The position numbers and the translations under genes were made by a program. From Nitrospirales bacterium (GTDB lineage Bacteria; Nitrospirota; Nitrospiria; Nitrospirales; UBA8639): a stretch of 64,000 nucleotides of DNA. A model generated the notes under the pieces. The model was not told the origin of the DNA. It ran no database searches and saw nothing but the letters and a program-made list of their open reading frames with translations. The stretch's first letter is position 1. Every line of letters begins with the position of its first letter. This document shows, one piece after another, positions 1-64,000 of the stretch. The stretch covers positions 3,968,001 to 4,032,000 of the forward strand of contig OY820905.2 of NCBI GenBank assembly GCA_963555755.3. Reading direction: 5' to 3'.

Positions 1-1053
1 CGAGCCCCGAAACCCGATGCCATGAAACAAGGTGATTATGACCGGACGATTGCCGCTCGCACGTTTGATGTCACCCGGTATCTTCTTCCCTTGGCGGCGA
101 AAACGAATGTGGGACAAGTCGTCAGTATTCGGACTTTGGAAAAGCAAATCACACGGCTGCTCTCTGCGCAGCTTCCGGAGCTCAAGGCGCTGGGTGAAGA
201 ATTGAAGGCGGCATGTGCTAAGCCTCCCTCGGATGTCTGGGCGACCTTGTGTGGCAATGACAAGAGTGGCAATGAACCGTTGGCGCCGACCTTAGCGCGC
301 TATGTGGACTCGAATGCGTATCAGACCGAGGTGTATCGAGATCTTCAACGCCATGCCAAGAAGGTCTTGAGAAAGGCGGAGCTGGATGCTCCAGCGGCAT
401 GGGCTCATCGAAATGAACCGGTTGATTTACTCGAGCCACATCATCTGCAGGATGAGTTGGTGACGACCTTACTCTATCGGGTGAGCCAAGCCCCGTACCG
501 CAGTATCTTAGAAGTGGTTCGTGAATGGTCGGAGCAGGAAAAGGAAGAGACGATTCAAGTCGCCTGCCGGTCTCGAGGCCCGTACGATGAGTTGATTAAA
601 GAGTTTCGATGCGGGTATCCCTTGATCTTTGATGTGCTCATGGACATTGGAGGATGGCGAGATATGCACCGCCATCGTCGGTGCCAGCAGGTGCCACAGA
701 ACTTCACGACGGTACATGGGTATGATACGCCAAAGCCGTTGGTCGATGCCGGGTTGGATCGTGATTATCGATTGGCCATGGATGCCGTGAAGCAAGATAT
801 TGAACGGTTGCGTGGGATGGATCAGGAGTCGTCGATTTATGCGATTCCCTTTGGGTTCAAGGTGCGATGCCTCTTTAAAATGGACTATGCCGAGGCGGAG
901 TACATTTCGCAGCTCAGGTCGGGAGTCAAAGGTCATTGGTCGTATCGAACCATTGCCTGGTTGATGAAGCAAAAGATAACTGAACAATACCCGTACTTGG
1001 GTGAGCTGATTCAGGCGACGCCTCCTGATGTTGAAGATACATTAAAACGATGA
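1..1053 (+). CDS. thyX: FAD-dependent thymidylate synthase (ThyX/Thy1-like), 5'-truncated by the window edge
   Basis: DIGGWRDMHRHR motif (RHRxxx ThyX-like signature) and a C-terminal LRSGxxGHxSYR; the frame is open to the window start. Confidence 0.75.
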   Translation, partial: RAPKPDAMKQGDYDRTIAARTFDVTRYLLPLAAKTNVGQVVSIRTLEKQITRLLSAQLPELKALGEELKAACAKPPSDVWATLCGNDKSGNEPLAPTLARYVDSNAYQTEVYRDLQRHAKKVLRKAELDAPAAWAHRNEPVDLLEPHHLQDELVTTLLYRVSQAPYRSILEVVREWSEQEKEETIQVACRSRGPYDELIKEFRCGYPLIFDVLMDIGGWRDMHRHRRCQQVPQNFTTVHGYDTPKPLVDAGLDRDYRLAMDAVKQDIERLRGMDQESSIYAIPFGFKVRCLFKMDYAEAEYISQLRSGVKGHWSYRTIAWLMKQKITEQYPYLGELIQATPPDVEDTLKR

Positions 1054-1054
1054 T

Positions 1055-1176
1055 GGGGCTGTTGAAAAAGCCCGCCAGCTGCGTTCTCGGCCTGTTGTCG
1101 TGCTCACGTACTTCGTGTACGCTCCGCGCGCCAACAGGCCTGCGGCCTTGCTGGACGGATCTTTTTGAACAGCCCC
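1055..1176 (+). repeat. MITE family A copy
   Basis: Terminal IR ggggctgttgaa / ttgaacagcccc, 5-bp TSD ATGAT overlapping the thyX stop; homologous to 22852-23041. Confidence 0.85.
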
Positions 1177-1398
1177 ATGATGTGGGCTGTTGGCCCCAAA
1201 AATCTAGACGAACTATAATTACTCAGATCCAGAGTTCATGTGTTCTACGGTTCACGGTTTAGGGTTGGGAAAGATAAAAATTGAATTGTTTGAAGATGAT
1301 AATGATGCGTGGCAAAGAGCCAATGAGGAACGTAAAGGAGCCAACCGTGAACTGTGAACCTGACAACCTGAGTCGTGACAACGAAACAAGAGCGAAAC

Positions 1399-2424
1399 AT
1401 GTCTGACGGAAACGCAGTCGAACAAGCTATTATCCAAGGTGATTGGGACCGAGCGGTGGAAACGGCGACTCAATGGTCGGAGTCAGAATCCGCAGGGGCA
1501 CCGGCGTTTTTTGTGCTCAACGCCATGCATCTACTAAGAGGGGAGTTCGCGCTTGCCTGGCAAATGCATGCCAAGTCGCTCCAGGAAGAGGAGGACATTA
1601 ATCAGGTGCGAGCCTGGGTCGATCGCATCTTGGAGGCGTATCCCAATGAGGGGTATCTTCACTTAATACGCGGGTTGTTCCTTGCCCAATCCGGACAATC
1701 AGAGCAGTCACTGGACAGTTATCAAGAAGCCGTGCGCCTGGCCCCTGAGTCACCCTTTCCTCATTTTTTCCTGGCCCAAATTTATCAACGGATGAGGAAG
1801 ACGGATCAAGCGATCAAGGCCTATCGGCAAGCTGTGAAGTTGGATCCGAATTATATCGTGGCTCGATTAAACTTAGGGGTGGCGTATCAGGAGCATGGCC
1901 AGTTGGAGATGGCCATTCCGCAATATCGGGAAATCATTAAACTACGACCCGAGGATACCCTGGGGCATAGTAACTTGGCCTGTGCCCTCGCTGAGCAAGG
2001 GAAAATTGATGCGGCCATTAAAGAATATAAAGTCGCGCTGGAACTCAATGCCGAGGATGCGGAACTCCGGTTTGCGCTGGCTGGGGTATATGAACAAAAA
2101 GGGCGCCAGGATATGGCGCTGCGTGAGTATAAGGAAGCCGTGCGGATCAACCCGAACTTTGCCCCGGCTGCGACCGCGGTTGGATGGATGATAGTCGAAC
2201 AAGGCAAAGTGGATGAGGCGCTGGATTATTTTAGTAAAGCCATCAAAGCCGACCCGAACGATGCACATGCGACGTTTGGGGTGGGGCGTGTGTATGACTT
2301 GAAGCGCATGCCTGCACTTGCCGGCGATCATTATGAACGGGCCTTTCAATTAGAAAAAGATCCCGCGAAGAAAACCGCCATTTTGAATTTTATTGATAAG
2401 ATCGTAGGGGGGTATCACGATTAG
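1399..2424 (+). CDS. Tetratricopeptide repeat protein
   Basis: About 7 consecutive TPR motifs (e.g. AIKAYRQAVKLDPNYIVARLNLG). Confidence 0.9.
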   Translation: MSDGNAVEQAIIQGDWDRAVETATQWSESESAGAPAFFVLNAMHLLRGEFALAWQMHAKSLQEEEDINQVRAWVDRILEAYPNEGYLHLIRGLFLAQSGQSEQSLDSYQEAVRLAPESPFPHFFLAQIYQRMRKTDQAIKAYRQAVKLDPNYIVARLNLGVAYQEHGQLEMAIPQYREIIKLRPEDTLGHSNLACALAEQGKIDAAIKEYKVALELNAEDAELRFALAGVYEQKGRQDMALREYKEAVRINPNFAPAATAVGWMIVEQGKVDEALDYFSKAIKADPNDAHATFGVGRVYDLKRMPALAGDHYERAFQLEKDPAKKTAILNFIDKIVGGYHD

Positions 2425-2589
2425 GACGTGATGCATAAAGCGTTATGCGTGCCTGCGCGCTGTAGCGCTTCGGCGCGCAAGCGTGAAGCGTAACAAAAAG
2501 AAAGTTTTTGATGAGTAATCGGTGAGGAGGGAAAAGTAGAAAAAGTTTTTTACGCTTCACGCATGACGAATCACGCTTCACGAAGTTCT

Positions 2590-2859
2590 TTACAGTTCCA
2601 AAATCGACTGCCGAAGCATGGAAATTTGTTTCGGAGGGGGGCCGAGTTTGCCAAGTTCGGCTTTGATTTGGTCTTTCAGGTAGGATGAATACCCGACTCG
2701 ATCTAGGAAAAATTCGAGAAATTTATCGCCCAAGATGGCGCTTTGCTTTTTGAGCTCCGCGACATCCTCATCGCTGACTGGCACATACGTGCTGCCAATG
2801 TGCAACAGGACCTTATAATAATCCTCGTCTCCCCGCCGCTCGAATCGTAACCCGTCCAT
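2590..2859 (-). CDS. Hypothetical protein (89 aa)
   Basis: ATG start with an aaggggc SD-like sequence and a natural amino-acid composition. Confidence 0.7.
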   Translation of the reverse strand: MDGLRFERRGDEDYYKVLLHIGSTYVPVSDEDVAELKKQSAILGDKFLEFFLDRVGYSSYLKDQIKAELGKLGPPPKQISMLRQSILEL

Positions 2860-3044
2860 GTTTGCCCCTTAATTTTTCTGAACAATTTTCCTAGCGGTCC
2901 GCATTGTATGCAAACCTATGTTCGGAAGACAAGGGATGGAGTGGTGGGACTGGTAAGCTGGGCAGGCCCCACACTATAAAAACTTGTCATTCCCGACATC
3001 CTTCATCGGGAATCCAGGTTATTTTTTCTTCAAAAATATTTAAT

Positions 3045-3262
3045 GCGGGGTTTCGTCCCCACGGGACGAGTCCCTTTTGTTTCGGCAAAAGTGCCCAAAA
3101 CAATTTTAGCCCGTGCGCGGCCCCTCCGACACTGCTCAGAGCAGTTTCTCCGGGGTCCCTCCGCCTCCGCCCCGAATAAGATGGCTCAGGAACTCGCTTT
3201 GCTCAAACAGCCTTCGCCAAAGAAGCCGATTCGGGGCTCCAGCTCCGCCGCGCCCAACGCAG
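3045..3262 (+). repeat. MITE/repeat family B copy
   Basis: Contains the hairpin cttttgtttcggcaaaag and gggtccctccgcctccgccc, shared with 30927-31190 and 34011-34933; boundaries approximate. Confidence 0.8.
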
Positions 3263-3985
3263 TGAGTTCCAAAGGCTGGTACGACAAATGAAAAAAGGGT
3301 GATGTGGGGTTGCGGATTTGATCGTTGGATACGTTAAAATGTAACACTTCTCTTAGGGGAACTGTTACATTTTTTGAAAAAGCCAATAACCATGCGGGTT
3401 TGAAACGCCCATTTTCATGATTTGAAAAAGGCGAAAATGTAACAGATTACGGCATTTTGTTACATGGTACTCCCAATAAGGGTACTTGGGCAGTGAGCAG
3501 TCACTTGGCGGCGGCCCGGTGATGCAATTCTTTAGGCGTCATCGCAGAGCTTTCGGTTAGCCGTCCGCTTACGACCCAAAGCGGACGTTCGGAAAAGACG
3601 GCGAATGGGTGCAGTTGACCGACCTGGATCGGTCTTCCTACCACGAATGACGGCGACCTGAAGAGTTCAACACCGGGGAAATAGAAAGATGATCGTGATT
3701 TCAAGAATGTGCATAGTTCTTGGCTTGCTTATTGTGATCGGCACGTTTGTTAGTGCCCGAGACCAAGACGAAACGCTACCCGAGCGGACAACGTTCATGT
3801 TTCCTCTTCAGATGGAAGGACTCGCCAAGGGCCTAGAGGAGTCCGGCGTTCATATCGTCTATGGACCGAACTCCATCCCGGCTCCCGAAGGGATAAGCGA
3901 GGCGGCTAAGAAAGTTTGGGTGAACCTACCCCTTGGATCTTTATTGGCCCCGTGAAGCATTGTCAGAAACTGAGGCAAGATCGAT

Positions 3986-5104
3986 ATGGCACTAATCCGG
4001 AGCGAAGCAGCTACGATAGTCGGATATTTGACGCTGCTTTGCGTCACGCTTCTTGGCGGCTTACTGACACCGGAAAGTGTTGGCTGGCAGATTTCGGCGG
4101 CGGTGTTCGCAGGTCTCTTCTTTGTGATGCTCTGGCTGGCGTTTGCTGTCGTGCGGCACGCGGAAGGCCTTGCAACACTCCTGGGTGAGCCCTACGGCAC
4201 CTTGATCTTGACCCTGTCGGTCATTGGCATCGAGGTGGCCCTGATCGCCTCCATCATGATTACTGGTTCCAACAAGCCAACGCTGGCGCGCGATACGATG
4301 TTTTCGGTCATCATGATCGTACTTAACGGTCTCGTTGGGCTCAGCCTTCTGACCGGCGGGCTGCGGCATCGTTTTCAGAATTATAATCTGGAAGGCGCGA
4401 CTGCTTATCTTGCCGTCCTCATCCCGCTCGCTGTTCTCTCCCTGATTTTGCCGCGCTTTTCGCCCGCGGCCCCCGGCGGGGAGCTGTCGCAGCTGAATGC
4501 GGCGTTCCTAATTGGAATGTCGATCATTCTCTACGGCGTGTTTCTGGGTGTTCAGACCGTCACCCACAGCGACATCTTCCAACAACCTGCACCCGGCGCC
4601 TCCGATATCCAGGAAGCGTCGCAGGATCATCATGGTTCTGGTGTTCAGACGGTACAGCACCACTGCATTGGGCTCCTCGCGGCTATGCTGCCGATTGTTT
4701 TATTGTCGAAGAATTTTGCTGTTTATGTCGATTTCGGGATTGAAAGGCTGGGTGCGCCGCTTGCTTTGGGAGGATTCTTGATTGCCGCGCTGATCTTGAC
4801 CCCAGAGGGCCTCAGCGCCATCCAGGCCGCACGGAAAAATCAGCTACAGCGCGCTGTCAATATCTGCCTTGGTTCGTCTCTGTCCACCATTGGATTGACG
4901 GTTCCAGCCATTCTCACAATCTCTTGGGTGATGAGCAAGCCGGTTGAGCTTGGGCTGAACAGCTCAGATATCGTCATCTTGTCGGTGACCCTTGTCGTCA
5001 GCATCGTGACGTTCGTAAGTGCTCGCACCAACGTACTCTTTGGCGTTGTTCACCTGGCGCTGTTTGCGGCCTATGTGATGATGATCTTCGACGCGTCCGT
5101 CTAG
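3986..5104 (+). CDS. chaA: Ca2+/H+ antiporter (ChaA/CaCA family)
   Basis: GEPYGTLILTLSVIGIEV, LARDTMFS and PEGLSAI..N..LGS motifs; multipass hydrophobic protein. Confidence 0.9.
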   Translation: MALIRSEAATIVGYLTLLCVTLLGGLLTPESVGWQISAAVFAGLFFVMLWLAFAVVRHAEGLATLLGEPYGTLILTLSVIGIEVALIASIMITGSNKPTLARDTMFSVIMIVLNGLVGLSLLTGGLRHRFQNYNLEGATAYLAVLIPLAVLSLILPRFSPAAPGGELSQLNAAFLIGMSIILYGVFLGVQTVTHSDIFQQPAPGASDIQEASQDHHGSGVQTVQHHCIGLLAAMLPIVLLSKNFAVYVDFGIERLGAPLALGGFLIAALILTPEGLSAIQAARKNQLQRAVNICLGSSLSTIGLTVPAILTISWVMSKPVELGLNSSDIVILSVTLVVSIVTFVSARTNVLFGVVHLALFAAYVMMIFDASV

Positions 5105-5321
5105 GGCATCGTATCTCTTGTCACAGTCGGGCTGTTCGAGACATCATGATTGACTCAAGTCATACTCCGGTTAGCGGTTCTCTATGATGGGGGAACGAAG
5201 GGGAAGGATTGGTGTGAATAAGATATTGCTATGCCATGAGCCAAAAAGATTAATCCTACATTCCGCACTTGAAAACGTGCATTTAGCCTGGACTCCACCA
5301 GTGGTGTCCAGCGCCTAGCTC

Positions 5322-5621
5322 TTACCGCCGGGTCCACGGAGCGGTCTCAAGCGCCTCCTTGCTCACTGTCGCCAGCCTCGCCTGCAGTTTCTTGAAGTTC
5401 TTAATCCGTCGTACGCACTCCCTGGCTTCCTCTTGCGTGAGCGTTACCGTGGTCTTCTTTTCGTCGATGCGGCCTGTCCAGCGATAATAGGGCCCGTGTC
5501 GGTGGGCCGGGTCGTCCCGACACTTGCACGTCTGTTTGCCGCATCGCGCCCTTGCGGTCGACACACTCCCGGGCAGAACGGGTCCGGGCGATCTGAGGTG
5601 GATCATCTTTACGCTTGACAT
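5322..5621 (-). CDS. DUF6788-like small Cys/His protein inside IS1634
   Basis: GSV...RCGKxxCKC..HGPYY motif typical of small IS accessory proteins; the start codon is uncertain. Confidence 0.7.
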   Translation of the reverse strand: MSSVKMIHLRSPGPVLPGSVSTARARCGKQTCKCRDDPAHRHGPYYRWTGRIDEKKTTVTLTQEEARECVRRIKNFKKLQARLATVSKEALETAPWTRR

Positions 5622-5653
5622 CTTAATGCTATTATGCATTAAGATAGGGCGTG

Positions 5654-7300
5654 ATGCAAGCCAAAGATTTGCAGCATCGGAAGGTACGGATCGCGACCCT
5701 CCCACTCATCAATCGCTGTTTCGCGACGCTCGGGGTGCGCCAACGCCTGGAGGACATTCTTCGTTCGGCGCGGTACGCTACGGCGATTGAGCTCCTCATC
5801 AAAAGCATGCTGATCGAACCGGCAGCGCTCTACCGCGTCCCAGCCTGGGCCCAGCAGTTCGACCCGATTGAGCGAGGAGCCGCGCCGCTCACCGATGATG
5901 GGCTGGGACGGGCCCTCGACAGGTTATTCCAGGCTGATCGCGCAACGTTGCAGACCACCCTCACGCTGGCGGCCATTGACCGGTTCGCGATTGATGTCTC
6001 CCAGATCCATAGTGATTCCACCTCCGTCAAGTTCTCGGGGGCGTACGCGGCGCAATCGCGCAAAGGGGTCCACCTCACGCGGGGCCACAGCAAGGATCAT
6101 CGTCCCGATCTGAAACAGCTCCTCTACAACTTGTCGATGGCTCGCGATGGAGCCGTGCCGATTCACTTCAAGACCCATGCGGGCCATCAGACCGACGACA
6201 CCCTGCATATCGAGAATTGGCTGACGTTGCGCCGCTTGGTGGGCGGGGCCGGGTTCCTCTACGTCGCCGACTCCAAATTATGCACGACCGCGAACATGCG
6301 GCGCATCGACCAGGAACACGGTCGATTTGTCACCATCGTGCCCCGGATCCGGGCCGAAACCCACGTGTTTGCCACCGATTGCTACGAGGCGACCGTCCGC
6401 TGGGACCCGCTCCTACGCCAGCGCTCGACTCGAAGGCGGGGGATGTATGACGTGTTTTCGGTCGCGAGCGAGGCGTATCAGCTGGCGGAGGGGTTTCGAC
6501 TCTATTGGTATCGCTCCTCCGAGAAGAGAAAGCGCGATGCCAGCAGCCGCAAGGACCGGCTGGAGATCGCTCGGCACAAACTCGCGGCGCTCAACGAGAA
6601 GAAAGCGCGTGGGCGCCGAACCGAGCGCTCGTTACTTAAGCAGGCCCACCAGATCATCGCGAGGTATCAGGTGGCTCCGTGGCTCACGGCGACCGTGAGC
6701 CACCGCGTGGAGGAAACCTTCACACAGACCGCCCGCGGCAAACCCTCGCCCGCGTCGACCTACCATCGCACCGTCAAACACATTCCGCAGCTCATGATCC
6801 AGCAAGACCCGGAACAGCTCGCTCGGGCCAAGGCCATCGATGGGATCTTTCCGCTGGTCACGAATACCTCCCTCTCCGCCAAAGCGGTCCTCGAGGCGTA
6901 CAAGTATCAGCCCCATATCGAGAAGCGCTTCAGCGGCCTCAAGTCCGACTTCCAGGTGGCGCCGGTGTTCCTCAAGAACAACGAACGCATCGAGGCCCTC
7001 ATGCTCGTGGTCTACCTCGCCGATCTCGTGGCCGCCCTCATTCAGCGCGATCTCAGACATGCGATGGAGAAGAGCGGTATTCGAACCCTGCGAACCCTCC
7101 CCGAGGAACGACCCACCTCGACCCCGACCTGGGAACAAGTCCAGCGACTCTTTGCCCAGCACTGCAGGTACGAGATTCTTCGTGACGGCAAGGTGGTGAG
7201 GACCTTTTGGGATGAGTTGTCCGAGCCACAGCACCAAGTGCTGCAACTCCTCAAAATCCCTCAACCGCAGTTTGGCGCAAAAAAAAGAGGCGATACATGA
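5654..7300 (+). CDS. IS1634-family DDE transposase
   Basis: HSDSTS, GHSKDHRPDLKQ, VADSKL and YKYQPHIEKRFSGLK motifs. Confidence 0.92.
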   Translation: MQAKDLQHRKVRIATLPLINRCFATLGVRQRLEDILRSARYATAIELLIKSMLIEPAALYRVPAWAQQFDPIERGAAPLTDDGLGRALDRLFQADRATLQTTLTLAAIDRFAIDVSQIHSDSTSVKFSGAYAAQSRKGVHLTRGHSKDHRPDLKQLLYNLSMARDGAVPIHFKTHAGHQTDDTLHIENWLTLRRLVGGAGFLYVADSKLCTTANMRRIDQEHGRFVTIVPRIRAETHVFATDCYEATVRWDPLLRQRSTRRRGMYDVFSVASEAYQLAEGFRLYWYRSSEKRKRDASSRKDRLEIARHKLAALNEKKARGRRTERSLLKQAHQIIARYQVAPWLTATVSHRVEETFTQTARGKPSPASTYHRTVKHIPQLMIQQDPEQLARAKAIDGIFPLVTNTSLSAKAVLEAYKYQPHIEKRFSGLKSDFQVAPVFLKNNERIEALMLVVYLADLVAALIQRDLRHAMEKSGIRTLRTLPEERPTSTPTWEQVQRLFAQHCRYEILRDGKVVRTFWDELSEPQHQVLQLLKIPQPQFGAKKRGDT

Positions 7301-7555
7301 GGGGCAGAAAAATACACGTTTTCAAGTGCGGAATGTAGGATTAATGTGAGTCTATTCAAATAGGCGGCATTATCCTGATCCGCATAAGATGCCAAAATAA
7401 CTGGACTCGTGGACGTAACCAGTTGAAAAGACAACGATTCTGGCGTATTGTTCAAAAGGCTCGATGCGTGTTATCCGGATAGAAACTCGAAGACCCGTCC
7501 TCTTACACGGATCCATCTAAACATTGTTATGCGCATTCCGTCACGGAGATCTGCT

Positions 7556-7837
7556 ATGTACGACGCAATCTACAAATCGGAAGACGTCGATCCTGAATTC
7601 CAACCTATTTTCGAGCAGCTTTGTACGGAGTTCGCTTCGAAATACCAGATTTGGAGACGTGTGGAGGATTTCGGTCGATGGCTCAGTGCCGGAGTCTTAA
7701 ATCCGTCGACGCGGGTTGCTGCCACAATCGCCCTGCGGAAAGAAACTCGAAGGCGAACCACGCTCTTGAGCCCGACAGAGATTCAAAGAATTCGCGAGCA
7801 TCTTACATCGGACGCAAGAGAAGATCTCACGCTGTAG
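7556..7837 (+). CDS. Hypothetical protein, possible gene cassette
   Basis: ATG after ggag; lies between gttatgc (about 7525) and gttagac (7887) core-like sites. Confidence 0.4.
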   Translation: MYDAIYKSEDVDPEFQPIFEQLCTEFASKYQIWRRVEDFGRWLSAGVLNPSTRVAATIALRKETRRRTTLLSPTEIQRIREHLTSDAREDLTL

Positions 7838-7923
7838 ATGAATGTACGGCGCAAGCTGACTCAGCACCTGCAGCGCTAAGGCGTACGTTAGACGACTAAC
7901 AAGACTTTGAACGAAAGCCTAGA

Positions 7924-8274
7924 ATGGAATCTCTTTCCTGGATGTCGGTGCTTTTCTACTGTCTATTTGGCACCTTCGTTTACTACCAACAACTACACGT
8001 AAGAGATTTTCAAGGAGCCAGCAAAGCGTTTGAGCTGATCCTTTCGCTGTCCGTGTTTGCAGGACTGATCACAGGTGTAGTGTACTTGATCTACTATGGT
8101 TGGACAGTAGTGTGGTGGGCGCCGATCGTGATTTTTGTAATAGGAATATTGTTCACCTTTATAGGCGTTGTTATCGAGCAGTTGTTAGGGAAGTTCACTC
8201 TGAGCCTTTTGGGGTTCATTGGGTGGCCAGTGTGTGCCTATTTCATGTTTCATTATGTCCCTGAAGTCGCCTAA
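7924..8274 (+). CDS. Gene-cassette membrane protein (4 TM)
   Basis: Preceded by GTTAGAC; the stop lies within the GCCTAAC of the following attC. Confidence 0.8.
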   Translation: MESLSWMSVLFYCLFGTFVYYQQLHVRDFQGASKAFELILSLSVFAGLITGVVYLIYYGWTVVWWAPIVIFVIGILFTFIGVVIEQLLGKFTLSLLGFIGWPVCAYFMFHYVPEVA

Positions 8275-8328
8275 CCCTGCGCTTCAGCGGACGCTGCTAT
8301 AACGGCGCCGCTGAGCTTTGCGTTAGGC
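8269..8328 (+). other. attC site
   Basis: GCCTAAC-cctgc-gcttcagc ... gctgagc-tttgc-GTTAGGC, 60 bp. Confidence 0.9.
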
Positions 8329-8343
8329 AGCCCAAGAGGTGCT

Positions 8344-9114
8344 ATGAGCATCGCACTCGAGGAACAGAAGCTGTTCGACGAGTGGTCCGTAGGCCGACAC
8401 GACTTCGTGAGAGACGGCGTCGTGGACCCAGGCGCCTTCGGGTCGTCAGCGCCTCGGATCCTGTTTGTTCTCAAGGAAGTGAATGACCCTGGTGGCGGTG
8501 GGTGGGATCTGCGGGAATTCCTTCGCGAGGGTGCGCGCTCCCAAACCTGGAACGTGGGCACGTGGTGGGTTCGATCGATCCGGGCACTCCCTGGGCAGAT
8601 TCCCTGGAGTTCGCTCGACGAGATCTCCGAGGACGACCGCGTCAAAGAGCTGCGGTCGATCGCTGCGATGAACCTAAAGAAGTCGCCCGGCGGGCACACG
8701 TCTGATTCAGCTGAGATCGAAGACGCGAGCCGTCGAGACGCCGAGCTCATCCGGCGTCAATTCGAACTGTACGAACCCGACCTTGCAATCTGCTGCGGCA
8801 GCGCCGTCTCGGATGGACTTGAACGCGCGCGCTATGCAGGTGCCCAGCCAGACTGGAAAGCGACGACGCGTGGCGTGTGGTTCTATCAGCACGCACCTGG
8901 CGCTCGCGTGATCTCGTTCTCTCATCCAGAGGCTCGGGTGGCTCAGAACATCTTGCACTACTCACTCGTCGACGCAGTTCAGGAGATCTGCGGGGCCGCC
9001 TACCAACCGTTGCAGTGGACCAACAACAGCTCGGTTCAATTGGACTTGGTTGCCGTCTGGCGGCATACTGTGTCGAACGGGTCGGGTCCGGTCAGTGCTG
9101 TTGCTGACCGCTAA
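8344..9114 (+). CDS. Gene-cassette protein with uracil-DNA-glycosylase-like motifs; reads through its attC
   Basis: ILFVLKE, MNLKK, PDLAICCG and FSHP motifs; the natural end should be near 9003. Confidence 0.6.
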   Translation: MSIALEEQKLFDEWSVGRHDFVRDGVVDPGAFGSSAPRILFVLKEVNDPGGGGWDLREFLREGARSQTWNVGTWWVRSIRALPGQIPWSSLDEISEDDRVKELRSIAAMNLKKSPGGHTSDSAEIEDASRRDAELIRRQFELYEPDLAICCGSAVSDGLERARYAGAQPDWKATTRGVWFYQHAPGARVISFSHPEARVAQNILHYSLVDAVQEICGAAYQPLQWTNNSSVQLDLVAVWRHTVSNGSGPVSAVADR

Positions 9115-9131
9115 ACGCCGATCCGTTAGCC
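8998..9131 (+). other. attC site with a damaged R'' box
   Basis: GCCTAC (one A missing)-caacc-gttgcagt ... gctaaac-GTTAGCC. Confidence 0.75.
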
Positions 9132-9240
9132 CCCCGGTGCTATCGAAACATCCGCAGTTAGGCTGAAGCGCCGGGGCCGTGGCGGGGGCAATGCCCTGAG
9201 GCTAAGACGATTGCGGTGAAGCTTCTCCGCAGGAGGACTA

Positions 9241-9753
9241 ATGCGGATACCAGGGGCGCTTCTGTTCGGCTTACTTCTTGTTACTATTGCAACTGGATGC
9301 GGGTCGGTAGAACATAGCAGGGCAGTCAAACGGGGAGACGCCCCATGGTATGTGGTCACGATTACTTCCCCTGATACAGAGATTCAAGAAGGAGAGATGA
9401 GAATCTATAAACTCCTTCGACAGGCTGGCTCACCAGAAGGACAGAAGGAGGGATTGACGGCTGACAAACGGTGGGGAGAGGGAAATGGAGAAATTGAGCG
9501 CACGGACCACGGAACGATCATGACCCATGCCCAAATCAGCTGGGACCAATCTGACCCGAAGACGTGCATATTTCAAGTGAGCGTAGTCTATCTAGATGAA
9601 AAGGAACAGTTCATGTTCTCGTTTGAGAGCAAGAAGTCCGATCCATGTGAGAAAGCGGAGTTTGAGAGTCCCTACTTTAGCGGGCGTATCCAGACTGAAG
9701 ATCGCGAGTGGAGGACCATAAACTTTCAGTTCCGCCGGTGGGGAGGTGGCTAA
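9241..9753 (+). CDS. Gene-cassette lipoprotein, unknown function
   Basis: aggagg SD, signal peptide with IATGC lipobox, stop inside GGCTAAC. Confidence 0.8.
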   Translation: MRIPGALLFGLLLVTIATGCGSVEHSRAVKRGDAPWYVVTITSPDTEIQEGEMRIYKLLRQAGSPEGQKEGLTADKRWGEGNGEIERTDHGTIMTHAQISWDQSDPKTCIFQVSVVYLDEKEQFMFSFESKKSDPCEKAEFESPYFSGRIQTEDREWRTINFQFRRWGGG

Positions 9754-9812
9754 CAAGTCGCTCCAGCCGACCGGCCCCTGCGGCCCGCAGCGGCTGAGCT
9801 CTATCGTTAGGT
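9748..9812 (+). other. attC site
   Basis: GGCTAAC-aagtc-gctccagc ... gctgagc-GTTAGGT; the R'' box is complementary to the upstream GTTAGCC. Confidence 0.9.
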
Positions 9813-9819
9813 GGCAAAA

Positions 9820-9960
9820 ATGTTGATCAACCTTCAAGCTATTCCAGATGACGACGTTTCTTTCTTAAGCGGCTTCTGTGGCCTCGCATCTGATTTGGTT
9901 CAACAGTGGCGGCCTCGTGAAGTTTTCGTGGTTCGGATAGACAACTGGTTCGATGTGAAG
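9820..9960 (+). pseudogene. Truncated cassette gene
   Basis: ORF starts just after GTTAGGT and runs into the inverted repeat at 9965. Confidence 0.5.
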
Positions 9961-9964
9961 GTCA

Positions 9965-10137
9965 GGGGGTCAGTTCTCACATTCCTACATCTTTTCGATG
10001 GCCTCGCACCGGGCCCCTCGTGAGGTGACAGGAAAGAGTTCGCACAAAAATTCAATCGTCACGGTCCAGCCATGCTTTGCGAAGTGCACTGTTTGTAGGA
10101 ATGTGAGAACTGACTCCCAAACTGAGAACTGACCCCC
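9965..10137. repeat. REP-like inverted pair
   Basis: gggggtcagttctcacattcctaca (9965-9989) / tgtaggaatgtgagaactgactccc (10094-10118), an extra half copy at 10123 and another partial copy near 19318. Confidence 0.8.
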
Positions 10138-10297
10138 AAACGACCACCAAACCTTCCGGATTCGAGAACACTTCGTGGGCTATACCGGAAGGCGGGAAGA
10201 GAAGCCCAGCGGCCATTAGTTTTGCTGAAAATTGTTTTAAAGGAAGAACTTCCCTATAATTTCAAAAAGATAAGACCTAGACTGATAGGAGAAGCCG

Positions 10298-10525
10298 ATG
10301 AAAAAAGTCACTGCTGCAGATACATTGAGTCTCTCCATTCCTGATCGCATTCAATTGGTTGAAGATATTTGGGATACGATTGCCAGTCAGGCGGAAGGTG
10401 TTGAACTCACTGACGAAGAAAAAAAACTAATTGACGAACGGTTAGAAGCCTACCATCGCGATCCTCAAGTTGGTTCATCCTGGAATGAGGTATATCAGCG
10501 AATTGTAAGTACCCATGGCCTTTGA
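10298..10525 (+). CDS. Addiction-module antitoxin (TIGR02574-like)
   Basis: LSIPDRIQLVEDIWDTI ... IDERLEAY ... SWNEV pattern; overlaps the toxin gene. Confidence 0.85.
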   Translation: MKKVTAADTLSLSIPDRIQLVEDIWDTIASQAEGVELTDEEKKLIDERLEAYHRDPQVGSSWNEVYQRIVSTHGL

Positions 10526-10820
10526 CCTTCTTGTCAGGCCTGAGGCCGAACAGGACTTGGCTGAAGCGTTTCAGTGGTATGAAAGTCAACGAGCAGGGTT
10601 AGGCCGAGACTTTCTTTTGCATGTTCAGGAAGGGTTTCAGTTTGTAGAGCGAACGCCCCTTGTCTTTTCCGAACGATATCACGGTGTTCGGCAACATCTC
10701 ATTAAACGCTTCCCGTATAAAATCTTCTACAAAGTTCAAGACCAAACGGTGGTCATTCTCGCTGTGGTGTATGGCGGACGAGATCCTGATTGGGTGAAGA
10801 AGAGACTGAAAAAAAGCTAG
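10515..10820 (+). CDS. RelE/ParE-family toxin
   Basis: RPEAEQDLAEAFQWYE...GLG..F and RFPYKIFY motifs. Confidence 0.88.
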   Translation: MAFDLLVRPEAEQDLAEAFQWYESQRAGLGRDFLLHVQEGFQFVERTPLVFSERYHGVRQHLIKRFPYKIFYKVQDQTVVILAVVYGGRDPDWVKKRLKKS

Positions 10821-11238
10821 TCATTTTCTTTGCCTTTCGATTTTTTAGTCAATCAATAATTTTGGGTGGCATGGCTCTCCATTTTTTATGCGGGGGACGA
10901 CACCCCACATAAAAATAAATGCAGCTGGGGAGTGCCCACCCTACTTAAATCTAACCATTTGCCCAACGCCAGTTACGTATTTACCCCCTCATCCTTGACC
11001 CTCAATAGGTCAGGGTGGTAGCGTCACTCCTTCTCAAATCCTCATCGTAATCACGAGCCTCTGGACCCCCAGTTACCCAGGTCTATATGCGGGAGATTCC
11101 CAAGAGCCGTATGGTATTTTTTGTATAGGGGTCTCTGAGTCCTTTGATTAATCTCTTGAACGATGGTGGTGAAACGGGGAAAAAATTTCAGGCGATTCAC
11201 GAATTTTCAAGGTTCATTGACCCAGAGGAACGTATTTA

Positions 11239-12321
11239 ATGGCGAGGAAATATAATTTTAGTGCTGGCCCGGCGATGTTACCGGAAGCTGTGCTGAAAAA
11301 GGCTCAAGAAGAATTGCCGGATTGGCATGGGGCTGGTGCCTCTATTATGGAAATGAGTCACCGGGGCAAAGAGTTCGTTTCAGTGCATGCCGAGGCTGAA
11401 AAAGATGTCCGTGACCTATTGGGAGTCCCGGATAATTATAAAGTTCTGTTTTTGCAGGGGGGCGCTTCGGCACAGTTCGCAACAATTCCCATGAACCTGT
11501 TACGTGGGAAGACCAAAGCCGATTACATCTGGACGGGTTCCTGGGGAAAAAAGGCTATCAGTGAGGCGAAGAAATATTGCTCGGTGAATGTCGCGGCTTC
11601 TTCGGAAGGCGATAAATTTACGACGATCCCGCCCTTCGAAAGTTGGTCGTTGAGCCAAGATGCGGCCTATGTGCACTACACGCCAAACGAGACGATTGAG
11701 GGTGTGGAATTTCACTGGATGCCGGATGTCGGTGATGTACCACTGGTGGCAGATTTTTCCTCGACGATTTTGTCTCGGCCGATTGATGTGAGTCGATTCG
11801 GGCTGATTTATGCTGGCGCTCAAAAGAATATTGGCCCGGCAGGGGTGACCTTAGTTATCGTAAGGGATGATCTTATGGGCGATGTTTTGCCGATCACGCC
11901 TAGTGTGTTTGATTATGCTCAACAAGCGAAAGCCGATTCGATGCTGAATACGCCGCCGACCTATGGGATCTACCTGGCGGGTTTGGTCTTTAAGTGGATG
12001 AAAGCGCAGGGTGGCCTTTCGGCTATGGGTGCGATCAACGAGCGGAAGGCCAAGAAGCTGTATGCGGCTATTGACAGTTCCAGCTTCTATAGTAATCCTG
12101 TTGAGAAATCTTCCCGATCCTGGATGAATGTGACGTTTGTGTTGGCCAATGCCGAGTTGGATAAGGAGTTTCTAGCCGGTGCCGAGGAAACAGGGTTGAC
12201 GACTCTCAAAGGGCATCGTTCAGTGGGTGGTATGCGTGCCAGCATTTATAACGCGATGCCGGAAGCCGGTGTGGATGCGCTCATCGACTATATGGCGGAT
12301 TTTGAAAAACGGAAAACCTAG
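11239..12321 (+). CDS. serC: Phosphoserine aminotransferase
   Basis: [28 protein letters not shown] and [14 protein letters not shown] motifs. Confidence 0.97.
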
Positions 12322-12331
12322 GGAATAGCCA

Positions 12332-13924
12332 ATGAAAATTTTGATCAGTGATAGCTTGTCGCCTCGGGGTGTGGAAGTCCTGCAACAAGCCGGATTTACG
12401 GCTGATGTGAAAACCAAGTTGAGCAAGGAAGAATTGCTCCAAGAAATCAAAGCCTATGACGGCATCATCGTTCGTTCGGCTACCAAGGTGACGGCTGATG
12501 TGATTGAGGCCGGGGTTCAGCTCAAAATTATCGGTCGGGCCGGGACCGGTTTGGATAACGTCGACAAAGAGGCCGCGACTCGTCGAGGCATTGTTGTCAT
12601 GAATACGCCAGGTGGGAATACCATTACGACGGCTGAGCATACGATTGCGATGATGGTTGCGATGAGCCGAAAAATCCCTCAAGCCACGGCCTCGACCAAG
12701 GCGGGCAAATGGGAAAAAAGTAAATTCATGGGAGCGGAGTTGTACAACAAGACACTGGGCCTTGTTGGTCTTGGGCAGATAGGTACCGTAGTGACCAAAC
12801 TGGCACAGGGATTATCCATGAACGTTATTGGGTATGATCCGTTTCTCGCTCCCGAGCGGGCAAAAGAGCTGGGCATTGAAGCCGTGGAATTACCCGAACT
12901 CTTTCGCCGTTCCGATATTATTTCTGTCCATACTCCGCTGACGAATGAAACCCGGTCGATCATTAATGCCAAAGCTTTTCAGCAGATGAAGGATGGGGTG
13001 ATGATCGTCAATTGTGCCCGAGGCGGAATCGTCAATGAGAAGGATATATTTGAGGCCTTGCAAAGCAAGAAGGTGGCCTCCGCTGCGTTTGATGTGTTTG
13101 AAGAGGAGCCGGTGAAGCCCGATCATCCGTTGCTCACGTTGGAGAACTTTATTTGTTCTCCACATATTGGCGCTTCGACGGAAGAGGCTCAGGAAAACGT
13201 CGCCGTCGGGATTGCGGAACAGTTTGTTGATTATTTCAAGAAAGGCGTGGCTCGTGGAGCTGTGAATGTCCATTCGGTCCCACCAGAAATTCTCCCTCAG
13301 TTGCTACCGTATTTGGGTCTGGTCGAGCGCATGGGACTTTTTCAGTCGCAGCTCATCGATGGCGGTATCGAACGGGTCACGGTTGAGTATTGTGGAGAGG
13401 TGGCCAATTTATCTCTGGCTCCATTGACCGTGGCGGTTCTCAAAGGACTGTTGGCGCCAATTTTGGAAAGTGTCGTGAATTCAGTTAATGCGCCCTTTAT
13501 TGCAAAAAAACGCGGGATCGAAGTGAAAGAGATTAAAGGCAGTGATGCCGGAGAATATACCAGTCTTATTCGAATTCATGTGGAGGCTGGGAAGCAAACC
13601 CACACATTGGTTGGCACGCTGTATCATAAGAAAGATCCTCGTATCGTCGAGAGTAATGCCTATCCCGTGGAAGTGATTCCCGAAGGCTATATGCTGATGA
13701 TTTACAATGTCGATCGCCCTGGGGTCATTGGAACGGTGGGACGTGTTCTCGGAGAGCACAACGTGAACATTGCTCGCATGCAATGTGCTCGAGCCAAAAA
13801 AGGCGAGAATGCGTTGCTCATCATTGGTTTGGATGATCCCCCGTCTCCGCAAGTCATGGAGACGATAAAACAGGAACAAGATATTCTGTCCGTGCGCCTG
13901 GTTGATCTGACTCAGGTGCCCTAG
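12332..13924 (+). CDS. serA: D-3-phosphoglycerate dehydrogenase (long form with ACT domain)
   Basis: GRAGTGLDNVD, PHIGASTEEAQ, C-terminal DRPGVIG ACT domain. Confidence 0.96.
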   Translation: MKILISDSLSPRGVEVLQQAGFTADVKTKLSKEELLQEIKAYDGIIVRSATKVTADVIEAGVQLKIIGRAGTGLDNVDKEAATRRGIVVMNTPGGNTITTAEHTIAMMVAMSRKIPQATASTKAGKWEKSKFMGAELYNKTLGLVGLGQIGTVVTKLAQGLSMNVIGYDPFLAPERAKELGIEAVELPELFRRSDIISVHTPLTNETRSIINAKAFQQMKDGVMIVNCARGGIVNEKDIFEALQSKKVASAAFDVFEEEPVKPDHPLLTLENFICSPHIGASTEEAQENVAVGIAEQFVDYFKKGVARGAVNVHSVPPEILPQLLPYLGLVERMGLFQSQLIDGGIERVTVEYCGEVANLSLAPLTVAVLKGLLAPILESVVNSVNAPFIAKKRGIEVKEIKGSDAGEYTSLIRIHVEAGKQTHTLVGTLYHKKDPRIVESNAYPVEVIPEGYMLMIYNVDRPGVIGTVGRVLGEHNVNIARMQCARAKKGENALLIIGLDDPPSPQVMETIKQEQDILSVRLVDLTQVP

Positions 13925-13940
13925 CCAACTGATACGTTCC

Positions 13941-15308
13941 ATGGCACGTCGTCAACATCAACCCGTGGAACGCCAATCCTTCCTCCTGGAGACCTCAGCC
14001 CGATCCCTCATTCCCATGGGCATGGCCACGTTGTTGCCTGAGGCCTCACAACGAGTCCGCCATCTTGAGGCCATGATCTTCGATGGCTTTTCCCGATGGG
14101 GGTATCGGGAAATTATTCCGCCGACCTTTGAATACCTTGATGTTCTTTCAGCTGGGTTACCAGCCGAAACACTGGAGAAATGTTACAAGTTTGCGGATTG
14201 GACCACGGGACGGATTCTCGTGCTTCGCCCTGATGTCACAGCCCAAATTGCCAGGATTGTGGCCATGGGCATGGCGGGTCAAGGCCTCCCTCTTCGGTTG
14301 TGCTATCGCACCACGGTGTTTCGCTATGAGCCGGAACATGCGGGCCGAGAACGTGAAGTATTTCAGCTTGGGGTCGAACTCATTGGAGTTGATGAGGCCT
14401 CGATGGATGCCGAAATCCTCACACTCCTCGTGGAATCCTTGAAAACCCTGGGGTTGGCTGACTTCAAAATTTCGCTGGGCCATGTCGGGTTTTACCAAGC
14501 ACTGCTGGCAAAATCCGGCATGTCTGCTCAAGGACAAAAACAAGCGGAAATCGCGGCAGCTCGAAAAGACCTGCCGAATTTAGAAGGGATTCTCAAATCG
14601 GAACGGGTGCCATCGACGTTGGCTCGGGCTATTCTCGAGGCTCCTGGCCGTTATGGGCGGGAAGAGGTGTTAGAATGGGGCCGCAAGGTTGCGGGTCGGG
14701 ATCAGCGGTTAGTTAAACCTATTGAACGGCTTACCCAAGTGTATCGGTTGCTCGAAGCCACTGGGATTCAGGATCATCTCTTGCTGGACCTCGGTGAATT
14801 CCGTGGATTTGATTACTATGATGGATTGGTCTTTGATGTGTTTTCCGGGAAAGTCGGATGTGAACTGGGTGGTGGAGGGCGGTATAATCACCTTATAGGG
14901 CGCTTTGGCCGAGACCTTCCCTCCACGGGCTTTGCATTGGATATTGATCGTATTTTTCATGCCTTGGATTATGTTAAAAATGACCAGACGTGTTCTTCAT
15001 CGTCAGTTTTGCTGATGTCGCCTGTCAACCGATACGGCGCTGCCTTTAAGGCAGCCCAATTTCTTCGATCTCAAGGGATTACAGTGCTACAGGAGACATT
15101 GGCCAATACCACTTCTACACGGAATCTCAGGGCTCGAAAACGAGCCAATGAGTCCTCCGTGGGCTGGCTTGTACTGGCAGGACAACCTCGCATGAAAGCT
15201 CAAGACGTTGTGGCTATTCGTATGGGTGCAGGGAGAAAATCACAACGGACACTTCGACTTGAAGATTTACCTGACTTGATCAAGAAGGAAAAACATGCCT
15301 CAGTCTGA
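13941..15308 (+). CDS. hisZ: ATP phosphoribosyltransferase regulatory subunit
   Basis: HisRS-like LRPDVTAQIAR, REVFQLGVEL, YYDG and GGGRY motifs. Confidence 0.88.
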   Translation: MARRQHQPVERQSFLLETSARSLIPMGMATLLPEASQRVRHLEAMIFDGFSRWGYREIIPPTFEYLDVLSAGLPAETLEKCYKFADWTTGRILVLRPDVTAQIARIVAMGMAGQGLPLRLCYRTTVFRYEPEHAGREREVFQLGVELIGVDEASMDAEILTLLVESLKTLGLADFKISLGHVGFYQALLAKSGMSAQGQKQAEIAAARKDLPNLEGILKSERVPSTLARAILEAPGRYGREEVLEWGRKVAGRDQRLVKPIERLTQVYRLLEATGIQDHLLLDLGEFRGFDYYDGLVFDVFSGKVGCELGGGGRYNHLIGRFGRDLPSTGFALDIDRIFHALDYVKNDQTCSSSSVLLMSPVNRYGAAFKAAQFLRSQGITVLQETLANTTSTRNLRARKRANESSVGWLVLAGQPRMKAQDVVAIRMGAGRKSQRTLRLEDLPDLIKKEKHASV

Positions 15309-16641
15309 CTTATCCGACCTTCGGCTTCCACCGCAAAATCTCGATGCCGAGCAATCGGTTCTCGGAGCCATTATGTTGGACAATTCCTCATTGAGCAAAG
15401 CGTTTGAGGTGATCACGGAAGAAGACTTTTATCGAGGGGCCCACCGTATGATTTATCATGCGATGGTGGAACTGTCTGATTCGAATGAAGTTGTGGATCA
15501 AATCACGCTGACCGCGCAGCTAAAATCCAAAGGGCAGCTCGAACAGGTGGGGGGCGGGGCCTATGTGGCCGAGTTGGTTCAGGCTGTTCCGAGTGCCTCG
15601 AATATCCGATATCACTGTAAAATCGTCCGGGAAAAAGCCTTATTGCGTGGTTTGATTCGGACGGCCACCGAAGTGGTGACCAGAGGCTATGAGGAAGTAG
15701 GGCAATCCGACGATCTGTTGGAATATGCCGAACGGGAAATCTTTCAATTGGCACAGGGGCGGTTGGGCCGTTCCTTCGTTCCCGTGAATCAAATCATTAA
15801 GGAAAGCATCGAGATTGTCGATCGGTTATATAATAAGAAGGAAAGAATCACGGGTGTGCCAACGGGCTTCCGTGTATTGGACGATATCACGGCAGGGTTT
15901 CAGCCATCCGACCTCATTATTATTGCCGGCCGCCCCAGCATGGGAAAAACCAGTTTGGCACTGAGTATAGCTGAGCATGCGGCCATTCGTGCGGAAAAGT
16001 CGATTGGGATTTTCAGTCTGGAAATGTCCAAGGCGCAGTTGGTCCTGCGTATGTTGAGTTCCCAGGCCTATTTGGATTCTCATGCATTGCGGACTGGGCA
16101 ATTGACGGAAAAAGACTGGGTTTCTCTGTGCACGGCTGCTGATCGGTTGGAGCGGGCCAAGATTTTTATCGATGATTCCGGGGCCTTAACCGTCCAGCAA
16201 ATGCGAGGGAAAGCCCGGCGTTTGATGGCTGAGCACGGGCTTGACCTGTTGATTCTCGATTACTTGCAATTAATGCAGGGTCGCAGTGATTCGGAGTCTC
16301 GCCAGCAAGAAATTTCCGATATTAGTCGATCCCTGAAAGCCTTGGCGAAGGAATTGAACATTCCTGTAGTCGCGCTCTCCCAGTTGAGCCGGGCCGTGGA
16401 AAATCGAACAGACAAAAGACCGGTTCTCTCTGACTTGCGGGAATCCGGAGCTATTGAACAAGACGCGGACGTAGTGATGTTCATTTATCGCGATGAGGTA
16501 TATAATCCAGATACAGAGGAAAAAGGCATCGCGGATATCCTTGTGCGAAAACATCGGAATGGACCAACCGGTGATCGTCAGCTGTTTTTCCAAGAACGCT
16601 TCGCCAAATTTACAGATCTCGATTTGAGAGAAGTCAGCTAA
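15295..16641 (+). CDS. dnaB: Replicative DNA helicase
   Basis: PPQNLDAEQSVLG, GRPSMGKT, DYLQL and LRESGAIEQDAD motifs. Confidence 0.97.
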   Translation: MPQSDLSDLRLPPQNLDAEQSVLGAIMLDNSSLSKAFEVITEEDFYRGAHRMIYHAMVELSDSNEVVDQITLTAQLKSKGQLEQVGGGAYVAELVQAVPSASNIRYHCKIVREKALLRGLIRTATEVVTRGYEEVGQSDDLLEYAEREIFQLAQGRLGRSFVPVNQIIKESIEIVDRLYNKKERITGVPTGFRVLDDITAGFQPSDLIIIAGRPSMGKTSLALSIAEHAAIRAEKSIGIFSLEMSKAQLVLRMLSSQAYLDSHALRTGQLTEKDWVSLCTAADRLERAKIFIDDSGALTVQQMRGKARRLMAEHGLDLLILDYLQLMQGRSDSESRQQEISDISRSLKALAKELNIPVVALSQLSRAVENRTDKRPVLSDLRESGAIEQDADVVMFIYRDEVYNPDTEEKGIADILVRKHRNGPTGDRQLFFQERFAKFTDLDLREVS

Positions 16642-16820
16642 GGATCTGAGAGAAAGTAACTTGGACAATATCGCGCCAAGGTTTGGGTCGGATTTGGACG
16701 GAACGATTGAGGAAAACCAGAGACATAGCACAGCTATGTTGAGGGTGTTTCGATTGAAGTCCGTTCAAAGATGGCCCGAAGATTGGATGCGAGATGTCCA
16801 AGTTATTTTCTCTCAGGTCC
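16642..16820 (+). repeat. MITE family C copy (179 bp)
   Basis: About 25-bp TIR ggacctgagagaaaataacttggaca, central catagcacagctatg; begins immediately after the dnaB TAA. Confidence 0.88.
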
Positions 16821-16856
16821 TCATGGAACCCCGAATTCATTTGGAGGTATCCTGAC

Positions 16857-18674
16857 ATGTTCCAATGGGTATGTTCTCCGGCGCGCATGAGTCGAACGTC
16901 AAGAGGCTGGCAAGAACGTCTACTCGTCACGCTGCTCGTGATTCCATTAGCCGTGGTCTCCTGTGCGGCTGTGCCTGACACCAAAACCGAATCAATGTCT
17001 GAAGTTGTTGTACCCGAGCAGGCACTTCCCCCGCTGGCCTATTATCATTTTCTTCAAGGGTATATGTCGGAGCTGGCTGAGGAATTTCCCGAGGCCCTTG
17101 AACACTACCGCGCTGGCCTGCAATTTGATCCGGATTCCGCGTTCTTGCGGTTTCAGATGGCGAGCCTGCACTTCACATCCGGCAACATCCAGAACACCCT
17201 AAACTTATTAGAGCAAATAGACGCTGGAAAGGTCAGTAATGCTAGGGTCTTGACGCAGATGGCTAAAATGTTTGCTGGCGCCGGCAAGAAGGATCGTGCT
17301 CTGGCCCTGTTCGATCATGCGATTGAAAGAAATTCTGAACGGCCTCAAAGCTACATGGAAAAAGGTATTTTCTTATTTCACGGGAAGCAGTTTGTTGATG
17401 CGGAGAAAATGTTCGCGCGAGGCATTGAGTTGGCTCCCCACGCATCGATTGGATATTTCTATTTAGGAAAGGTCAATCAGGCGCAAGGGAAGGGCGATGA
17501 AGCCAAAGAATATTATCGAAAGACCATCCTGCGTGCGCCACGTTTTGAGCGGGCGCACCGGGAATTATTCCAATTGCTTGAGTCGGATGGTCAGGTGGCG
17601 GAGGCCATGGTTGTGTTGAAAGAGTATCTGTCGGATGTGAATCCTCATCACAGAAAGTTTCGGCAAGATTTGGTGCGGCTGTTGCTTCGGCAAAAAGAGT
17701 TTGACCAGGCGTTAACAGAGTTGGAATTTATAATTGAGAAGGCCCCCGATAATCTGAATGCTCAAGTGCGTCGGGCGTTGGTGTTTGCGGAGATGGAGGA
17801 TGTCCCCCGAGCGATTGAGGAAATGACAAATATCGTGGAGGCTCACCCCTCAAAGCTACAAGTTCGAGATTACTTGGGATTACTGTATGTGCAGGTTGAT
17901 CAACTCGACCAAGCCATTCAGGTCTATCACACGAACATTGACTTGGATCCAACCTTTTACGATAGCCGTATTCATCTTGGCTATGCCTTGTATCGACTCA
18001 AGCGGTTTGAAGAAGCCGTGCCGCATCTTCGTCGAGCCATCGAACTGAATCCGGGAAATGCTGAACCGCATCTTTTGTTAGGCCTCACGTATACTCAATC
18101 CGAACAACACAGGATGGCCATGGAAACGTTTGAGGTGGGATTGGAGCGCCATCCCAAAAATGTGGATCTGAGATTTAACCTTGGAGCCGCCTATGACAAG
18201 TTAGGACGCTTTCCTGATGTGGTTCGGGAAATGGAAGCAGTGATGGAACTCAATCCAGACCATGGCGATGCGCTCAATTATCTCGGATATAGCTATGCCG
18301 ATCGGGGAGTGAATATTGAACAAGCCGTGGCGTTAACCCAGCGAGCCGTCGCGCTCAAACCAAACAATGGATATTATGTCGATAGTCTGGGATGGGCCCT
18401 GTTTAAAATTGGTCGGGTGCAGGATGCTCTTGTCGAAATAAAACGTGCGGCTGAGTTGGTCAAGGATGACCCGGTAATTTTTGAGCATATGGGAGAAATC
18501 TATCTTTTACAGAATGACCGTGATAAAGCCAAGCAGTCTTGGTTACGATCGATCGAATTAGACCCGACGAATGGGAAACTCCAAGATCGTTTTCGAGATG
18601 TGGGATTCGGAGAGCCTCTTGAAGCTGTTAGCGAATTACCTCCACAGCCACAGGTGAGGACCTTTGCCGAATAG
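16857..18674 (+). CDS. TPR-repeat lipoprotein
   Basis: ggagg SD, AVVSC lipobox, many TPRs, ALNYLGYSYA/DSLGW motifs. Confidence 0.88.
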   Translation: MFQWVCSPARMSRTSRGWQERLLVTLLVIPLAVVSCAAVPDTKTESMSEVVVPEQALPPLAYYHFLQGYMSELAEEFPEALEHYRAGLQFDPDSAFLRFQMASLHFTSGNIQNTLNLLEQIDAGKVSNARVLTQMAKMFAGAGKKDRALALFDHAIERNSERPQSYMEKGIFLFHGKQFVDAEKMFARGIELAPHASIGYFYLGKVNQAQGKGDEAKEYYRKTILRAPRFERAHRELFQLLESDGQVAEAMVVLKEYLSDVNPHHRKFRQDLVRLLLRQKEFDQALTELEFIIEKAPDNLNAQVRRALVFAEMEDVPRAIEEMTNIVEAHPSKLQVRDYLGLLYVQVDQLDQAIQVYHTNIDLDPTFYDSRIHLGYALYRLKRFEEAVPHLRRAIELNPGNAEPHLLLGLTYTQSEQHRMAMETFEVGLERHPKNVDLRFNLGAAYDKLGRFPDVVREMEAVMELNPDHGDALNYLGYSYADRGVNIEQAVALTQRAVALKPNNGYYVDSLGWALFKIGRVQDALVEIKRAAELVKDDPVIFEHMGEIYLLQNDRDKAKQSWLRSIELDPTNGKLQDRFRDVGFGEPLEAVSELPPQPQVRTFAE

Positions 18675-18820
18675 TGTTGTCTTGTGGTCTTGCTGATTAT
18701 TCGTGGCCTTGGGAGTCTTGGTGGTTACGTGGAGTAGGAAGGTACCGATTATTTTTTTTGACGAGATCCGCGTAAAGCATTCCTGATCAAATTCGGAACA
18801 TCGATCCAAAGGAGTGTCGC

Positions 18821-19264
18821 ATGACCAACATGTTTCACCATCAACGAGGGTTCAGTTTAGTCGAACTGATGATCGTGGTGGCCATTATCGGTGTGTTGGC
18901 GTCTATTGCCATTCCACAGTTTTCCAAATTGCAGGCGAAAGCCAAACAATCTGAAGCCAAGATGAATTTGGTGAATCTTCATACCACTGAAATTGCGTAT
19001 TTTGTAGAACACAATACATATGTGGACGATTTTAATGCGATTGGTTTTGGTTTGGATGGAGTGTCTCATTACTATTATGAATTGGGTAATACGAGTCTAG
19101 GGACCCTCCCACCCGGCTGTACAGCCTCCACGCTTGATGCCGTTTCGGGTTCTGGCTTTACGGCTGTCGCTATCGGGAACATTGATGGAGATTCTACCTG
19201 TGATGTCTGGACCATTAATGAAGGCAAAATGTTGGTCAATGTGATCAACGACGTCTCATCCTGA
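18821..19264 (+). CDS. Type IV pilin
   Basis: Prepilin cleavage motif RG|FSLVELMIVVAIIGVLA and a C-terminal Cys pair. Confidence 0.92.
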   Translation: MTNMFHHQRGFSLVELMIVVAIIGVLASIAIPQFSKLQAKAKQSEAKMNLVNLHTTEIAYFVEHNTYVDDFNAIGFGLDGVSHYYYELGNTSLGTLPPGCTASTLDAVSGSGFTAVAIGNIDGDSTCDVWTINEGKMLVNVINDVSS

Positions 19265-19803
19265 ACGCGAAAATTTTGCCGGTGCTTACCACGAACCGTA
19301 AGGTCAGAAACTGGGAACAGTTCTCACATTCCCCTTGGCTCTTTCAATTCCTCGTATGGTTCGGCTCACCGTCGTATCGTGTACTCCAAAATGATTGCTG
19401 ACCTTGGCTATCGTGAATGCACCGAATCGATAATCACGACCCATCGGTCATTTCTACTCTGAGAATGTTGTTGACCATCCTTGGGCGAAAAAGCGACGGA
19501 TCGTCTCCGGCCTTTCGAGACTTCCCGTAGTGCTTCGGGGTGTTTCTCGTGCTTGTATTGTTCGACGAAGGCCTTGTCACCCAACAATAATTGATGTCGA
19601 GCCTAATCCAATGGGCTGGGTAGCCCTTGCCCTTCCATCGCAAATCGACGGTAGACCTATTTTCCTTGACACTTCTTCTCCCCCTTTGTTATAAGCCACC
19701 AGGCATAGGACCATGCTGTGTCTCTCGCTGTCCTATGTAGTTGATTTCGTGGTTGTTCTTAACAACCCTCCTCTCCCATGACCAGCTAACATACGTTTCA
19801 AAT

Positions 19804-21969
19804 ATGGATTTGTTTAAGAATCTTCTGGGACGATTGTCTGATAGCTTTTTCTCCTCCGTTCCCGCAGGATTCAATCCTCGTTCTCGGAACCAAAAGAGTC
19901 CTTCCCTCAAACTCGTTTCGGATAATCCGAATCCCGAACCGGCCAGTGAAACATCACAAGATCGATCCACCCATTCCACCGTAGGTCATGCCGAGTCCCT
20001 CGAAGAAGCTTTGCAACGGAGTGAGACCTGGTTACTACGACAACAAGATCCTGTTGAAGGATTTTGGGTTGAAGAATTGGAAGCCGATACGACTTTGACC
20101 TCGGAGTACCTCATGCTTCGCCGGTACCTTGGTCTTGTTGATACCGAGCGGGAAGCCAAAGCCGTTCGATATTTGCAACATACACAATTGGAGGATGGGG
20201 GATGGCCCATTTATAACGGGGGACCCCTCAATATCAGTGCTTCAGTCAAAGCCTATTTTGCACTGAAATTAACTGGGCTGTCGCCAGAGGACCCATGTAT
20301 GCGAATGGCCAGGGAGGCCATTTTGGCAAAGGGCGGGGTGGTGTCGGCAAATGTGTTTACCAAGATCACGCTGGCGCTGTTCGGACAATATGATTGGCGA
20401 GGTATCCCGAGTATGCCGCCAGAAATTATTCTTGCCCCCAAGTGGTTCTATTTTAATATCTATGCCGTTTCTTATTGGTCCAGAGCCGTCATTGTCCCTC
20501 TGCTGATCATTTTTGCCTGTAGACGATCCTGCGACGTATCTCCTGAAGAAGGCATTGACGAGCTGTATCTCACGCCTCGTGAACAGGTTCGGTATCGAGC
20601 CGAACCGCCGTTCCGAAAAGATCGAGCCTTGATCAGTTGGCGAAACTTCTTTGTATGGGTCGATGGAATTCTCAAGATTTATGAACGGTATCCCATTGCT
20701 GCCTTACGCAAGAAGGCGGTGAAAACGGCTGAAGTGTGGATGCTGGAGCACATGGAGGGTGATGGTGGAATTGGCGCGATCTATCCAGCTATGGCAAATT
20801 CTATTTTTGCATTGCGTGCGCTTGGCTATCCCACGACGCATCCCCTCATCGCCAAAGCCTTGCTTGAGATCGAAGCCTTGGAGGTTGAAACGCCGGTGAC
20901 TGAAAATGGGCAACGGGTTGATCGGCTGCATCTGCAACCTTGTCATTCCCCGGTCTGGGACGTGGCCTTGACCTTGAATGCGCTCATTGAACGAGGACTT
21001 CCTTTGGATCACCCCGTTCTGTCCAGTGGCGCGGACTGGTTGCGTTCCTGTCAAACGTCGTCGGTCGGAGATTGGATTGTGTCTGCGCCCTCAGCAAAAC
21101 CCGGCGGGTGGTATTTCCAATTTGAAAATGAATGGTATCCCGATGTCGATGATACCGCTGCCGTGGTCACCGCCTTGACGAAACTCGAATCCTGCTACCC
21201 TGCGGATGCCGACGATGCGATTAGCCGAGGGAGCCAATGGACATTGGCTATGCAAAGCTCGAATGGGGGATGGGGTGCCTATGATAAGGACAATGACCGG
21301 CTGATTTTCAATAAAATTCCCTTTGCCGATCATCAGGCGTTGCTTGATCCGCCTACTGCCGATTTGACCGGACGCTGTCTCGAGATGCTTGGAACCTTAG
21401 GGTACGACCGATCCCACCCTGCGGTGGAGCCGGCTTTGGAATTTCTCAGAAATGAACAGGAAGCCGATGGCAGTTGGTATGGCCGTTGGGGCGTGAATTA
21501 TATATACGGTACCTGGTGTGTGTTGGCTGGCCTTGAGGCTATCGGTGAAGACATGTCCGCACCCTGGATTCAAAGGGCCGTGGCGTGGCTGGAGTCCAAA
21601 CAGAATGTCGATGGCGGGTGGGGCGAGTTGTGCATGTCGTATGCTGAGCCGTCCTGGTCTTGCAAAGGTGAAAGTACGGCTTCCCAAACGGCTTGGGCGC
21701 TGATGGCGTTACTGGCGGCTGGGGTCGCCGATTCCTTAAATGTCGTGCGAGGAGTGAACTACTTGCTTCGTCACCAGCAAGATGATGGGACGTGGCATGA
21801 ACCGTTTCATACAGGAACCGGTTTCCCACGTGCATTCTATCTTCGCTACCATGGATATTGTAAATATTTTCCCATGTGGGCGCTGGCGATGTATCGGAAT
21901 GTCCGGAGCCATGGCCACACACGAGCCACCGAGTTACGTCGCGCAGCACAACTAGCCAGAAGTCGGTAA
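19804..21969 (+). CDS. shc: Squalene-hopene cyclase
   Basis: YPDVDDTA (DXDD) motif and multiple QW repeats. Confidence 0.96.
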   Translation: MDLFKNLLGRLSDSFFSSVPAGFNPRSRNQKSPSLKLVSDNPNPEPASETSQDRSTHSTVGHAESLEEALQRSETWLLRQQDPVEGFWVEELEADTTLTSEYLMLRRYLGLVDTEREAKAVRYLQHTQLEDGGWPIYNGGPLNISASVKAYFALKLTGLSPEDPCMRMAREAILAKGGVVSANVFTKITLALFGQYDWRGIPSMPPEIILAPKWFYFNIYAVSYWSRAVIVPLLIIFACRRSCDVSPEEGIDELYLTPREQVRYRAEPPFRKDRALISWRNFFVWVDGILKIYERYPIAALRKKAVKTAEVWMLEHMEGDGGIGAIYPAMANSIFALRALGYPTTHPLIAKALLEIEALEVETPVTENGQRVDRLHLQPCHSPVWDVALTLNALIERGLPLDHPVLSSGADWLRSCQTSSVGDWIVSAPSAKPGGWYFQFENEWYPDVDDTAAVVTALTKLESCYPADADDAISRGSQWTLAMQSSNGGWGAYDKDNDRLIFNKIPFADHQALLDPPTADLTGRCLEMLGTLGYDRSHPAVEPALEFLRNEQEADGSWYGRWGVNYIYGTWCVLAGLEAIGEDMSAPWIQRAVAWLESKQNVDGGWGELCMSYAEPSWSCKGESTASQTAWALMALLAAGVADSLNVVRGVNYLLRHQQDDGTWHEPFHTGTGFPRAFYLRYHGYCKYFPMWALAMYRNVRSHGHTRATELRRAAQLARSR

Positions 21970-22050
21970 TGATTCTTGCGCGAACCCTAACGTCTCGCGA
22001 TTTTTGGAATCGTCAAACTCTCACAATCCTTATCATGTCTGGAGCGCTTC

Positions 22051-22833
22051 CTGCATAGGGTCGTCATTTTTGTTGCCACTCGTTGGGAATGTCATGCCAT
22101 ACAACGAGCGTTGCCTGGAGGTCGAGTTGCGAAAATGGATGGGGTTCGCCGTTACACGGCGGAAACCTCACACGTTTCGGTCACGTTGATTCAGACAGGG
22201 GTGGGAATCCAGAACGCCCTCACAGCCGGTGGAGACGTGTTGGGCGCTAGTCAATGGGACCTGGCAATTTCCTCTGGATTTGCCGGTGCGCTTATCCCCT
22301 CATGCATTGGCGCTCTTGTTCTCCCCAATACCGTGGTTTTGAAACCTCTCGATACGGCTGAACGTGTAGGGTTGTCGTCTTTTCCCTGTAGTGTAGAATA
22401 TCACCGGATTGCCAGTCAGGTTGTCGAGGTGATTCAACCTTCCTTGGTTTCTGGTGTATTGGTGACGGTTCCGTGGATTGTGTGGTCGGTGTCTGAGAAG
22501 CGTGCCATCGCCGAGACATTTCAAGCTAGTGCCCTTGATATGGAAAGTGCCGGGATTGCCGAGAGGGCGACTGAACAGAAGATTCCGTTTCTCGTGATTC
22601 GAACGGTCTCCGATCTCAAGGATGAGAATCTGCCTGAGGAATTTAATCTTTTTCTTTCCCCGTCAACGTGGGCGCTAGGGGTGTGGCGAATTATCAGTCA
22701 GCCTGCGAATTGGGCCAAGTTGTTTCAGCTGCGACAACAAATGAAGGTGGCCTCTCGGCAACTCACGAGTTTTTTTGATACGTTTTTTCTTTATCTGGGA
22801 CAACAGGAACATGATTCGTCTCACAGGCGATGA
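22051..22833 (+). CDS. Hopanoid-associated nucleoside phosphorylase (HpnG-like)
   Basis: TGVG, SSGFAGAL, LDMES and IRTVSD PNP/UDP motifs; directly downstream of shc; start probably CTG. Confidence 0.8.
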   Translation: MHRVVIFVATRWECHAIQRALPGGRVAKMDGVRRYTAETSHVSVTLIQTGVGIQNALTAGGDVLGASQWDLAISSGFAGALIPSCIGALVLPNTVVLKPLDTAERVGLSSFPCSVEYHRIASQVVEVIQPSLVSGVLVTVPWIVWSVSEKRAIAETFQASALDMESAGIAERATEQKIPFLVIRTVSDLKDENLPEEFNLFLSPSTWALGVWRIISQPANWAKLFQLRQQMKVASRQLTSFFDTFFLYLGQQEHDSSHRR

Positions 22834-22851
22834 CAGCATGCTTTGGATTAA

Positions 22852-23041
22852 GGGAATGTTGAAAAAAGCCGCCAGCGGCGTTCTCGCCCTTTTGCCGTGC
22901 TCACGTACTGAGAGTACGCTCCGCGCGTCAAAAGGGCTGCGGCCTTGCTGGACGGACTTTTTTGAACATTCCCTCCAATTGACGATGCTTGGCTCCTCTG
23001 GAGCTTTTATTGGCTATGGGAAGGAGATATTCAACAGACCC
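22852..23041 (+). repeat. MITE family A copy (190 bp)
   Basis: gggaatgttgaa / ttcaacagaccc ends, 5-bp TSD ATTAA. Confidence 0.88.
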
Positions 23042-23204
23042 ATTAAAGGGATTGGCGCATGCTCGGTAGCCCTTATTCGAAATGTGAGGTATATGTTTCT
23101 GCGTCTCGTCCATGCCCTCGCTTGGACGGTCCGTCCTCCATTTCGGGTTGACTAGACTATCGAATAACTGCCTTTCATCGGCTTTACGTCCACGTGTGCC
23201 GCTA

Positions 23205-23351
23205 TGGGCAGCCGAGATTCCTGAAAATTTTCCCATCTCTGACTGGGTTGCGATGCTGAAACATGGTAAAATTATTGCCATGGCGCCTTCGAAGGAATTT
23301 CTCTATACAAAATATCCAGCGGGACGAGAATTTATTTTCGTGATGGAGTAA
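23205..23351 (+). pseudogene. C-terminal remnant of an ABC ATPase (MlaF-like)
   Basis: EIPENFPISDWVAMLKHGKII resembles the segment after the H-loop; upstream of an mlaC-like gene. Confidence 0.5.
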
Positions 23352-23568
23352 CCTGTCGCCCGGTGGTGCAGGGGAGGTTTTGCGACCTGGTGAAACGATT
23401 CAAGATACAGAAGCTGGTATTGACATTGAGCAAGTCATTAGTCAATTCATTCACGGGAATGTGGAGTAAGGGGGCAGGCTCTTCGGAAAGACTCAGGGAA
23501 TGCTTTTTCAACACCCTACTAAAGATGCCCCGACATATTATTAGCCTTTCAATGGAAGGAAACAGGCA

Positions 23569-24228
23569 ATGAGACACGCGTGGTATGACCAGGTCACTTC
23601 TCTTTGCAGAGGGAAGCGTTTTCCCGTTTTGTCTTTGCTGGCGTGTCTTTTTGTGTTGTTCATGCATCAAGGCTCTGTGATGGCCGTAGAATCGGGTTCA
23701 GCAACCGAAGCGATCAAGGGAACGATCGATCAGGTGTTGGTTATTCTTGGTGATGAAAAATTCAAACAACCTGAGTATGCCGATGAAGGTCGCGCAGCTC
23801 TGGAACAGGTGATGGCCAAACGTTTTGACTATGCAGAAATGGGCAAACGCACGCTAGGCCGTGAATGGAAAAAGTTGAACGTGACCCAACAACATGAGTT
23901 CGTCGAATTATTCCAACAATTCCTGTCGAATACATATGCCGGAAATGTCGATGGATTCACAGGAGAGCAGGTGGAGTATATTAAGGAGCGCCGCAAAGGG
24001 AAATTCGCGGAGGTCCAGATGAAGGTCATTTCGAAAAAGCTTACCATACCGATTGATTATCGCCTTCTGAAGAATTCTAACTCATGGCGTGTCTATGATG
24101 TGGTCATCGACGGAGTCAGTTTGGTCAAGAATTTCCGTGGGCAGTTTGCCCGGATCATCAAAGCGTCTGGATATCAGGGTCTTCTGGATAAACTTCGTTC
24201 TAAAACCACTAAAAAAACAGTGAAATAA
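23569..24228 (+). CDS. MlaC/Ttg2D (HpnM-like) periplasmic lipid-binding protein
   Basis: FDYAEMGKRTLG and WRVYDVVIDGVSLVKNFRGQF motifs. Confidence 0.88.
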   Translation: MRHAWYDQVTSLCRGKRFPVLSLLACLFVLFMHQGSVMAVESGSATEAIKGTIDQVLVILGDEKFKQPEYADEGRAALEQVMAKRFDYAEMGKRTLGREWKKLNVTQQHEFVELFQQFLSNTYAGNVDGFTGEQVEYIKERRKGKFAEVQMKVISKKLTIPIDYRLLKNSNSWRVYDVVIDGVSLVKNFRGQFARIIKASGYQGLLDKLRSKTTKKTVK

Positions 24229-24244
24229 TTTCTCTTCTGCGTCA

Positions 24245-24991
24245 TTGGCTAATGTTATGAGGTTTCAATGGGTTTGCTGGTGTCTATTGGGGTTGGGCGT
24301 GAGTCTGTTCCTACCTGTAACCGGGCATTCCAATCTGCTCGCTTCAAAAGAAGTGGGCTACCCAGCGTCTCTCAAAAATCAGCTACAAGAATTACATCAG
24401 GCACATTCATCGTCACCAGAAAATCTTAATCTGTTGATACAATTGGCCAGCACCTACCTTGATGCGGGCGATGATTTGTACAGCGAGACACCCAGGCGAT
24501 TGGAGGCATACCAAACGGGGGTGGATTTTGCCAAACAAGCCTTGGCTCTCGATCAACAGCACGCCCATGCTCATTTTCTCTATGCGGCCAACCTTGGTCA
24601 TATTGCCCAACTTCAAGGGATTCTGGTCTCGGCCTTCCTCATTCCAGAAATTATTGGGCATGTTGAACAATCTCTCGAAATAGCGCCAACGCATGCCCCA
24701 GCCTTGCATATGATGGGAATGATTCTTGATGGCTTGCCATGGTTTTTGGGAGGAGATGCGGAAGGATCCATTGTGTACCTGGAACGGGCCGTTGCCGCTG
24801 ATCCTCACTATACCCATGCTCGTGTAAATTTAGGAAAATTATATTTGAAGCAAGGCCGAGTACAAGCTGCAAAGGAACAATTGTTATTGGTCACCAACAC
24901 GCAATCGCCCCATGGAGTCTATGCGTGGTCTCACCATCATAAGCCCGAAGCGTTAAGCCGTCTCGAGGAGTTAGGACCTGAGAGAAAATAA
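24245..24991 (+). CDS. Exported TPR protein
   Basis: Signal peptide, TPR-like helices, LPWFLGGD motif; the last codons are supplied by the MITE. Confidence 0.8.
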   Translation: MANVMRFQWVCWCLLGLGVSLFLPVTGHSNLLASKEVGYPASLKNQLQELHQAHSSSPENLNLLIQLASTYLDAGDDLYSETPRRLEAYQTGVDFAKQALALDQQHAHAHFLYAANLGHIAQLQGILVSAFLIPEIIGHVEQSLEIAPTHAPALHMMGMILDGLPWFLGGDAEGSIVYLERAVAADPHYTHARVNLGKLYLKQGRVQAAKEQLLLVTNTQSPHGVYAWSHHHKPEALSRLEELGPERK

Positions 24992-25254
24992 TTTGGACAA
25001 TATCGCGCTAAGATTTGGGTCAGATTTGGACGGACCGATTGAGAAAAACCCGAGGCATAGCACAGCTATGTTGAGGGTGTTTCAATTGAGGCCCGTTCAA
25101 AGATGGCCCGAAGATTGGATGCGAGATTGATCAAGTTATTCTCTCGCAGGTCCTAAGAGCTTGCGCGGACTTTTGTGATCCAACTGCTGATTCTAGGTTC
25201 AATGATGGCCCGAAGATTGGATGCGAGATGTCCAAGTTATTTTCTCTCAGGTCC
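24974..25254 (+). repeat. MITE family C copy (24974-25153), family E end fragment, and partial C copy (25197-25254)
   Basis: Sequence identity to 16642-16820 and, in reverse complement, to 30676-30708. Confidence 0.82.
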
Positions 25255-25550
25255 TGGCTCAGGGTGAGGAAAGAGCAGGCCTGTAATTTTTGGGGGATTC
25301 CAATTTTATTGGTAACTACTCAGGTGGATAGGCTGAAGGCCGAAGGCTTTTAGGGGGCAACCATGCGTGAGCGTACAAAACTTCAGGTAATTATGAGTGA
25401 TAGCCTTCAGTCTTTAGCCTTCAGCCTAAATACCTGAGTAGTTACTTTTATTGAAGGTCTGTTTAGCCTCGATGTTTTGACGTGGCCATGCCATGGTGTT
25501 TTCTTGACAGTCGAACCTAAGTGTGCGAATGTTTAAGCGTTTTGCACTAG

Positions 25551-25710
25551 GAGCCTGTCCGAGATTAGAATGATCTACTGTGGATGCGCTGGATTTGGCC
25601 AGATCTTTCGATCCTTTTCGTTGTATAGTCCCACTATTCGCCTCAAACGATCGAAACATCTGACTCAAACCAGCACATCCTCGCTACGGTCGCTAATCTC
25701 GGACAGGCTC
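25551..25710. repeat. MITE (160 bp) with CTAG target duplication
   Basis: 18-bp TIR gagcctgtccgagattag, CTAG on both flanks. Confidence 0.85.
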
Positions 25711-25762
25711 CTAGAATTCTTGGCAATTCCCACCTGAAAGAAATTCCGAAAAGAGGTACTGT

Positions 25763-27667
25763 ATGTCTTTCCTAAATAAGATCGAAAGCCCTGCTGATCT
25801 TAAAAAACTGACTCCTGAAGAATTGCCGCAGCTTTGCGAAGAAATTCGCCAGCAGATCATTCCGGTGATTGCCAATGTCGGAGGGCATCTCGCGTCCAAT
25901 CTTGGCGTGGTTGAGTTGACGGTGGCCCTGCATTATTTGCTGAATACGCCCGAGGATCTCATTGTCTGGGATACCAGCAATCAAACCTATACCCATAAAC
26001 TGTTGACCGGTCGTCGTGAACAGTTTCATACCATTCGCCAGTTCGGCGGGATGAGCGGGTTCTGTAAACGCGAAGAGAGTTCGTATGATACCTTTAACGC
26101 AGGCCATGCGGGAACTGGTGTGTCTGCTGCCGTTGGGTTTATGGAAGCTCGTGAGCAAAAAGGGCAGTCGCATAAGGTTGTGTGCGTGGTTGGGGATGGG
26201 GCGCTGACTTCGGGGTTAACGCTGGAAGGGATGCAGCAAGCGGGGGATTTGCAGAAAGATCTCGTGGTGATTCTTAATGACAATCAAATGTCGATTTCCA
26301 AAAATGTTGGAGCAATCTCCGCGTATCTCAATCGAACAATCACTGGCGAATTTTATTCCAAACTCAAAGAAGAGACCTCACAGATCTTGGGCTCCATTCC
26401 TAAAATAGGGGAGCCGGTCAAGAAACTCGCCAGCCGTGCGGAAGAGTTGGCTAAGGGCTTGGTTTTGCCAGGACTGCTTTTTGAGGAATTAGGGTTTCGC
26501 TATGTTGGTCCCCTGGAAGGCCACAATTTTGAGCACCTCTTGCCAATGTTGGAAAATGTCCTCAAGCTCAAAGGCCCAACTCTGTTGCATCTTGTGACCA
26601 AAAAAGGGCTAGGTTACGAACCGGCCATGAAGAATCCTGTGTGGTTTCATGCCTGTTCGCCATTTGATATTCAGACAGGACAGCCAGCGAAGAAGTCTTC
26701 CAAACCCTCTTATAGTTCTGTGGCAATGGGAACCTTAGTGAAACTGGCCACCGCAGATAAACGGATTGTGGCCATTACCGCGGCCATGATTGAAGGCACC
26801 GGCTTGGGCGCTTTCGAAAAAGCCTTTCCTGATCGGTTGTATGACGTAGGCATTGCCGAGCAACATGCCGTGACGTTTGCCGCTGCATTAGCAGCCCAGG
26901 GGATGCGTCCGGTCATTCCGATTTATTCCACCTTTCTCCAAAGGGCGTATGATCAAGTGGTTCATGATGTGGCCACGCAAAACCTTCCCGTGACGTTTTG
27001 TATCGATCGGGGTGGGTTGGTGGCCGAAGATGGGACCACACATCATGGTGCATTTGATTTTGCGTATCTTCGCCATGTGCCCAACATGACGATTATGGCG
27101 CCAAAGGATGAAAATGAATTGCAGCATATGATAAAAACGTGTTTGACGACCAACGGGCCGACCGCGGTTCGTTACTCCCGAGGGTCGGTGGTAGGGGTGC
27201 CCATGGACCCTGAGCCTGAACCCTTGCCACTGGGAAAAGGCGAATTGTTGGAATCGGGTCATGATATTGCCCTTGTGGCAATTGGGATCACCGTCCATAA
27301 AGCCGTTGAGGCCGCAGAACGATTAGAACAGGAAGGTATTTCCGCAGCGGTCATTAATGCTCGGTTTGTGAAACCGTTGGATGGCGAGCTCATCCGGGAG
27401 GTTTCCCAGCAGGTCAAATGTTTGTTAACGATTGAAGAGTCTTCACGAATGGGTGGATTCGGCTCAGCAGTTCTGGAGTTTCTCTCAGATGAAGGGATAA
27501 TCAATTTGCCAACCAAATGTCTTGGTCTGCCGGATTGGTTTATTGAGCAGGGACCACAGGATTTACTCCGGGAAAAATACGGGTTAACCGCTGATGGTAT
27601 TTACCAACAAGCCAAACAATTGCTCGCCAAGGTCTCGACCCAACCCGTACTGACCTCACTGTTTTAA
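25763..27667 (+). CDS. dxs: 1-deoxy-D-xylulose-5-phosphate synthase
   Basis: GGHLASNLGVVEL, GDGALT..NDN, DVGIAEQHAV and DGTTHHG motifs. Confidence 0.97.
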   Translation: MSFLNKIESPADLKKLTPEELPQLCEEIRQQIIPVIANVGGHLASNLGVVELTVALHYLLNTPEDLIVWDTSNQTYTHKLLTGRREQFHTIRQFGGMSGFCKREESSYDTFNAGHAGTGVSAAVGFMEAREQKGQSHKVVCVVGDGALTSGLTLEGMQQAGDLQKDLVVILNDNQMSISKNVGAISAYLNRTITGEFYSKLKEETSQILGSIPKIGEPVKKLASRAEELAKGLVLPGLLFEELGFRYVGPLEGHNFEHLLPMLENVLKLKGPTLLHLVTKKGLGYEPAMKNPVWFHACSPFDIQTGQPAKKSSKPSYSSVAMGTLVKLATADKRIVAITAAMIEGTGLGAFEKAFPDRLYDVGIAEQHAVTFAAALAAQGMRPVIPIYSTFLQRAYDQVVHDVATQNLPVTFCIDRGGLVAEDGTTHHGAFDFAYLRHVPNMTIMAPKDENELQHMIKTCLTTNGPTAVRYSRGSVVGVPMDPEPEPLPLGKGELLESGHDIALVAIGITVHKAVEAAERLEQEGISAAVINARFVKPLDGELIREVSQQVKCLLTIEESSRMGGFGSAVLEFLSDEGIINLPTKCLGLPDWFIEQGPQDLLREKYGLTADGIYQQAKQLLAKVSTQPVLTSLF

Positions 27668-27680
27668 CGCGGCGTTCTAC

Positions 27681-28844
27681 ATGCACATCACACGACGTCA
27701 GACTAAGTCCATCCAAGTCGGTTCTGTCAAAATTGGTGGTGGGGCCCCCGTCTCGATTCAATCCATGACGATCCCTCACCCCCGCGATGTGAAAGCGACA
27801 GTGGAGCAGATACACCAGCTCGAACAAGCTGGTTGCGAATTGGTTCGAGTGGCGGTTCCTGATGAGGAGGCTGCCAATGCCTTGTCCTCGATTAAATCAC
27901 AAATCTCCATTCCGCTCATTGCCGATATTCACTTTGACCATCGCCTGGCTCTCACTGCTGCGAAAGTCGTAGATTGCGTAAGAATCAATCCTGGGAATAT
28001 CGGACCCTGGTGGAAGATGGCCGAAGTGCTACAAGCAGTGACCGACAATGGAATTCCTCTTCGCGTGGGCGTCAATGGTGGATCTCTTGAACGTCCACTC
28101 CTCGAAAAATATGGCTACCCAACTGCCGAAGCCCTAGCCGAGTCGGCCCTCAATGCCGTCCATGCGATTGAGGATGCCGGGTTCACGAATATGAAAGTCT
28201 CGCTAAAGGCCTCTGACGTGCATATGGCCGTCGATGCGTATTGGCTGTTTTCTCATCAGTCGGATTACCCTCTCCATATCGGGATAACAGAGGCTGGGAC
28301 CGCCACGACTGGAGCCGTCAAATCCTCCGTTGGTCTGGGGTGGCTGCTTTCTCAAGGAATAGGAGATACGTTGAGAGTGTCGCTGGCTGCCGATCCGGTG
28401 GAAGAAGTGAAAGTGGGTTTTGAAATTCTTAAATCGCTGGAATTACGGCATCGCGGGGTGAACGTCATTGCCTGTCCAACGTGCGGGCGAGTGGAAATTG
28501 ATGTGGTACGAATGGCCAATGAGTTAGAGCAACGATTGGGGCATATCACCAAGCCGCTCAATGTTTCTGTTTTAGGATGTGTGGTCAATGGCATAGGGGA
28601 AGGCAAGGAAGCTGATATAGGGATTGCCGGTGGACAAGGGATGGGCATTTTGTTCAAAAAGGGAAAGCTTGTCAAAAAGGTTCCCTCTGAAGAGCTTGTA
28701 GATTTGTTGGTAGAAGAAGTTGAACGCATGGCCTTGGAAACAGATGAGGAAACGTCGGCCTCTCTCGCCTCTTTGCCTGATTTTGATGAGGCCATGTCCC
28801 CCTCCCTGCCTGGCCGAGAGCTTCCTGTTTTACCCAAAGGATAG
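27681..28844 (+). CDS. ispG: HMBPP synthase
   Basis: ADIHF, RINPGNI, GIGDTLRVSL, CPTCGR and GCVVNG motifs. Confidence 0.96.
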   Translation: MHITRRQTKSIQVGSVKIGGGAPVSIQSMTIPHPRDVKATVEQIHQLEQAGCELVRVAVPDEEAANALSSIKSQISIPLIADIHFDHRLALTAAKVVDCVRINPGNIGPWWKMAEVLQAVTDNGIPLRVGVNGGSLERPLLEKYGYPTAEALAESALNAVHAIEDAGFTNMKVSLKASDVHMAVDAYWLFSHQSDYPLHIGITEAGTATTGAVKSSVGLGWLLSQGIGDTLRVSLAADPVEEVKVGFEILKSLELRHRGVNVIACPTCGRVEIDVVRMANELEQRLGHITKPLNVSVLGCVVNGIGEGKEADIGIAGGQGMGILFKKGKLVKKVPSEELVDLLVEEVERMALETDEETSASLASLPDFDEAMSPSLPGRELPVLPKG

Positions 28845-28929
28845 CGATAGTACGGACATGAGTCGAGGGTGTTCGTCCTTCATTAGCATCCTTGTCAGGG
28901 CCTAGGGGCGGCGTTATAATGCCGACTAT

Positions 28930-29005
28930 GGCGCCGTACCCAAGTGGCTAAGGGAGCAGTCTGCAAAACTGCGATTCAGCGGTTCGACCCCGCTCGGCGC
29001 CTCCA
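28930..29005 (+). tRNA. tRNA-Cys(GCA)
   Basis: Cloverleaf ggcgccg/cggcgcc, anticodon GCA, GTTCGA, encoded CCA. Confidence 0.95.
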
Positions 29006-29177
29006 AATGCCTTTGTTTTTGGTAAGGTTAGGGGTGTGGGGTTCGGATTCTCATTCTGGAGATATTCGAATTTCTTCATTACTTGTTGGGAAAGGGTGAG
29101 TGTTTGGACTCCATGGTCCTTTGCCCCCTTTCTTATTAGAATTTTCATCAGCCCGATACATTCCTAAGGAGAGTCAA

Positions 29178-30193
29178 ATGGCTGTTCCGGTATCTCAAAT
29201 GTGGACGGTTTCCAGTTACGTCATCGCTCAAAAGCTCAAGAGAGTGAAACGATACCCGTTGGTGTTGATGCTGGAGCCGATATTTCGCTGCAATTTGGCT
29301 TGTGCCGGGTGTGGCAAAATCCAATACCCCGATCATGTATTGGATCGACGGCTTTCGCCAGAACAATGTTGGGCAGCGGCAGATGAATGTGGTGCTCCGA
29401 TTGTCAGTATCCCTGGGGGGGAGCCCCTTATTCATCCCGAGATGTCGGAGATTGTGCGTGGATTGGTTGAACGAAAAAAATATGTCTATCTGTGCACGAA
29501 TGCCATTCTGCTGGAGCGAAAAATTGATGAATATCAGCTTCCAAGTATCTGACGTTCAGTATCCATATGGATGGACTTCGGGATGAACATGATCTCGCAG
29601 TGTGTCGGGATGGGGTGTATGAGGTCGCGGTGAAAGCCATCAAGACAGCTCTCAAGAAAGGATTTCGTGTGACCACCAACACGACCCTGTTTGATGATGC
29701 GAACCCTCAACGAGTGCGTGCCTTTTTTGATGAAATGATGGATCTTGGCGTTGAAGGAATGATGATATCCCCTGGCTATAGTTACGATAAAGCGCCTGAT
29801 CAACATAGCTTTCTGAAGCGTGACCGAACGCACGATTTATTTTCAAAGCTTCTCGCCAATCGAAAACGGGGCTGGCAGTTTAATCAATCCCCCCTGTTCT
29901 TGGAATTTTTAATGGGGAAGCGAGACTATCAGTGTACGCCATGGGGTAATCCCACTTACAATGTGTTTGGATGGCAAAAGCCGTGTTATTTATTACAAGA
30001 CGGATATGTGTCAGATTTTGCGACCTTGCTTAACGAGACGGACTGGGATAGCTACGGGACTGGACGCAATGAAAAGTGCAAGGATTGCATGGTCCATTGC
30101 GGGTACGAGGCTACTGCGGTTGAAGATACATTTAGTTCCTGGTCCGGGTTCGCTGGAACGGTGAAAGCCACTCTCTTCCCCAACGCGACGTAG
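29178..30193 (+). pseudogene. hpnH: Adenosylhopane radical SAM synthase HpnH, split by a 1-bp frameshift near 29540
   Basis: [19 protein letters not shown] in ORF1; CTPWG and CKDCMVHCGYE in ORF2; may be a sequencing error. Confidence 0.88.
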
Positions 30194-30237
30194 GTCACCT
30201 GCTCTTTCACCATTTTGTGTTTCTGATTTTTCCCATC

Positions 30238-30582
30238 ATGTCTCAGAACCAGCCTTCCCAAAACCAGGAAGACAATCTGCAAGGATCGGTATTTCGGCCA
30301 GCTTCCGCCGAAGAGCTGTCTATGGCGGTGGATCAAGCCTTCGATTATCGAGGAGACGTGACCATTGAACTCAAATCCGGGGACTCCATTGTCGGGTATG
30401 TGTTTGGTCGGACGAACAATGATACTCGTGCCGATCTAGAGCTCTTTCCCACTGACAAACCTGGCCAAATGACTATTCAATTTGCCGATATCGCGGCCAT
30501 TAGTTTTTCCGGGAAAGACACGGCTTTTGGGCAGTCTTGGGAATCCTGGATTCAAAAGAAAAAAGAAGAGGGAAAGAAATAG
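30238..30582 (+). CDS. Hypothetical protein (Sm-like AFDYRGDVTI motif)
   Basis: Clean ORF downstream of hpnH. Confidence 0.7.
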   Translation: MSQNQPSQNQEDNLQGSVFRPASAEELSMAVDQAFDYRGDVTIELKSGDSIVGYVFGRTNNDTRADLELFPTDKPGQMTIQFADIAAISFSGKDTAFGQSWESWIQKKKEEGKK

Positions 30583-30662
30583 CGCGTTCGGTACTGGGTT
30601 TGTTTCGTTGGTTTTGTTCGTATTGTTCTGTTCCACGGTTCCCTTGACCTCCTTCCTGCTTC

Positions 30663-30885
30663 ACCCTAACAACACCAGTTGGATCACAAAAGTCCGCGCA
30701 AATTCTTGGCGCCCCCGGCGCAAGGGAAAATTGTCTCGTCACCACCAGGGATTACTTCCCCCCACCCTTGTCATTTCTCCCAAGGGTCGAAATGACAGAC
30801 CTGAGGTGACCACGACTTTCTGTATTGCACCATTCACCCCAGTATCTTACACGCCTGTTTTGCGCTCACCTTCCTTTTCTAGGTT
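30663..30885 (+). repeat. MITE family E, intact copy
   Basis: Colinear with pieces at 34981-35052, 36065-36106 and 39632-39752; ends ttctaggtt. Confidence 0.75.
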
Positions 30886-30926
30886 CACCAATCACCACGC
30901 TGGGTTTTTACTTCAAGAATTTATAT

Positions 30927-31190
30927 TGCGGGGTGTCGTCCCCGCGCGACGAGCCCCTTTTGTTTCGGCAAAAGTGTACAAAACCATGTTCACTTGTGTG
31001 CGGCCCTTCGGGTGTCTCTGCCTCCGCCCCGAATCTTTCGACTCCGCTCATGACAGGTCAGATGGCCGCGCAACTCGCGGAGTCTATCCTGAGCCCTTCG
31101 ACAAGCTCAGGCCAGGCCTTGTCGAAGGGCTCAAACAGTGCTCGCCAAAGAAGCCGATTCGGGGCTGCGGCTCCGCCGCACTCAACGCGG
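30927..31190 (+). repeat. Repeat family B copy carrying REP-like inserts
   Basis: cttttgtttcggcaaaag hairpin; cctgagcccttcgacaagctcagg..gtcgaagggctc insert. Confidence 0.78.
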
Positions 31191-31210
31191 TGAAGGGAAA
31201 AGGACGGGAC

Positions 31211-33114
31211 CAGGGCTATTTCATATTAAAGTGTAACTTTATAGATAATAAGGAATAATCGATTTAGGCTGGCTTTTTCTTTTCGTTTACGGCATACTCT
31301 TTTGCATGCCAGACGAATCGCCAAGCGGACAGCCGGACATTGATCTGAGGCAAGTCGTGGTTCGCCCAATTGTCCGAGACGAAAAGGACGCCTTCAAGAC
31401 CCTTCTCGACAGACACCACTACCTCGGTCATGCCCCGCTGATTGGCCAATCGATACAATATCTCGCCTGTGTGCAGGATCGCTGGCTGGCCTTGCTGGTG
31501 TTTGCGGCGGCGGCCCTCAAATCGAGACCGCGAGACCACTGGATCGGCTGGCCCCCCTGTTTTCAATGGCAACGACTCCATTTACTGGCCAACAACACCC
31601 GGTTTCTCATGCTGCCGGGCTGTTCGCAAAAGAACCTCGCCTCGAAAGTCCTGTCGCTCTGCGCGAAACGGATCTCGGCCGATTGGCAACTGTACCACGG
31701 CTACCCCTTGCTCCTCTTAGAGACCTTCGTCGATCCTGCCCGCTTCACCGGGACCTGCTATCGGGCCGCCGGGTGGCACGAGCTCGGTCTGACACGAGGG
31801 TTTCGCAAGTCGAACACGTGTTATGTTCAGCATGAGAGACCGAAGCGCATCCTAGTCGTGCGGCTGCATCCCCAAGCCCGAGAGATCCTTGCACGCCCGA
31901 TGCTTGATCAGCCCTATCAGAAAGGAGAAGCGCCTCAGATGAGATTGAATACAAAACAGACGGACTCCCTCTTTACGTATGTGGTGCAGCTGACCGATCC
32001 CCGCCATTTGCAAGGGCAACGGCACACCCGACGCGCCCTCACGGCGATCATGTTCTGTGCCACCTTGTGCGGCGCGCGCGGCTATGAAGCGATCTCGGAC
32101 TGGGCCCAGCAGTTATCGCAGCCGATGCGCAAGCGGCTAGGCTGTACTCAGCGAGGGGGGCGCTACCTCGTCCCGAGCCGCAGCACTCTTTACCGCTTTA
32201 TCACGGCCGTCGACCCCTGTGAAGTCGATACCCTGCTCGGCCGGTGGCTGGACACCTTCGGCGGGGAGGATCAGGGCATTGCCATTGATGGGAAGACCAT
32301 GCGGGGGACGTCGAAGGTCCCAAGCGAACAGACCCACGTCCTCAGCGCCGTCACCCATCAAGCCGGGCGCCACCTCACCCAAAAAAAGTTCACTCCAAGA
32401 CCAATGAGATCCCCTGCGTGCGGCCCCTGTTAGATGCGCTCGAGATCGCAGGGAAGGTGATCACGGCGGATGCGCTCCTCACCCAGAAAGAGATTGCCGA
32501 GTACCTGGTGCACGAACGCGGCGCCGACTTCGTCTTCACCGTCAAGGGAAACCAGCCCACCTTGAAGCACGACATTGAGGCCTTAGCGTTGCGAGCACGC
32601 CGGTGCGATTATGCCACCACCGAGAAAGGCCATGGGCAGATCACGACCCGCAGGATCTGGTGCGATGACTCCCTGAATGCCTATGTCAACTTTCCTCATG
32701 TCCAGCAAGTCTTCTGCATTGAGAGGGAAGTGACGCATCTCAAGCAGGGCCTCACGACCGTCGAAGCGGTCTGCGGTGTCACGAGTCAGTCCAAAGACAA
32801 GGCGGGGTCGAAGACCATCCTCTCGCAAAACCGAAAGCATTGGAGTGTGGAGAATAAGCAGCATTATGTGTTGGACGTCACCTTTGATGAAGACAGGAGT
32901 CAGATACGAAGTCTCAATGGCCCAATGGTCATGACCTGTCTGAGACGCTATGCCATCAGTCTCTTACGCCTGAAAGGCTACACCAATATCGCGCAGGCGT
33001 GTAGACTGCTCTGGGGCAAGCCCCATTTAGCCATCCGCATGGCCCTGCCCTGAAAAAGAGGGCACAAAAAACCTCATGGAATCCCTTGCTTATAAAAAGA
33101 ATGAAATGGCCCTG
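31211..33114 (+). mobile_element. ISAs1-family IS
   Basis: TIR cagggctatttcat / atgaaatggccctg, 9-bp TSD GGACGGGAC. Confidence 0.9.
31306..33053 (+). CDS. DUF4338/DruA-like domain fused to ISAs1 transposase, with a -1 frameshift at AAAAAAAG (32381-32388)
   Basis: HHYLG, NNTRFL and ETFVD..GTCYRAAGW motifs; IDGKTMRG; -1 frame gives KTNEIP, TADALLTQ and HWSVEN. Confidence 0.85.
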
Positions 33115-33168
33115 GGACGGGACAACTACTCATTGACCAAAAAGAATGGCCCCAGTAAACTAGGAAGC

Positions 33169-33396
33169 ATGTTGTACCGCGGACGCATCACGATGGAGCC
33201 AGGCAAACGAGGGGGGAAGCCCTGCGTTCGAGGACTTCGGATTACGGTATATGACGTCCTCGAATATCTCGCTGGAGGCATGACCGAGCAACAAATTCTC
33301 TCGGACTTTCCTGATCTGGAACCTGAAGATATCAAGGCCTGCTTGGCCTTCGCCGCCGATCGGGAGCGGAAATTCGTGTCGGTGCCTCCGGGGTGA
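33169..33396 (+). CDS. DUF433 antitoxin
   Basis: GKRGGKPCVRGLRITVYDVL..DFPDL motif. Confidence 0.88.
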   Translation: MLYRGRITMEPGKRGGKPCVRGLRITVYDVLEYLAGGMTEQQILSDFPDLEPEDIKACLAFAADRERKFVSVPPG

Positions 33397-33725
33397 AACT
33401 GCTCTTTGACGAAAACCTCTCTCCCCGCCTAGTCGATCTCCTTTTAACCTTGTTTCCTGAATCCAGCCATGTACGCAATGTTGGTCTAGCCAATGCTGAC
33501 GACGATAGGGTCTGGGCCTATGCTCAAGAAAATGGCTTTGTTATCGTGTCAAAGGATTCAGACTTTCATCAGCGAAGTTTTGTATTGGGTGCTCCGCCCA
33601 AGGTCGTTTGGATTCGACGGGGAAATTGTACTACTGAAGAAATGGCCAACCTTCTCACTCAACATCGGACAGACCTCGAAACTTTTCAGGACAATCCAGA
33701 CGGAGCCTTTCTTGAATTAGGCTAA
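33393..33725 (+). CDS. DUF5615 PIN-like toxin
   Basis: MKLLFDENLSP, D..VW.YA and VSKDSDF motifs. Confidence 0.88.
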   Translation: MKLLFDENLSPRLVDLLLTLFPESSHVRNVGLANADDDRVWAYAQENGFVIVSKDSDFHQRSFVLGAPPKVVWIRRGNCTTEEMANLLTQHRTDLETFQDNPDGAFLELG

Positions 33726-33834
33726 ATCGACTATCCTGGGACAAGTCTTACATGTCCCTTGCGTAGGGTTACGATATCAGCTACTTGGAAAACCAACCTT
33801 CGCGTATCTCACAGGGGACCGCGCCAAAACTTTA

Positions 33835-33975
33835 GGGCACCTCTAAAAACCGTCCTTTTCCGTGATGGCGGCGTCAGCCGCGTGCTCACATCCTCATGTA
33901 TTCGCCCATACACTCCGGTTTTCCGCGCGCGGCTTCCTTGCCCTCACAAAAAATGCCTGGTTTTTAGAGGTGCCC
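33835..33975. repeat. MITE (141 bp)
   Basis: TIR gggcacctctaaaaacc / ggtttttagaggtgccc, TTTA on both flanks. Confidence 0.85.
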
Positions 33976-34069
33976 TTTAGTCAAACATTGTATCCTTATA
34001 CCTATTCATAGTGTGGTGTAGTCTCCGCGCGACGCGACACTTTTGTTTCGGCAAAAGTGCCCAAAACCA

Positions 34070-34729
34070 GTGTGCCGAGCATGTTCAACAGCTTGAGGGT
34101 GCAAGTCCCTTTGACAACCTGATGGAGGTGAAGTCATCGCGAAGCGCAAGGGCGTCGTCGTGAGGCGGGGTCTGAAGGAAGCGTAGAGCAACGGCGCGGG
34201 CCGATGAACAAGAACCAGATACGAGGCAGTCAGTGTCGGACGAGTGAGCTGGTTTTCACGAAGTTCATATCCATCAAGGGCATTGGGTGTACATCTGGCG
34301 GTCGTGCGCTGAAGGCGGTTGAGCGTACCTCGGGAGACCTCTCGTCTGTCTTGGTAGCAAGACTGAGAACTGAGTGATCAGTTCAGACCGGGCGGGAGGA
34401 GTCAGCAGAGGGCATAGTAGTCCCGCTAGGGATGAAAGCCTGAACGGTGCGGAGTGGTAAGTAGGCAGCGGAACTCATGAGCGACAAGCGGCTGAATGAC
34501 CAGTTAACCCTGGCCTTCCCGACAGAGGATATGGGTGAAGCCCTAAGGACTGACGAGGAAGTGTCGAATCGCTTGCGGCGAACCGCCCAGTCGAACGCCC
34601 GGCGAGGGGTGACCAGTTGAGAGTAGTTTCTCCTGGTGGCCAATCGCTTAACCCACCGAACCGCCGTATACGGACCCGTACGTACGGTGGTGTGACAGGG
34701 AAAGCGGGTGACCGCCTACCTATGTCGAT
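34070..34729 (+). ncRNA. ORF-less group II intron, IIC-like (660 nt)
   Basis: 5' GTGTG, gagtcagcagagggcatagtag D2/D3 junction, D5 accgccgtatacggacccgtacgtacggtggt with CGC triad, 3' cgAT; no RT ORF. Confidence 0.9.
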
Positions 34730-34802
34730 TTTTTGCCCGTGCGCGTCCCCTCCGATCCTGCTCAGAGCAGGTTCTCCGGGGTCCCTCCGCCTCCGCCCTG
34801 AT

Positions 34803-34933
34803 TCAGGGCGGAGGCGGAGGGACCCCCTTGGGGCCGTAAACAGGCAGAAATGGTTTTGGGTCCTTTTGCCGAAACAAAAGAGCCTGTCCCGAGTCCGTCG
34901 AGGGGACCTCGTCTGCAGGGGCGAAACCCTGCA
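34803..34933 (-). repeat. Inverted repeat family B fragment
   Basis: Reverse complement of the B consensus; joins the + copy in a 24-bp-arm palindrome. Confidence 0.78.
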
Positions 34934-35052
34934 TCTAAATAATTCCCCAAGAGACCCATCCCTAAAACCTACCTTATTGTAACCTAGAAATAGCATTTGG
35001 ATCACAACAGTTCGCGCAAGCTCCTGGCGCACCTGGCATAATAAAGAAATAT

Positions 35053-36064
35053 TATGCCTTCCCATTTGACTAAGGTTAGTCCCTAGACTAGTCTGCTGGA
35101 CTATGGACACAGGGTATGCTGCTGATATCTTGGATTTTTCTGTTAGGTTCCACACCGAAGAAGCGTGCTTCGAGTACTTGCGGGCGATTCGGTGGCCAGA
35201 CGGGTTTATGTGTCCAGCTTGCGGTCATCGCGGTGGTTGGTGGCTCAAAAAATATTTCCGGTTTGAGTGTTCGTCGTGTCATAGACAGACATCACCGCTA
35301 AGCGGCACAGTGATGCATAGATCGCACTTGCCGCTACGGCTTTGGTTTTGGGCTGCCTATTTCGTCTCCACGCACACACCTGGCATCAGTGCTGTGCAAT
35401 TGCAGCGTCAACTCAGTATCAAGAAGGTGGATAGCGCCTGGTATTTGCTCCACAGATTGCGACGAGGAATGATACGACAGAACCGTGAACGGCTCGCAGG
35501 AACAGTTGAAGCCGATGAAACCCATATCGGTGGACCGGTAAAAGGCAAAACGGGCCGTGGCGTCGCGAAAGCGAAAACCAAGACGTTAATAGCCGGAGCC
35601 GTAGAAATTGTCACGTACACACAAGGGGATCACTTTCGAGAGAAAGCAGGGCGTTTACGATTAGCGATTCTTCAAGACGCTGGAGAGAACGAGATCAAAG
35701 CATTCCTCAATAGCCATGTCGCTGAGGGCAGTAAGATCAAGTCCGATGGTTGGAAGGGATACTCGGCAAAAGCCTTGGCAGGATACGAACACCTGAGACG
35801 GACCCAGGGTGACCCAGCAAGTGCTGGGAAGCACGCTCCACACATCCATAGAGCGTTCGGCAATCTGCAGACCTGGCTGAACGGGATTCACCATGGAGTG
35901 GATTCAAAATACCTGCAACACTATCTTGATGAGTTTGTCTTTCGCTATAACCGCCGTGAGACTCCAATGAGTACCTTCCAGAGTTTGTTGAAAATCCTGA
36001 CCAGCAGCTCAAAACCCTTGGGATTCAATAAACTGAAGCAACCTTAGTTAAATGGGAAGGCATA
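35053..36064 (+). mobile_element. IS1595-family IS, copy 1 (transposase 35103-36047)
   Basis: TIR tatgccttcccatttgactaagg, 8-bp TSD AGAAATAT, CPxC..CxxC zinc ribbon, VEADET and YLDEFVFRYNRR motifs. Confidence 0.93.
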
Positions 36065-36130
36065 AGAAATATTTTATCACCACCAGGGATTACTTCCCCT
36101 CCTTGTGGGCCTGTTGAATATTTCATTCCA

Positions 36131-37141
36131 TATGCCTTCCCATTTGACTAAGGTTAGTCCCTAGACTAGTCTGCTGGACTATGGACACAGGGTATGCTGC
36201 TGATATCTTGGATTTTTCTGTTAGGTTCCACACCGAAGAAGCGTGCTTCGAGTACTTGCGGGCGATTCGGTGGCCAGACGGGTTTATGTGTCCAGCTTGC
36301 GGTCATCGCGGTGGTTGGTGGCTCAAAAAATATTTCCGGTTTGAGTGTTCGTCGTGTCATAGACAGACATCACCGCTAAGCGGCACAGTGATGCATAGAT
36401 CGCACTTGCCGCTACGGCTTTGGTTTTGGGCTGCCTATTTCGTCTCCACGCACACACCTGGCATCAGTGCTGTGCAATTGCAGCGTCAACTCAGTATCAA
36501 GAAGGTGGATAGCGCCTGGTATTTGCTCCACAGATTGCGACGAGGAATGGTACGACAGAACCGTGAACGGCTCGCAGGAACAGTTGAAGCCGATGAAACC
36601 CATATCGGTGGACCGGTAAAAGGCAAAACGGGCCGTGGCGTCGCGAAAGCGAAAACCAAGACGTTAATAGCCGGAGCCGTAGAAATTGTCACGTACACAC
36701 AAGGGGATCACTTTCGAGAGAAAGCAGGGCGTTTACGATTAGCGATTCTTCAAGACGCTGGAGAGAACGAGATCAAAGCATTCCTCAATAGCCATGTCGC
36801 TGAGGGCAGTAAGATCAAGTCCGATGGTTGGAAGGGATACTCGGCAAAAGCCTTGGCAGGATACGAACACCTGAGACGGACCCAGGGTGACCCAGCAAGT
36901 GCTGGGAAGCACGCTCCACACATCCATAGAGCGTTCGGCAATCTGCAGACCTGGCTGAACGGGATTCACCATGGAGTGGATTCAAAATACCTGCAACACT
37001 ATCTTGATGAGTTTGTCTTTCGCTATAACCGCCGTGAGATCCAATGAGTACCTTCCAGAGTTTGTTGAAAATCCTGACCAGCAGCTCAAAACCCTTGGGA
37101 TTCAATAAACTGAAGCAACCTTAGTTAAATGGGAAGGCATA
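36131..37141 (+). mobile_element. IS1595 copy 2 (transposase 36181-37047, 1-bp deletion near the 3' end)
   Basis: Near-identical to copy 1; gagatcca in place of gagactcca. Confidence 0.9.
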
Positions 37142-37207
37142 AGAAATATTTTATCACCACCAGGGATTACTTCCCCTCCTTGTGGGCCTGTTGAATATTT
37201 CATTCCA

Positions 37208-38219
37208 TATGCCTTCCCATTTGACTAAGGTTAGTCCCTAGACTAGTCTGCTGGACTATGGACACAGGGTATGCTGCTGATATCTTGGATTTTTCTGTTA
37301 GGTTCCACACCGAAGAAGCGTGCTTCGAGTACTTGCGGGCGATTCGGTGGCCAGACGGGTTTATGTGTCCAGCTTGCGGTCATCGCGGTGGTTGGTGGCT
37401 CAAAAAATATTTCCGGTTTGAGTGTTCGTCGTGTCATAGACAGACATCACCGCTAAGCGGCACAGTGATGCATAGATCGCACTTGCCGCTACGGCTTTGG
37501 TTTTGGGCTGCCTATTTCGTCTCCACGCACACACCTGGCATCAGTGCTGTGCAATTGCAGCGTCAACTCAGTATCAAGAAGGTGGATAGCGCCTGGTATT
37601 TGCTCCACAGATTGCGACGAGGAATGGTACGACAGAACCGTGAACGGCTCGCAGGAACAGTTGAAGCCGATGAAACCCATATCGGTGGACCGGTAAAAGG
37701 CAAAACGGGCCGTGGCGTCGCGAAAGCGAAAACCAAGACGTTAATAGCCGGAGCCGTAGAAATTGTCACGTACACACAAGGGGATCACTTTCGAGAGAAA
37801 GCAGGGCGTTTACGATTAGCGATTCTTCAAGACGCTGGAGAGAACGAGATCAAAGCATTCCTCAATAGCCATGTCGCTGAGGGCAGTAAGATCAAGTCCG
37901 ATGGTTGGAAGGGATACTCGGCAAAAGCCTTGGCAGGATACGAACACCTGAGACGGACCCAGGGTGACCCAGCAAGTGCTGGGAAGCACGCTCCACACAT
38001 CCATAGAGCGTTCGGCAATCTGCAGACCTGGCTGAACGGGATTCACCATGGAGTGGATTCAAAATACCTGCAACACTATCTTGATGAGTTTGTCTTTCGC
38101 TATAACCGCCGTGAGACTCCAATGAGTACCTTCCAGAGTTTGTTGAAAATCCTGACCAGCAGCTCAAAACCCTTGGGATTCAATAAACTGAAGCAACCTT
38201 AGTTAAATGGGAAGGCATA
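37208..38219 (+). mobile_element. IS1595 copy 3 (transposase 37258-38202)
   Basis: Same TIRs, 8-bp TSD TCATTCCA. Confidence 0.93.
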
Positions 38220-38294
38220 TCATTCCAATAGCCAATAAAAGCTCCATATGAGCTATGGATCATCAACGGGAGGGAATGTTCAAAAAAGCATGCC

Positions 38295-39512
<1,218 letters not shown>

Positions 39513-39524
39513 GTCTTTCCGAAG

Positions 39525-39631
39525 GGTCTATCCAGCAAGGCCGCAGCCATTTTGACGCGCGGAGCGTACTCTCAGTACGTGAGCACGGCAAAAGGGCCAG
39601 AACGCCGCTGGCGGCTTTTTTCAACATTCCC
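39525..39631 (-). repeat. Remaining part of the interrupted MITE A (other end at 36107/37184)
   Basis: Reverse complement of 22852-22960; 5-bp TSD CTTGT at both outer ends. Confidence 0.85.
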
Positions 39632-40263
39632 CTTGTCATTTCTCCCAAGGGTCAAAATGACAGACCCGAGGTGACCACGACTTGTGGTATTGCACCATGC
39701 ACCCCAATAATCTTACGCGGCTTTTTTTGCGCCCAATCGTCGTTTCTAGGCTCATGAATTCTTGACCATCCTTCTGCATGGAGCAACAAACCGAAGTCGG
39801 CATTTTCAAAGAAAAGGATAACCAAGGATTTTGAGTGTAAACCCTCCTTTTTATTGACAGGTCGAAGGCCCATATGCTAGAAGTCACCGACCTTTTTCCT
39901 AGAATATTCCTTCCTGTTATGGGGGTTGTGTAGGGGTTGAAACGGTGCTACTGGGCTCTCCTAAGGAAAAACGTATTATCTGGATGGGTCGTCTTGAGTA
40001 GCAACTCTCGAAATCGATTCTACGCGACCAATCCCACGCTACTTCCCACCGTTATCGTTGGAAAGGGTATGGATTGCCAATCGGGCCAGTACGCCTTATG
40101 AAATTGACCGCGGGCTATCCTTAATTGGGGGGGCATAGGGGCTTAGATTTGGCCAGGTGAGCGAAGGGGGAGAGCGTCTTTGCATTAAAGAAAAGGGGTC
40201 AAGGGATGGACTGTCCTTTTAGACTCGGAAAAGTTAATCAAAATATAAAAGGTGAGGAACTTT

Positions 40264-40881
40264 ATGAAGAGTGTGATGAGTCGAAGAATGAGTGCAGTGT
40301 TGGCATTGATGGTTATGGGATTCGCTTTATCGGCCTGTGGAGAAGCGAAACCTCCTCAACCGCCGCCACCAGCCCCACCCGAATATGCAGACAAGCATAT
40401 GCCTGACGGGTATTGGGGCAATGAGGAGATCATTGCCCAGGGAAAGGATATCTTCATTGGTAAAGAGAATATTGACGTGAATTGTGCCAGTTGCCATGGA
40501 AAAGATGGGAAACCCCTCAAAGCCGGAGCCAGGGATTTTCGTAAGGGTGACCATATGGCAAAGTTCTCTGATGCCCAATGGTTCTGGCGTGTGTCGGAAG
40601 GGATAAAGGGAACAAAAATGAAAGCTTGGAAATCCAAACTTTCCGAGGATGATCGGTGGAAGGTCATCGCTTGGGAGTCGACCTTTGGCCTAAAGGGACA
40701 GGAATATAGTGTTGCCGAGGAGAAATGGGTCGCACTTGGGACGGCCAAGACTGCTGAGGAGGTTGCTGCTGAGAAGGCTGCTGCTGAGGAAGCGGCCGCC
40801 AAGGTGAGTGAGCCTGCAGGCGGTGAAGCGGCTGGAGAGGCCCAAACTGAAAAAGCCTCGACTGAAGAAGCCCCGAAGTAA
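40264..40881 (+). CDS. Cytochrome c lipoprotein
   Basis: LSAC lipobox and CASCH heme motif. Confidence 0.9.
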   Translation: MKSVMSRRMSAVLALMVMGFALSACGEAKPPQPPPPAPPEYADKHMPDGYWGNEEIIAQGKDIFIGKENIDVNCASCHGKDGKPLKAGARDFRKGDHMAKFSDAQWFWRVSEGIKGTKMKAWKSKLSEDDRWKVIAWESTFGLKGQEYSVAEEKWVALGTAKTAEEVAAEKAAAEEAAAKVSEPAGGEAAGEAQTEKASTEEAPK

Positions 40882-40912
40882 CACCTGGGAAATGTAAATA
40901 TTTAATGGTGAC

Positions 40913-42652
40913 ATGACAAAAGGAGTGCCACGACCCTTGAAAACCTCAACCCGCAGTCTTCTCATATTATTAGGACTTGTGATTGGTGGCGCGACTCTTG
41001 CCTATGCTCAGGCTCCACCTGCCCCCCCTGCGGAGTTTCCTTTTGTTGGGAATCGGACAGGGGTGTGGATCGTGGCCCAACTCCATTTATTGTTTGCCGC
41101 GTTCATTCTGGGAGCGCCAATTTTTGCCGTGGTGTCGGAATGGCTCGGCTATAAGAACCAGGATCCGAAGTATGATCGGTTAGCCAAGGAAGTCATCAAG
41201 GTTACGGTCATATTGTATAGTATGACCGCCTTGACCGGTGGACTCTTTATCTTCGTGTTGCTCGGGACCTACCCTGATTTCACTACCTGGTTCATCAAGC
41301 ATTTCTTTTTGATCTTCGCGGTTATTTACCCTCTCCTCTTCATTCTTGAGACCTTCGTCTTGTATACCTATTTTTATACTTGGGATTCGATGAAGGGAAG
41401 TAAAAAAGCTCGACATATTGCTCTTGGAGTTCTCTTGAATATCATTGGAACCGTGACGTTGTTTGTCATCGATGGTCCTACCTCATTTATGAATACCCCG
41501 GCGAAAGCTGCTGAGGGACTTTCGTTGGTAGAATTTATTCAAACGGCGGGACTTTGGGATAAAGTTGCCAACTTTAGTTGGATGCCTTTGAATCTCCATC
41601 GATTGGTCGGCAATGTCACCTTTGGAGGGTTCATCGCCGGGCTCATTGCAGCGTATATGTATATGGGAGCCAAGACGGATGAAGAGCGCTCCTATTATGA
41701 TTGGATGGGTTTTGTGGGGAATATGATTGGGGTGGGTGCGCTCCTACTTCTCCCGTTCATGGGATATCTCTTGGCGTATGAACTTTGTGACTATGATGCT
41801 TCGATTTGTCCATACATGATGGCTGACCAGCTTTCGATGTTCTTTGAAATGCAGGGGGCCATGGTGGGCCTGATCTTCCTGGCCAGTAACTATTATATCT
41901 GGCTAAGTATGAAACGCATTCAGGGAGTGGAGCAGGTTCGTATTTCCGGGCTGGTCATGATCGCGGTTATTCTCATTCCAGCGGTCATGGGAATGGCCTG
42001 GAAAATGTATCCCCCACCGGAATGGCAATCGTTGATCTTTTTAGGTTTGTTGGTGGTATTGCCCGCTGTGTTAAGTAAGCTGCCAGGTCTTCGCTTTACG
42101 GTCTCTGCGTTCACGATGATCAAGGTCGGGTTTTTGATGATTGTTGTAGCCGATGCCATATGGATGACGCCTCATGGGTTTGTCGCCACGCAGGCCTTGG
42201 CGACGGAACAACTTGAACTGCCTTCCTGGGCCAGTGAGTTAGCTCTGATGCCCGCCAAAAACGCGGCCGCGTTCACCTTGGTATTTCTCACGATTGTGAA
42301 CTACATTTTGTACAATCGGGCCATTCGGCAAGGGACGATTATCTGGGGAAAAATCGATTTCGCATCCCAGTATGTGTTGATCTTCCTGGCCTTTAGCGCG
42401 ATTTGGACCATGGGGCTCATGGGAACGGTACGATCCCTCACGCGGAAATACTACCATGTCTATAATCTGGTGCCTGATTTTACCCCAGAGGCATTTACGC
42501 CAACGTTGGCCTATTCCGCGTGGTGGATTACAGCGGTGACACTCGTATTTTTTGCCGTAGTCAGTTTTTCTATTATTGTGACGTTACGAGCTGGAAGCGA
42601 GCAAAAGGCTGAAGCCCTACAAGGGTCTGCCGTTCCTGCCGGAGGTAAATAG
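40913..42652 (+). CDS. Cytochrome bd oxidase subunit I-like protein (1)
   Basis: QLHLLFAAF, SFMNTP and NLHRLVGN motifs; many TM helices. Confidence 0.82.
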   Translation: MTKGVPRPLKTSTRSLLILLGLVIGGATLAYAQAPPAPPAEFPFVGNRTGVWIVAQLHLLFAAFILGAPIFAVVSEWLGYKNQDPKYDRLAKEVIKVTVILYSMTALTGGLFIFVLLGTYPDFTTWFIKHFFLIFAVIYPLLFILETFVLYTYFYTWDSMKGSKKARHIALGVLLNIIGTVTLFVIDGPTSFMNTPAKAAEGLSLVEFIQTAGLWDKVANFSWMPLNLHRLVGNVTFGGFIAGLIAAYMYMGAKTDEERSYYDWMGFVGNMIGVGALLLLPFMGYLLAYELCDYDASICPYMMADQLSMFFEMQGAMVGLIFLASNYYIWLSMKRIQGVEQVRISGLVMIAVILIPAVMGMAWKMYPPPEWQSLIFLGLLVVLPAVLSKLPGLRFTVSAFTMIKVGFLMIVVADAIWMTPHGFVATQALATEQLELPSWASELALMPAKNAAAFTLVFLTIVNYILYNRAIRQGTIIWGKIDFASQYVLIFLAFSAIWTMGLMGTVRSLTRKYYHVYNLVPDFTPEAFTPTLAYSAWWITAVTLVFFAVVSFSIIVTLRAGSEQKAEALQGSAVPAGGK

Positions 42653-42657
42653 TACAT

Positions 42658-43530
42658 GTGGAGAAAGAAAACATGGCTGAGCAAAGTTTTGTGAAAAGCA
42701 TAGTTAAGAAAACGGTTGTCGGTGTGGTGATAGGGGTTGTGTTGGTGATTGTGGCTCAATACATCCACGTGGTGCTCAATTTAGTGACTGGTGCGACTGG
42801 TGAGGATGAATTTCATCCCTTTCCTCAAGTGTTCCAGATTATGTTCTTTATTTATGCGATGTTGGGAGCCTTTGTCTTTATTTTATTGGATGCTCCCCCT
42901 ATGCCACGTGTTGAAGGTGTTAAAGCGATCATTAGTCTTCTCATTTTCTATGTCGTCCTGTCCGGGGCCTACATTGGTGGCGCGAGCATTCTGCCGCAGT
43001 ACGATCCTGAAATTGAAAAGGGAAAAATTACCAAGGTCTTGAAACTGCGGAAAGCGAGATCCCAGCAGGGTAAAGCCGAAGAGTTGATTGCCCGAGCCAA
43101 AGTCTTGAATGAACGGGCCAGATCTATTGAACAACAGTTACGGGCTCTTGGTGGCGCGAAGATTGTCGTGGAAGTAGAGTCCGGTCCAGCGTCAGGTGCT
43201 GCGGCAGGTGATTTGGTGGCTTTGGGCCTAGAGCAGTGGGATCTTCAGGAATGTTACAATTGTCACAAACTCTTTGGTAAAGGCGGGAAAAAACGCGGGC
43301 CGAAGATGGATAATATTGGAAATCTCATGACCCCTGAACAATTGAGAGAAAAAATTCTGTATCCCAAGAGTTGGAAGGCCGAGGGGTTTGATAAGCAGTT
43401 CAAGAAAGGCAAAATGCCGGACAAATATAAAGATCTGATGTTCGATGAGGAGGTTGATGCTCTCGTGGCTTTTCTCGCGACGCTCAAAGACGCATCGGTA
43501 GACACGCCGAAGCCCATCAAGATGAAATAA
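42658..43530 (+). CDS. Membrane-anchored cytochrome c
   Basis: 3 TM helices plus CYNCH; the start may be ATG 42673. Confidence 0.85.
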   Translation: MEKENMAEQSFVKSIVKKTVVGVVIGVVLVIVAQYIHVVLNLVTGATGEDEFHPFPQVFQIMFFIYAMLGAFVFILLDAPPMPRVEGVKAIISLLIFYVVLSGAYIGGASILPQYDPEIEKGKITKVLKLRKARSQQGKAEELIARAKVLNERARSIEQQLRALGGAKIVVEVESGPASGAAAGDLVALGLEQWDLQECYNCHKLFGKGGKKRGPKMDNIGNLMTPEQLREKILYPKSWKAEGFDKQFKKGKMPDKYKDLMFDEEVDALVAFLATLKDASVDTPKPIKMK

Positions 43531-43554
43531 ATATCCATAAGGTCTTGTCATCGT

Positions 43555-44499
43555 ATGCAACCAAAATTAGCAGCAAAAGCACGGTGTTCGGACGGAGAAG
43601 TTGGGAAGATTTCCAAGGTTATTCTTGACCCGCTTTCTCGCGAAATCAGTCATGTCGTCGTGAGTGAGTACAGCGGTCAGAGAATGGATCGGCAAGTTCC
43701 TGTTAGCCAGATCCAAGAGGTTCCCAATGAAGAGGAGGTTGTCCTCCGGTGCTCATCGGCAGAGTTTGGGCAATTTCCTGTGCTGGACCGTGATTGTTAC
43801 GTGACGATTCACGATCTTGAAATAGCCCATCTTGAAGACAATCTGCATGTGGAACCTGGCGAAATCCTCGTTCCGTATCCGAGACTTGAGCATGGCATTC
43901 CACGCCGAAGTTTTTTTGCCAATATGACCCATGCGATCGGTGCATTAATTGCCTTGCCATTCGCCTATCCCGTGCTGAAATTTATCATGCAGCCTATGTA
44001 TAGGCCGTGGGATAATTCTTGGTTTTCAGTCGGAAATGTCAAAAAGATAAAAAAAGAAAATATTGGCTACCAGTTTAAGTTTACCCGTGGATTTAAAGAA
44101 GCGTTTATGCCCGAGCAGCAGATTGAAAAAAATATTTGGGTCGTCAAAGCCACCCCTGAAGTTCAAAAAGCAGTATACGGGGGGAAGGATAAAAAGTTCC
44201 ACGACGATAAAGGTGAGGTGGTCTGGGTCAATAAAGCCAATAACCCGTATATTGGCTTTTCTGGAAAATGTCCGCATCTAGGGTGTGGATATAAATGGCG
44301 AAGAACGAAGAATTACCCGGATGGGGTGTTTTTGTGTCCCTGTCATTTGAGTCTTTACGATGAAGCCGGAATGGTGATTGATGGCCCAGCCCCTAGGGCC
44401 TTGGATGTCCTGCCGATGGAAGTGAATGCGGCCGGGGAAGTCAAGATCATCGATGTTGAATATAAAGCCGGTGTTAAAAAACAAATACGACTTCTTTAA
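43555..44499 (+). CDS. Rieske Fe-S protein with an N-terminal PRC-barrel-like domain
   Basis: CPHLGC and CPCHLS motifs, internal RRSFF Tat-like motif. Confidence 0.9.
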   Translation: MQPKLAAKARCSDGEVGKISKVILDPLSREISHVVVSEYSGQRMDRQVPVSQIQEVPNEEEVVLRCSSAEFGQFPVLDRDCYVTIHDLEIAHLEDNLHVEPGEILVPYPRLEHGIPRRSFFANMTHAIGALIALPFAYPVLKFIMQPMYRPWDNSWFSVGNVKKIKKENIGYQFKFTRGFKEAFMPEQQIEKNIWVVKATPEVQKAVYGGKDKKFHDDKGEVVWVNKANNPYIGFSGKCPHLGCGYKWRRTKNYPDGVFLCPCHLSLYDEAGMVIDGPAPRALDVLPMEVNAAGEVKIIDVEYKAGVKKQIRLL

Positions 44500-44516
44500 A
44501 TGTACATAAGGTATTC

Positions 44517-45629
44517 ATGAGCGGCCCCCCAGATCCAGTGAACGAACCCAACGTGTTTGAAAAAGTTGTCGACTTTGTCGACGAGCGAGTTGGCTTAAAA
44601 ACCATTCAGGCTAAAATGTTGAATGAGCCCGTTCCTGGCGGCTCTCGATGGGCCTATGCGTTTGGGTCTGTCCTGCTCTTTATTTTTATCTTACAAGTGG
44701 TCACGGGCATCTTGTTGATGTTTTACTATGTGCCCAGCACGGACCATGCCTATGCCAGCACTCAATACATTATTCATGAAGTGGATTACGGATGGTTCCT
44801 GCTGAGCTACCATTTCTGGGGATCATCGGCAATGGTCGTGATGGTTTTTGCCCATATGTCCCAGGTCTTTCTGTGGGGAGCCTATAAGAAACCCCGTGAA
44901 TTGGTGTGGTTGGTGGGGCTAGCCCTCTTTGGGATTGTGATGGCGTTTGGGTTTACGGGGTATCTACTCCCTTGGGATCAACGGGCTTTTTGGGCCACGG
45001 TGGTAGGCGTCGAGATCATGGACAAAACTCCCCTCATTGGAGATTTCATGGCTCGCTTTTTGAAGGGTGGCCCCACACCCGGGCAAATGACTATCAGCCG
45101 GTTTTTTGTGATTCATGTGATGGTTCTTCCGGGCGCCTTGATGGGTCTGGCTGGTCTCCACATCTTTTTATTCCGTAAGGCAGGGCCTGCAGGGCCATTC
45201 AGGGGAACACCCGAGGAACTCAAAGCCAAGACGGATTATTTTTTCCCAAGGCAGATCTGGAAAGATATCGTGGCGATGGCCTCGGTATTCCTGATTATTT
45301 GCAGTTTGGCGTTTATTGAACCGGTCGTGTTATTGGAAGAGGCCACCCCTGATCCTGGTGACTACCACCCCGAGCCGGAATGGTATTTTTTGTTTCTGTT
45401 TCAGCTCTTACGTTTAAAAATCTTTGGTGGGGAAATTGGGCAATTTTTTGGATCTATCGCCCTTCCAGGCGCATTTATGGCGTTATTGGCGGTGCTCCCA
45501 TTTATTGATACAAGCCCAGAGCGTAATATTTTTAAACGGCCTGCGTCTTTGATTGGGTGGATTCTTGTCATGCTCATGATTCTTGTCTTTACCGTTTCGG
45601 CTATCATTAATAGAGAGTTTCTTGATTAA
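44517..45629 (+). CDS. Cytochrome b of a bc complex
   Basis: FTGYLLPWDQ and PEWY motifs, heme His residues. Confidence 0.93.
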   Translation: MSGPPDPVNEPNVFEKVVDFVDERVGLKTIQAKMLNEPVPGGSRWAYAFGSVLLFIFILQVVTGILLMFYYVPSTDHAYASTQYIIHEVDYGWFLLSYHFWGSSAMVVMVFAHMSQVFLWGAYKKPRELVWLVGLALFGIVMAFGFTGYLLPWDQRAFWATVVGVEIMDKTPLIGDFMARFLKGGPTPGQMTISRFFVIHVMVLPGALMGLAGLHIFLFRKAGPAGPFRGTPEELKAKTDYFFPRQIWKDIVAMASVFLIICSLAFIEPVVLLEEATPDPGDYHPEPEWYFLFLFQLLRLKIFGGEIGQFFGSIALPGAFMALLAVLPFIDTSPERNIFKRPASLIGWILVMLMILVFTVSAIINREFLD

Positions 45630-45635
45630 ACCCTT

Positions 45636-46496
45636 ATGTCGAATGTCAAACTAGGGCTTCTTGTTTTTTGGCCGACCTTTTGGACGGGCTTTCCCTTAAA
45701 AATGGTGATCGTCCTTCTCCTTCTGGCTGCCCATATTCATCCCTGGGAAGGAACTGGTCTTGCGGCATTGTTGCTTCTTTCCATTCCCATCGACATTTGG
45801 GCCCTTGGCTTATGCGCACGAACCGTTTTTCTTGAAAGACTGAGTCTCGATTCACCAAAAGGCATGGGTCTTCGTTTATGGGCGCACTGGGCGGTTTTTT
45901 CTGCTATTTATCTTCCTCTTTTGTTTTTTATCGTTGGTGGAGCGAAAGCCCTGGCCATCTCCGCGACCGAAGCGACGATCCATTTTGTGGAAGAAAGTTT
46001 TATGGTGATTCCCATTGCGGAAAAGATTACCTTAGAGTTGCTCATGTGGTCTACGCCAACAACACTCGTTCTGATTGCCATGTTGTGTGGATGGATGGTT
46101 GGGCTAGGGGCCTTGACCCAACGCCAGGTTCGAGCCTCGACTCCGGTGGGTGGCACGTTTCAGGACATCGTGTATCAATGGGATTCCATTCGAATTCCCA
46201 AAGACCAACCGTTGTTATTGACTGCTTTTATGGGAGTGGGAGTGGTGTTGGTTGTGCTGTTTTGGGGATTGATCCCAGTGAGTACTCCCCATCCGCATGA
46301 AGACTACGAATTCATTAATGTTAAAAAAGTCGAAAAGAGAATCGTTCCCAAGGATGTCCTGAAAAGCGCAGCGAAAGTCCTGGCTCGTGCAGAAGCTACC
46401 ATAATAGAGTTAGAAAAAAAGAATCTAGAAGGTGACAAATCTAAGGACGATAAAAAGACGGCGGCCAAGGAAGAGCCGAAACCTTCACCCAAATAA
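45636..46496 (+). CDS. Hypothetical membrane protein
   Basis: Several TM segments, within the operon. Confidence 0.8.
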   Translation: MSNVKLGLLVFWPTFWTGFPLKMVIVLLLLAAHIHPWEGTGLAALLLLSIPIDIWALGLCARTVFLERLSLDSPKGMGLRLWAHWAVFSAIYLPLLFFIVGGAKALAISATEATIHFVEESFMVIPIAEKITLELLMWSTPTTLVLIAMLCGWMVGLGALTQRQVRASTPVGGTFQDIVYQWDSIRIPKDQPLLLTAFMGVGVVLVVLFWGLIPVSTPHPHEDYEFINVKKVEKRIVPKDVLKSAAKVLARAEATIIELEKKNLEGDKSKDDKKTAAKEEPKPSPK

Positions 46497-46568
46497 GATC
46501 AACGCCATGACCATCGAGAACATGATCTTTACCAGCTTTATAGGTGACACATCGATGAGGGAACACAT

Positions 46569-48479
46569 ATGAAAAACCACGACACATTAAAACTTCAGTC
46601 CTGGTTGCCAAAGGTGAAAGCATCATCCCTCTCTGGGTGGAGTGTCTTTTTGGCATTTCTTCTCCTTCCAGCATTCGTCTGGGCTCAAGATGCTGCGACG
46701 CTCGCGATGTCGGTGGAATATCGTGATGTTCCAGGAATTGGGAGTCGCAATCTTATATGGATCGTGGCCCAACAACATTTGCTGTTAGCTGGGTTTGTAC
46801 TTGGGGTGCCAATCTTTGCCTGGATCTGTGAAATCGTGGGATGGAAGACCAATGAACCTCGATACGACAAACTCGCAAAAGAATTTACGAAACTATTGAC
46901 GTCAGCCTATGCCACGACAGCGTTGTTTGGTGGAATTCTGCTTTTCCTATTGATTGGGCTGTATCCCAAACTCATGGCGTATCTCTCCGACATCTTTTTC
47001 CCTTCCTTTATTGCCTACTCTATCTTATTCCTTCTCGAAACCGCCACATTGTATTTGTATTGGTATGGGTGGGATGTCATGCAAGGAAACAAAAAGGTCT
47101 TTCATCTCTTTTTGGGATTCCTGCTGAACTTATTTGCGTTGGGCATCATGATGATTCCCAATAGCTGGGCGACCTTCCAAGCCAGCCCTGTCGTGGTGAC
47201 GGATGGTACGGCAATCGAACGGGCTTGGGCGGCTATGCAAAATCCGACCTGGTGGCCGGTCAATATCCACCGGTTTATTGCCAATATCGTGTTGGGTGGT
47301 TTCATTTGCGGGGCCTATGCAGGGGTACGGTATCTTCTAGCTGCCACGAAAGAAGAACGAGAACGCTACGACTGGATGGGATATGTCGGGAACTTCATCG
47401 GAGTGTTTGGCATGCTCCCCCTTCCCTTCGCGGGTTATTGGTTGATGCGGGAGGTCTATCAATATAATCAGCAAATGGGCATTACTTTGATGGGAGGATT
47501 TTTAGCCTGGCTCTTTATTCTCCAAGCCATGTTGATTGGCGTGCTCTTCCTAGGCGCGAACTATTATTTCTGGATGGGCATTACGTATCGGGTTCCGGGA
47601 GTTGCGGAGAGTTACAAAAAACCCATTTTGGCGATGCTCATTGTCTTGATGGTTTCCCTGGCAGTGTGGATGACTCCTCATTCCCTTGTGGCGAGCCTTC
47701 AGGAAGCTCGGCAAATGGGTGGAACCCACCATCCATTGCTTGGGGTCTTTGGCGTCATGTCAGCCAAGATGACCGTGGCAAATCTCATGATTCTGGTGAC
47801 CTTCATAAGTTTCCTCATGTATTGGCGTGCTGGTAAACAAGAAACCGCTGCATGGGCCAAAATAGCGAAGGCGGTCATGGGGGCCTTGCTCGTCATCGCG
47901 GGGCTTGCGGTGATTGTCTTGGGTGTATGGGGATATTTTGTTCCGGCCATCATTCGGATCAATTACTTCTCGGTGGCCCAGGTGCTCATTGTCTTGTTTA
48001 TCATGGTCACGTTTACCCCCTTGACGGCCCTATTGATGAAAAGTGCGAAAACCACGACTGAAATGGTTTGGGGTCAAATGCCTATTAGGGCGGGATATAC
48101 ACTCGTATCCAATGCCGTCATGGTCATTTTGCTAATGTCCCTCATGGGTTACGCCCGATCGTCTTCACGAGTGCATTGGCACATCTATGGCGTGATGCGT
48201 GATACATCTGAGTATGCCTATTCCCCGGCACTCGGGTATGCTGCGGCCTTTATGTCGCTGAATACCTTTGTGTTCTGTATGATAGTGGCGTTTATTTTTT
48301 GGGTGGCCACCATGGGGGATAAGGCCACACAAGGCCCGGAACAAGGACAACCTGAAGAAAGTCTGGCGAAAATTCCTGGAGGAGTGGCTCCGGCCATGGC
48401 AGGCGGATCCCCACGTGAAGGACAGACATTCGTGAATCAAGTTCCTATGAATCTTCCTAACAAGAATGAGGACACATGA
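46569..48479 (+). CDS. Cytochrome bd oxidase subunit I-like protein (2)
   Basis: QQHLLLAGF, NIHRFIAN, WMTPH and GTHHP motifs. Confidence 0.82.
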   Translation: MKNHDTLKLQSWLPKVKASSLSGWSVFLAFLLLPAFVWAQDAATLAMSVEYRDVPGIGSRNLIWIVAQQHLLLAGFVLGVPIFAWICEIVGWKTNEPRYDKLAKEFTKLLTSAYATTALFGGILLFLLIGLYPKLMAYLSDIFFPSFIAYSILFLLETATLYLYWYGWDVMQGNKKVFHLFLGFLLNLFALGIMMIPNSWATFQASPVVVTDGTAIERAWAAMQNPTWWPVNIHRFIANIVLGGFICGAYAGVRYLLAATKEERERYDWMGYVGNFIGVFGMLPLPFAGYWLMREVYQYNQQMGITLMGGFLAWLFILQAMLIGVLFLGANYYFWMGITYRVPGVAESYKKPILAMLIVLMVSLAVWMTPHSLVASLQEARQMGGTHHPLLGVFGVMSAKMTVANLMILVTFISFLMYWRAGKQETAAWAKIAKAVMGALLVIAGLAVIVLGVWGYFVPAIIRINYFSVAQVLIVLFIMVTFTPLTALLMKSAKTTTEMVWGQMPIRAGYTLVSNAVMVILLMSLMGYARSSSRVHWHIYGVMRDTSEYAYSPALGYAAAFMSLNTFVFCMIVAFIFWVATMGDKATQGPEQGQPEESLAKIPGGVAPAMAGGSPREGQTFVNQVPMNLPNKNEDT

Positions 48480-49081
48480 GTGAAGTTGCCTTACTTCAAT
48501 TGATTGGGCTGTGTGTGGTTGGAACAGGGATTCTCATTCTCCTTTTCATCAAAGCCATGTTTGTCCGGGTCCTAGGATTTGTGATTATTATGTTAGGGGT
48601 CTTTACCCTGATCGCGCTAGGGGTTCCCCAAATGGCTTCTCTTCCGCCGGCGGTGGAATCATTTGATATTGCGAGTGTCAAGACACCGGATGATTTGGCC
48701 TCAATTGGACAGAAAATATTTTTCAGCAAAGGGCAATGTGCCTTGTGTCATTCGATCGGTCCGAGTGAGTCGGCTCGATGCCCAGACCTGGCGGGAATTG
48801 GTGCCAAACTGGCCCCTGAATTTATTTATGAAAGTTTAACGCAGCCCCAGGCTTATGTTTACCAAGATTATCGTCACGAGGGACTTCCTGAGGAATATCC
48901 TGCTCGAATGCCCCATATCAATAAAAACCCCATTGCCCTTTCCGAGCAAGAAATTTACTCGGTCATCGCCTTCCTGCAAAAAATGAGTGGGGAACCCATT
49001 AGCATCAAGGTAGAAGATGTCATGAACATAGATGCGGGGGAAATGAAAGTCGCTTTGTTAGCGGGGCATGGTGGGAATTAA
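48476..49081 (+). CDS. Membrane cytochrome c
   Basis: 2 TM helices plus CALCH. Confidence 0.88.
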   Translation: MSEVALLQLIGLCVVGTGILILLFIKAMFVRVLGFVIIMLGVFTLIALGVPQMASLPPAVESFDIASVKTPDDLASIGQKIFFSKGQCALCHSIGPSESARCPDLAGIGAKLAPEFIYESLTQPQAYVYQDYRHEGLPEEYPARMPHINKNPIALSEQEIYSVIAFLQKMSGEPISIKVEDVMNIDAGEMKVALLAGHGGN

Positions 49082-49140
49082 TCGAATTAGAAGTGCACAT
49101 AGATAGCCGGTTATTCACAGCGTAAATAGGAGAGTGACAC

Positions 49141-49866
49141 ATGAAAGGCCCACTTTTTAATACAGCGGTCGTGTTGGCCGGTATTTACGTGTTCCTCAAG
49201 TTCATTCTCCCCCTGTTCACCGCGCCACTCCCCGCGAGCCTAATATTTTTGTATCTCGCGCTAACCTTAGGTGCCCTCATGATATTTTACACGATGAGTG
49301 GGGAATCACTTGAGGCCTTTATGGGCCCGGTTCACCGATTTTTGGTTGGAGAAGGTCAAACCGGTGTCGCAAATATTGCGAGGCTCCTGGTGTTCATTGT
49401 GTTTCCACTGCTCGTTGGATGGCAAACCTATACCAAGTTAGCGCCAAGCGATGACCCACCCCCAGAAAGCCGGACCATCCATCCAGCACCACCTGGGGAG
49501 TTTGTGGGATTGGCGAATCCGTATCCTAAAAATAACCAAACAATTCAGGAAGGTAAGGGAATTTATGCATCCAACTGTTCGCCTTGCCATGGAGAAAATT
49601 TTGATGGAAAAGGTTTAGCGGCTGTAGGGTTTAATCCCCCCCCAGCAAATTTCAGTGATCCGGGAACCATTGCGCAGCTTCAAGAATCGTATCTCTTCTG
49701 GCGCATCAAGAAGGGCGGAGTGGGTTTACCGGTTGAGGGAATGCCATGGAAATCGGCTATGCCTCGATGGGAACACGAATTGTCTGATGAGAAAATCTGG
49801 AAGGTGATTATTGGAGAATATGATGGTGCTCATCAGTCGCCGAGAACGTGGGAAGAAGAAGAATAA
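49141..49866 (+). CDS. Membrane cytochrome c
   Basis: 3 TM helices plus CSPCH, distal SAMP. Confidence 0.88.
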   Translation: MKGPLFNTAVVLAGIYVFLKFILPLFTAPLPASLIFLYLALTLGALMIFYTMSGESLEAFMGPVHRFLVGEGQTGVANIARLLVFIVFPLLVGWQTYTKLAPSDDPPPESRTIHPAPPGEFVGLANPYPKNNQTIQEGKGIYASNCSPCHGENFDGKGLAAVGFNPPPANFSDPGTIAQLQESYLFWRIKKGGVGLPVEGMPWKSAMPRWEHELSDEKIWKVIIGEYDGAHQSPRTWEEEE

Positions 49867-49925
49867 AAGGACGCAGACCCATAGGGTATGGCTTGTTACT
49901 ACCTAGGAATGTGAGGAGTCTTAAC

Positions 49926-50765
49926 ATGGCAGGTCGAAAAATACTCATGGTGGCTCTGGTTACCACCCTTTGGTATGGATGGCTGGGAGCTTCATGGGTT
50001 TTTCCCAGTGATCCTCCGCCAGCAGGAGAAGAACTAGAGAGCGTAGCGGTTCGTGTGTATCTGACAGAAGGGGCCCTTCCTTCGGACGATCCACACTCCG
50101 CAGTGTGGGATTCCGCGGCGCCTTCAGAATTTAAATTAGCTCCGCAGGTGCATTGGCCGGATCGGATTCAAGAAGCTACGGTGAAATCAGTAAAAGTTCG
50201 AGGCCTTCATAATGGTCAAGACGTTGCAATTCTTGTGGAGTACCAGGATCCGACAGAAGATGCTGCGGATGCGGCAGCCTTAGAGTTCATGGTTGGAGAC
50301 AAGAAGGCACATTTTGCGCATGGCCAGGAACTGCTCCAGGTTGAAGGCGGTCCGGTCAATATTTGGTACTGGAAAAAAGCCAACGGTAAAGGGACCGACA
50401 TGAGCGCCAAAGGTTTTAAGACTCTTCGGCCTCAGGATCAGCAGGATGTGTCTGCAACGGGTGCGTGGCAGGATGGGACCTGGAAGGTGGTATTTTCACG
50501 CCCCTTAGAGACAGGTGATGAGCATGATGTCCAGATCAATCCAGGTGAATGGATCAGCGTGGCGTTTGCGTTTTGGGATGGACAAATTGTGGATGGGGCT
50601 ATCAAGGAACAAGGTTCACAGAAGGCGGTCTCTTCTTGGTGGTATATCCGTGCCGAACCGCAGCCAGATAATTCTATATATGGCTATGTCGTGTTGGGCA
50701 TTGCGATGGCTGTAGGCTTTGAATTTTTCTTGATACGGAAAATCCGAAGAGGTAATCAGGCATGA
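49926..50765 (+). CDS. DMSO-reductase type II heme b / ethylbenzene dehydrogenase gamma-like protein
   Basis: PVNIWYWK, WKVVFSRPL, AFAFWDG..QK motifs; C-terminal TM helix. Confidence 0.78.
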   Translation: MAGRKILMVALVTTLWYGWLGASWVFPSDPPPAGEELESVAVRVYLTEGALPSDDPHSAVWDSAAPSEFKLAPQVHWPDRIQEATVKSVKVRGLHNGQDVAILVEYQDPTEDAADAAALEFMVGDKKAHFAHGQELLQVEGGPVNIWYWKKANGKGTDMSAKGFKTLRPQDQQDVSATGAWQDGTWKVVFSRPLETGDEHDVQINPGEWISVAFAFWDGQIVDGAIKEQGSQKAVSSWWYIRAEPQPDNSIYGYVVLGIAMAVGFEFFLIRKIRRGNQA

Positions 50766-51796
50766 AGGGGGAACGAGCCATGCAGCGGGTACTGAGCAGG
50801 GTCGCAATCGGTGTAGCGGTGATGTTTGCGGTGACAAGCGGTTGTGCCTTGTTTGAAGATGAGAGGACCACAAAAGGCCGAAAGCTCTACCACCATTATT
50901 GCATGCACTGTCATGGGGAAAATGGGCAACAGGCCGAAGGGTTCAACTGGGACCGCATGCCCGATCCTCGTCCACGGGATTTATCAGAAGACGCAACGAT
51001 GTCCACATTTTCGGATAAAGAAATTTTCGATACCATCTCCCGTGACATGAGAGATACCTCTCTTCAAGAAGTGAATGATGATATGAATTACTTCGCCGTG
51101 GCCACGATGCCAACGTTTAAATATACCCTTTCGGAAGAAGAAATCTGGGCTGTAGTGGGCTATGTTCGAACTCTCCATGGTGGTGATTTCAGCTTTGATT
51201 TGGAAAGTCGACGCCAGCAATTAGAGACTAGCTACCAAGATGCCAAACAAGCATTAGATATTGCCAACCAAGCATTAGAAGCGGTGGAGGAAAAACGAGA
51301 CGCTGAAATCGAAGCCGAGGAAGCCGCTGCCGAGGCAGCGGGAGACGAAGATTTTGAGGCTGAGGAAATTGAGCTTCCTGAAGAGGAATTAGCAATACAA
51401 GCAGAGATCAAACACGATGAAGCGAAGGCAGCGTTTGAAAATTTCACCAAGCGGCCCAAACGTTTCAGCATTGCCCGTCCGGATTTAACAGTCGCTGACG
51501 ATGAACGTGAGGCCCTTGAAGAAGAAGGCAAGCACCTTTATTCCAATAAATATGGGTGTAATGGCTGTCACAGTATTGGCGATGTGGGTGGCTTGGTGGG
51601 CCCGGCTTTAGACCGTGCCGGATTCCGGCTCAATGATACCTGGGTGTATCGCTGGATCCGGTATCCCCAAGGAATAAAAAAGCACACGCGGATGCCGAAC
51701 TTAGGCTTCAATGATCATGATGCAAGAGCAGTGACCGCTTACATTGAGACCTTGCGAGCCCCCAAACCTGACAAACCGATTCCACCACCAGAATAA
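50762..51796 (+). CDS. Diheme cytochrome c lipoprotein
   Basis: TSGC lipobox, CMHCH and CNGCH, acidic linker. Confidence 0.9.
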   Translation: MKGERAMQRVLSRVAIGVAVMFAVTSGCALFEDERTTKGRKLYHHYCMHCHGENGQQAEGFNWDRMPDPRPRDLSEDATMSTFSDKEIFDTISRDMRDTSLQEVNDDMNYFAVATMPTFKYTLSEEEIWAVVGYVRTLHGGDFSFDLESRRQQLETSYQDAKQALDIANQALEAVEEKRDAEIEAEEAAAEAAGDEDFEAEEIELPEEELAIQAEIKHDEAKAAFENFTKRPKRFSIARPDLTVADDEREALEEEGKHLYSNKYGCNGCHSIGDVGGLVGPALDRAGFRLNDTWVYRWIRYPQGIKKHTRMPNLGFNDHDARAVTAYIETLRAPKPDKPIPPPE

Positions 51797-51825
51797 ACGT
51801 TTCGGGATTAATTCAAAATTCACTA

Positions 51826-51849
51826 AAAAGGCCGCTCTGCGGCCTTTTT
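51826..51849. terminator. Bidirectional intrinsic terminator
   Basis: aaaaaggccgc-tct-gcggcctttttt-like hairpin between convergent genes. Confidence 0.85.
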
Positions 51850-51882
51850 ATTTTTTCCCCACAATGTGGGGTTTAGAACCAT

Positions 51883-52782
51883 CTACAATGTTCCTAGCCA
51901 AATTCCGCCTAAAATAACAAGTCCTACTCCGACATGTTGCTTGAACATGGCGAAGGCCTCTGACGGGTTCACCTCTGTTCGTAAACGCCACACTTGTTGA
52001 CTTAAAAACCCTGCCAGCCCGGCGAGTACTCCATAGAAAGCCAGGTTGAGATGTTCCAGCCATCCGGCAACGCCGAGAAACGCGACCATCCCGATTTCAA
52101 AAATCCCCACAGCTACCCAGGCGTGTGATCCAAAAAGTATCGCGGACGATTTCACTCCGACTTGAATGTCGTCGTTCCGATCTTGGAGGGCATAGATGGT
52201 GTCATACGCTACCGCCCAGCAAATAGTGGCGGCAAACAGAAGCCAAGCAGAGGGTTCCAACTGATTGCGCGTGGCGGCCCAGGCCATCACCGCTCCCCAT
52301 CCGAAAGCCAATCCCAAAAAAAATTGAGGGACATGAAAGAAGCGTTTGGTAAATGGGTAGAATGTGGCAAGTCCAAGGGCAATGGGGCTGAGCCATATTG
52401 TCAGTCGATTTAAAAAAACCAGCAGGCCAACCGCAAGTACAAGGATGCCGCCGAGAAGCAGTAGTGCGTGAATGGGACGAAGGTCACCGCTGGCCAGCGG
52501 CCGGGTTTTGGTTCTGGTGATTTGTCGATCAAATGACTGATCGGCCAAATCATTCATAATCACTCCGGCGCTCCGCATGAGCAAGGCCCCAAGCGAAAAG
52601 ATGAGTAACAAGGACGGGGACGGTGTCCCGTTCGAGGCGAGGACCAAAGCCCAGAATGAGGGAAGTAGGAGGAGAAGGGTGCCGGTTTGATTTCGGAGTC
52701 GAATGAGTGAAGCCAAATGTGCGATGAAGGGGCCAGGCTGTGAGGACGGAAAAACGGAATGGCCTTGTCCTGAAGTGGGCAT
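51883..52782 (-). CDS. ubiA: 4-hydroxybenzoate polyprenyltransferase
   Basis: GTLLLLLP, NDLADQSFD..RT..RPLASG and YDTIYALQD motifs; start uncertain. Confidence 0.92.
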   Translation of the reverse strand: MPTSGQGHSVFPSSQPGPFIAHLASLIRLRNQTGTLLLLLPSFWALVLASNGTPSPSLLLIFSLGALLMRSAGVIMNDLADQSFDRQITRTKTRPLASGDLRPIHALLLLGGILVLAVGLLVFLNRLTIWLSPIALGLATFYPFTKRFFHVPQFFLGLAFGWGAVMAWAATRNQLEPSAWLLFAATICWAVAYDTIYALQDRNDDIQVGVKSSAILFGSHAWVAVGIFEIGMVAFLGVAGWLEHLNLAFYGVLAGLAGFLSQQVWRLRTEVNPSEAFAMFKQHVGVGLVILGGIWLGTL

Positions 52783-52869
52783 CGACACAGACCTTAACCT
52801 AGGGAAAAAAAATCTGTCAACGACATGCGGATTCAACAGTGTTGTGATTCAAAAGAAACAGAACCCTAA

Positions 52870-53048
52870 GGACCTGAGGGAAAATAACTTGGACATCTCG
52901 CATCCAATCTTCGGGCCATCTTTGAACGGACCTCAATCGAAAAACCCTCAACATAGCTGTGCTATGTCTCGGGTTTTCCTCAATCGTTCCGTCCAAATCC
53001 GACCCAAATCTTGGCGCGATATTGTCCAAGTTATTTTCTCTCAGGTCC
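52870..53048 (-). repeat. MITE family C copy (179 bp)
   Basis: Reverse complement of 16642-16820, TAA on both flanks. Confidence 0.9.
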
Positions 53049-53106
53049 TAAGGCTCGGTGTGGTCACACCCGTGAAAGAGTTTTCTAAGAGATGGCTGGA
53101 GCGTTG

Positions 53107-53634
53107 CTATCGCTTTGAAGAGGGTGGGTTGGTGTTCACGGACTGCTCGACGATAAACCGTGCAATACATAGCACCTCTTTGGGCTCACTGTCTAAGGAC
53201 ACGACGATCATCCATTCTCCAAGATGGAGCTTGGGATGAATTTCTTTCGTACTCCAAATCCGAAACGAGGAAGATTTCTGCACCTTGAGGCGAATATGCG
53301 CCATCGGTTTCCATCCATCACTGGTTTTTTTATGCCAGGTATGGTGGAAGATTTGTGGCGTTGTTGATGTCACGCGATTCCAAAATACCACCTGATGATC
53401 ACTGGTGGTATTAATAACCGGAAGCGGCGCATCCCGGTTTTTGTCTTTCTCGCAATACACGATGGGTGCGTATGGGCTAATAGGAGTTCGATCGACAATG
53501 TGTCGTGCAAGTTCAACTTCAAACAGTTCAGTCTGCCCCCAGGAGGGGGATGTCACGATCAAACAGGTTACAAGAATCAGAAACAGTGATGGGATGAAAG
53601 TGCGAGTCATGATATCGGAGGGTTCAGAATGCAC
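53107..53634 (-). CDS. Exported DUF2914-like protein
   Basis: Signal peptide; HTW...FRIWSTK...GEW pattern. Confidence 0.65.
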   Translation of the reverse strand: MHSEPSDIMTRTFIPSLFLILVTCLIVTSPSWGQTELFEVELARHIVDRTPISPYAPIVYCEKDKNRDAPLPVINTTSDHQVVFWNRVTSTTPQIFHHTWHKKTSDGWKPMAHIRLKVQKSSSFRIWSTKEIHPKLHLGEWMIVVSLDSEPKEVLCIARFIVEQSVNTNPPSSKR

Positions 53635-54108
53635 ACTACGGATTCAACCTAGAAACGGCGGTTTTGCACCCAACTGCCGTTTCTAATTTCAATAGGAGGA
53701 ACGTAGGTCATCTTGCATGGGATGTCAATACACGGAAAAGCGAGAGGGAGTGTGGCCAAAGGGGGTGCAGACACCTCACGGTCGTTCAGGGCGAAGGGTG
53801 TGCAGGGGATGACCAACGGAGGTGAAAACCATTTAGCCGCACTCTGTTCACACAACACCTCTTGAATAGAGAGTATAGAGAAATAGTTGTCAGAATCGTG
53901 TGATGCATATCACATAAGGGGTGCCTGGTATACGTCAAAGTAGGTTCTTTGGAATGATTTCATAGTGTTGGCAAAGAGAAACGAGAGGTTGTGGGGTTGC
54001 TTGTGAATGAAAGACCAGAGCGGGTTGACACTGGTTACCGCACGAAATATGATGGCGTCTGGTTTTGATAGCGTAAACCCGCCGTTCGCACAACACCTCC
54101 TTTCGAGA

Positions 54109-54183
54109 GCCGGCGTAGCTCAGTGGCAGAGCAACGGTTTCGTAAACCGTAGGTCGGTGGTTCAACCCCACTCGCCGGCTCCA
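54109..54183 (+). tRNA. tRNA-Thr(CGT)
   Basis: Cloverleaf gccggcg/cgccggc, anticodon CGT, encoded CCA. Confidence 0.95.
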
Positions 54184-54188
54184 TTAAA

Positions 54189-54563
54189 TCAATAACTTAC
54201 AGCAGGTGTGATTGGAGTCGAAACGGCAGGTGTTATTACGGTGTTAATTTTGGCAGCTGCTCGTAGCAAATCGTCTTCATTAACGTTGTTGTAGCGACGG
54301 TGCATCTTCTCAGATTTGTGCCCTACAATCTTCATAGCCGTTACAGAATCGATCCCTGCCCTTCTGAGATTAGTTGCAGCACAGTGTCTCAGATCATGAA
54401 AGCGGAAATCCTCGACTCCAGCACGTTTTAAAGCTGTTTTAAACGCATTCTTGATTTCATTTATCGGCTTTCCATCGTACAAAAACACACGGCTGGTTGA
54501 TAAACTCCGCACCTTTGACAGTTCAATTAGACACTTTCGAGAATCCTCAGTCAGTGGGACCAC
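54189..54563 (-). pseudogene. Tyrosine integrase C-terminal remnant
   Basis: FHDLRH, VGH and RY catalytic motifs; N-terminus replaced by a transposase fragment; abuts the tRNA 3' end. Confidence 0.88.
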
Positions 54564-54564
54564 C

Positions 54565-55014
54565 TCTCACGGAGATGCCAGCCAACCGGTGGTACTCGGA
54601 CTGCCCAAAGCGCATCCAGGCACGCTCACACAGCTTCTTGGTGGCTGGCCCCGAGAGCGTGCCGTGCAGCTCATCGGTCTGCGCCACCAACCGGATGTCC
54701 GCTAGCGTATAGGTGCAGCGAAACCCTTGGACGGTGCGCTGACGCCGTTGGAGTTGGCCGGTTTGGAGGTCCTGCTGACTCAACCGTTTGGCCTGGATCC
54801 GGGAATAGTCGCTGACCTTCTGGAGAAAGTCCAGCAGGCGCCCCTTCTCGGCTTTGCCGAGCTGGTGGTAGTGGAAACGGAGCAACAGGGTCTGAATCCA
54901 GGCATAACGGGCATCCTTACCTTCAATACTGCATTCAATGGCTCCGACCCCGTTGAGAAATTGACGAACGTGTTCGATGGTCTTGATTGTTGTGTCGTTC
55001 ATGATGATGTGCAT
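54565..55014 (-). pseudogene. Truncated transposase (ISNCY/IS481-like N-terminus)
   Basis: YSRIQAKRL, DELHGTLSGPATKK and RLAGISV motifs; 16-bp direct repeats ttcagtatcatttcat upstream. Confidence 0.65.
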
Positions 55015-55219
55015 TCCTCATCATGAACAGAACCCGGACCCTGTTCAGTATCATTTCATGGTAGAATCATGCTCTCCCTTCAGTATCATTTCATATTGGA
55101 AGAGACTCAGTCTTTACTTTTGTATCACAAAGGAGCAGACTATTTATTAACTACATACACATACAAAGGATGGACCTATGGGGTAGCGAATCTTCGGATA
55201 GCTTCACATCATAGGACGT

Positions 55220-55270
55220 AATAAGAACGCCCTTCGGGATACTATACGCCCAAAGGGCGTTCTTATTTTT
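55220..55270. terminator. Terminator-like hairpin
   Basis: aataagaacgccctt / aagggcgttcttatt followed by a T run. Confidence 0.6.
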
Positions 55271-55389
55271 AGTAAGAGTTAAAAAACTGAGCAACTCCCG
55301 CTGATCATAAGTTATTAGTGGTAAAGCACTTGGAGGTATACCTTAACGCTAGAGAACTTTTGAACGGTTCACACAAAGGAGGTGTTGCC

Positions 55390-55977
55390 ATGATCAATAC
55401 AGCCTTTTCCAAGGGAACCATGTTTGTGGGAATTACGTTGGTCGCCCTTGCGGGAATTTTCGTGGGGACAACCGAATCCAGGGGCCAGGACGGTGTCCCA
55501 CCAGAGCAGGTTGCCGCCTACATTCATGCGGTGATTGAAGCGGATAGGACCTTGTACACCACCCTTGTCGTGCAGAGGATGCAACAGCAGGGAATAGTCA
55601 TTGCCTCACAACATTGGAAGAGTAGATCTCAGCTTCCCCTTCCAGCTCAGATGCTACTGCTTGCGGGACTCGAAGTGGAAGGAATGGGAACGGGTTTGAA
55701 GTATCGACTGGCAAGCTTATGGCCCCTCGAGGAGGAAAATGGCCCAGCCAATGTCTTCGAAAAAACAGGATTAGAAGTTGTGGCTGATGATCCTAGTGAG
55801 GTTTATTCGGGAACCATACAAAGGGGGAAACTGAAGTATTTTAAAGCTATCTACGCGGATAGGGCTGTTTCCCCAGCCTGTGTCGAGTGCCATAACGGAC
55901 ACCTACTCAGTCCGAAGCGGGACTATAAACTCGGCGATGTGATGGGCGGGGTCATTATCTCCTTCCCTATAGAATGA
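55390..55977 (+). CDS. DUF3365/Tll0287-like c-type heme protein
   Basis: aggagg SD, signal anchor, LPLPAQ, CVECH and GDVMGG motifs. Confidence 0.82.
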   Translation: MINTAFSKGTMFVGITLVALAGIFVGTTESRGQDGVPPEQVAAYIHAVIEADRTLYTTLVVQRMQQQGIVIASQHWKSRSQLPLPAQMLLLAGLEVEGMGTGLKYRLASLWPLEEENGPANVFEKTGLEVVADDPSEVYSGTIQRGKLKYFKAIYADRAVSPACVECHNGHLLSPKRDYKLGDVMGGVIISFPIE

Positions 55978-56180
55978 CAGAAGACCAGGGCAAAGAATAT
56001 TAAATACAGTTGAGAAATAGGAATTTTAAAGGGCCTTTTTGTTTTCTGAGTATTGTTGGGGGGGAGTCTACGCTGTTTCTTTTGGTGTGCGACAACTAAG
56101 ATGTGCGAAATAAGGGCTCGGGTTGACCTGAAAAAGAATCCAGATATTGTCTGCTTTTCTGTCCGAGAAGGGAGGCCATC

Positions 56181-56675
56181 ATGAGCATCGCACGAAAACT
56201 CAAGGAATATCTCGATGATCAAGAGGTTCATTACGAAGTCTTAATTCATGAAGAGGCATATACCTCCCCGGAGATTGCCCATACGCTTCACGTACCGGGG
56301 AAGGACCTCGCCAAGGTGATCATGGTGAAGGTCGAGGAAAGATTTGTAATGACGGTGCTCCCCTCCACTTGGAAGGTGGATCCCAACCGACTCAAAGAGG
56401 TTTTTCAAGCACACCATGTACGATTGGCCACTGAGGATGAGTTCAAGGGATTGTTCCCGGATTGCGACCTCGGTGCGATGCCGCCGTTTGGCAATCTCTA
56501 CGGTTTAGACGTGTATGTAGACCGCTCACTCACAGAAGATGAGGAAATTGTTTTCCAAGCCGGAACCCATCAGGGAGCCATAAGAATGCGATACCAAGAT
56601 TTCGCTGCTCTTGTGGGGCCTACGGTGGAAGAATTCCACCAGCCACTCGCCAAGGTGTCGGAAGGCCAGAAATGA
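56181..56675 (+). CDS. YbaK/ProX-family aminoacyl-tRNA deacylase
   Basis: LAKVI, LATEDE, GAMPPFG and FQAGTH motifs. Confidence 0.9.
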   Translation: MSIARKLKEYLDDQEVHYEVLIHEEAYTSPEIAHTLHVPGKDLAKVIMVKVEERFVMTVLPSTWKVDPNRLKEVFQAHHVRLATEDEFKGLFPDCDLGAMPPFGNLYGLDVYVDRSLTEDEEIVFQAGTHQGAIRMRYQDFAALVGPTVEEFHQPLAKVSEGQK

Positions 56676-57206
56676 TTCCAAGAAAGATGTTTTATTTGAC
56701 TTCCTATGGCAAGAAGTTTACGATTTTTTTGACTTGGTCAAGAAACCTTTTTCAAGGATAGGCAATGGAATCCATCCATTGAAATATTTATGGTTGAAAC
56801 ATGAGGGGGTCTTGTATGAACGACCTGAATCCACCGCGATCCCTCGCTCCCTGCCAGTGATGACCATCGTTTGTTGCTGAAGGCGGGCGTCCTTTTTTAA
56901 CCGAGTTGTCTGATTTAAAAGCGAGCCTCTCCGAAAACACCTGGATGCCGATAGGCATGGGCCAAGAGGCCACTAACGAAGTATTTATGGAGGGTCGTGA
57001 GGAGTTTATAGTGGACGGACTGAGAAAGGGTCTGGTCCAAGACAACCGGTTCTCTCAGATTCAAGATATATAAAAGCCGGCTTCACCCTGGCAGGTGGTA
57101 CAGAAAATTCAAGATAAAATAAGCGTCCTAAGCGCTAAAGAAGGGCTACTCATCTTGGGGGGTAGCCCTTCTTTTTTCCCCAAGACCCCCTTTGATAGCT
57201 TGTTAT

Positions 57207-57338
57207 GGTATTGTCAACTAAAGCCAGATTTGGCTGACTGGATGTGTGGAGCGCACCGCGTAATCCCGGACAAATCAATGGATTCTCTCCAGGCGAATGG
57301 TGGGCTCAGGGTGGAATTTTCGGTAAGTTGACAATACC
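57207..57338. mobile_element. Miniature IS6 derivative
   Basis: TIR ggtattgtcaact / agttgacaatacc, the same as the neighbouring IS6, 132 bp. Confidence 0.78.
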
Positions 57339-57450
57339 GTTCCACCCCTCCTCGTCCAACCCTGCATATGGGTTTCCCACACACGAATTTCTCCGCCCCC
57401 CGTCCCCGACAAACTGCCAATGGCTATCCAAAGGACGGTATCGAAAAGTA

Positions 57451-57479
57451 TTGACAAGCCTCATGAGGAGGCCTAACAT
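57451..57479 (+). promoter_or_regulatory. Sigma70-like promoter
   Basis: TTGACA-17 bp-TAACAT. Confidence 0.6.
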
Positions 57480-57653
57480 TTGAAATGCAACCAGGTACTT
57501 TTTTAGACGAAACTTTATTCCTGGTTGTGATATTCCTGGGTGGAGGTGTCGCTCGAATTTGAACTGGAGTAGGATAAATTGAACTATCCTTCACGGTGAA
57601 AGAGACCGCTGTCCTGCTCAAGGGAAAACCGGCACCAACACCAGTGGAGTTAA

Positions 57654-57690
57654 GGAAGCGCCACGTTTTTCGTGGCGTTTCCTTTTTTAT
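57654..57690 (+). terminator. Intrinsic terminator
   Basis: aggaagcgccacg / cgtggcgtttcct followed by a T run. Confidence 0.75.
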
Positions 57691-57790
57691 GCCCAAGATA
57701 CAACCCCGTATGGTCAAAAACTCATCCAGCCTTGCGGTTCTTCAAAACTCAAATATTTTAATGGGGATGAATGTATAGAAGGGACAGGAG

Positions 57791-58583
57791 GGTATTGTCA
57801 ACTTAACGATCGATGGGCACATTGAACCAGCTACGCCAAGCTGCTTATGCGCACACCGCTGCCTCCCAGACCTGAAATGCCTGAGTACGCAACAGTCGAT
57901 AATGGACCGCCTGCATGAGGTGGCGGCCAAGACGAAAGAGATTCTGTGTGAGTCCGTGTAACGTCAAAAACCGTTGAGCGTGAGTTGCTGAAGAAAACCC
58001 TCGCATATGATATTCTTGTTGCCGCGTGGGTTGGTGTGACACTTTAACTCGCTTATTGGCGTGGACCGCATTGATAGGCTCGACGGTCGGCATGACGACC
58101 CGGTGTGCGGCGCCGTAGCTTGTGAGTGTGTCGGTGATCATCCAGCGCGGCTCACGGCCTTGGCCTTTCAGTAAGCGGCGGAAGAAGCGCACCGCGGCTT
58201 TTTTGTTACGATGACGCTGCACGAGAATATCAATGGTATCGCCGTCTTGGTCCACGGCTCGCCAGAGATAGTGGCGTTCCCCTTGAATGGTGATAAATAC
58301 TTCGTCGATGTGCCACACGTCGCCTAAGCAGCCTTGGCGCTTTTTGAGTTTTTGCGCATAATTGGGTCCAAACTTCTGGCACCATTGACGAATGGTCTCA
58401 TAGGTCATTGTAATGCCGCGTTCGGCGAGGAGTTCTTCAACCTCACGGAAGCTGAGGCAGAAACGATGGTACAGCCAGACGGCGTGACTGATAATTTCGG
58501 AAGGAAAGCGATGGCGTGGGTAGCTGGGTGGTTTATTTTTCATGCCGCCCAGTCTGGCAAGTGCAACTTAAATTGACAATACC
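57791..58583 (-). mobile_element. IS6-family IS (transposase 57845-58543, probably inactive)
   Basis: TIRs; WHIDEVF and YLWRAVD motifs; the third catalytic E appears replaced (NKRVKVSHQ). Confidence 0.9.
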
Positions 58584-58975
58584 CTTTGGTGTGCTGTAAT
58601 TCGATTTGCGCCAAGCCAAAGAGGACCCCGGCGACGACATGGCCAATGGTGCCTTGTAAGTCGATTTGTTGTGTGACCGAGACGACCCGGACGTTTTGAT
58701 TACACCAGTCAGCCAAGACGTTGATGCCTTCGCGGTGATTTCGGGCCAGCCTATCGAGTTTCCAGACAATGACGGTTTTTATGGTGCCATCAAACGATGG
58801 CGCGTTGTAGTTTTTGGAAGCCGGGGCGTTTTAATGATCGTCCGGATTCCTTGTCTTCAAACCAGATGATGTCCTTCTTCGGCAGGCGTTGGCTTTTCAT
58901 CCATTGCTCAATTTCCGCTTTCTGGCTGTCGGTCTTTTGAGTGTGTGAGGATATGCGAACATAGACGGCGATCAT
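58584..58975 (-). pseudogene. Serine recombinase (resolvase), frameshifted and truncated by IS6
   Basis: YVRISS..Q and ESG...RP motifs, then VWKLDRLAR in another frame. Confidence 0.82.
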
Positions 58976-59139
58976 CTCAATTAGGGCACACCCTATTTGA
59001 GAGGTTGTCACGACAGCCAAACACCCTGTAAACATGCGGGTTTGAAAACGTGAATTTCAGAGGGACCCTATTTGAGAGTAAAAGTAACGTTTTCTAGAAA
59101 GCAGATGTTGGGGTTTCCCCCCTGAAGACTAGATTCAAC

Positions 59140-59415
59140 TTACTTACCCTGTTTATTGTATTTTGGCTGTGATCGAGCGATTATAGTTTTCTCTGTTTGT
59201 GCTGCTTCCTTTTTAGTGGGCATTTGCTGAATTTGCACTTTCGCACCCGGGATATTTCCTAAATGGTCCTGCAAGCGATCTTGGACATTTCCGCGTCCTG
59301 CAATACCTGTGTAATTGTTATTCCCCGCTTCGGTTAAAATTTTGTAAACGACTGGTTTGTCATTGGGCAACTTGTCGATTCCCTGTTTAGTGAAATTTAC
59401 AGTTTTTTTACTCAT
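59140..59415 (-). CDS. Small GIY-YIG-like protein
   Basis: PVVY..NYTG..R..RL..H, E and YN pattern; aggga SD. Confidence 0.65.
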   Translation of the reverse strand: MSKKTVNFTKQGIDKLPNDKPVVYKILTEAGNNNYTGIAGRGNVQDRLQDHLGNIPGAKVQIQQMPTKKEAAQTEKTIIARSQPKYNKQGK

Positions 59416-59763
59416 GGATTTCTCCCTTCACGCAAAAATTGTTAATACTCGTCATTCATCATATAAATAACCATGAATTGATAGAAGTTAATGAATTGAG
59501 GATTATTTCGTCCATTTAGGCCGAGGGGTTGGCGCTTTGCGGCGGCGGCGTTGGTACTGGTTTTGGTCAAATTTACTGTATTTAAATTTGTAGCCGTATC
59601 GACGTGGACGGATTTTAGCAGCTTTAAAAAAGGACGCAGTGATATGCATGGGGAAAGTATGAATCAGGAAGAGGGAAAAGCTAAAGCTTTAAGTTTTTCT
59701 TGTCCACAAAAGGAAATTTGACAAGAAGCTTGCATGGGGGTACAATTGTATGTACAGTTATAT

Positions 59764-60036
59764 GTGGACGTTGAATGGCATGAAGACAAACGGGAATATA
59801 ACTTGGAAAAGCACAGAATCGACTTTGTGCGGGCCGCGAAGATTTTTGAAAATCCCATTGTCGAACGCCTTGATGATCGAGAAGACTATGGCGAAGACCG
59901 CTATATTGCCATTGGTCATTGGGAAAAACAGTTTTTAGTCGTGGTTTATATATGGCGGGATAACAGTCGCCTGATTATTTCGGCATGGAAGGCAGGACGT
60001 GATGAAGAAAGAACGTATTACGACAGTCTCGCTTGA
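59764..60036 (+). CDS. BrnT-family toxin
   Basis: EW..K...NLEKH.IDF, YGEDRY and IISA motifs. Confidence 0.88.
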   Translation: MDVEWHEDKREYNLEKHRIDFVRAAKIFENPIVERLDDREDYGEDRYIAIGHWEKQFLVVVYIWRDNSRLIISAWKAGRDEERTYYDSLA

Positions 60037-60283
60037 GAAGGTGAAGACAATGAAGGACCGGACGCGCAAGGATGCGCCCGAGGGTCCCTCTTTGGGTAAG
60101 GACTTTTGGAAAGATGCTCATGTCGTTTATCCAGATGGTCCAAAGGAAGCGGTGAAAGTTCGGTATGATCGGGACGTGCTGGAGTGGTTTAAAGCGCAAG
60201 GCCGTGGCTATCAAACTCGGATGAATGCCGTGCTGCGTTCCTACTATGAAGCGCATAAGGATGAGCCTGCTCCGAAACGGTAG
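60002..60283 (+). CDS. BrnA-family antitoxin
   Basis: DVLEWFKAQGRGYQTRMNAVLR motif. Confidence 0.88.
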   Translation: MKKERITTVSLEKVKTMKDRTRKDAPEGPSLGKDFWKDAHVVYPDGPKEAVKVRYDRDVLEWFKAQGRGYQTRMNAVLRSYYEAHKDEPAPKR

Positions 60284-60313
60284 GGCTGAATAAGAATAAA
60301 TTAAAGGAAGGTA

Positions 60314-61502
60314 GTGTAGTGTCCTAAATAGATTGTACATTATAACGCATTCTGCTATCATCACGATATTATTCATGCTCGTGTTGAGGAGGGGAGTATG
60401 CGTCAAGCCGTGCCGATCACCTTAAGAGCTGGGGACCGTCAGCAGTTACAACGGCAGATCCGAAGTCGCCGCAGTGTGGTCCGATTGGTGGAACGTGCCA
60501 AGATTGTCCTGCTGGCGGCAGCCGGGAATACCAACAAAGAGATTAGTCTGGTGCTGGGGATTGATCCGCATAAAGTGGGGCGATGGCGCAATCGGTATGC
60601 AGCGCAAGGATACCCTGGCATCCTCAAAGATGCGCCGCGCGGAGCCAACCACGGCGGCAAGAAGACGGAAGACCAGACGCGGCTGAGGCAGAAGATTCTT
60701 CGCCGCACCACCCAGGACAAACCCAAGGGCGCGACCCACTGGTCCACCCGGTCCATGGCACAGGCTGTGGGCTGTCAGCATAGTTTCGTCCAGCGCGTCT
60801 GGAAAGCCCATGGCTTGAAGCCCCATCTGGTGAAACACTTTAAAATTAGCAATGCCCCCCGGTTTGAGGAGAAATGACACGACGTGGTGGGGCTTTATCT
60901 CAATCCCCCCGAAAAAGCCGTGGTGTTGTGTGTGGACGAGAAGAGTTCGATTCAGGCCTTGGATCGGACGCAGCCGGGCCTGCCGATGAAGAAGGGCCGC
61001 TGTGGAACGATGACACACGATTATACGCGCCATGGCACGAGCACCCTGTTTGCGGCGCTGGCTGTCCTGAGTGGACAGATTGTGGGGACATGTATGCCGC
61101 GGCACCGGCATCAGGAATTTCTGAAGTTTCTGACCGTGATTGATCGAACCGTCGACAAGACGCTCGACTGGCATATTAGCATGGATAATGATGCCACGCA
61201 TAAACATGCGAAGGTCCAGGCCTGGCTCGCCAAGCACCCGCGGGTACATTTTCACTTTATTCCGACCAGTTCATCGTGGCTGAATTTGGTCGAACGATTC
61301 TTCGCCAACATCACGGCCAAGCAGATCCGGCGTGGAGTGTTTCGGTCCGTGGAAGAATTGGAAGCCGCGATTGGGGACTATATTGCCCAGAACAATACGG
61401 CCCCAAAACCGTTTGTGTGGACGAAATCGGCGGAAACAATTCTAAAAAAGGTCCGCCGGGCGAAGGCCGCACTTAATGCACTACCTGTTTAGGACACTAC
61501 AC
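60314..61502 (+). mobile_element. IS630-family IS with an in-frame nonsense codon at 60875
   Basis: TIR gtgtagtgtcctaaa, TA duplication; [13 protein letters not shown] and SWLNLVE motifs; both ORFs in the same frame. Confidence 0.9.
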
Positions 61503-61748
61503 TAGTGAAGTGATTCTTGCCTGGAAATTAATCCTTTCATGCCATGCGCCAACCTTGAATGACATAGATCCAACGAAGTAAATAAGGGCCAGTATGCTAC
61601 CGCCGACCCCGAGAATTTGGGGAAGAGATAAACTTTGGAAAAGGTCCTTAATCGAGATGCGAGAAATGTCTGGTCCTCCAGGTTCTTCTTCAGGGAATTC
61701 GACTTTTCTCCCAGTCTTGGATCTTGTAGATGGGATTCGGGAATTCAT
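61497..61748 (-). pseudogene. Hypothetical membrane protein truncated by IS630
   Basis: aggag SD; the stop codon falls in the IS630 end. Confidence 0.5.
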
Positions 61749-62045
61749 TGCTATAAAAACTCCTTGTGAGTTAAAGGTTGACGCACCGAGTAGGGGGTAC
61801 TCCTCCACAGAGCCCCCTACCCGCCTGTTGATACGTGTTGTTTGATTTTCCTGCTTTCTTTGCCATTACGTTCCTCGGCACTACTGTCAAAAACCTTCAC
61901 ACCTCGCTGCGGTAATTTTTGCCTACTTGCTACTCTGTATCGGTACGAACATTGTTCACTTTAGTTTTTTTATGCCCTGTTGCTTATAAATTGGTCCATA
62001 TTCCTTTCATAACACTTCGGGGAGACCCCACGAGAGCTTAAGTCC

Positions 62046-63515
62046 CTATGCCAAAGTTTTGACATTTTCTTTCTCTAACACCTCGGAATGACCTTTATTA
62101 TCTGAAGTACCTAGAGCTAACCCGGTAATGGTGTAACTGGGGGCATGAGGTGTCTGGGTCAGCCCCACGGGGATAATCTGATCGTATACTTGAGATGTTG
62201 TTCCGTAGTACACCACGTAATGCGAGAGATCAGATTCTGGATTCTTCTGCCACGATAACTGCGCCGTGCCATTATTATTGTTAGTGTCTCCAGCCTCGGT
62301 TGTCACTGAGGTGGCTGAAGACAGGGCTGACACATTTCCTGCTTCATCTATTGCTTGAATAGTATAGGAGTAGGATGTGAAAGGCGTGAGCCCTGAATCG
62401 ACATAATTGAGATCCGTGGTAGTCGAGATCATGATGGCATCGCGATAAACATTGTAGCCGGTGACCCCGGTGTTATCCGTGGCTGCCTCCCAAGAGATGG
62501 TGGCCTGGGTTGATGAATTTGCCACAGCGGACAGAATCGACGGGATGCTCGGTGGCGTGGTATCCGCAGTCGGCCCACCCTCAGACATGATGGCGACCGA
62601 GTACATGCTTCCGCCTTTTCCCGATTCCCGATTGCCGCCTAAGTTAATGGTGCCGGTTGGGAACGTCTGACTATAGATCTCAAAATCCGTGTCACTGGTG
62701 ATGAGAATATCCCCGGTATTGGTAAAGCTATTCAACCAGGTGGGCTTGGGAGTAATTCGGTCATCGTGCGCCACATAGACGGTCACCGGTTGGTTCACAT
62801 CAAAACTCATGAAGCTGGAACCTGTGGAGCTTTTATCATTGTTCCCCGTCTGAATATAGGTCGTGTTCGTGAGCGTGGGTGGGATGGTGGTGAAGGTATA
62901 CGAGCGATCAATATAAGTCAGGGCACCATTGAGGAGTCCGTCAGGGCCCACAACATAGGCTTTCCCACTCTGCACCTGCAGATTCGTAATTTCTAAAGCA
63001 ATGGGACCCACCTCTACGGGGATGGCTGTGGTCGTCGTTGTATTACCCGCCGCATCGCGTGCGATGGCGGTCAAGGTATAGGTGCCGGGAGTCACGGAAG
63101 AGGTGTCCCAGTCCACGCTGTAGTCATTGGTGGTGTCTTCGGCCCCGAGGTTGGCCCCATCGAGTTGGAACTGAACCCCCACGACTCCAATATTATCCGA
63201 AGCCGTTCCGGAGATAGTCACCATTCCAGAGACAATGTCATTTTCTGATGGAGATGTAATATTGACTGTTGGTGATGTTGTGTCAGTTGACGCCAGAGTG
63301 GTGCCAGAGGCTTCTGTCGAGAGGCCAGATGAATTATCCGCGGCATCATGGGCCTTGACGGTGTAGATATAGGTGGTTTCTGGTGTCAGGTTCGAATCTA
63401 CATGCGAGGTGTTCGGCGTGGTCACCACGGGGGTGCCATCGCGATAGAGGGTATAGCCGGTCACTTCGATATTGTCCGTTGCCTCGCTCCAGGAAATGGG
63501 TACGTCGGTAGCAGA
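62046..63515 (-). pseudogene. Internal fragment of an FN3/Ig-like (Big_7) surface protein
   Basis: Repeated SW..ATDN..VTGY.(L/V)YRD and DAAGN modules; no signal peptide or true start. Confidence 0.78.
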
Positions 63516-63519
63516 GTTT

Positions 63520-63600
63520 GGCGTTTGTGGCCCAGGGCGGGACGCGTGATGTAGCTGCACAGACGTTCGAGTTTCTCTCGCTGCTGGGGACCACACTGGG
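63520..63600 (-). pseudogene. IS91-family transposase fragment
   Basis: REKLERLCSYITRPAL resembles the IS91 Y2 motif. Confidence 0.6.
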
Positions 63601-64000
63601 TGTCGGCAGCGATGGAAATTTCCGGGCATCGCACTCGATCAGTGTTTGATCGATACAACATCGTCAGTGAACGCGATTTATTGCTAGCTGGGAAATTTTT
63701 AAATCAATGGCAGGAAAAGATTGAAGCGGATTTTATTTTTAAGGAGGAATTCGTTTAAAGTCCTATCTAACTAACATTCGTATGGAGGACTCGACCATGA
63801 AACCCCACCTACTAAGATCCATCACCATATTTATTACTTTCTCCGTGTTTTCCTCATGTGCTCACCAATTTCCTCCATCATCGAAATATTTTTTTTCTGA
63901 CCACGTTTTGCAAGGGTTAGCGGAACAGAAGGCTGAGGACGTTATTCAAGAATTAAAGTTAAAGCGGGATAAGAAATATCTGGAAGATCGGAAAGAAAAC

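Follow-up and report, generated by a model that had tools for sequence, protein, structure and literature searches.

An ORF-less group II intron within a repeat arm

The window, i.e., the whole stretch of 64,000 nucleotides analysed here (contig OY820905.2, positions 3,968,001 to 4,032,000), belongs to a Nitrospirales genome assembly (GCA_963555755.3) of 4.62 Mb in 2 contigs that is 99.4% complete. Its central feature is a 660-nt group II intron with six domains and without a reverse transcriptase (RT) gene, which interrupts the left arm of a palindromic repeat (Table 1). The intron begins with GTGTG and ends with GTCGAT, in agreement with the group II rule of 5' GUGYG and 3' AY (GTGTG; ...GAT), and the intron-exon junction is corroborated by empty copies of the repeat, in which AAAACCA is directly followed by TTT. 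The Rfam scan proposed in a preliminary description of this DNA, which had been made from the sequence alone, returned three group II models above their gathering scores on the plus strand: RF02001 (34154-34324, 123.4 bits, E = 7e-25), RF01998 (34364-34440, 51.2 bits), and the domain 5/6 model RF00029 (34659-34729, 42.4 bits versus a gathering score of 40), the latter over its full model length. The 660-nt intron with intact ends, domains 5 and 6, and no RT gene that had been proposed there is hence confirmed by the sequence, by Rfam, and by an ORF deletion shared with other copies.

Table 1. Features of the intron-bearing repeat and of neighbouring empty target sites in the window.
Feature	Position	Strand	Basis
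Another empty target copy, hairpin + AAAACCA ending at 30986	30955..31010	+	regex match at genome 3998986; pattern search
Left repeat arm, outer part: degenerate copy of the first hairpin module (consensus GCGGGGTTTCGTCCCCGCGCGACGAGG)	34010..34037	+	empty-site profile (n = 74)
Target hairpin, 8-bp stem CACTTTTG/CAAAAGTG, loop TTTCGG	34038..34059	+	sequence; kept in sister copies
IBS1 AAAACCA, last 7 nt of the 5' exon	34063..34069	+	7/7 pairing with EBS1; at 76/78 regex sites
Intron, ORF-less group IIC	34070..34729	+	RF02001, RF01998, RF00029; six-domain consensus fold
Domain 1	34075..34333	+	consensus fold, alignment columns 6-270; RF02001 covers 34154-34324
EBS1 TGGTTTT, hairpin loop of domain 1	34250..34256	+	Rfam structure line; loop co-varies with exon end in relatives
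Domains 2 + 3	34334..34441	+	consensus fold, columns 271-378; RF01998 covers 34364-34440
Domain 4: 5' arm and RT leader/start region kept, short cap in place of the ORF	34445..34658	+	comparison with RT-bearing copies
RT N-terminal leader remnant, frameshifted, 47-aa open frame	34477..34620	+	ORF list; match to L091 RT
Domain 5, 32 nt	34660..34691	+	RF00029; consensus fold
Domain 6 + 3' end (..CCTAT GTC GAT)	34693..34729	+	RF00029; 3 compensatory pairs in upper D6 stem
3' exon (TTTTTGCCCGTGCGCG...), right-hand part of left arm, nested small hairpin	34730..34800	+	matches TTTTCGCCCGTGCGCGGCCC, consensus downstream of empty sites
Second repeat arm, inverted, site empty	34801..34945	-	regex match at genome 4002851

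The fold was derived as an RNAalifold consensus of 20 ORF-less copies, namely the 5 from this genome, 13 of the 32 from a genome of another genus of the same family (G148), and one each from the genomes G198 and G180. All 20 are colinear (mean column identity, 92%) and fold into six domains with few broken pairs among 205; 16 pairs, located in domains 1, 2, 3, 4, and 6, show compensatory changes, which represent few independent events among copies that are akin to one another. The window copy carries 7 private substitutions in this alignment, one of them an A-to-C change in a GUAAAU motif, which shows no variation among the remaining 19 copies and is also conserved in RF02001. In this genome, copies D and E each have one broken domain 5 pair and copy E an 18-nt insert in domain 4; the cores of copies A and B look intact, and A, D, and E carry mutations of their own. 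Nucleotide diversity differs between the parts of the intron, with low values in the 5' arm of domain 4 (0.044), domain 1 (0.048), and domain 5 (0.036), and higher ones in domains 2 (0.117), 3 (0.089), and 6 (0.089). Conserved as it is, the 5' arm that domain 4 has kept may serve to bind the RT.

Class C relatives and the missing RT gene

Outside domain 4 the ribozyme of the window intron measures about 426 nt, and domain 5 comprises 32 nt; a compact ribozyme with a short domain 5 is a feature of group IIC. Of 201 searched genomes from this order, 21 gave matches, including a full-length relative (L091 in genome G180), which is the same intron with approximately 1.25 kb of extra sequence in domain 4 encoding a 467-aa protein. 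Among solved structures, this protein best matches the RT of GsI-IIC (PDB 6ar1; 445 bits, E = 2e-132), followed by another group II intron RT (7uim, 306 bits); the scores against LtrA and the T.el RT are 122 and 105 bits, respectively. Its Pfam domains, and those of an RT copy from G148, are RVT_1 and GIIM only, without an endonuclease domain. Since the RT of the full-length relative best matches that of GsI-IIC, the family is assigned to class C, an assignment that for the window copy, itself devoid of an RT, is made via this relative. More distant relatives with 72 to 81% identity in domains 1 to 3 lie directly after terminator-like hairpins (L074, L097, and L085) or directly after other hairpins (L076, L077, L092, and L093). 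The IIC membership claimed in the preliminary description thus holds, both on the class C RT and on the terminator-like hairpins ahead of distant relatives; IIC introns typically settle right after such hairpins (PMC4424553).

The longest plus-strand ORF wholly within the window intron encodes 57 aa (34204-34377). The absence of the RT gene is concluded from an ORF deletion that, in comparison with the RT-bearing copies, is common to the ORF-less ones: it extends from just past the MGDQL codons to a point some 35 nt short of the helix that closes domain 4, a short cap hairpin stands in its place, and its breakpoints are identical in all ORF-less copies of this genome and of G148. The 47-aa open frame that precedes the deletion matches approximately the first 30 to 48 aa of the 467-aa RT. 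Since the alignment with the GsI-IIC RT begins only at residue 48 of the 467-aa protein, and an RT ORF of G148 comprises 415 aa, this frame is a frameshifted N-terminal leader outside the RT core. A meaningful peptide was ruled out, as the ATG is replaced by ACG in 3/5 copies of this genome and the reading frame no longer agrees with that of the parent. The window intron is best explained as a deletion derivative of an RT-bearing class C intron.

The repeat and its target site

A regular expression of the hairpin plus AA[AC]ACCA matched 78 sites in this genome, 74 of which are empty. The exact pattern TTTCGGNAAAAGN5AAAACCA occurs 79 times, followed by A, C, or T at 76 empty sites and by GTG at 3 filled ones; read backwards, the same pattern has 0 occurrences in this genome, and the site pattern is therefore not due to chance. 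The consensus of the empty sites starts about 60 nt upstream, where it includes a first hairpin (GCGGGG-TTTCG-CCCCGC), and continues without gaps for 26 nt or more on the downstream side; the right-hand part beyond, about 150 nt long, is variable and contains nested insertions. Neighbouring sites are spaced between 122 nt and several kilobases and form 14 convergent pairs versus 1 divergent pair. When the intron was removed in silico, the two arms in the window folded as single-stranded DNA into one long hairpin of -97.6 kcal/mol, compared with -44.5 ± 3.9 kcal/mol for 100 shuffled sequences (z = -13.5).

The local element is a palindromic, MITE- or REPIN-like repeat of two inverted arms. The MITE label used in the preliminary description is supported in part: the sequence is short, noncoding, and multicopy, and at this locus two inverted arms are predicted to form one hairpin. 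A RAYT/IS200-type transposase as the driver of the repeat was not upheld, as among 17 Y1_Tnp matches a single one, a degenerate Y1/HUH (RAYT-like) gene, has a repeat arm close by, approximately 190 bp upstream of the gene, and no such hairpin was found near the other 16; this proximity is left as a hint. The repeat exists without the intron, since in the congeneric genome G182 all 50 sites are empty and the intron is absent. Window positions 31300-36100 were searched against four genomes of the same genus for the ends of the element and a target-site duplication, which gave only repeat matches and one partial gene match and no orthologous empty locus.

In the interrupted arm, the trinucleotide ccc separates the target hairpin from AAAACCA, so that the intron starts 10 nt past the hairpin; without the intron, the junction at this locus would read AAAACCA + TTTTTGCC. 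The exon end is matched by a TGGTTTT loop, which the RF02001 structure line places in the hairpin GUGA-GCUGGUUU-UCAC of domain 1, and all 7/7 positions pair in the window copy. The EBS1 proposed from the sequence was therefore correctly placed, and both empty sites that had been pointed out are present, with AAAACCA ending at 30986 (+) and at 34851 (-). In the inverted second arm, TGGTTTT occupies 34851-34857 and the hairpin 34861-34882.

The loop and the exon end change together in relatives, with TGGAG facing CTTCA or CTCCA and TAGAG facing CTTTA or TCTA, and in a copy from G198 that is inserted one base further along, an ATGG EBS1 is matched to CCAT. Over ten intron/site pairs, uninterrupted pairing starting at the junction extends over 4.9 positions on average in cognate versus 2.88 in noncognate combinations. 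IIC introns typically have a short EBS1 and no EBS2; the guide pairing comprises 7 bp here versus runs of 3 to 6 bp from the junction in relatives outside the family. Copy D of this genome has the second EBS1 variant seen in G198, but at the usual position, with poorer pairing (a run of 3). In this genome, the same hairpin stands ahead of 5/5 full copies and of the 5' fragment, and in G148 ahead of 20/22 examined copies, its stem varying by compensatory changes in some of them. The target hairpin itself was rejected as a terminator, since a simple terminator scan called none there.

Copies in this genome and loss of the cognate RT

This genome contains five full ORF-less copies, which share 91 to 100% identity with that in the window, and two fragments, one of 97 nt from the 3' end and one of 45 nt from the 5' end. 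All full copies and the 5' fragment are preceded by the hairpin and (A)AAACCA, and downstream of the 3' fragment comes the repeat's right-hand part. A check of the flanks, as suggested in the preliminary description, accordingly placed 7/7 copies and fragments within the same repeat. Ahead of the 3' fragment stand the final 29 codons of the cognate RT, and an element with an IS256-family transposase directly adjoins the fragment. Judged from this arrangement, the fragment is what is left of an RT-bearing copy, and the only such trace in this genome.

The search for an RT-bearing parent, likewise proposed beforehand, had a mixed outcome: RT-bearing relatives are present in related genomes (L091 and G148), but within this genome none was found by sensitive blastn or by tblastn with the 47-aa leader. 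Among 35 RVT_1 matches in this genome, the closest is 42 to 43% identical to the cognate RT, and the rest reach at most 36% over comparable lengths. That closest RT (C1:3614484-3616169) is class C-like, with 334 bits against the GsI-IIC RT, and its N-terminal leader also contains the motif QLN.AF...G.A. Since the cognate RT is missing from this genome, the window copy is probably stranded now.

It is conceivable that the copies are still mobile here, being spliced and moved across families by the class C RT at C1:3614484-3616169. The class and leader motif of this enzyme would suit such a role, driver RTs of relaxed specificity have been described for Thermosynechococcus elongatus introns in the relevant account (PMC2882425), and the cores of copies A and B look intact. 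We consider this unlikely, though, because the enzyme shares merely 42 to 43% identity with the cognate RT, the five copies differ by 3 to 9% without any near-identical pair, and 76 perfect sites are still empty. The five copies of this genome are most likely old and stranded.

Intron proliferation in a related genome

G148 harbours 32 full ORF-less copies together with 7 RT-bearing ones, whose RTs are 82 to 83% identical to that of L091; in at least 1 of these RT-bearing copies the 415-aa ORF (starting with MGAQLMEAV) is intact and contains RVT_1 and GIIM. At 32 of the 71 exact-pattern sites in G148, AAAACCA is followed by GTG, and 29 of these are 5' ends of this intron family, so that about 41 to 45% of the exact sites are filled. 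An RT-bearing partner in the same genome, absent from the Nitrospirales genome analysed here, is thus present in G148. The mobilization in trans that the preliminary description had suggested gains support by comparison from these 32 ORF-less copies with the same breakpoints beside 7 RT-bearing ones, but not from this genome, where the cognate RT is missing.

The flanks of 22 copies in G148 were examined. In 20 of them the intron follows the hairpin and AAAACCA (AAAGCCA in one case), and among these 20 flanks the stem occurs in several compensatory variants and the right-hand module in three or more different types. The remaining two comprise one copy in tandem behind another copy and one off-target insertion (L111) behind an unrelated hairpin and CCA. 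Head-to-tail intron arrays without a spacer are found at several loci. The five filled repeats of this genome likewise differ in the stem of the first hairpin, the spacer, and the right-hand part, and across four genomes the insertion point is the same in repeat copies of differing subtypes.

The earlier claim of a specialization on one multicopy repeat stands (7/7 here and 20/22 examined in G148); related introns at unrelated sites, which would have spoken against it, were encountered only as distant relatives and one off-target copy, all of them behind hairpins. Insertion of distant relatives and of the off-target copy behind assorted hairpins is normal behaviour for IIC introns.

Strand choice

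Judged by cumulative GC skew, the origin of this chromosome lies near 2.70 Mb and its terminus near 0.55 Mb. For G148, the direction of replication was taken from the GC skew sampled at 20 points only, with positive values at positions below 1.70 Mb and beyond 4.32 Mb and negative ones between 1.92 and 4.10 Mb. At the filled sites of G148 (n = 34), the intron lies on the leading-strand sequence in 25 cases and on the other strand in 4, with 5 ambiguous, and the empty sites (n = 39) are divided into 11 leading, 25 lagging, and 3 ambiguous ones. The leading orientation hence accounts for 25/29 filled versus 11/36 empty sites (Fisher p = 1.2e-5). In this genome the orientation bias is not significant (5/7 filled versus 26/74 empty, p = 0.10). 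The window itself presents two mirror-image sites 122 nt apart, of which the arm in leading orientation is filled and the lagging one is empty.

These orientations suggest that insertion goes into the lagging-strand template at replication forks. A lagging-strand bias is reported for class C introns (PMC8919778), and such a use of the lagging template corresponds to the behaviour described for introns without an endonuclease (PMC4424553).

Origin of the ORF-less copies

Overall, the combination of shared deletion breakpoints, 16 compensatory pairs, differing repeat subtypes, tandem arrays, and one off-target insertion supports independent retrohoming of the ORF-less copies. We propose, with a probability of about 0.8, that the ORF-less IIC intron in the window arrived by reverse splicing behind the repeat hairpin, guided by the 7-base EBS1-IBS1 pairing and served by an RT in trans. 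The intron RNA would reverse splice into single-stranded DNA just past the hairpin, with the seven paired bases guiding the insertion, and the RT of full-length copies would splice and mobilize the short copies in trans. The tandem arrays may stem from re-invasion of occupied sites, which would be feasible because recognition rests almost wholly on the 5' exon.

A passive origin would require a single entry into one repeat copy and the subsequent multiplication of the composite by the repeat's own mover, a scenario to which the constant location of the intron within the same repeat, and the multicopy, long palindromic, and mobile-looking nature of that repeat, lend some appeal. It is nevertheless very unlikely, since the filled copies belong to differing subtypes with respect to first-hairpin stems, spacers, and right-hand modules, introns stand head to tail in unspaced tandem arrays, L111 lies behind an unrelated hairpin and another copy a base further along with a matching EBS1, and filled and empty sites differ in their replication orientation. 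Finally, a decayed relic, inactive since the loss of its ORF and multiplied by segmental duplication alone, would fit the missing RT in this genome and the mutations peculiar to copies A, D, and E, but is hardly credible given the one deletion common to 32 copies in G148, the compensatory changes in domains 1, 2, 3, and 6 that arose within the ORF-less lineage, and the existence of two EBS1 variants; at the family level the relic reading is disfavoured, and for the window copy alone it is a possible one.

Apart from the arrival by reverse splicing, the broader picture would be one of two stacked parasites of single-stranded DNA. A IIC lineage would have acquired a 7-base guide for the arm of a REPIN-like hairpin, shed its own RT, and colonized almost only the arms on the lagging template, reaching nearly half of the sites in one genome. 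We lean towards this picture, by a narrow margin over its being wrong in some part.

Comparison with known systems

B.h.I1 and O.i.I1 are group IIC introns that insert after intrinsic terminators. The window family resembles terminator-type IIC introns such as GsI-IIC, as these are portrayed in the pertinent sections of a review of the field (PMC4424553), in its compact ribozyme, in an RT without an endonuclease domain, and in an EBS1-IBS1-guided insertion a few bases past a stem-loop. In contrast to terminator-type introns, the window intron targets a single hairpin within a dispersed repeat, uses a guide of 7 bp, and lacks an RT. A further IIC lineage, the IIC-attC introns, is specialized on the attC stem-loops of integrons (PMC3001079; PMC4424553) and offers a parallel in that a IIC sublineage has adopted one recurrent structured DNA motif, according to the description available for it (PMC3001079). 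The motif and the host elements differ, however, and the ORF-less form dominates here; this separation is drawn from the published description.

With respect to the ORF-less state, the TeI3 introns of T. elongatus, whose mobilization by the RTs of TeI4 introns was shown at the bench, are informative (PMC2882425). According to that report, TeI3 copies go back to a single ancestral loss of the ORF, with breakpoints that are the same throughout, the ORF remnant has a change that disrupts its frame, the short copies outnumber the RT-bearing ones, and EBS and IBS are well paired at the insertion sites (PMC2882425), all of which is also seen in the window family. As described there, the IIB-type TeI3 introns use a long EBS/IBS recognition at diverse sites, whereas the present family is IIC, hairpin dependent, and confined to essentially a single motif; mobilization in trans is experimental for TeI3 and suggested by comparison for the window family (PMC2882425). 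Within the scope of these accounts, TeI3/TeI4 is the closest described case of an ORF-less lineage that goes back to a single deletion and outnumbers its RT-bearing partners (PMC2882425). C.te.I1 of Clostridium tetani is likewise an ORF-less intron in a genome without a cognate RT gene, as summarized in the section devoted to it (PMC4424553). According to the same summary it lies in a gene and self-splices, whereas five intergenic copies and the visible stub of a lost RT-bearing copy are found here (PMC4424553).

For mobile DNA that inserts into short extragenic palindromes there is a precedent in a group II intron of Pseudomonas putida KT2440, which is listed as REP associated in 2/9 copies (PMC1525189). 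That association is weak (22%), and the passages of the report that deal with it state no mechanism (PMC1525189), in contrast to the 7/7 copies here and 20/22 in G148, with a base-pairing guide. A literature search on group II introns in connection with extragenic palindromes, MITEs, and Nitrospira or ORF-less forms yielded no such arrangement, and relevant earlier work may exist beyond this search.

Implications

The landing site of this intron is the hairpin of another repeated element, and its successful form is the one without the enzyme, with 32 copies versus 7 RT-bearing ones in G148. If the reading of two stacked parasites is true, the repeat hairpin would constitute a third natural class of IIC targets beside terminators and attC sites, and its copies would provide a natural, site-by-site read-out of strand choice and of mobilization in trans. 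The dozens of equivalent filled and empty sites, present in both orientations, amount to a natural experiment on the choice of strand at the replication fork by a retroelement that reads hairpins, on the reach of one RT that serves introns in trans, and on the fate of such introns after the last autonomous copy has been lost, as in this genome.

Mobile-element neighborhood and intron load

The surroundings of the ORF-less class C intron are a patch of mobile elements, the features of which are compiled below. A search of four same-genus genomes returned numerous copies of the distinct 157-bp element with 85 to 97% identity. The tandem IS1595-family genes are spaced at about 1.08 kb. The DUF433/DUF5615 pair looks like a toxin-antitoxin module. 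On the scale of the whole genome, group II introns are very abundant (35 RVT_1 and 35 RF00029 matches) and belong to several families, one of which comprises about 14 near-identical copies.

Features surrounding the ORF-less intron (window coordinates)
Feature	Position	Characteristics
ORF followed by DDE_Tnp_1 transposase fragment	31306-33053	ORF matches: DruA-like and DDE_Tnp_1_assoc
DUF433 / DUF5615 (PIN-like) gene pair	33076-33725	overlapping; immediately upstream of the repeats
Distinct 157-bp element	33826-33982	perfect-looking terminal inverted repeats, aaaactttagggcacctctaaaaacc / ggtttttagaggtgccctttagtc
IS1595-family transposase gene, three tandem copies	35103-38202	Zn_ribbon_IS1595 and DDE_Tnp_IS1595 matches

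Orientation and possible nature of the target repeat

The palindromic target repeat of the intron shows an orientation bias in this genome: its top strand lies on leading-strand sequence at only 28 of the 77 sites on the chromosome contig (C1), and neighboring sites form 14 convergent pairs versus a single divergent one. At G000:C1:2377800-2378480, a frameshifted Y1/HUH gene (RAYT- or IS200-like; motif YCLMTNHVHLV) is preceded, at a distance of about 190 bp, by a repeat arm, a hint of a possible REP/REPIN-like nature of the repeat. No such hairpin was found within 1.5 kb of the remaining 16 Y1_Tnp matches of the genome.

Observations around one ORF-less copy

An otherwise empty target site at L005:2690-2735 (G000:C1:3780398-3780440) reads AAAACCA followed directly by ATGTCGA and ATGTTCGCCC; the additional bases are identical to the final 7 to 8 nt of the intron and may represent the footprint of a deleted copy. 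About 530 nt away lies copy E, one of the full ORF-less copies, whose domain 4 carries an 18-nt insert (L005:1887-1904; columns 386 to 403 of the alignment of 20 ORF-less copies) that forms a small hairpin by itself, CCTGC-GCAA-GCAGG. Many target-repeat copies contain nested small hairpins resembling this insert.

A second class C intron beside the repeat

A second class C intron of the genome (L051:735-2698; G000:C1:3614243-3616206) is located behind a hairpin of its own. Its reverse transcriptase (RT) is 42% identical to the RT of full-length relatives of the ORF-less intron and scores 334 bits against the GsI-IIC RT; its 3' exon consists of 5 nt followed by an inverted target-repeat copy (aagaa TGGTTTTGG...). 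In G148, a genome of another genus of the same family, RTs of this second type (45 to 46%) likewise adjoin inverted target-repeat copies. The L051-type introns may constitute a second lineage that exploits the opposite strand of the target repeat.
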